Shown piece after piece: positions 1 to 5,954 of a DNA stretch of 5,954 bases. Source of the DNA: a virus. How positions within the stretch are numbered: the first letter of the stretch is position 1; each line of letters starts with the position of its first letter. The notes beneath the pieces were generated by a model. The model worked only from the letters and a program-made list of their open reading frames with translations, made no database searches and was not told where the DNA came from. Location of the stretch: positions 1-5,954 of IMG/VR virus record IMGVR_UViG_3300045988_015384, one strand, 5' to 3'. The position numbers were made by a program, and so were the translations under genes.

Positions 1-141
1 AAATTGACTTTGTCTCTGTCCTTCTGCGTTCTGATATTGGTATGCTCCTTTTAGATACTGCATTACCTGTTCGTCATTCGTTCCGGACTTGCTCATGCTT
101 TGGCTTTGTCCACCGCCTTGCTGTGTACTTCCGCCTTGACT
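1..141. repeat. Terminal direct repeat, left copy. Identical to 5814-5954, so this is the overlap from linearising a circular genome of 5,813 nt.
   Basis: I compared 1-141 with 5814-5954 base by base and found an exact match. The reading frame open at 5954 on the minus strand continues without a stop through 142-264. Confidence 0.95.
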
Positions 142-264
142 TTGGCTCTGTCCTACTTGACCCCATGCACCAAAAGCGTTTCCCATTGCGCCTACTGCAT
201 TTGCGACCGTTCCAACCGTTCCGGCTATGTTTCCGATTGTTGCTAATGTTCCTAATAGTGACAT
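1..264 (-). CDS. VP2: 5' portion of the VP2 DNA pilot/minor capsid gene. ATG at 264-262; on the circle, position 1 joins 5813. Full protein is 298 aa.
   Basis: Hand translation from ATG 264-262 gives MSLLGTLATIGNIAGTVGTVANAVGAMGNAFGAWGQVGQSQSQGGSTQQGGGQSQS, then the MSKSGTNDEQ... of the 5181-5909 ORF, in frame with no stop. A Gly/Ala-rich hydrophobic N-terminus is typical of microvirus pilot proteins. An AGGAGG lies at 299-294. Confidence 0.8.
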   Translation of the reverse strand, partial: MSLLGTLATIGNIAGTVGTVANAVGAMGNAFGAWGQVGQSQSQGGSTQQGGGQSQSMSKSGTNDEQVMQYLKGAYQYQNAEGQRQSQF

Positions 265-273
265 TTTAAAATA

Positions 274-291
274 GCCGGGATTTCTCCCGGC
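274..291 (-). terminator. GC-rich hairpin (6-bp stem GCCGGG/CCCGGC, 6-nt loop) followed on the coding strand by TATTTTAAAA. Candidate partial intrinsic terminator or attenuator between VP1 and VP2.
   Basis: Plus-strand gccggg (274-279) and cccggc (286-291) are reverse complements. The T-rich run follows immediately on the minus strand. It sits 12 nt after the VP1 stop codon (305-303). Confidence 0.45.
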
Positions 292-302
292 TTCCTCCTT
301 TC

Positions 303-1988
303 TTACAGCTTGTACAACCCGGGCACGCTGTAAAGCGGCATCCGTCGAGTTGTCTTGTTTGCTACGCGAATTGCTCCAAAGAACTGCGGTTCATTCTGTA
401 CAATCAGCGTTCTTGCAATTTCCGCTTTTCCTTCTGCCATCCACTCTTGCGACAGTGTGGGCACCGTCGAATAGTTGTCTGCATAGTGCCAGAAATCGAG
501 TGTTCCCGTTGCGTTGCTCCGCATAAGGCCGCTTACACGGTTCGGCTTCATCCGGTAGTCTGCCCACGCTTCCTGATAGCCAAATGTTTCTTCATCGGTT
601 GTATCGCCGGTGAGCATGATTTCTTTCTTTTTTACTGGCTGTTCGCCCAGATTTGCGAACTGCGGCACGTAGTAGTCTAACCTGTCCTTTCGGCTCCAAA
701 AACGCTCAAGGCCCTGTTGGTAGCTTCTGTTATGCCTTACGCAGCATACGCCAATTACAAAGCCATGCTCTTCAAAACTCTTTGTGAAGGAACTTTCATT
801 GATAGGTGTTACAGACATTGCACCGGTTTCGCCAATAGGTGTGTCGTTGCTTGTCTGCTGGCCGCTTGTCTGCACAATCTGGTTAATGTTCACGTGATAG
901 CGTCCACCACCCAGATATTCAGGCACCTGTACCGTTTTATCCGAAATGATGACATCCCAGATTGCTTGCACCTGTTCGCGGTATCTTGAGCCGCCCCGTG
1001 CCAGTGCTTCATAGTACTGCTGTACGCTGATGGCTTGTCTCAGCTGGTTGATAGTTGCGCCTGTTACTGTACTGAGATCTGCGCCGATATATGCAATCTG
1101 GTCTGTGTCTGTGTGTCCACTGTATACTCCGTTCCATGACAGATTGTTTTTGTTTTCCGGGTCTGTTGCTGGATCTGTTGCATAGATTTTTGCTCTTGCG
1201 TTGTTACCGCCTGTATAGCTTCTTTCGTCATACAACCAGTTTGGTTCACTTGTCAGTTTTTGATCTCCATAGATTTTTACTGGTGCATTGCCTATCATCG
1301 GGATTGTTACTTCCGGCCCGCGTTGCGGATATGGTAAGCACGATGTGAAATAGTCGTGGAATTTGTTCACCGGTAGCAAATTGCCGCCTGTTACTGCTTC
1401 CTGCAACTCTTTTTCCATGGTGTCCGCATCGCCTGTGCTCATGGTATAGGCTACGTCGGCGTCGTCTGTTTTAAGGACTGCTGCGTTGTCTACGTTTTCG
1501 TCTCTGAAAAACTCGTTCCAGATTTTGACGTATGCCCTGATAGGTAGTGCGTTGACGCTGAAAGGTTTTTTTACTTTTGTTGGCACTCCCATATAGTCCA
1601 GAACGCTTCTTTCGTCTGGCGCTGGCTTTGCGTTTGTGCCGTTGATTTTGATTTGCGGTACAGCATATGTTTTTGTAGGCATCCACGGAGTTTCCTCTAC
1701 TTCGCCCATAAAGTGTTTAAAACTGTCCCATAAAATGCGGTTCGGACAGAAGAAATAGTAAAAGTCGATAAAACTATCGTCCATTACTGGATATTTTGGC
1801 GTTGTCATACGGATGATTGCCGCTGTATCTACACTGAATGTGTCGCCCGGTAGTACTTCGTCCACGTAAAACGGAATGAGTTTGCCCGCGTCGAACGTTG
1901 TCAAAATCGTCTGGTCTCGATTGAATCGCGTTCGACTTGCTTTCATCTGCGGAATCTGGTTGAAATGCCGCTCATTATTCCTGTTCAT
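303..1988 (-). CDS. VP1: Major capsid protein VP1 (Phage_F-type microvirus coat protein), 561 aa.
   Basis: ATG at 1988-1986 with a purine-rich GAAGGAAGGAAAC just upstream. The N-terminal FNRDQTILTTFDAGKLIPFYVDEVLPGDTF block is the characteristic gokushovirus-type VP1 signature. Size is typical at about 560 aa. It overlaps the VP3 stop by 14 nt. Confidence 0.93.
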   Translation of the reverse strand: MNRNNERHFNQIPQMKASRTRFNRDQTILTTFDAGKLIPFYVDEVLPGDTFSVDTAAIIRMTTPKYPVMDDSFIDFYYFFCPNRILWDSFKHFMGEVEETPWMPTKTYAVPQIKINGTNAKPAPDERSVLDYMGVPTKVKKPFSVNALPIRAYVKIWNEFFRDENVDNAAVLKTDDADVAYTMSTGDADTMEKELQEAVTGGNLLPVNKFHDYFTSCLPYPQRGPEVTIPMIGNAPVKIYGDQKLTSEPNWLYDERSYTGGNNARAKIYATDPATDPENKNNLSWNGVYSGHTDTDQIAYIGADLSTVTGATINQLRQAISVQQYYEALARGGSRYREQVQAIWDVIISDKTVQVPEYLGGGRYHVNINQIVQTSGQQTSNDTPIGETGAMSVTPINESSFTKSFEEHGFVIGVCCVRHNRSYQQGLERFWSRKDRLDYYVPQFANLGEQPVKKKEIMLTGDTTDEETFGYQEAWADYRMKPNRVSGLMRSNATGTLDFWHYADNYSTVPTLSQEWMAEGKAEIARTLIVQNEPQFFGAIRVANKTTRRMPLYSVPGLYKL

Positions 1989-2397
1989 TCTTCATGTTTC
2001 CTTCCTTCGGTGTTTCCTTCGGTGTTTCCTTCGGTGTTTCCTTCGGTGTTTCCTTCTGGATTTCTTGCAGTGCCAGCGCGTTTGCCTGTGCTGTTGCGAT
2101 CATGCGGTGGTATTCGTGGATGTTCTGCGGCCATTCCGTAACGTCTACCTCTGTGCCGTCCAACGCTCCCTGTGAAAGGCTCTGCATAAACTGCGGGTCA
2201 AACGACGCTTTGCGGACAATGTTTTTAATATCGCATTCATCCGCATAGCTTTCGATTTCGCCCTGGATGTCGATGCTTTCAGTTTCCTGCAGATACTCTT
2301 TGCCCTCTTTGTCCTTTGCCCAGATATATTGCTTGCGCTGTTTTTCGCCTGATTCAGAAAAGAAGGGCTTTCGCCCTTCTTCATACCTCTTATTCAT
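1975..2397 (-). CDS. VP3: Internal scaffolding protein VP3, 140 aa from ATG 2397, with a C-terminal (KETP)4 repeat.
   Basis: ATG 2397-2395 is preceded by GGGAGGG 8 nt upstream and overlaps the stop of the upstream gene (ATGAATAA). The ADECDIKNIVRKAS and DVTEWPQNIHEY segments resemble the ECDIN.I and D.TE.P motifs I recall for gokushovirus VP3. The longer track ORF (to 2457) starts at TTG with only a weak GGCAGAG upstream. Confidence 0.75.
   Translation of the reverse strand: MNKRYEEGRKPFFSESGEKQRKQYIWAKDKEGKEYLQETESIDIQGEIESYADECDIKNIVRKASFDPQFMQSLSQGALDGTEVDVTEWPQNIHEYHRMIATAQANALALQEIQKETPKETPKETPKETPKEGNMKNEQE
1996..2056. repeat. Tandem repeat: four exact 12-nt units (ccttcggtgttt at 2004-2015, 2016-2027, 2028-2039, 2040-2051) plus partial flanking copies.
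   Basis: Read directly from the sequence. On the coding strand each unit is AAACACCGAAGG, coding KETP in the VP3 frame. Confidence 0.95.
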
Positions 2398-2629
2398 GCG
2401 GCTGGCCCTCCCACGCCTTTTCCTTGTCGTTCTGGAACGCACCGGTTTCGTCCTCAAACTCTGCCAGCTTGTAGCCCACGTAATCGGCCGGGGACTGCCC
2501 GATGAACGTGTTTTTGTCCTTCTGCATTACGTTGCACATTCGTGCAAACGTGTCGTTGTTTTTGCTTTCACCTACCCATGAGTAGCATTTTGCTACGTTG
2601 TCGTAGATACCATAGTAGCTGTGAATCAT
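2390..2629 (-). CDS. Small conserved microvirus non-structural protein (VP5/ORF5-like), 79 aa. Function is uncertain.
   Basis: ATG 2629-2627 with AAAGGAAAG upstream. The pattern Y.IYD..A..(x)ND.FAR...(x)P.DY..YKLAEFEDETG matches a small protein family I recall as common in gokushovirus-like genomes. Its stop overlaps the VP3 ATG. Confidence 0.6.
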   Translation of the reverse strand: MIHSYYGIYDNVAKCYSWVGESKNNDTFARMCNVMQKDKNTFIGQSPADYVGYKLAEFEDETGAFQNDKEKAWEGQPHE

Positions 2630-2645
2630 TGTTCTTTCCTTTCTC

Positions 2646-2768
2646 TTAGAGCCGAATCCCGCCGCGCATTGGCTTCTGGCTCAGGTTGATACTTTTCGTT
2701 TTTCGCGCGGTCACGTTAAACATGCGCTTGTCTTTTGCGCCGCGCATGACTTTACGATGTCGTGCCAT
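2646..2768 (-). CDS. Small basic DNA-binding/packaging protein (phiX174 J-like, gokushovirus ORF8/VP8-like), 40 aa. Absent from the supplied ORF track.
   Basis: Hand translation from ATG 2768-2766 gives MARHRKVMRGAKDKRMFNVTARKTKSINLSQKPMRGGIRL, with stop TAA 2648-2646. 13 of 40 residues are K/R. GGAGAGGA lies 7 nt upstream. The C-terminal P.RGG.R(L/F) ending resembles SpV4 ORF8 as I recall it. Confidence 0.7.
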   Translation of the reverse strand: MARHRKVMRGAKDKRMFNVTARKTKSINLSQKPMRGGIRL

Positions 2769-2979
2769 TGTAGAATCCTCTCCTTATCAGCTCCAACTCG
2801 ATGGCGTTTGCAAAGCTTTTGCATTGCCAGATTTCATCAATCATCTTTTTTGCGGCTTCTATGTCGCTTATTTTTCGTAGCAGCTTGTAATCGCTCTCGA
2901 TCTCTTTGTATTTTTTTTCAAGTAGTTCGGTTAGGTCTTTTTCGGTCTGGTCTCTGACGTTCCATGATTTTGCAATCAT
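2752..2979 (-). CDS. Hypothetical protein, 75 aa, charged and predicted helical/coiled-coil. No recognisable family.
   Basis: ATG 2979-2977 with AAGGAG 9 nt upstream. It is packed 7 nt after the orf38 stop and overlaps the J-like gene start by 17 nt, which fits a translated operon member. Confidence 0.65.
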   Translation of the reverse strand: MIAKSWNVRDQTEKDLTELLEKKYKEIESDYKLLRKISDIEAAKKMIDEIWQCKSFANAIELELIRRGFYNGTTS

Positions 2980-2985
2980 CTTTGT

Positions 2986-3102
2986 TTACTCCTTTTCGTT
3001 CGGCTGGTCGTGTAGGGCGTGATAGATCTCGTCCAACTTTTCCAAAATCTGCATCATAATTTTGATTGCCTGCTTCACGTCCTTAATAGAAATCAGTGCC
3101 AT
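2986..3102 (-). CDS. Hypothetical small protein, 38 aa (MALISIKDVKQAIKIMMQILEKLDEIYHALHDQPNEKE). Absent from the supplied ORF track.
   Basis: ATG 3102-3100 lies 2 nt after the peptidase stop, with AGGGGG 7 nt upstream. Stop is TAA 2988-2986. It exactly fills the gap between two genes. Sequence is an amphipathic helix-like peptide. Confidence 0.5.
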   Translation of the reverse strand: MALISIKDVKQAIKIMMQILEKLDEIYHALHDQPNEKE

Positions 3103-3104
3103 TT

Positions 3105-3497
3105 TTACACCCCCTTTCTGTACTTTCCGTCTCTTGTATCAAAGTGCACCCAGTTGTCGTATACGATGATGCCACAGCTGTTTGGTACGATACTGTTTAG
3201 CACTTTTGCGAGTTCTTTTGGCTTTACGCCGTCTGCTCTGATGTCTGCTGCCATGCCTCTTGTGTGATAACTGTATTTTGCTCCGCCTACTTTTTCATTG
3301 TGACTTATTGTGCGGTATCCGCTTGTAATCGTGATTGGCTTTTTGATTATGTTTCTTGCGATGTTTAGAGTGATTGCTAGATAATCGTCAACGAATACGA
3401 TTGGCGTTCCGTCTTTACATGCAAATTCTTTTACTTTGAAGTGGCTTGTAATGTTTTCATTTCCTTGTGCTTCCATCACATATGCTTTGATTTCCAT
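3105..3497 (-). CDS. Zinc D-Ala-D-Ala carboxypeptidase-fold peptidase (Peptidase_M15_3/M15A-like), candidate endolysin, 130 aa from ATG 3497.
   Basis: The layout FKVKEFACKDG...ITSGYRT...N..VGGA..SYHTRGMAADI...WVHFDTR matches the M15 pattern SGYR, H-x6-D and H.D zinc ligands. ATG 3497-3495 has AAAGGAG 8 nt upstream. The 162-aa track version starts at TTG 3593 inside orf60. Confidence 0.8.
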   Translation of the reverse strand: MEIKAYVMEAQGNENITSHFKVKEFACKDGTPIVFVDDYLAITLNIARNIIKKPITITSGYRTISHNEKVGGAKYSYHTRGMAADIRADGVKPKELAKVLNSIVPNSCGIIVYDNWVHFDTRDGKYRKGV

Positions 3498-3525
3498 GTT
3501 TGCGGCTCCTTTCTTTGCTTTTATT

Positions 3526-3708
3526 TTATGCAAATATTTCTGTTTTGTCAATACGGTAAAGTTCAACAGAATCAATTCCACGTAGTTGTGCAAGTTTGCT
3601 TGCGTAACTTCTTGCCTCTTTTGTCGTCATGCTTTTCAACTCTTTTGTGCTGGTGCAGTCGTCGTGATTTACCACCATGAGAAACTTATAAATTTTCTGT
3701 TCAGCCAT
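3526..3708 (-). CDS. Hypothetical protein, 60 aa, first gene downstream of the promoter. No recognisable family.
   Basis: ATG 3708-3706 with AAGGGGG about 9 nt upstream and the TATAAT box 27 nt upstream. There is no hydrophobic segment. Confidence 0.6.
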   Translation of the reverse strand: MAEQKIYKFLMVVNHDDCTSTKELKSMTTKEARSYASKLAQLRGIDSVELYRIDKTEIFA

Positions 3709-3734
3709 TTTTGTGGCCCCCTTTCTTTGATTAT

Positions 3735-3788
3735 ATTATAGCATTTTTTTGGGCAAAAGTCAATGTTTTTTAGCTTTTTTTAGTTTTT
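3735..3788 (-). promoter_or_regulatory. Near-consensus sigma70/sigmaA-type promoter: -35 TTGACT (3763-3758), 17-nt spacer, extended -10 TGCTATAAT (3743-3735), and phased A-tracts upstream that act as an UP-element-like region (3771-3766, 3781-3775, 3788-3784).
   Basis: The minus strand reads CCAAAAACTAAAAAAAGCTAAAAAACATTGACTTTTGCCCAAAAAAATGCTATAATATAATCAAAGAAAGGGGGCCACAAAAATG. The -35 is 5/6, the -10 is 6/6, the TG is at the extended -10 position, and spacing was counted as 17. Confidence 0.75.
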
Positions 3789-3789
3789 G

Positions 3790-3828
3790 GTCTGCGTCCG
3801 GTCGTGGCGACCGGCGAATAGAGCAGAC
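3790..3828. other. GC-rich nested hairpin: outer stem gtctgc/gcagac (3790-3795 / 3823-3828), inner 7-bp stem ccggtcg/cgaccgg (3798-3804 / 3808-3814) with a 3-nt loop.
   Basis: I checked the reverse complements by eye. An alternative partner ccggacgg at 3848-3855 could pair with gcgtccgg at 3795-3802 (7 of 8). Confidence 0.7.
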
Positions 3829-3867
3829 GTAACTTTTCCGTTTGATTCCGGACGGCCTTTATTTTGC

Positions 3868-4031
3868 TTTTCAACATTTTCCACAGACTTTTCAACATTT
3901 TCACATTGTTAAACTTTAGCACAACAAATTGTTTTAACAATTCAACATTTTTTCAACAAGTCTTTCAACGGTTGTTTTTACTGTTTTCTAACGTTCTTAT
4001 GTTCAAAATTATCTGTTTTCAACATTTCCAC
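3868..4031 (+). repeat. Iteron array: TTCAAC cores at 3870, 3891, 3941, 3952, 3964 and 4018. Three long copies read TTTTCAACATTT(T)(C)CAC(A/G) at 3868-3885, 3889-3905 and 4016-4031.
   Basis: Read directly. There are six copies of one hexamer in about 160 nt, with spacings of 21, 50, 11, 12 and 54 nt. TTTTCCACA at 3877-3885 fits the DnaA-box consensus TTWTNCACA. Confidence 0.8.
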
Positions 4032-4070
4032 GTACTCTACTACTACGGCTACAACAAGTTAATATAATAA

Positions 4071-4116
4071 TACGCGTGCGCGTGTGCGCGCGTCTACGCG
4101 TGCGCGTGTGCGCGCG
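4071..4116. repeat. Two exact direct copies of the 22-nt TACGCGTGCGCGTGTGCGCGCG (4071-4092 and 4095-4116) separated by TC. Each copy is a perfect alternating pyrimidine-purine tract.
   Basis: Read directly and checked position by position for Y-R alternation. The region is dense in CpG inside an AT-rich intergenic region and contains ACGCGT and GCGCGC palindromes. Confidence 0.95.
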
Positions 4117-4120
4117 AATA

Positions 4121-4152
4121 AGGCCAGTACCTTACTTGATAGGTACTGGCCT
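4121..4152 (-). other. Perfect 12-bp inverted repeat hairpin (AGGCCAGTACCT / AGGTACTGGCCT) with an 8-nt loop (plus-strand TACTTGAT), 12 nt downstream of the VP4 stop. Candidate terminator and/or replication-origin structure.
   Basis: The reverse complement was checked and is perfect. On the coding strand the stem is followed only by TATT and then a CG tract, so the U-tract is poor for a classical intrinsic terminator. Confidence 0.6.
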
Positions 4153-4164
4153 AGGTGACACTAA

Positions 4165-5184
4165 TTATAGAATTCCGCGTTTTTTCGTTTGTTTTTTGGT
4201 AACACGCTCTTTTGTTTCTAACTGTGTTTTGTAGTCTTTGCCTTCCAACTGCAATCTTTTCTGCTCTATTGCCTTTCTTTGTCTGTTCTGCTTGATTCGC
4301 CAAAGCCTTTCAGGGTTTTCTTTTTCCATCATCTTTTCATAATATCGCGGTATTTGTGCCTTTTTGCCATTGGTGCATTGAATGTAGCCCTGTTTCCAGA
4401 TCTCTTCTTTGTGCTCTTGATAGTACGCATCGCCTAGCCCCGGTTTAAGCGACATGCACGCGAATGGCTTTTGTTGTCCTAACTCATAATAGGCATTTGC
4501 TTTCTGGCCGTTAATTTCGTACATTTTTTTTGTAACATACCCTGCAACATATCTATATGTTTCAGGTACAGCTTGTGCTATTTGAATTTGTCCGTTTCCC
4601 CATAGCTTTTGCATCCATTCACTTGTATAGTATCCGTTGTGATGGATTTTGTACAGTTGTTTTAGGTCTGTTGGTTGCCATCCGTATAGAATCATGTGAT
4701 AGTGTGGTCTTGCTGTTTGTTCTCCGTACTCTCCTGCACAGAAATAGCGCAATTTGCCGCCGTAAGCCTTTCTGAGACGTTTTAAAAATTTCTGAACGTC
4801 TGAATACATTAGTGTTTGTACGCTCTCTGGCGCTTTCTTTCCCGGCTTCCAGATGTATTGCACTTTTCTCATGATTTCGCCTGTACTTAGAATCATTCCC
4901 GGTACGTGGTCATCATCGTAAGTTAGTGTGATAAACCAGACTTGTTCTTTTGGCCACTGCCGCGCCTCTAGTTCAATTCTTGTTGTCCAATCTTCTCTTT
5001 GTTGAATTCTGCACCCAATGCATTGTCCGCATGGTATTAGCATAACTTTTGGTTCATACATCAAATCTTCATATTTTAATTTTTTGCCCACTCTTTCAGA
5101 AAAGCGGGCAAGTGAATACACCTGCCCGCTGATTTCTCTGTTTTCCGGGCTGTATATCCGAATTAACGGTTTATAACAGCTCAT
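4165..5184 (-). CDS. VP4: Replication initiation protein VP4 (HUH-superfamily rolling-circle endonuclease, phiX174 gpA-like), 339 aa.
   Basis: It carries motif 1 WFITLTYDD, motif 2 RPHYHMILYG (HUH-type HYH), motif 3 YVAGYVTKK (catalytic Tyr region), and an N-terminal PCGQCIGCR Cys cluster typical of microvirus VP4. The ATG overlaps the VP2 stop as ATGA (5184-5181). Confidence 0.92.
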   Translation of the reverse strand: MSCYKPLIRIYSPENREISGQVYSLARFSERVGKKLKYEDLMYEPKVMLIPCGQCIGCRIQQREDWTTRIELEARQWPKEQVWFITLTYDDDHVPGMILSTGEIMRKVQYIWKPGKKAPESVQTLMYSDVQKFLKRLRKAYGGKLRYFCAGEYGEQTARPHYHMILYGWQPTDLKQLYKIHHNGYYTSEWMQKLWGNGQIQIAQAVPETYRYVAGYVTKKMYEINGQKANAYYELGQQKPFACMSLKPGLGDAYYQEHKEEIWKQGYIQCTNGKKAQIPRYYEKMMEKENPERLWRIKQNRQRKAIEQKRLQLEGKDYKTQLETKERVTKKQTKKRGIL

Positions 5185-5954
5185 CTTAAATAATCACCCG
5201 GCTTTCTTTGTTGTCCGTAACTTCCTGTTTTGTCTTGCATGGTTACTGCGTTCTTTTTTGCACCACCAAAGTTTTGTGCGGTTATGCCTCCGTGCTCGTT
5301 TTTTCCGGATGTTCTGTTACCTGTGTTTACACCTTCTTCGATTGCATTTCCTGCTTTTTCTCCGATTTCGGATAGTGCTTTTTGCAATCCTAGTGGTGTC
5401 ATGTTTGTACTGCTTAACATCTGGTTCCAGCTTTGTGCGGCGTTGTACCAATCACTTTGTGACCAACTTTCACTGCTGTACGAGTTTGGCACAAATCCGC
5501 TTGCTCTGCTTACTCCCAGCGCGCTTGACGATGGTGCGCCCATGCTTGCGCCTGAAATCGTTCCTGCGCTACCTCCCGGCGTGCTTGCACCGCCGTTCTG
5601 GAATGCCAATATAGGATTAAGGCCTGCTTTTTTCATGTCCTCAACTGCCCTCTGATAGGCTGTATTTGACATGTGTTCTTGCCATTCTCGATTTTTCATG
5701 GCTTCTGTGCTGTTGAAATTCATTGCTGTTGCGTTTTCGATGTGGTTATATACGCCCTGCATGATTGCTCCCAATGTGTTATAGCCCATCTGTTCCAGCA
5801 TTGATTTCTGGTTAAATTGACTTTGTCTCTGTCCTTCTGCGTTCTGATATTGGTATGCTCCTTTTAGATACTGCATTACCTGTTCGTCATTCGTTCCGGA
5901 CTTGCTCATGCTTTGGCTTTGTCCACCGCCTTGCTGTGTACTTCCGCCTTGACT
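5181..5954 (-). CDS. VP2: 3' portion of the VP2 DNA pilot protein gene. The frame is open to the window end, and the true start is ATG 264-262 after circular wrap.
   Basis: The block NREWQEHMSNTAYQRAVEDMKKAGLNPILAF is the conserved microvirus VP2 core. The frame stays open upstream of the internal ATG at 5909 (…SQGGSTQQGGGQSQS-M), which has no SD. Confidence 0.88.
   Translation of the reverse strand, partial: SQGGSTQQGGGQSQSMSKSGTNDEQVMQYLKGAYQYQNAEGQRQSQFNQKSMLEQMGYNTLGAIMQGVYNHIENATAMNFNSTEAMKNREWQEHMSNTAYQRAVEDMKKAGLNPILAFQNGGASTPGGSAGTISGASMGAPSSSALGVSRASGFVPNSYSSESWSQSDWYNAAQSWNQMLSSTNMTPLGLQKALSEIGEKAGNAIEEGVNTGNRTSGKNEHGGITAQNFGGAKKNAVTMQDKTGSYGQQRKPGDYLR
5814..5954. repeat. Terminal direct repeat, right copy (identical to 1-141).
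   Basis: Exact match to 1-141. Confidence 0.95.

Follow-up and report, generated by a model that had tools for sequence, protein, structure and literature searches.

How does a peptidoglycan-cleaving enzyme reach the cell wall when the phage that encodes it has no recognisable holin? The question is raised by a predicted 130-aa zinc peptidase encoded on the minus strand at positions 3105–3497 (ATG at 3497, stop codon included) of a gut microvirus genome, the whole 5,954-nt stretch analysed here being called the window. As a gene, the peptidase is ordinary: its presence in gut microviruses has been known since 2012 and it is common among relatives. The M15_3 peptidases of human-gut Gokushovirinae and Alpavirinae were analysed in detail and described as putative endolysins derived by horizontal gene transfer (Roux et al., 2012; PMC3394797), and the endolysin assignment of microvirus M15 peptidases was repeated later (Kirchberger 2020/2022 and others). 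Moreover, related GenBank records are annotated "peptidase M15" (KX513868, KX513877) or "similar to peptidase" (MG945xxx), the KX513868 protein being 84% identical to that of the window. A sequence-only reading of this DNA had described such genes as sporadically noted in uncultivated microviruses; they had indeed been noted, but "sporadically" understates the record.

The window peptidase shares with those gut peptidases its family, the virus subfamily, the slot between VP4 and VP5/VP3/VP1, nearest cellular homologues of the Faecalibacterium/Clostridia type and the proposed role; there is no substantial difference, and the window adds one more member. No enzymatic or genetic test of lysis or export by a microvirus M15 peptidase was found in the literature searched. 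What is new here is that the absence of a holin was quantified over 83 genomes, that overprinting was tested, that a cassette-like exchange of peptidase alleles was found, and that the adjacent gene orf38 was separated from the peptidase.

Genome organisation around the peptidase gene

The window is the circular genome of a gokushovirus-type gut microvirus in which VP1, VP2, VP3, VP4 and VP5 were all detected by Pfam and PHROG searches. Positions 1–141 repeat 5814–5954, which leaves a genome of 5,813 nt, and this 141-nt terminal duplication, like the circularity, had been missed in the sequence-only reading. Because the genome is circular, the start of the pilot protein VP2 lies at 264 on the minus strand: its true N-terminus is encoded at 142–264 and the gene runs on at 5954–5181 across the junction. 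The PHROG pilot-protein profile matched VP2 with E = 6.8e-96, and the truncated ORF misses the first 64 profile positions.

Four small genes, all on the minus strand, flank the peptidase gene. A 60-aa ORF without a transmembrane (TM) segment, orf60 (3526–3708), is the first gene after a sigma-70-type promoter-like site (3735–3763, minus strand; TTGACT and TATAAT spaced by 17 nt, with an extended −10 TG) that lies 27 nt upstream of it. The site matches the consensus at 11 of 12 positions and is likely the start of an orf60–peptidase–orf38–orf75 transcript; the exact consensus is not kept in most relatives (18/107). Downstream of the peptidase gene, orf38 (2986–3102) encodes a 38-aa acidic amphipathic-helix protein, orf75 (2752–2979) a charged helical protein of 75 aa with neither a TM segment nor a Pfam family, and orf40 (2646–2768) a highly basic 40-aa protein with a net charge of +12 that matched phrog_10695 (E = 3.7e-9). 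By analogy with phiX174 J and chlamydiaphage ORF8, the product of orf40 is probably a DNA-binding or packaging protein; the gene was present in 78/83 related loci, always between orf38/orf75 and VP5.

The block from 2752 to 3708 had been taken as the accessory part of the genome, a description that is not supported. Only orf60 is variable, occurring in 4/83 related loci and in 2/66 loci selected through orf38, and it matched no family in Pfam, PHROGs, NCBIfam or PADLOC. In contrast, orf38 was found in 81/83 related loci with a median identity of 89%, orf75 in 63/83, and the peptidase in all 66 loci retrieved through orf38, so far as these loci show a gene fixed in this gut gokushovirus clade. 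For orf75, 1,486 homologue clusters were obtained; the 120 listed come from contigs no longer than about 7 kb, and among these the protein appears to be found only in microviruses. Scanning the small ORFs and the window with PADLOC, NCBIfam and Rfam gave no informative match.

The gene encodes a putative M15 peptidase with a LAS-type fold

The protein begins MEIKAYVMEAQGNE... and consists of a single Peptidase_M15_3 domain of M15A type. An AAGGAG Shine–Dalgarno sequence (3506–3512, minus strand), read 8 nt upstream of the ATG at 3497, supports the 130-aa start over a TTG at 3593, and the majority of homologue clusters have exactly this length. The extension that would begin at this TTG looks signal-like; nevertheless, its hydrophobic stretch covers only 10 residues, lacks a basic n-region and shows no conservation. 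The N-terminal extensions carried by peptidases of relatives are unrelated among themselves.

Assignment to the M15 zinc peptidases, proposed from the SGYR, H-x6-D and WVHFD motifs, was borne out by profile searches. Pfam Peptidase_M15_3 (PF08291) matched over profile positions 2–108 of 108 with E = 8e-21 and 74.7 bits, far above the gathering cut-off of 23.2, and PHROG 894, annotated "endolysin", matched with E = 2.4e-39. Pfam M15_2 scored 27.2 bits against a cut-off of 27. The equivalog model of the L,D-endopeptidase MepK (YcbK; NF053624) was rejected, with 43.1 bits against a cut-off of 185 and a match confined to the catalytic core. The motifs typical of the family, namely the SxxR arginine, H-x6-D and the C-terminal histidine, are all in place: SGYR occupies residues 59–62, H78-x6-D85 lies within SYHTRGMAAD, and WVHFD occupies residues 116–120. 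R62, H78, D85, H118 and D120 are the putative zinc-binding and catalytic residues. Across 40 homologues with identities down to 40%, R62, H78 and D85 never vary, and at least 90% of the proteins retain H118 and D120. The gene is under purifying selection, with a pN/pS of 0.26.

An AlphaFold model built on a deep alignment reached a pLDDT of 97.4, replacing an earlier model on a shallow alignment (pLDDT 71), and the predicted structure adopts the LAS (lysostaphin / D-Ala-D-Ala peptidase / hedgehog) fold. A Foldseek search with this model returned 1lbu as the top match (E = 5e-5), followed by Ply500, VanXYc, LysECD7, ChiX, LysB4 and hedgehog N-domains; VanY was also among the structural neighbours. 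The model superposed on phage peptidases of BFVD with TM-scores of 0.93–0.96 and an rmsd of 0.6 Å. The best solved match by both profile and fold is thus 1lbu, the zinc D-Ala-D-Ala carboxypeptidase of Streptomyces albus G and the type enzyme of MEROPS M15A, to which the profile alignment gave E = 1e-11 with SGYR and HxxxxxxD aligned. The Streptomyces enzyme is secreted, comprises 213 aa and carries an additional N-terminal peptidoglycan-binding domain, whereas the gokushovirus peptidase has neither a signal peptide nor the additional domain. Since the two proteins are only about 24–27% identical, substrate specificity is not transferable between them. Taken at the level of sequence and model, the protein is a putative peptidoglycan peptidase that may have muralytic activity and a role in lysis.

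Neither a holin nor an export signal was detected

The canonical holin–endolysin cassette is represented in the window by its muralytic enzyme, as judged by the PHROG 894 match and by 47% identity to the endolysin of Faecalibacterium phage FP_Toutatis, the closest homologue in a cultured phage; no holin was found in the window. As had been suggested, the enzyme has neither a Sec signal peptide nor a signal-anchor-release (SAR) domain, with 9 charged residues among the first 30 and an N-terminal KD10 maximum of 0.57, and its neighbours offer no holin candidate, the KD19 maxima of orf60 (0.01), orf38 (0.98) and orf75 (0.42) being far below the TM level. None of the coding-strand ORFs of the window is TM-grade; the KD19 maximum of 1.28 falls inside the peptidase core. 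Likewise, TM-grade ORFs are missing from 79 of 83 related genomes, and only 4/83 contain any ORF with a KD19 of at least 1.6.

Hidden genes were sought as well. The five alternative frames of the peptidase gene, compared with synonymous shuffles, showed no meaningful excess openness and hence no overprinted gene; by this test for the peptidase gene and by an ORF and hydropathy scan for the other genes, no membrane protein of the phiX174 E type was detected. Among 163 ATG/GTG/TTG starts of ORFs of at least 15 aa, no signal-like or TM N-terminus was found except the non-conserved 10-residue stretch, and the only match of a lipobox/spanin search in the window was a spurious hydrophilic ORF of 17 aa.

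Two groups of known systems frame this result. Like phiX174 E and other "amurins", the window peptidase represents a lysis-related function in a very small phage without a holin–endolysin pair. However, E is overprinted, anchored in the membrane and inhibits MraY without being an enzyme, whereas the peptidase is predicted to be a soluble enzyme encoded in its own frame and without a TM segment. LysA/Gp1 of mycobacteriophage Ms6 and ChiX with the holin-like ChiW of Serratia resemble the window in that small ORFs lie on either side of a peptidoglycan hydrolase without a signal peptide, and ChiX is itself a structural neighbour of the peptidase (TM-score 0.52). Those systems include a small helper, whereas the window has neither a co-conserved helper nor a TM protein like ChiW.

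The peptidase probably derives from endolysins of larger phages

More than 1,200 homologue clusters of the peptidase were retrieved, and nearly all of the closest 120 come from contigs no longer than a microvirus genome. Outside microviruses, the nearest homologues are endolysins of Faecalibacterium phages and prophages (42–47% identity), encoded beside holin genes, which indicates that the microvirus kept the enzyme alone. One Faecalibacterium prophage, for example, encodes a 137-aa single-domain homologue without a signal peptide, followed by Phage_holin_4_1 (E = 1.7e-37) and Holin_SPP1 (E = 4e-24). These cassettes and the window thus share a signal-less, single-domain M15_3 enzyme of about 130–137 aa, but the holin directly beside the enzyme has no counterpart in the microvirus. 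Endolysins of E. coli, Klebsiella and Vibrio phages are 40–46% identical to the peptidase, and some of these are annotated next to holins. In addition, relatives at 40–50% identity are modular endolysins or autolysins, with PG_binding_1 in 19/50 and also SH3, GH25, phage lysozyme and amidase domains. Judging from these homologues, the peptidase was acquired horizontally and has its origin among the endolysins of larger phages. A search of 185,579 species genomes revealed no close or integrated copy, and the best cellular matches were 42–46% identical. The sequence comparison lends weak support to the proposed Faecalibacterium/Clostridia host.

Within the clade, the peptidase slot behaves as an exchangeable cassette, in that near-identical genomes carry alleles only 45–62% identical. 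MG945781 matched 68% of the window at about 86% DNA identity, yet only at 45% in the peptidase, and for MZ821031 the identity in the peptidase was 62%. This allele exchange suggests a match between allele and host wall type. MG945219 had been considered as a close relative without a peptidase and was rejected, as the record is partial and the peptidase truncated.

Proposed route to the wall and alternative explanations

We infer that the peptidase is a horizontally acquired enzyme of the endolysin type that remains cytoplasmic and acts on the wall after a separate breach of the membrane, and assign this reading as a whole a probability of roughly 0.6. The operon would run from orf60 through the peptidase as its second gene to orf38, orf75, orf40 and VP5 onward, probably starting at the sigma-70-like intergenic promoter. 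The peptidase would be made as a soluble protein and build up in the cytoplasm until a late membrane breach gives it access to the wall, where it would cut a stem-peptide or cross-link bond and thereby speed or complete lysis and virion release. Only the enzyme half of a holin–endolysin cassette has been kept, which implies that the membrane-breaching step is supplied by something else. Because relatives without the peptidase but with the same gene set must exit too, the breach is most probably the lysis function common to all gokushoviruses.

Two points count against the proposed reading. The existence of peptidase-less relatives shows that gokushoviruses in general can complete their life cycle without the enzyme, and the export step is an assumption.

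Two bolder proposals, taken together, seem unlikely: that the peptidase lyses the host as a single-gene enzyme independent of any holin, for instance by destroying precursors, or that orf38 is a generic lysis or host-takeover factor of gokushoviruses that gives access to the wall. In its specific form, the first would have the cytoplasmic peptidase cleave UDP-MurNAc-pentapeptide or lipid II and starve the wall, so that export is unneeded. The absence of a signal, SAR domain, holin or overprinted TM gene from the window and from 79/83 relatives fits such a mechanism, as does the presence of the vancomycin-resistance M15 peptidases VanXYc and VanY among the structural neighbours, since VanX, VanY and VanXY cleave the D-Ala-D-Ala of cytoplasmic precursors. 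Small phages, moreover, classically lyse by blocking wall synthesis with "protein antibiotics" such as phiX174 E, Qbeta A2 and LysM of phage M. However, its closest homologues are ordinary endolysins with adjacent holin genes, implying that an enzyme of this kind does no harm while confined to the cytoplasm, and the modules that accompany the domain in other family members bind the wall and act on its assembled form. We therefore consider precursor cleavage quite improbable.

The membrane lesion may alternatively come from the pilot protein: surplus VP2 left over from procapsid assembly would insert its Gly/Ala-rich N-terminus into the membrane and permeabilise or depolarise it, so that the peptidase reaches the wall. 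The first 58 residues of VP2 are uncharged, with a KD19 of 1.38, and no other membrane-type segment occurs on the coding strand; the N-termini are alike in two relatives (L003 and L008), and the value reaches 1.60 in a third (L016). The pilot protein H of phiX174 offers a precedent, having a membrane-inserting N-terminus and forming a tube across the envelope. This tube is, however, sized for single-stranded DNA rather than for a folded 15-kDa enzyme, the hydrophobicity of the VP2 segment is below the usual TM level, and no pilot protein is known that acts as a holin. The idea is purely inferential and we regard it as a doubtful one, with little chance of being correct.

A tiny holin may also have been missed, being shorter than 20 aa, starting at a rare codon or lying on the complementary strand. 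In the relative L016, a 55-aa ORF with a single TM segment overlaps the peptidase start in the slot of orf60, and L229 contains a TM-like mini-ORF of 24 aa. The complementary strand holds many hydrophobic ORFs, and one complementary-strand ORF has been described beside a microvirus peptidase (Roux et al., 2012; PMC3394797). Nevertheless, the L016 ORF, for which a search of 5.8 billion proteins yielded no homologue, was rejected as a recurrent microvirus holin; the scan of start codons yielded only the non-conserved stretch; and the complementary-strand ORFs were discarded as holins, as the antisense frames tested are not kept beyond shuffle expectation and hydrophobic ORFs are to be expected on a strand so rich in T (AT skew −0.2 to −0.43). 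An overlooked holin is accordingly a highly unlikely source of the breach.

The remaining candidate is orf38, which the sequence-only reading had proposed as a membrane-disrupting partner of the peptidase. It encodes a real protein under very strong constraint, with a pN/pS of 0.14 and codon-position variabilities of 0.106/0.038/0.318. The gene starts 2 nt past the peptidase stop codon behind a strong AAGGGGG Shine–Dalgarno sequence, the predicted helix is amphipathic (muH 0.64), and orf38 accompanies the peptidase in 81/83 and 66/66 of the loci counted above. Its net charge is −2, however, unlike that of cationic lytic peptides, and orf38 is kept at 67–76% identity in at least four peptidase-less gokushoviruses (L229–L232), where it precedes orf40 and VP5 as it does in the window. 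Among the 31 GenBank records that carry orf38, at least 4 lack the peptidase (5 others lay outside this check), and an orf75-like ORF is also present in peptidase-less genomes. This distribution identifies orf38 as a lineage gene rather than a dedicated peptidase helper. Furthermore, orf38 hardly changes where the adjacent peptidase alleles differ by as much as 55%, and this speaks against a specific protein–protein partnership. That orf38, or else orf60 or orf75, is a dedicated membrane-disrupting or chaperone partner comparable to Gp1 of Ms6 LysA is therefore barely plausible, being largely refuted by the persistence of orf38 and orf75-like ORFs without the peptidase and by the rarity of orf60, which leaves no co-inherited small helper among the genes examined.

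Implications for gokushovirus lysis

A very abundant group of phages of the human and animal gut appears to have fixed an endolysin without a recognisable holin, signal peptide, SAR domain or overprinted membrane protein. The remaining question, the holin-less export of the peptidase, is real and testable and forms part of the long-standing problem of gokushovirus lysis. That near-identical genomes swap their peptidase alleles as cassettes hints, modestly but usefully, at host tuning of the enzyme, and the wall chemotype that the peptidase cuts could help to pin down the uncultured hosts. Working out the route of the peptidase to the wall would also bear on the general mechanism of host lysis by gokushoviruses.

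Family, fold and selection of the peptidase

The 130-aa product encoded at 3497–3105 on the minus strand contains the motifs SGYR, SYHTRGMAAD and WVHFD quoted in the sequence-only reading, and its proposed membership of the M15 family was borne out by a full-profile match to Pfam Peptidase_M15_3 (E = 8e-21; 74.7 bits vs. a cut-off of 23.2). The protein also matched PHROG 894 'endolysin' (E = 2.4e-39), and a 42-homologue profile matched 1lbu, the Streptomyces albus zinc D-Ala-D-Ala carboxypeptidase (E = 1e-11), with SGYR and HxxxxxxD aligned in the profile comparison. The structural model reached a pLDDT of 71 from a shallow alignment, and a pLDDT of 97.4 and a pTM of 0.91 from a deeper one. 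Foldseek assigned it to the LAS/M15 fold, with matches to 1lbu, the Ply500 catalytic domain, VanXYc, LysECD7, ChiX, LysB4 and hedgehog N-domains, and superposition on peptidase domains of gut siphoviruses and myoviruses gave TM scores of 0.93–0.96 and an rmsd of 0.6 Å. Among homologues down to 40% identity, R62, H78 and D85 do not vary at all, and at least 90% keep H118 and D120. Furthermore, pN/pS was 0.26 over 83 genomes, and the gene is under purifying selection. The lack of a signal sequence also stood, the N-terminus being hydrophilic with 9 charged residues among the first 30. An AAGGAG Shine–Dalgarno sequence precedes the ATG at 3497; an upstream in-frame TTG start was rejected, as it adds merely a 10-residue hydrophobic stretch that is absent from relatives.

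Prior reports, origin and allele exchange

Roux et al. (2012; PMC3394797) reported M15_3 peptidase genes in 5 gut Gokushovirinae and 6 Alpavirinae, observed that the gokushovirus copies cluster with Faecalibacterium sequences and that cellular homologues adjoin holins in prophages, and put forward an endolysin role. Peptidases are one of two recurrent accessory gene types in microviruses, and their transfer between families by recombination has been documented (Kirchberger et al., 2022); the same gene was noted in marine and soil microvirus papers. The nearest GenBank genomes (82–86% DNA identity) carry features labelled 'similar to peptidase' or 'peptidase M15', the JGI set already contains the exact window protein, and nr has a 95% identical one, 'peptidase [Microviridae sp.]'. 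More than 1,200 clusters (90% identity) matched the peptidase at E < 1e-5, and the top 120 lay almost all on contigs no larger than a microvirus genome (~6 kb at most, save a few of 9–10 kb). The window peptidase is not new but an ordinary representative of a known type: the reading of an M15 peptidase without export signal or holin is correct, but was already in print.

Relatives outside microviruses were taken from a library clustered at 50% identity. Those just outside the microvirus group (40–50% identity) were often 200–450 aa long and paired M15_3 with PG_binding_1 (19 of 50), PG_binding_3, SH3, GH25, phage lysozyme or amidase, a predicted domain mix that is classic endolysin/autolysin modularity. 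With VanXYc on one side, among the fold matches, and this lytic domain company on the other, it seems unlikely that the peptidase destroys wall precursors in the cytoplasm in the manner of VanX/VanY. The best match from a cultured phage was an endolysin at 47% identity, that of Faecalibacterium phage FP_Toutatis. Endolysins of Pectobacterium, E. coli, Klebsiella, Proteus and Vibrio phages came close behind (40–48%), and with such varied phages scoring similarly, the signal for a host is weak. Within 185,579 species genomes, the best matches came from Faecalibacterium, Lachnospiraceae and other Clostridia (42–46%), and no integrated or near-identical copy of the microvirus peptidase was found. 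The Faecalibacterium prophage homologue is a single-domain, signal-less protein of 137 aa, directly followed by Phage_holin_4_1 (E = 1.7e-37) and Holin_SPP1 (E = 4e-24) genes. Therefore, whereas the prophage has holin genes beside the enzyme, the microvirus has the enzyme half of this standard cassette alone.

MG945781 matched 68% of the window at ~86% DNA identity, and its peptidase, in the same position, was 45% identical. The allele of MZ821031 (86% DNA identity to the window) was 62% identical, and that of KX513868, a more distant genome, 84%. At the sequence level, this mosaic pattern indicates cassette-like allele exchange at a fixed site, in agreement with the recombination between families that Kirchberger et al. 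(2022) describe. It also suggests that selection may retain some peptidase at the slot while alleles swap; we infer that the swapped alleles are possibly matched to the host wall.

Genome organization and non-coding elements

Positions 1–141 of the window are identical to 5814–5954, so the contig represents a circular genome (5,813 nt) and overlaps itself in the assembly. Every real gene is on the minus strand; the genes are given in the order of the coding strand read around the circle. The VP2 pilot protein starts at 264 and continues across the junction to 5954–5181; its true length without the duplication is 298 aa, cut to 242 aa in ORF lists because the gene spans the contig junction. It is followed by the VP4 replication initiator (5184–4165), a 456-nt non-coding region (4164–3709), the small ORF orf60 (3708–3526), the peptidase, the small ORFs orf38 (3102–2986) and orf75 (2979–2752), a basic 40-aa protein (2768–2646), VP5 (2629–2390), the VP3 scaffold (2457–1975) and the VP1 capsid (1988–303; E = 4e-137). 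VP1 to VP5 were all of gokushovirus type by Pfam and PHROGs. In the ORF translations, the C-terminus of VP3 (1994–2080, minus strand) carries a tandem peptide repeat, KETP ×4, which comes from a 12-nt DNA repeat.

In the non-coding region downstream of VP4, a 46-nt GC-rich tract at 4071–4116 is strictly alternating purine-pyrimidine and consists of two 24-nt units (TACGCGTGCGCGTGTGCGCGCG...); from its sequence, it has predicted Z-DNA-forming potential. Alternating runs of at least 24 nt occurred in 29 of 107 related genomes, where the longest run had a median of 21 nt, compared with 12 nt after shuffling. At 4121–4152, the two 12-bp arms of a perfect inverted repeat (AGGCCAGTACCT ... AGGTACTGGCCT) enclose an 8-nt loop. 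This element sits 13 nt beyond the VP4 stop and could act as a terminator, or as a hairpin for the origin or for packaging. Moreover, three exact copies and one near copy of AAAATGTTGAA lie in the intergenic region on the coding strand (3870–3951, and 4018–4028; 0.01 expected by chance), and at least two copies were present in 10 of the 107 genomes. These iteron-like copies fall within a spurious-looking basic ORF of 56 aa (3770–3940). Relatives also show the amino-acid motif 'KFNNV.MLKSLWKMLK', with starts and lengths that differ from one to the next, a sign of conservation at the DNA level.

Search for a holin or export signal

A hydropathy scan reproduced the earlier observation that the neighbouring small ORFs contain no transmembrane-length hydrophobic segment. 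Across the window's coding strand, 19-residue hydropathy peaked at 1.28, within the folded peptidase core. The sole membrane-type segment was the VP2 N-terminus (58 uncharged Gly/Ala-rich residues; 19-residue Kyte–Doolittle mean 1.38), which had escaped notice because its gene runs across the joined contig ends. The pilot protein H of phiX174 has a membrane-inserting end, which this segment resembles; even so, VP2 is an improbable source of the membrane lesion.

No signal-like N-terminus or credible lipobox was found at any ATG, GTG or TTG start in the window. Within the peptidase gene, no alternative frame, sense or antisense, was open beyond synonymous-codon shuffles (differences ≤7 codons). 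Among 2,709 coding-strand ORFs of at least 20 aa from 83 related genomes, just 11, in 4 of the 83, reached the hydropathy threshold of 1.6, and a tiny membrane peptide missed by these scans is doubtful. Hydrophobic ORFs on the opposite strand were many, but fit the strong T excess of that strand and were rejected. In one related genome (L016), a 55-aa ORF at 2775–2942 with one strong transmembrane segment and a charged C-terminus overlaps the peptidase start and sits where the window has orf60. Its sequence looks like that of a holin; no homologue was found among 5.8 billion proteins, and it is therefore uninformative on the clade.

Conservation of orf38 and its neighbours

orf38 starts 2 nt past the peptidase stop, behind an AAGGGGG Shine–Dalgarno sequence, and encodes a 38-aa acidic amphipathic-helix protein (MALISIKDVKQAIKIMMQILEKLDEIYHALHD...) that matched none of the family libraries. 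The ORF was present in 81 of 83 peptidase-bearing loci, with a median identity across these loci of 89% (peptidase, 64%), and its conservation exceeds that of both capsid and peptidase. With a pN/pS of 0.14 and third codon positions 8 times more variable than second positions, orf38 is a real protein.

The proposal that orf38 is a membrane-disrupting partner dedicated to the peptidase was not supported. Although strongly amphipathic (muH 0.64), the protein has a net charge of −2, in contrast to cationic membrane-lytic peptides. The peptidase was present in 66 of 66 further loci retrieved via orf38, all from the same clade. Decisively, four more distant gokushoviruses (KT264799, MG945157, MG945423 and MG945391; VP1 47–54% identical; 5.2–5.4 kb) have no peptidase and yet keep orf38 (67–76% identity) at an unchanged position, immediately before the basic 40-aa gene and VP5; orf38 always lies just upstream of this basic J/ORF8-like gene. 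In addition, it is nearly constant beside peptidase alleles differing by up to 55%. Since peptidase-less gokushoviruses keep it, orf38 is a conserved lineage gene rather than the peptidase's own helper, and a candidate core factor of the lineage. orf60, found in 4 of the 83 loci, is the sole truly variable gene of the block, and a dedicated helper role for either ORF is very unlikely.

orf75 is conserved and microvirus-only, with about 1,500 clusters and no family. In the peptidase-less gokushoviruses (L229–L232), a 68–75-aa ORF (...EEAKTIVEEIYKVKAEMAERGLNQWQSSV), labelled 'VP5' in KT264799, overlaps the beginning of orf38 from the upstream side. Its C-terminal half resembles orf75 of the window (...EAAKKMIDEIWQCKSFANAIELELIRRG...), which suggests that in these genomes orf75 may flank orf38 on the opposite side.

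Proposed mechanism

A cytoplasmic peptidase acting with a separate membrane lesion is the most likely mechanism (probability about 0.6); non-lytic roles of the peptidase take only the residual probability. The peptidase would be expressed from an operon starting at orf60, with a near-consensus promoter at 3763–3735 (TTGACT, 17 nt, TATAAT, extended −10 TG), would build up in the cytoplasm, and would cut wall peptides after a separate function had compromised the membrane. The lesion would be the generic gokushovirus lysis mechanism, with the peptidase as an add-on improving release; this is the simplest reading because relatives that share the core genes but lack the peptidase must escape too. 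The holin-less export of the peptidase is a real but old question, which is now put more precisely.

Follow-up and report, generated by a model that had tools for sequence, protein, structure and literature searches.

DnaA boxes are well known as helper sites in plasmid and P1-type origins. The A-site of plasmid R6K is reportedly (Masai and Arai) a single-stranded DNA hairpin carrying a DnaA box, on which the ABC primosome is assembled. Microviruses belong to the most abundant phages of the gut, and to our knowledge their hosts, replication origins and persistence modes are largely unknown. Their replication model has been taken over from phiX174, a phage that replicates without DnaA from an origin within gene A. 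Its (+) origin reads CAACTTG/ATATTAATAAC, and the pC194-type nick site CTTG/ATA. Microviruses are thought to replicate likewise by Rep-driven rolling circle without DnaA, so that the need for an unwinding module on their genomes is not obvious. For gokushoviruses, integration-independent episomal persistence has been reported (PMC7062461).

The closest chromosomal system is the basal unwinding system (BUS) at incC/oriC2 of Bacillus subtilis, which combines DnaA boxes 6 and 7 with DnaA-trios and a region rich in A+T (Richardson 2016/2019; Pelliciari 2021). It reads TTATCCACA/AATCCACA/GGCC/CTA CTA TTA CTT CTA CTA/TTTTTTATA (Table S1 of Pelliciari et al., 2021; the table is written 3'-to-5' and was converted before comparison). 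By the published rules, the best box has at most two mismatches to TTATCCACA and the tandem second box at most four; the spacer from the better box to the first trio is at most 16 nt, with a peak at 10-13, and the gap is 4 bp on average. Trios have a central A on the trio strand, with 3'-GAT-5' as the consensus, and should number at least three in a row; an A/T-rich unwinding region comes after them. Orientation of the proximal box towards the trios is essential in B. subtilis, whose distal boxes are reported to be helically phased, and C. difficile oriC2 has been reported with 5'-CACCTACTACTATTACTACTATGA-3'. According to a 2024 review, the data published on plasmids give no indication that DnaA binds their unwinding element in single-stranded form.

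The intergenic module of a gut gokushovirus

The window, by which we mean the whole stretch of 5954 bases analysed here, comprises a circular gokushovirus genome of about 5813 nt plus a 141-nt terminal overlap. The nearest GenBank records, about 82-85% identical, are gut Microviridae/Gokushovirinae that come from human, pig and monkey samples. All genes are carried on the minus strand, including those for a VP5-like protein and a Chp2-type scaffold protein, and the GGAGG-type ribosome-binding sites are strong. The other features outside the module are:

1988-303, minus strand: VP1
5909-5181, minus strand: VP2
5184-4165, minus strand: VP4, the Rep protein (PF23343)
4121-4152, minus strand: perfect 12-bp hairpin (inverted repeat) just downstream of the VP4 stop, likely the VP4 terminator
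4071-4116, no strand assigned: alternating CG/TG tract with two exact 24-nt copies, G+C-rich and Z-DNA-prone, adjoining the A/T stretch of the module
3735-3763, minus strand: strong sigma-70-type promoter TTGACT-17-TATAAT (11/12, with TG), driving orf60 and downstream genes
3708-3526, minus strand: orf60, assigned to no family
3497-3105, minus strand: peptidase M15

Domain and family searches detected no recognisable domain in orf60. The CG/TG tract is found in relatives with variable length and remains on the VP4 side where the module is inverted.

Between the VP4 stop and the orf60 start lie 456 nt of non-coding DNA (3709-4164), 7.8% of the 5813-nt genome, in agreement with the 8% of the first-pass annotation. 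That annotation had singled out six TTCAAC cores as an iteron array with DnaA-box-like extensions. The cores are on the + strand at 3870, 3891, 3941, 3952, 3964 and 4018, with spacings of 21, 50, 11, 12 and 54, among them the 11, 12 and 21 nt it had given, and the whole window holds 11 copies against 4.1 expected. Its individual readings hold as well: relative to TTWTNCACA, TTTTCCACA at 3877-3885 is without mismatch and ATTTTCACA at 3897-3905 differs at one position; read from the sequence, ATTTCCACG at 4024-4032 differs at two, and at 3927-3942 lies the inverted repeat AATTGTT-TT-AACAATT. The annotation did not include the run of CTA triplets and the A/T stretch that directly follow the last box, and it is these that explain the array. 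The array makes up the distal portion of a conserved module some 200 nt long, composed as follows:

3868-3970, + strand: distal array of same-orientation DnaA-box-type 9-mers, recognised by positions, enrichment, conservation and phasing; contains TTCAAC copies 1-5
3868, + strand: box TTTTCAACA
3877, + strand: box TTTTCCACA
3889, + strand: box TTTTCAACA
3897, + strand: box ATTTTCACA
3915, + strand: box TTTAGCACA, weak
3939, + strand: box AATTCAACA
3950, + strand: box TTTTCAACA
3962, + strand: box CTTTCAACG
3989-4010, + strand: conserved linker TAACGTTCTTATGTTCAAAATT between the distal boxes and the unwinding core (consensus aCGtt.taa.Gttaaaa, consensus positions -45 to -27)
4016-4032, + strand: tandem proximal boxes TTTTCAACA (4016-4024) and ATTTCCACG (4024-4032), with TTCAAC copy 6 inside
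4033-4036, + strand: 4-nt gap TACT from the proximal box to the first trio
4037-4045, + strand: three DnaA-trios, CTA CTA CTA on the box strand; the complement, the gene-sense strand, reads 3'-GAT-5' three times
4046-4061, + strand: phage-specific invariant extension C GG CTACAACAAGTTA (gene-sense strand: TAACTTGTTGTAG)
4059-4072, + strand: pure A/T stretch TTAATATAATAATA of 14 nt, the presumed DNA unwinding element

This architecture is directly visible in the sequence. The proximal boxes share one orientation, with a start-to-start offset of 8 nt, and point at the trios; the second of them is TTTTCCACA in most relatives, as against ATTTCCACG in the window. Written out, 4016-4072 is TTTTCAAC/ATTTCCACG/TACT/CTA CTA CTA/CGG CTACAACAAG/TTAATATAATAATA, and the phage consensus core is TTTTCAAC/TTTTCCACA/TnCn/CTACTACTAC. 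The complementary strand of the invariant end reads ...GTAGTAGTAG, which places TAG triplets, that is 3'-GAT-5', directly after the boxes. About 12-13 non-trio bases, the phage-specific block, separate the trios from the A/T stretch.

Set against the published BUS rules, TTTTCAACA at 4016 has two mismatches to TTATCCACA and ATTTCCACG at 4024 has three; the corresponding box of the relatives, TTTTCCACA, has one. The proximal boxes are oriented as in B. subtilis and in all 120 listed bacterial matches described below. The spacer is 12 nt (4025-4036) with a gap of 4 nt (TACT), the three CTA triplets at 4037-4045 correspond to three GAT trios, and the 14 nt at 4059-4072, beyond the phage-specific block, are all A/T. 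The location differs from that of a BUS, in that the module lies between VP4 and orf60 of a microvirus and not between dnaA and dnaN. At the level of sequence the module is thus BUS-like in every respect covered by the rules, on a phage and not as a chromosomal origin.

The definition by which boxes were counted comes from the literature, independently of the phage: it is the one applied to C. difficile oriC, and allows one mismatch at most to TTWTNCACA. Seven such boxes occur on the same strand within 170 nt of the window. In 2000 shuffles of the whole genome the maximum averaged 2.2 and never went beyond 5, so that seven was reached in none; with shuffling confined to the T-rich intergenic region, 7 of 2000 came to seven. 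The clustering of boxes exceeds chance.

Conservation in microviruses and occurrence in bacterial origins

The conservation of the module was observed directly at several distances. From exactly 3868 onward, the intergenic region matches at least 56 GenBank phage records. Among them are gokushoviruses with coding DNA no more than about 66-70% identical to that of the window but a non-coding block that is 70-80% identical. An alignment of intergenic regions of related microviruses, the check proposed in the first-pass annotation, found the repeats conserved in 17 relatives. It contains repeated YTTTCAACA units, two TTTTCCACA boxes and a nearly invariant 3' end, CTACTACTACnnCTACAACAAGTTA(A)TATAAT, which that annotation had missed; CTACTACTAC is invariant but for one substitution in these 17 BLAST-retrieved relatives.

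A core pattern, TYMACWTTTYMACNNNNNCTACTACTA, was derived from the phage sequence and comprises the tandem box cores, the gap and three trios. It occurs in at least 120 contigs of a viral collection, at least 115 of which are microviruses. The 115 listed microvirus modules are all distinct sequences and come from more than 12 samples; CTACTACTA is invariant among them by construction, as the search pattern required it. Box-type 9-mers number five (median) in the forward and zero in the reverse orientation per listed module. At -87 (3950 in the window) 105 of the 115 have a box, and by the strict box pattern those at -21 and -13 are present in 78 and 79. Trios number three in 65 of the listed modules and five in 47. 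The A/T fraction at +22 to +36 is 0.92 in the phage modules vs 0.85 in the bacterial origins, both among the matches listed. Distal box starts are phased at 10.5 bp (Rayleigh R 0.72 vs 0.25-0.48 at neighbouring periods), a statistic that, like those on conservation, comes from related sequences and is descriptive only.

The module runs opposite to the genes in 110 of the 115 listed genomes, the trio strand being the gene-sense strand in these, and in the same direction in five. In three close relatives (L141, L214 and L239) a module of about 230 nt is truly inverted, with the CG/TG tract still on the VP4 side, and among the 17 GenBank relatives the block is inverted relative to the genes in KX513864, MG945388 and KT264800. 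In a test of whether orientation sets the packaged strand, the third-codon-position (synonymous-site) skews of two flipped genomes fell within the range of 54 standard ones. The layout was observed to be independent of gene orientation and also of coding: a + strand ORF at 3864-4067 coincides with the block, but only 7 of the 115 listed modules have any frame open, and a hidden gene was rejected. An Rfam search of the module returned nothing relevant at E <=1. The conserved TATAAT was likewise rejected as a promoter, there being no usable -35 at 16-18 nt; the scan match is weak (9/12), and its -35 hexamer falls in the variable CG/TG tract. A dif/XerCD site at AAGTTAATATAATAATACGCG was dismissed as a poor match, by eye, to E. 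coli dif.

The layout recurs in a second lineage. Two 4.7-kb microviruses (L229 and L232), whose VP1 is 34% and VP4 28-30% identical to those of the window, carry four to five perfect TTATCCACA boxes, TTTCCACATTTCCACA, ATGC, (CTA)5-6 and an A/T-rich stretch. Their module occupies the same genomic position, just after VP4 and before the promoter, and is without the CTACAACAAGTTA block. It appears to be an independent, textbook version of the layout, which would be hard to reconcile with iterons for a phage protein or with coincidence.

The core was then compared with bacteria and archaea, one genome per species, where TYMACWTTTYMACNNNNNCTACTACTA matches at least 120 bacterial loci against a chance expectation, by our own estimate, of only a few. 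DnaA and/or DnaN was detected by tblastn (one Clostridial DnaA and one DnaN as queries) in 103 of the 120 listed loci, usually in the order dnaA, 100-450 nt, motif, 30-600 nt, dnaN; neither gene was detected in 17 of the 120, and in several of these the match lies near the end of the locus. The match to chromosomal origins is thus a direct observation, and judged by this gene context the core sequence marks the chromosomal origin in bacteria. The TCAAC box flavour is found at the origin position in Ruminococcus (L040, L121), Oscillospiraceae (L069, L093, L105, L112, L134), 'Eubacteriales' (L088, L096), Ruthenibacterium, Lachnospiraceae and Selenomonas, and R. albus is listed with TTTTCAACA GGT TTTTCAACA (Table S1 of Pelliciari et al., 2021). 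Among the matches listed, the best to the window core is that of Ruminococcus sp. L040, at 29 of 31 nt. The TTTTCAACA-type boxes of Clostridial origins, together with the GGAGG-type ribosome-binding sites, point to gut Clostridia as the probable host of the window's phage.

These data bear on two other readings of the array. One is a low-complexity repeat arisen by chance, or a functionless piece of host oriC captured recently. The region is T-rich, and the seven shuffles of its own composition that reach the observed box count would suit such a reading, but it has to contend with position-by-position conservation across at least 115 genomes diverged in their genes and with a second lineage carrying the module independently. 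Recent capture from a host in particular was rejected, as the similarity to any bacterial origin among the matches listed spans just 31-62 nt and the phage extension is in none of the 120 listed bacterial origins. The conservation data largely refute this reading, which we consider scarcely credible.

The other takes the repeats as iterons of the plasmid kind, bound by a phage protein (VP4, the VP5-like protein or orf60), and their resemblance to DnaA boxes as coincidental. Direct repeats do adjoin the Rep gene, a phage-specific invariant block exists, and the PHROG to which the small VP5-like protein is assigned carries the annotation 'DNA binding protein'. However, the repeats of an iteron origin are distinct from the sites of the host initiator, and those found here are of the DnaA-box type and common to the origins of many bacteria. 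VP4, which the first-pass annotation had suggested as the binder, is only 28-30% identical in the lineage that has the same layout with perfect consensus TTATCCACA boxes. Its other suggestion, orf60, fares no better, having no detectable domain, while the core marks the origins of bacteria without such phage proteins. Binding of the array by a phage protein is thus quite improbable, and, given the core in bacterial origins and the lineage with diverged VP4, 'iteron' in the plasmid sense is on this comparison the wrong label for the TTCAAC repeats.

A proposed DnaA-opened duplex and its possible uses

The link to DnaA made in the first-pass annotation is borne out, in that the repeats are DnaA-box-type 9-mers in one orientation that end in a layout of box, gap, trio and AT-rich stretch; the mechanisms it attached to that link are not. 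The first of these was an A-site-type hairpin, by which the packaged single strand folds, presents a DnaA box and loads a primosome. A single-stranded DNA phage does need a complementary-strand origin, and the trio strand is the gene-sense, presumably packaged, strand in 110 of the 115 listed genomes. Yet an A-site depends on a stable hairpin that places the box in duplex, and folding of the module is no better than that of shuffles on either strand (z -0.72 and -0.78), from which its independence of ssDNA structure is evident. Because reverse-oriented boxes are essentially absent (median 0 per listed module), no box can become duplex in single-stranded DNA. The 7-bp inverted repeat, the sole hairpin nearby, lacks conservation, being confined to the window and a few relatives: a hairpin-type repeat of at least 6 bp occurs there in 13 of the 115 listed modules. 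It was rejected as the functional centre. Finally, the module is flipped relative to the genes in 5 of the 115 listed genomes and 3 of the 17 GenBank relatives. A single-strand initiation site therefore seems very unlikely.

We consider it probable that the module acts on the duplex form as an unwinding element of DnaA boxes and DnaA-trios, and that the TTCAAC repeats are, with similar likelihood, the cores of a one-directional array of predicted host-DnaA sites. DnaA binding, melting and the downstream use of the opened DNA are what we infer from the layout. Host DnaA-ATP would occupy the boxes on the double-stranded replicative form; directed by the proximal pair, it would form a filament along the trio strand and melt the adjacent 14-nt A/T stretch. 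The opened DNA may serve one or both of two uses. In the first, the host helicase would be loaded in the manner of oriC, and the replicative form copied like a plasmid with DnaA setting the timing; in the second, the CTACAACAAGTTA block would be exposed as single-stranded DNA for the Rep protein VP4. Two features of the window count against this reading: its proximal box ATTTCCACG is degenerate, with three mismatches to TTATCCACA, and its three uninterrupted trios are the bare minimum, with some 12-13 non-trio bases before the A/T stretch.

The second use would give a role to the phage-specific block. CTACAACAAG is present in 101 of the 115 listed microvirus modules and in 0 of the 120 listed bacterial origins, and in non-coding microvirus contexts every occurrence of the extension examined has boxes and trios directly upstream. 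As a free-standing unit the block was rejected, its other matches being chance ones inside coding sequence. These observations suggest that the CTACAACAAGTTA block is a candidate recognition or nick site for VP4.

A different role for DnaA would be as a ligand of an element without origin function, either a sink or sensor, as at datA, or a site from which DnaA acts as a transcription factor on phage genes; the effect would be to disturb initiation in the host or to set the timing of phage expression. DnaA does act as a transcription factor, clusters of its boxes are known to titrate it, and the array is dense and one-directional, as such a function would allow. But neither precise tandem boxes nor trios with an A/T stretch would be needed, and these are the most conserved parts; the nearest promoter, that of orf60, is about 100 nt from the nearest DnaA-type box, and the module is found in either orientation relative to the promoter. 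The titration site proposed in the first-pass annotation fares in the same manner: pure titration may apply, but leaves the trios and the A/T stretch unexplained. We regard a sink or a transcriptional role as rather unlikely.

Returning to the unwinding element, we suggest tentatively, as something short of probable, that gut gokushoviruses use it, as does at least one further lineage of microviruses independently, either as a functional DnaA-dependent origin or as a DnaA-opened duplex for cutting by VP4. In the first case, the replicative form would fire like a mini-chromosome under host cell-cycle control and could persist like a plasmid without integration; in the second, initiation would combine the chromosomal mode with the rolling-circle one in a hybrid. 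The module suggests dependence on the host initiator, and with it a possible coupling to the host cell cycle, and offers a concrete mechanism for the episomal persistence of gokushoviruses (PMC7062461). It may also provide a sequence handle for assigning hosts to uncultured microviruses, the box flavour indicating the host clade: TTTTCAACA-type boxes would point to Ruminococcaceae/Oscillospiraceae-like Clostridia, and those of the TTATCCACA lineage elsewhere.

Relation to known systems

In the literature searched, no paper joins gokushoviruses with DnaA, or Microviridae with 'DnaA box', and papers on Microviridae oriC, on DnaA-trio and bacteriophage, and on Gokushovirinae intergenic origins do not, by title or abstract, describe a phage-borne DnaA-trio module. 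The combination of a chromosomal unwinding module with a phage-specific extension on a rolling-circle ssDNA phage thus appears to be new, with no prior description in that literature, and would extend the DnaA-trio concept beyond chromosomes.

Like the A-site of R6K, the module brings DnaA boxes to a replicon that passes through a single-stranded stage. However, in the A-site a stable hairpin is required to bring the box into duplex form, and the phage module is without a hairpin and has its boxes pointing one way. The module also has features of the origins of pSC101, F, RK2 (oriV), R6K and P1 (oriR), which recruit host DnaA via consensus-like boxes. As in these and other plasmid and phage theta origins, the boxes lie beside an A/T-rich unwinding element and beside the replicon's own initiator gene. 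Theta origins open via Rep-bound iterons, whereas the phage module has trios and no separate set of iterons was seen in it; moreover, the replicon of the window is a rolling-circle ssDNA phage.

With phiX174 the window shares the Rep family, VP4 belonging to the same one (PF23343). In addition, the gene-sense strand of the block reads TAACTTG/TTGTAG beside an A/T-rich run, which resembles the phiX174 (+) origin and the pC194 nick site. The resemblance is short, however, and the A/T run of the window is on the other side of the putative nick.

The B. subtilis BUS differs in several respects. The phage module resides on a 5.8-kb ssDNA phage genome beside a Rep gene, not between dnaA and dnaN, and is flanked by an alternating CG/TG tract. 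It has only three uninterrupted trios, followed by the CTACAACAAGTTA block that is in 0 of the 120 listed bacterial origins, and the gap in the window's clade (TACT) is not G+C-rich, unlike that of most bacterial examples. In spite of these differences, the two have in common tandem boxes of the same orientation at an 8-nt offset, a 4-nt gap, consensus trios, an A/T run and further distal boxes that are helically phased. The likeness extends to the strand opposite the trios, where the phage carries TnnT repeats that match the pattern of the DnaD recognition element.

Elements flanking the presumed unwinding core

Two elements flank the unwinding core of the window, which includes the A/T stretch (4059-4072, presumed to be the DNA unwinding element), and both occur in relatives as well:

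3989-4010, conserved linker TAACGTTCTTATGTTCAAAATT, with the distal boxes on one side and the unwinding core on the other
4071-4116, alternating purine-pyrimidine CG/TG tract, two exact 24-nt copies of TACGCGTGCGCGTGTGCGCGCG, directly adjoining the A/T stretch

The linker has the consensus aCGtt.taa.Gttaaaa, and in some relatives it contains two AACGTT palindromes. The CG/TG tract is Z-DNA-prone and varies in length among relatives; where the module is inverted, the tract still adjoins VP4, the gene of the phage Rep protein. It may serve as a G+C clamp or as an absorber of supercoiling.

Origin-like modules in other viruses

Similar modules were found in two loci, L229 and L232, matched by the core-pattern scan of the viral collection:

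L229, about 4118-4290 of the oriented locus (anchor 4248), origin-like module
L232, about 3244-3420 of the oriented locus (anchor 3374), origin-like module

Each consists of four to five perfect TTATCCACA boxes, TTTCCACATTTCCACA, ATGC, (CTA)5-6 and then an A/T-rich stretch, with VP4 on one side and a TTGAC(T)-type promoter on the other. The CTACAACAAGTTA block is absent from the module of both. L229 and L232 carry an independent version of the origin-like module. Both are microviruses with genomes of 4.7 kb, and their VP1 is only 34% identical to that of the window.

Among the matches listed, L175, L199, L248, L249 and L256, which are viral contigs of 16-69 kb and not microviruses, also combine boxes in tandem with CTA trios and a stretch rich in A/T; L199 has, in addition, four TTTTCAAC repeats upstream. 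Neither dnaA nor dnaN was detected near the motif in these five contigs. They could represent further phages or phage-plasmids that bear origin-like modules, or else mis-binned bacterial DNA.

Genome ends, coding repeat and strand composition

Positions 1-141 of the window are identical to 5814-5954. The assembly is circular and overlaps itself at its ends, so that the true genome length is about 5813 nt. One repeat lies within coding sequence:

2002-2056, minus strand, perfect 12-nt tandem repeat, 4.6 copies of TTCCTTCGGTGT

The repeat sits close to the C-terminal end of the scaffold-like ORF, with the VP1 start just downstream, and codes for a four-residue unit that recurs.

Strand asymmetry is strong across the whole window, the gene-sense strand having 37% A versus 18% T. 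At third codon positions of VP1, A exceeds T (skew -0.28 in the window; relatives average -0.35), and C is more frequent than G. The packaged strand of phiX174 is T-rich.

A candidate cleavage site

One invariant block is specific to the phages:

4046-4061, CGGCTACAACAAGTTA, reading TAACTTGTTGTAG on the gene-sense strand

The block is a candidate for the VP4 cleavage site; its gene-sense sequence resembles the nick-site cores of phiX174 and pC194.

Follow-up and report, generated by a model that had tools for sequence, protein, structure and literature searches.

The 22-nt repeat pair found just beyond the Rep gene of this phage can be recognised, by comparison with its relatives, as the local version of a conserved two-armed cis-acting element of uncultivated gokushoviruses. 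The substitution pattern among these relatives shows that selection keeps purine-pyrimidine alternation, GC-richness, arm length and a short purine-rich break between the arms, and keeps neither the sequence itself nor the direct repeat. Given that alternation is preserved and sequence is not, the element probably acts through DNA structure, as a replication-linked signal in the form of left-handed Z-DNA or a hairpin.

The duplicated tract and its genomic context

The window (the whole stretch of DNA analysed, 5,954 nt) possesses a 141-nt terminal redundancy, from which a genome length of 5,813 nt follows for this circular gokushovirus. All genes are carried on the minus strand, hereafter the coding strand, whose base composition across the window includes A at 0.371 and T at 0.181. 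A scan of a genome collection returned a single match, a 5.8-kb contig from the bin of a Prevotella MAG, which is weak host evidence; the sigma-70-type promoter together with a strong Shine-Dalgarno sequence may instead point to a Firmicute-like host. Features of the intergenic region are listed in Table 1.

Table 1. Features in and around the Rep-distal intergenic region (window coordinates)
Feature	Position	Strand	Description
Promoter, best sigma-70-type	3735..3763	-	TTGACT-17-TGcTATAAT; 11/12 matches, extended -10
DnaA-box-like 9-mer cluster	3868..4032	+	TTTTCAACA, TTTTCCACA; TGTTGAAAA, TGTGGAAAA on coding strand
Most conserved non-coding box	4035..4060	-	Coding strand AACTTGTTGTAGCCGTAGTAGTAGAG
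AT-only 14-mer	4059..4072		ttaatataataata on plus strand; abuts arm B
Arm B, Rep-distal	4070..4093		First copy of the 22-mer (4071-4092), extended at each end by one alternating base
Central break	4093..4096	-	Alternation interrupted at 4093-4094 (TC on plus strand)
Arm A, Rep-proximal	4095..4116		Copy 2 of the 22-mer; CGCGCGCACACGCGCACGCGTA on coding strand; strict purine-pyrimidine alternation
Conserved hairpin H1	4121..4152	-	Perfect 12-bp stem, 8-nt loop: ATCAAGTA on coding strand, TACTTGAT on plus strand
Rep (VP4) gene, 339 aa	4165..5184	-	Pfam REP_ORF2-G2P

Exactly two copies of TACGCGTGCGCGTGTGCGCGCG are present on the plus strand, at 4071-4092 and 4095-4116 (expected 0 in 200 shuffles), so that the coding strand reads CGCGCGCACACGCGCACGCGTA-GA-CGCGCGCACACGCGCACGCGTA; TRF describes the same tract as a 24-nt period with 1.9 copies and a 100% match. 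The sequence-only reading, which had reported an alternating 22-nt repeat in two copies 2 nt apart, is thus confirmed, and its view of the tract as an island prone to forming Z-DNA likewise held up; this island is unique and lies in the large intergenic region past Rep. The unbroken pyrimidine-purine runs extend for 24 nt (4070-4093) and 22 nt (4095-4116), whereas the runner-up in the genome reaches 11 nt, and under a first-order Markov model (2000 simulations) the longest run averaged 13.3 nt, reached 20 in 1% of simulations and never exceeded 22. GC content at the tract is 0.52 versus roughly 0.3 on the flank away from Rep, each window arm being built of 7 CG, 3 TG and 1 TA steps, and the 46-nt tract contains 14 CpG. 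That reading had further singled out these CpG sites as ones usually avoided by phages, an argument that is inapplicable here, where the whole genome carries 322 CpG against 296.5 expected.

On the coding strand the TAGA at the centre of the tract could form the loop of a CGCG-TAGA-CGCG mini-stem (4089-4092 with 4097-4100). As an inverted repeat, the window arms give 15/22 Watson-Crick matches (z 0.8 versus alternation-preserving shuffles), which falls short of the complementarity over most of the arm length that a cruciform would call for.

The Rep gene ends at 4165 and the tract lies 49 nt beyond its stop, just after hairpin H1, which lies 13 nt past the stop and has TTATTCG as its tail. The intergenic order is then H1, the element, the AT-only 14-mer, the TTGTTGTAG box, the DnaA-box-like repeats and the promoter. 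This promoter, placed next to the tract in the sequence-only reading, is in fact about 310 nt further downstream (3763-3735, minus strand), and is the sole near-consensus sigma-70 promoter. Almost all of the DnaA-box-like 9-mers share one orientation, and the words TGGATAA/GGATAAC and TGTGGAA recur at the corresponding position in relatives. The AT-rich spacer is also found in relatives, and the TTGTTGTAG core of the conserved box is invariant even in clades with only about 50% Rep identity. The loop of H1 is likewise invariant across the lineage and its stem displays compensatory changes, transversions among them; in relatives, further strong hairpins are inserted between H1 and the tract.

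We also considered whether the tract encodes a product. An Arg-rich peptide in the window phage was rejected: a start codon is absent, two in-frame stops lie between the tract and Rep, and no minus-strand ORF of at least 20 aa was found across the tract. An antisense ORF of 52 aa on the plus strand was rejected as well, being non-conserved with a median of 22 aa in relatives. A covariance-model search of the intergenic region against Rfam gave no match at E up to 1. Likeness to a XerCD dif site, judged by eye, was limited to a short alternating stretch, and the dif motifs reported in gokushoviruses include nothing resembling the alternating element (PMC7062461).

Conservation within the lineage

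Conservation of the tract and its position in relatives, the check that the sequence-only reading had called for, was found in an alignment-free comparison: 83 of 87 distinct lineage genomes carry two unbroken arms of at least 16 nt in the same place. An identical 47-nt tract pair is present in five independent IMG/VR assemblies, and these two observations together exclude an assembly artefact of the window. Among 67 distinct variants the arms span 16-34 nt with a mode of 20-24 nt; they are set apart by a break of 1-7 nt, spacing and break length together covering 1-10 nt. Purine-richness of the break on the coding strand holds for 66/67 variants, an uninterrupted 4-7-bp CG stem flanks it in 51/67, and in 16/67 it forms a loop of GAA, GATA, GTA or GGTA closed by C-G.

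What is conserved becomes clear from the type of substitution. When 40 distinct tract pairs were aligned with MAFFT, 16 columns proved invariant and 34 arm columns showed no change other than transitions; transversions are confined to the 3 columns of the break. Over 400 nt of the Rep 3' end and H1 in the same genomes, by comparison, 175 variable columns contain transversions and 123 are transition-only, such that a transversion is present in 59% of variable columns of the neighbouring Rep sequence. By our own arithmetic the chance of 34 transition-only columns is 0.41^34, or about 1e-13, and it is this absence of transversions that argues for selection maintaining the alternation. Step totals in the family are CG 883, CA 359 and TG 93 (CA/TG 452) and TA 109, with the TA steps mostly at tract ends. 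On the coding strand CA outnumbers TG, which was considered as the G.T-wobble signature of an antisense-strand structure; this was rejected, as four-fold degenerate sites are skewed alike (A/(A+G) 0.69, T/(C+T) 0.36); A and T are about equally depleted in the tract.

The exact duplication reported by the sequence-only reading is not the conserved feature. The arms are significantly direct repeats in 21/67 variants, with a direct-repeat z of 2 or less in the remaining 46, which makes the exact repeat a feature of a sub-clade. In that sub-clade (the window, L001, L007, L019, L024 and L166) the two arms are kept identical while their sequence differs between genomes, which slippage or re-duplication of a 24-nt unit would explain more simply than a need for two equal protein-binding sites. 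An iteron-type pattern, with repeat sequence and spacing conserved across relatives, was not found. Inverted complementarity is slightly above that of alternation-preserving shuffles (mean z 1.76), with family-wide arm pairing of 68% in the symmetric register versus 55-63% in other registers, and some relatives (L002, L010, L050) have near-palindromic arms (inverted z 4.0 in L050; 3.1 in L045). Exceptions exist: L064 lacks the element although its intergenic region is otherwise homologous, L015 has one arm, and L003 and L151 possess one intact and one degenerate arm. The element site also borders a hotspot of insertions, which are 0-190 nt long.

Distribution across other microviruses

A scan with the junction pattern recovered the element in many further microviruses from different metagenomes, with Rep identities of only 25-48%, and well over a hundred uncultivated gokushoviruses carry it. 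It is widespread and not peculiar to this phage. Its position in these distant microviruses is nearly always a Rep gene boundary, and its orientation relative to the genes is one way in 64 and opposite in 24 (n=88). The core CGCGCG-AAA-CGCGCACGCACGC recurs in many distant lineages, a recurrence that the search pattern partly imposed. In small gokushoviruses the element falls within the last ~20 codons of Rep, about 10 codons before the stop, and is therefore coding; in other lineages it precedes Rep or sits at the gene's 5' end. Codons in the Rep-internal elements are solely alternation-compatible synonyms (Arg CGC/CGA, Ala GCG/GCA, Thr ACG), whereas AGA, AGG, GCC and ACC are frequent in the rest of these ORFs, a comparison that is partly circular given that the tract boundaries were set by alternation itself.

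The element is absent from all four cultured isolates searched (SpV4, phiMH2K, Chp1 and Chp2). An IMG/VR Rep search for relatives of a second lineage (L255) returned L255 alone, and GenBank relatives were substituted. A strict alternating pattern also matches unrelated, mostly GC-rich phage contigs, often as simple tetranucleotide microsatellites, hence alternating CG alone is not specific to microviruses. Literature searches combining Microviridae with Z-DNA, alternating purine-pyrimidine, CAACTTG and intergenic region/peptidase M15 retrieved no description of the element, in agreement with the sequence-only reading, which knew of no equivalent in this family.

A proposed supercoil-driven B-to-Z switch and its rivals

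Our leading explanation, to which we tentatively give somewhat less than an even chance, is that the element acts as a supercoil-driven B-to-Z switch in the replicative form, beside origin and promoter elements. In the double-stranded, negatively supercoiled replicative form the element would flip from B- to Z-DNA, a single arm at sigma of about -0.035 and both arms (~44 bp) by -0.04. This would absorb about 8 of the ~33 negative superhelical turns present at sigma -0.06 in a circle of 5.8 kb, and could buffer or gate torsional energy for the adjacent AT-rich, origin-like sequences and the promoter; a flipped tract could also prevent transcripts of the single unit from reading through its end. 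Rep nicking in phiX174 requires a supercoiled template.

The tract has the sequence properties associated with Z-DNA, namely alternation over at least 12-14 bp built of CG, then CA/TG, with few TA steps, and the family-wide step order follows the order of Z-DNA propensity, which we count in favour of the switch. In a simple thermodynamic B-Z model, using parameters attributed to Ho et al. 1986 and Peck and Wang 1983, the window tract is predicted to be the only Z-prone site of the genome, with a midpoint at sigma -0.034. The 67 natural variants are modelled at -0.0345 +/- 0.0011, versus -0.0415 for controls that keep alternation at background composition and -0.052 for shuffled ones. The occurrence of both orientations in distant lineages fits a property of the duplex, and persistence at 25-48% Rep identity favours a structural property that is independent of host and protein. 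The use of alternation-compatible codons alone in Rep-internal elements points the same way, with the partial circularity noted above. Location at Rep gene boundaries in so many lineages suggests a role in replication rather than a purely transcriptional one.

Other observations weigh against the switch. In vivo, values of about -0.025 to -0.03 are usually given for unconstrained sigma, which implies that flipping of the tract would need a transient excess of supercoiling. The selection for alternation and GC-richness that a role as Z-DNA or another duplex conformation predicts was indeed seen, in support of this part of the sequence-only reading, but Z-DNA leaves unexplained the universal retention of the break, its purine-richness and the CG stem around it, which point to a hairpin. 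One uninterrupted tract would be a better Z-DNA former than two arms, and the element is dispensable in some phages (L064, L015 with its one arm, and the four isolates). The benefit of a torsional sink to the phage is speculative, and the twin-domain supercoiling argument put forward earlier appears weak for a small circle with a single transcription unit. A phage-encoded Z-alpha-like partner was sought in a 60-aa ORF past the promoter (3708-3526) with a faint winged-helix look and rejected; the ORF has no Pfam match and is present in 4/198 loci.

The main rival is a hairpin reading, absent from the options of the sequence-only reading and possible though in our judgement rather doubtful: in the packaged or displaced viral strand the GC-rich arms and A-rich break would fold into a very stable, SSB-resistant single-strand initiation signal, and together with H1 and the extra hairpins would mark the site of host priming of the complementary strand, as Hairpin I does in G4, St-1 and alpha3. 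The bipartite stem-loop layout is universal, the purine-rich face of the break lies on the coding (presumed viral) strand, and the uninterrupted 4-7-bp stem surrounds it in most variants. Loops in 16/67 fit the extraordinarily stable mini-hairpins GCGNAGC and GCGNNAGC, which occur in the primase-dependent complementary-strand origins of G4, St-1 and alpha3 (PMC13037366). On the coding strand the tract region has a folding energy of -20.7 kcal/mol, tract plus H1 reach z of about -7 versus shuffles on either strand, the site in relatives sits amid the other strong hairpins, and overlap with the Rep 3' end is to be expected in small gokushoviruses, which have almost no non-coding DNA. Yet a hairpin does not predict strict alternation, and the compensatory transversions seen in the perfect stem of H1 are absent from the arms of the aligned variants, a difference that we count in favour of the B-to-Z switch. 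Beyond the central stem the arms pair poorly, and C.A mismatches arise on the coding strand; folding energy averages -17.8 kcal/mol for this strand versus -23.0 for the other, and the coding strand hardly beats alternation-preserving shuffles (z -0.71). The window loop is moreover a non-canonical mini-hairpin, and the 24/88 distant occurrences that are reversed present TTT loops on the coding strand. The suggestion that the T-rich plus strand is the packaged one, which would fit the TACTTGATA loop and G.T-tolerant folding, found no support and was dropped: the isolate phiMH2K is just as rich in A and poor in T on its coding strand (A 0.348, T 0.191).

Recognition of both arms by a sequence-specific protein, whether Rep or a host factor (a dimer on half-sites, or topoisomerase/gyrase), seems unlikely to us. 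The Rep-boundary location beside the invariant box and DnaA-box-like repeats would suit such a site, two equal sites could explain why the sub-clade arms stay identical as their sequence changes, and the recurrent core in distant lineages is in keeping with it, but that core is partly a product of the search pattern and slippage accounts for the identical arms more simply. Furthermore, 34 of ~47 arm positions are free to vary by transitions, arm identity is missing from 46/67 variants, the break ranges over 1-10 nt, and similar elements at 25-48% Rep identity argue against Rep-specific recognition. Less probable again is an end-of-unit barrier, in which a hairpin (RNA or DNA) or Z-DNA would halt polymerase reading through from Rep and keep it out of the origin and promoter region of a one-unit circle. 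The distance from the Rep stop, the co-oriented genes and the one strong promoter downstream all suit this idea, H1 is followed by just TTATT, with no canonical terminator found there, and a supercoil-induced change in alternating CG reportedly blocks transcription (Peck and Wang 1985). The intrinsic terminator scan, however, found none at either the tract or H1, the tract tail being TATTATTATATT and lacking a U-tract; in small gokushoviruses the element inside Rep must be transcribed and translated, and some lineages place it at the Rep 5' end or upstream. That the tract is functionless, being a microsatellite-like relic prone to slippage, the scar of a recombination event or a product of misassembly, we consider very improbable. 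Arm copy number does change (L015; L003, L151), the insertion hotspot adjoins the site and L064 exists without it, but the element is carried by 83/87 genomes with narrow arm lengths, its arms are free of transversions with which the flanks are saturated, it occupies equivalent places in lineages at 25-50% Rep identity, and its sequence is identical in independent assemblies.

Implications

Gokushoviruses are among the most abundant ssDNA phages of gut and aquatic viromes, and to the best of our knowledge neither of their replication origins has been mapped so far. We infer that the function of the element is that of a replication-linked structure, and it offers a concrete and easily recognised origin candidate: widespread, situated at the Rep boundary, and near an AT-rich segment, an invariant box and DnaA-box-like repeats. 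Its signature is unusual in that alternation is conserved while the sequence is free, even within a coding region, and it provides a rare natural case in which to ask whether bacteria and their viruses make functional use of Z-DNA or similar non-B structures. It could also serve as an annotation landmark in microvirus genomes.

A more far-reaching proposal, that a selection-maintained B-to-Z switch operates within the gokushovirus replication origin in a large fraction of the group, is conceivable but in our opinion doubtful. If it held, bacterial viruses would for the first time offer a natural cis-element in which Z-DNA potential itself is what is conserved, and supercoiling of the replicative form would be coupled to Rep or host initiation. 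The Z-DNA and hairpin models make opposite predictions for transversion versus transition mutants and for inversion of the element, and synthetic gokushovirus genomes have already been resurrected (PMC7062461).

Comparison with known systems

The element shares features with four better-known systems. One is IR-II of pT181, the supercoil-extruded cruciform origin of a rolling-circle plasmid, with its nick site in a sizeable loop. Like IR-II, the gokushovirus element is a GC-rich dyad, potentially responsive to supercoiling, beside a rolling-circle Rep gene, and its arms are near-perfect palindromes in L002, L010 and L050; unlike it, the loop is 3-7 nt and most variants, the window included, are poor palindromes. 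The phiX174 viral-strand origin lies within gene A and its Rep acts in cis. Here too a replication-type element is tied to the Rep gene, inside the coding sequence in some gokushoviruses, with CTTG-type words nearby (TACTTGATA in the H1 loop on the plus strand, AACTTGTTG on the coding strand), but the phiX174 origin is a specific 30-bp AT-containing sequence (CAACTTG^ATA...) with no alternating GC tract. We know of no gokushovirus in which the nick site has been mapped.

Hairpin I of G4, St-1 and alpha3 bears the mini-hairpin GCGAAAGC or GCGTTAGC (PMC13037366). The likeness lies in a GC stem with a purine loop of GNA/GNNA type, in a non-coding microvirus region amid hairpins, the break of 16/67 relatives being exactly GCGAAGC, GCGATAGC, GCGTAGC or GCGGTAGC. 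In contrast, the window reads CGCG-TAGA-CGCG without GCG(N)NAGC, gokushovirus arms are 20-26 nt of strict alternation and poorly complementary beyond 4-7 bp, the CTG start context of primase was not identified at the element, and the phages belong to another subfamily.

Finally, Z-DNA tracts of the d(CG)n/d(CA)n type have reportedly been characterized in supercoiled plasmids, in work attributed to Peck and Wang (1983/1985), Rahmouni and Wells (1989) and Ho et al. (1986). The window arms resemble these in their 22-24 bp of uninterrupted alternation with CG the commonest step, then CA/TG and TA, in a predicted flip near physiological superhelical density, and in lying upstream of a promoter on a small circle. 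They differ in that the plasmid tracts had been inserted by design or were natural but scattered sites, neither showing evidence of selection, whereas the microvirus element, its Z-form being a prediction, is natural, selected, bipartite with an A-rich break, and fixed beside Rep.

Genomic setting and authenticity of the tract

The two ends of the window share a 141-nt direct repeat, and the window is thus a circular assembly of a 5,813-nt genome in which every gene lies on the - strand, in the order VP2, Rep/VP4, intergenic region, 60-aa ORF, M15 peptidase, VP5, VP3 scaffold protein and VP1. In GenBank it comes closest to Microviridae from the gut of pig, human and rhesus (78-86% nucleotide identity), and gut gokushoviruses carrying an M15 peptidase have already been reported, without treatment of their non-coding regions (PMC3394797). 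The sequence-only reading had described two exact copies of an alternating 22-mer behind the Rep hairpin (H1); these two copies, and no others, are present, and it had placed H1 and the Rep stop (4165) correctly. The alternating runs are 24 and 22 nt long, and the longest other run in the genome is 11 nt; across 2000 first-order Markov simulations the mean longest run was 13.3 nt and the maximum no more than 22. Since the exact 47-mer of the window is present in five other assemblies, an assembly artefact is excluded. The argument that phages usually avoid the CpG sites concentrated here fails for this genome, because CpG is not depleted (observed/expected 1.09 genome-wide). The coding potential of the tract in the window phage was examined and coding sequence discarded, as were an intrinsic terminator, an Rfam family match, the T-rich strand as packaged strand, and G.T asymmetry as a sign of antisense-strand structure.

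Coordinates of features in the window
Feature	Position	Strand	Remarks
Direct repeat	1-141 and 5814-5954		Window ends
VP1	1988-303	-
12-nt perfect tandem repeat	2002-2056		TTCCTTCGGTGT, 4.6 copies; within VP3 scaffold gene 3' end; codes (KETP)n, just ahead of VP3 overlap with VP1
60-aa ORF	3526-3708	-	Directly after strong promoter; good Shine-Dalgarno AAAGGGGG
Promoter TTGACT-17-TGcTATAAT	3763-3735	-	~310 nt beyond tract; only near-consensus one
DnaA-box-like 9-mer cluster	3868-4032		TTTTCCACA, TTTTCAACA x4 and others
Most conserved non-coding box	4035-4060		Coding strand AACTTGTTGTAGCCGTAGTAGTAGAG
22-mer copies	4071-4092 and 4095-4116		Exact copies
H1	4121-4152		12-bp stem, 8-nt loop
Intergenic region after Rep			~570 nt
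Rep/VP4	5184-4165	-	Pfam REP_ORF2-G2P
VP2	5909-5181	-

An accessory-gene hotspot separates the repeats from the peptidase gene. Its 60-aa ORF is variable and was found in only 4 of the 198 fetched loci; it had no match in Pfam, and was discarded as a Z-alpha-like lead.

Conservation and variation within the lineage

We are highly confident that the tract is a real, functional cis-element, maintained by selection and tied to the Rep gene boundary. An alternating tract pair follows Rep in 10 of 10 GenBank relatives examined and in essentially all Rep-found IMG/VR relatives with sequence available, and the weight now falls on a bipartite element with a wide distribution and no longer on a single phage's duplication. 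Arms of at least 16 nt are paired in 83 of the 87 distinct lineage genomes with enough sequence. A single arm is present in three (the fetched relatives L003, L015 and L151) and no arm in L145, an 8.8-kb contig whose sequence departs from the others past H1 and which is probably a chimera. When 40 distinct tract pairs were aligned, 34 columns varied by transitions only, 16 were invariant and transversions occurred only in three central-break columns, against 175 variable columns with and 123 without transversions in the adjoining Rep 3' end and H1 of the same genomes, with the caveat that aligning alternating sequences biases towards in-phase columns. Free of alignment, all 67 distinct variants contain two uninterrupted arms, 16-34 nt long and mostly 20-24, with coding-strand steps of CG (883), CA (359), TG (93) and TA (109). 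Because the sequence itself drifts among variants that all retain alternation, GC-richness, arm length and the break, it is these properties that selection keeps.

The exact direct repeat, on the other hand, is a trait of the window's sub-clade. The same lineage-specific substitutions are found in both arms of the window, L001, L007, L019, L024 and L166 (the last with a 31-nt period), a sign that the unit has repeatedly been homogenised or re-duplicated. Arm likeness exceeded that of alternation-preserving shuffles (z above 2) in only 21 of the 67 variants, and the arms are near-palindromic in some relatives (L002, L010, L045, L050, L173), although family-wide Watson-Crick pairing of the arms is 0.68 in the symmetric register against 0.55-0.63 in the others. 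H1 and the tract also lie a variable 10 to 192 nt apart, owing to the insertion of GC-rich hairpin modules, and this junction is a hotspot for such insertion. The 60-190-nt insertions (L001, L007, L011-L013, L015, L018, L020-L022, L024, L036) consist of two strong GC-rich hairpins, e.g. CAGGGGGAGACTAATAGTCTCCCCCTTG and CGACAGCGCCCC...GGGGCTGTCG. L001-L010 and many IMG/VR relatives share a 14-nt alternating near-palindrome (TGCACATGCGTGCA or TGCACATACGTGCA) within coding sequence of the VP3/VP5 region (e.g. L002 3087-3100); the window lacks it.

Distribution beyond the lineage

Clades at ~50% Rep identity have an unchanged intergenic layout, with paired arms in L066, L118 and L173 and their loss in L064. 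L118 (CALBJK010000280.1), a relative of 5.84 kb that looks complete, was binned in a Prevotella MAG; a Firmicute-like host may be the better match for the sigma-70-type promoter and strong Shine-Dalgarno sequences of the window. In a second lineage at ~30% Rep identity (L255, MG945635, MG945289) the arm pair directly follows VP2, heading the intergenic region ahead of Rep. An IMG/VR scan with the junction pattern CRCGCGAAACGCRCRCGC returned at least 120 stretches; the matches listed include 115 new loci, 88 of them microviruses of 4.2-6.7 kb whose Reps, in nearly every case, are 25-48% identical to that of the window. In small gokushoviruses (4.2-5.0 kb) the element lies within the last ~20 Rep codons (...THARARNAHARAK...stop) and uses alternation-compatible codons only, AGA, AGG, GCC and ACC being common elsewhere in those ORFs, a test that is partly circular. 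Among the matches listed, 64 occurrences have the A-rich break on the coding strand, 54 of them within 500 nt past the end of Rep similarity, and 24 occurrences have the opposite orientation, mostly near the Rep 5' end. Distant genomes sampled by Rep similarity alone held a short version in 2 of 23 and arms of at least 16 nt in none of the 23, making the distribution wide but patchy. The element is absent from the SpV4, phiMH2K, Chp1 and Chp2 genomes, which may explain why it has been overlooked; in line with the initial statement that no equivalent was described, a literature search found no paper on it.

Neighbouring intergenic features

In these genomes the 12-bp stem of H1 stays perfect through compensatory changes, transversions among them, which makes it a selected structure and more than just a terminator. 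The loop of H1, invariant across the lineage, reads TACTTGATA on the + strand (antisense to the genes) and contains CTTGATA, which matches the phiX174/pC194-type Rep nick-site core CTTG^ATA; the homologous loop of the ~50%-Rep-identity clades reads AACAAGGC on the coding strand. A Rep nick within H1 would make the packaged strand antisense to the genes, to our knowledge an unprecedented arrangement. The loop motif ATCAAGTA occurs twice, ~60 nt apart, in nine relatives (L041, L043, L058, L059, L146, L148, L157, L158, L162), part of the hairpin region thus being duplicated in them.

Beyond the tract, the usual order is an abutting AT-only stretch, an invariant box AACTTGTTGTAG-N-GTAGTAGTAG and a repeat cluster of the form TGTTGAAAA / TGTGGAAAA. 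The most conserved non-coding box, whose TTGTTGTAG core is invariant in clades down to ~45-50% Rep identity, begins AACTTG, like the phiX174 origin, and is a candidate viral-strand origin. TTWTNCACA (at most one mismatch) has 22 matches genome-wide, 8 of them within the 157 nt of the 9-mer cluster and 7 of these on one strand. Relatives have words such as TGGATAA, GGATAAC and TGTGGAA at the homologous place, and the cluster suggests host DnaA boxes or Rep iterons in the intergenic region.

Proposed mechanisms: duplex switch or single-strand hairpin

We tentatively propose that the element works through a B-Z transition that supercoiling drives in the replicative form. In a two-state B-Z model applied to the genome and the variants (with parameters reportedly from Ho et al. 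1986 and Peck and Wang 1983), the tract is the sole Z-prone site of the genome, with a midpoint at sigma -0.034 and ~44 bp flipped by -0.04; such a flip would absorb ~8 superhelical turns, or about a quarter of those of the 5.8-kb circle at sigma -0.06. The modelled midpoint is -0.0345 +/- 0.0011 for the 67 natural variants, versus -0.0415 where alternation is kept with background base composition and -0.052 for shuffled sequences. A B-Z switch would explain the strict alternation, GC bias, narrow arm lengths and tolerance of either orientation, as well as the retention of the element in phages that differ greatly in Rep and habitat, but it leaves the central break unexplained.

The interpretation in the sequence-only reading is partly supported, but it had not considered that the element might be a single-strand initiation hairpin, a serious rival that we rate as somewhat less likely than the B-Z switch. 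All but one of the 67 variants have a purine-rich break on the coding strand, and in 51 an uninterrupted 4-7-bp CG stem closes it. Against this, the arms are poorly complementary outside the central stem, with C.A mismatches on the coding strand and no compensatory transversions, where H1 provides the yardstick of a selected hairpin from the same genomes, and about a quarter of the distant occurrences among the matches listed are inverted. We rate lower a sequence-specific protein-binding site, a transcription barrier and the absence of any function. The B-Z and hairpin readings are compatible, as an alternating-CG dyad could fold into a hairpin when single-stranded and turn into Z-DNA or a cruciform when part of the replicative form.

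A parallel lies in the microviruses G4, St-1 and alpha3, whose primase-dependent complementary-strand origins carry canonical, extraordinarily stable DNA mini-hairpins (PMC13037366). The break takes such a form in 16 of the 67 variants (GCGAAGC, GCGATAGC, GCGTAGC or GCGGTAGC), whereas the loop of the window is instead CGCG-TAGA-CGCG, which counts against the single-strand hairpin.

Follow-up and report, generated by a model that had tools for sequence, protein, structure and literature searches.

The stretch of DNA analysed here, referred to below as the window, is 5954 nt long and spans one complete, circular gokushovirus genome whose unit length is 5813 nt. It has an exact direct terminal repeat of 141 nt (window positions 1-141 and 5814-5954), which is the assembly sign of a circular genome. 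All of the genes are on the minus strand. They are VP1 (303-1988), the scaffold protein VP3 (1975-2457), VP5 (2390-2629), an M15 peptidase (3105-3593; Peptidase_M15_3, E = 1.3e-20), VP4/Rep (4165-5184; PF23343, 1.2e-18) and VP2, which runs from 5181 onward and crosses the contig end. VP4 is a predicted HUH endonuclease with two catalytic tyrosines. The M15 peptidase is probably a horizontally acquired lysis enzyme; some gut Microviridae have been reported to carry such a gene (PMC3394797). At its C-terminus (encoded at 1996-2055, minus strand), the VP3 scaffold contains a fivefold KETP tandem repeat (KETPKETPKETPKETPKE).

The Rep stop is followed by an intergenic region of 456 nt (3709-4164). 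Read along the coding strand, this region contains in order the sequence GTGTCAC, a hairpin, a pair of alternating, CG-rich 21-mers, an AT-rich run, the sequence AACTTGTTGTAGCCGTAGTAGTAG, four copies of ATGTTGAA, and a promoter. The promoter (3763-3735, minus strand) is of near-consensus sigma-70 type, TTGACT-17-TATAAT with an extended -10 TG, and downstream of it are a strong ribosome-binding site and an ORF of 60 codons (3708-3526), which overlaps the first part of the M15 peptidase ORF. A search of Rfam found nothing relevant.

The hairpin, a putative replication origin, is located at 4121-4152 and is described here on the plus strand. It has a 5' arm at 4121-4132 (AGGCCAGTACCT), a loop at 4133-4140 (TACTTGAT) and a 3' arm at 4141-4152 (AGGTACTGGCCT). 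It had been described in a sequence-only reading of the window as a flawless 12-bp stem-loop beginning 12 nt beyond the VP4 stop, and this is confirmed: the arms are 100% complementary, giving a perfect 12-bp stem closed by an 8-nt loop, and the start is 12 nt past the VP4/Rep stop. As single-stranded DNA it folds with -13.1 kcal/mol on either strand (z ~ -6), and none of 200 shuffled sequences folded as well. The same reading called it atypical as a terminator, with only TATT after it on the coding strand, and this is also correct. An intrinsic terminator has a GC-rich stem and then a T run; here the stem is followed by TATTCG, and a terminator scan makes no call.

The loop region contains the candidate nick core CTTG/ATA (4135-4141, plus strand; the slash marks the putative cut, between G4138 and A4139), which is identical to the core in phiX174. 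The phiX174 cleavage site was given correctly in the earlier reading: NC_001422 reads CAACTTGATATTAATAACACTATAGACCAC, with the rep_origin at A4306. The claimed 8-nt identity is also real: ACTTGATA at 4134-4141 matches the verified site. This octamer occurs only once in the window, on the plus strand. It is not significant alone, because 0.14 copies are expected by chance per window and at least one copy is present in 26 of 200 shuffles. On the 3' side of the hairpin is a GTGACAC box (4155-4161, plus strand), which is invariant in the clade. Counted from the putative nick, its TGACAC portion (4156-4161) is at +18 to +23 and may be a half-site bound by Rep. The caveat raised at the outset, that the strand carrying the motif is antisense to the genes, is real.

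A comparison with related genomes had been proposed as a check, and was made on 54 IMG/VR loci having Reps 52-96% identical to that of the window. The hairpin is kept in every relative whose Rep stop falls inside the fetched locus (49/49), with a conserved loop and compensatory changes in the stem. The pairs at the base of the stem compensate among relatives, where they read GGCC, GCCC, GTCC, GCCA and GCCT. Among the 49 distinct sequences of the clade, pairing is kept in 97.3% of stem cells, both sides have changed in three of the pairs, and the stem covariation score was reached by none of 500 shuffles. The sequence TACTTGATAG is invariant in all 49. On the plus strand, the loop (TACTTGATAG), the 3' arm and the GTGACAC box are invariant or nearly so in the clade, while the 5' arm varies and is kept only so far as it pairs, even losing the top pair. 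The one-sided conservation of loop, 3' arm and box is the pattern predicted for a protein that reads from the nick towards the 3' side, and a variable 5' arm that still pairs is expected if its sole function is stem formation. Immediately beyond the hairpin, the relatives have one of three unrelated sequence modules, which implies that the hairpin travels with Rep.

The asymmetry of G-T wobble pairs in the origin stem was uninformative: in 12 sequences the coding strand is favoured by the top pair, and in 5 sequences the plus strand is favoured by three other pairs. Six relatives (L031, L048, L049, L074, L076 and L081) have a second copy of TACTTGATAG lacking a hairpin, roughly 60 nt from the hairpin and on the strand that carries the origin motif, with CTGATACA at the position of the box. 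It is absent from the window, and may be a secondary Rep site or the relic of a duplication.

The element was then defined across the family, as CTTG in a hairpin loop followed after 14-19 nt by (T/A)GAC.AC. A sample of 80 whole contigs was collected by Rep similarity, from 95% down to 30% identity, and counts were made over 85 genomes. The element is present exactly once per genome in 72 of these 85 Rep-sampled gokushoviruses, compared to 0-1 of 85 after shuffling. The stem sequences are unrelated between clades, and the GAC of the box begins 18-19 nt after the G of CTTG across the family. The window has all of these features: a CTTG(A/T)T loop, a stem of at least 6 bp, and the box at 18-19 nt on the same strand, in a single non-coding copy. 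Two further matches were judged to be due to chance, namely a hairpin within a coding region in L124, and ACTTGATAAGG...AGACAC, which is inside the L102/L103 Rep gene and lacks a hairpin.

From 100 diverse copies of the element we built a model based on sequence alone; CTTG is invariant in these copies, as the selection pattern required. The model finds a full match in the window at 4130-4164 on the plus strand (24.4 bits, E = 7e-7), the window itself and the reference phages having been left out of the model and members of the window's own clade included. This is the sole significant match in the window. In each of three cultured gokushoviruses, the best match of the model is the intergenic hairpin, on the coding strand: in phiMH2K the copy is at 3296-3335 and the match at 3310-3335 (E = 0.009), in SpV4 they are at 513-543 and 522-549 (E = 0.04), and in Chp2 at 2904-2941 and 2918-2945 (E = 0.05). 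The position of the element relative to Rep varies. The SpV4 hairpin begins 8 nt past the Rep stop, which is the same place as in the window; in L100-104 the element is next to the start codon of Rep, with a proper terminator upstream of it; in the L122 clade it is approximately 190 nt upstream of Rep; and in Chp2 it is between VP3 and ORF8. This variation rules out a conserved role as a Rep terminator. Literature searches found no description of a CTTGAT hairpin element in Gokushovirinae, and no mapped gokushovirus replication origin.

The sequence-only reading also pointed to a second partial match, AACTTG at 4060-4055 beside the AT-rich run. The match is present, but as a candidate nick site it does not stand: it has no hairpin and no box, and the model gives it 3.1 bits (E = 4.3). 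It is contained in the conserved block AACTTGTTGTAGCCGTAGTAGTAG (4037-4060, minus strand), which has the form AACTTGTTGTAG.CGTAGTAGTAG followed by GTTGAAA-type repeats and is conserved across the gut superclade to which the window belongs. In L100-104 this block is inverted relative to the genes and the hairpin and is located upstream of Rep, yet the compositional skew (described below) is unchanged, which also speaks against AACTTG as the nick site. The block probably acts in double-stranded form. The wider non-coding block at 3870-4060 (minus strand) consists of AACTTGTTGTAGCCGTAGTAGTAG (4060-4037) and then four ATGTTGAA repeats (at 4025, 3948, 3898 and 3877); it is iteron-like, and is conserved at the DNA level even in L054 (Rep 52% identical) and L100-104 (Rep ~39% identical). 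Between the hairpin and the AT-rich run, at 4073-4117, are the two 21-nt copies of alternating purine-pyrimidine, CG-rich sequence (ACGCGTGCGCGTGTGCGCGCG, with TCT between). This tract is kept in many relatives, some of which have an inserted module between it and the hairpin. It is uninformative as a test of strand, since as single-stranded DNA the two strands fold with -20.8 and -20.7 kcal/mol.

The motif is antisense to the genes in the large gut superclade that includes the window and in about eight other lineages; the cultured gokushoviruses Chp2, SpV4 and phiMH2K have it on the coding strand. We compared this orientation with base composition at four-fold degenerate sites of the coding strand. 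The window has A.49, G.23, C.18 and T.10. The corresponding values are A.07 and T.63 in phiX174, T.65 in SpV4 and T.50 in Chp2, and the profile of the window is thus approximately the complement of that in T-rich genomes such as phiX174 or L122. An excess of thymine at third codon positions in ssDNA phages has been ascribed to cytosine deamination on the exposed strand (PMC3278643). Among gokushovirus contigs L060-L648, four-fold sites are either purine-rich (A ~.45, T ~.1) or pyrimidine-rich (T.5-.8, A ~.1), and there is a third, phiMH2K-like group with A>T and C >> G.

The comparison was extended from the first 85 genomes by two motif-based samples and a further Rep-based sample, to give 253 distinct Reps. 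The motif is on the coding strand in 186 of these and antisense in 67, and the median four-fold (A-T)/(A+T) is +0.57 for the antisense orientation and -0.33 for the coding orientation. A tree of the Reps, whose deep branches are weakly supported, contains 11 maximal antisense clades. Three of them make up the single gut superclade, which is monophyletic on better trees, and the number of independent flips is therefore approximately nine. In all 11 contrasts, the composition of the antisense clade is displaced towards A when compared with the coding-orientation sister (p = 0.001), and when the three gut clades are counted as one flip, the shift is towards A in 9 of 9 (p = 0.004). An IQ-TREE analysis of a subset places the superclade (98*, inside a 99* group) among strongly T-rich gut clades of coding orientation. 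FastTree had given it a 'sister' with a skew of +0.47, which the subset tree identifies as a misplacement. One of the T-rich relatives is the L122 clade, which comes largely from the same metagenome as most relatives of the window. Across the flip that gave rise to the superclade, the skew changes from about -0.7 to +0.6. The non-coding skew is in the same direction, the gene-sense A/T ratio being 1.3-2.25 in antisense-orientation clades versus 0.86 in the L122 clade.

The association is not a rule. A exceeds T in 28% of genomes with the coding orientation, for example L486 (A.46, T.08), L641 (A.62) and phiMH2K, and T exceeds A in one genome of antisense orientation, L487. The rule that an A-rich coding strand indicates an inverted orientation was therefore rejected, with L486, L196, L149, L456, L641 and phiMH2K as counterexamples on one side and L487 on the other. 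Origin orientation does not account for the compositions of the phiMH2K-like group, L486 and L641, and the skew is a noisy reporter that has other causes too. When orientation was tested against skew sign by binary independent pairs, there were too few supported flips and the result was not significant. Close relatives of the A-rich, coding-orientation L486 were sought and none was found.

The direction of substitution was also examined, by parsimony counts at conserved four-fold sites, with rates expressed in coding-strand terms per parent base and branch (x10^-3). In the L122 clade, where the motif is on the coding strand, the rates are C>T 95, G>A 18, G>T 63 and C>A 10. In the clade of the window, where it is antisense, they are C>T 54, G>A 91, G>T 28 and C>A 50, and in a further antisense clade (the 55% clade) they are C>T 48, G>A 93, G>T 15.5 and C>A 43. 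In all three clades there is thus an excess of C>T and G>T on the strand that bears the motif, and the spectrum is mirrored with the orientation. Damage to single-stranded DNA is expected to produce such changes. The known bias of parsimony acts against this mirrored result. Selection for A-ending codons could mimic or contribute to the substitution asymmetry.

Orientation predicts a strand asymmetry that extends over the whole genome, and the element is for this reason best explained as an origin that chooses which strand is displaced and packaged. The nick core, together with a two-tyrosine HUH Rep, points to a viral-strand nick origin rather than to a host priming site. The sequence-only reading had put the hairpin forward as a candidate Rep nick site, and this proposal has gained support from the conservation, the compensatory stems, the family-wide element and the orientation-linked asymmetry. 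On balance we favour the interpretation that the hairpin is the rolling-circle viral-strand origin nicked by VP4, in which case the clade would consist of negative-sense microviruses. In either orientation it is the T-rich strand that bears the nick-type motif, and the antisense caveat is thus a reason to question the assumed polarity and to keep the site.

The origin could work as follows. The inverted repeat would be extruded in the supercoiled replicative form, or melted by VP4, so that the loop on the plus strand becomes single-stranded. VP4 would bind both the TGACAC box and the 3' arm, nick the strand at G4138/A4139, and stay linked to the 5' phosphate of A4139, leaving the 3'-OH of G4138 to prime synthesis. 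After one round, the second tyrosine would cut and reseal the displaced strand. This displaced, motif-bearing strand would be the one fed into procapsids. Here it would be the plus strand of the window, which is antisense to every gene, and hence the clade would be negative-sense. More generally, it is moderately probable, judging from sequence comparisons, that the orientation of this element of about 45 nt sets the packaged strand, that it has flipped approximately nine times, and that the mammalian-gut superclade is negative-sense. The known members of the Microviridae are taken to be positive-sense, and none is known to package the antisense strand. The hairpin is located in the 3' UTR of the Rep mRNA, and so an added role at the RNA level is possible.

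The hairpin might instead be a complementary-strand origin, read by a host primase, primosome or RNA polymerase and not nicked by Rep. Both phiX174 and G4 have intergenic hairpins that serve the second-strand step, hairpins in other small microviruses have been interpreted in this way (PMC9865509), and a signal acting on single-stranded DNA would likewise be orientation-specific and would likewise track the packaged strand. However, the loop that stays invariant is the core nicked by the phiX174 enzyme and is not a known priming signal, the conservation is asymmetric and extends from the nick to a box 18-23 nt away on the 3' side, and the element is kept across phages of probably very different hosts, for which a reader encoded by the phage fits better. 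We regard a priming site as unlikely, and were it one, the plus strand would still be the packaged strand. Somewhat less likely still is a Rep origin in a phage that is positive-sense after all, with Rep acting on the loop of the coding strand (ATCAAGTA) or the element working in double-stranded form. This would agree with the polarity that is assumed for the family. The perfectly palindromic stem gives both strands the same hairpin with the same energy, and A-rich coding strands also occur together with a coding-strand motif (L486, L641, phiMH2K). On the other hand, what HUH enzymes recognise is a sequence in single-stranded form, from which the complement differs, the box is one-sided and changes side together with the loop, and neither the 11/11 skew contrasts nor the mirrored substitution spectrum would be expected if the orientation were irrelevant.

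Two further explanations dispense with an origin altogether. The hairpin could serve solely to terminate transcription or to stabilise the 3' end of the VP2-Rep mRNA, as its strong GC-containing stem 12 nt past the Rep stop would allow; some relatives also have a T-rich stretch after it on the coding strand. The window has no U-tract at this point (TATTCG) and the scan makes no call, while the invariance of the loop and box is needless for a terminator. Moreover, the element adjoins the Rep start codon past a proper terminator in L100-104, is elsewhere in the L122 clade, Chp2 and phiMH2K, and is found in both orientations relative to transcription. The doubt expressed earlier about a pure terminator is thus supported, and we consider this explanation very unlikely. 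Finally, the 12-8-12 geometry resembles the core sites of tyrosine recombinases (Xer/dif-like or lox-like), which could function in integration or dimer resolution, and some gokushoviruses do integrate via dif-like motifs (PMC7062461). Such a site is hard to reconcile with asymmetric conservation and with a central region that is invariant across clades having different stems. The genome has no recombinase gene. There are at least 120 15-mer matches in bacterial genomes, but none of those listed carries the hairpin and all look like chance. A recombinase site is the least credible of these explanations, and we give it almost no weight.

Gokushoviruses are among the most abundant phages of gut and aquatic viromes. 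If the preferred reading, a VP4-nicked origin whose orientation sets the packaged strand, is true, the assumption that Microviridae are uniformly positive-sense would be overturned, and the two-peaked distribution of A-rich and T-rich third codon positions in gokushoviruses would be explained. The packaged strand would then have to be taken from the origin, and not from the genes, in strand-aware virome methods, and the same change would apply to codon-usage-based host prediction and to evolutionary models. Inversion of the origin would also amount to a natural experiment in which the effect of single-strandedness on the mutation spectrum can be seen.

Among the closest known systems is phiX174, which belongs to the same virus family and would share the one rolling-circle mechanism. 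Its 30-nt origin (NC_001422) reads CAACTTG/ATATTAATAACACTATAGACCAC, with protein A cutting between G4305 and A4306. The core ACTTG/ATA is identical to that of the window, and 8 of the 10 positions of CAACTTG/ATA match (ACTTGATA), only the first two bases being different. phiX174 has GACCAC at +18 to +23, so that in both phages a GAC..AC box occurs 18-19 nt after the nick. The enzymes are also alike: HYH 161-163 and YVAGY 212-216 of VP4 align with HFH 263-265 and YVAKY 343-347 of gpA, and VP4 has YVAGYVTKK where protein A has YVAKYVNKK. The differences are that the window site is in the loop of a 12-bp hairpin, is intergenic, has a GC-containing 3' arm as its spacer and is antisense to all genes, whereas the phiX174 site has no hairpin, is inside gene A, has an AT-rich spacer and is coding-sense. 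Aligned without gaps, window positions 4132-4161 match phiX174 at 15/30 (the core of 8 nt, CTA, and CAC at the end); without the core the match is 7/22, which is not significant by itself. A link at the level of the profile was likewise not significant, the phiX174 origin being only the second-best match of the model in that genome (4.9 bits, E = 1.1). Because the family model misses the phiX174 origin, the argument for homology rests on the short core and the enzyme. The best match of the model in phiX174 (L056), at 3915-3934 near the end of gene H (TAACCGTCAGGATTGACACC; 5.7 bits, E = 0.63), is probably due to chance.

Within the subfamily, the cultured phages Chp2, SpV4 and phiMH2K have the same loop motif, box and spacing, also in one copy, but there the coding strand bears the motif, and the window is inverted relative to them. 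The double-strand origins of rolling-circle plasmids of the pC194/pUB110 type have the nick site CTTG/ATA. This is the same heptamer core, although there it is used by a Rep of a different family (Rep_1), in a plasmid replicon with no capsid packaging. The overall arrangement is similar to that in CRESS-DNA viruses such as circoviruses and geminiviruses, where the nick site is in a hairpin loop beside rep with a short repeat or box flanking it, and where the orientation of the genes relative to the nicked strand differs among lineages. These viruses differ in having an unrelated loop (of the NANTATTAC type), a one-tyrosine Rep with a helicase domain, and eukaryotic hosts. If the polarity reading proposed here is true, the polarity of ssDNA phages would be as flexible as that of CRESS-DNA viruses.
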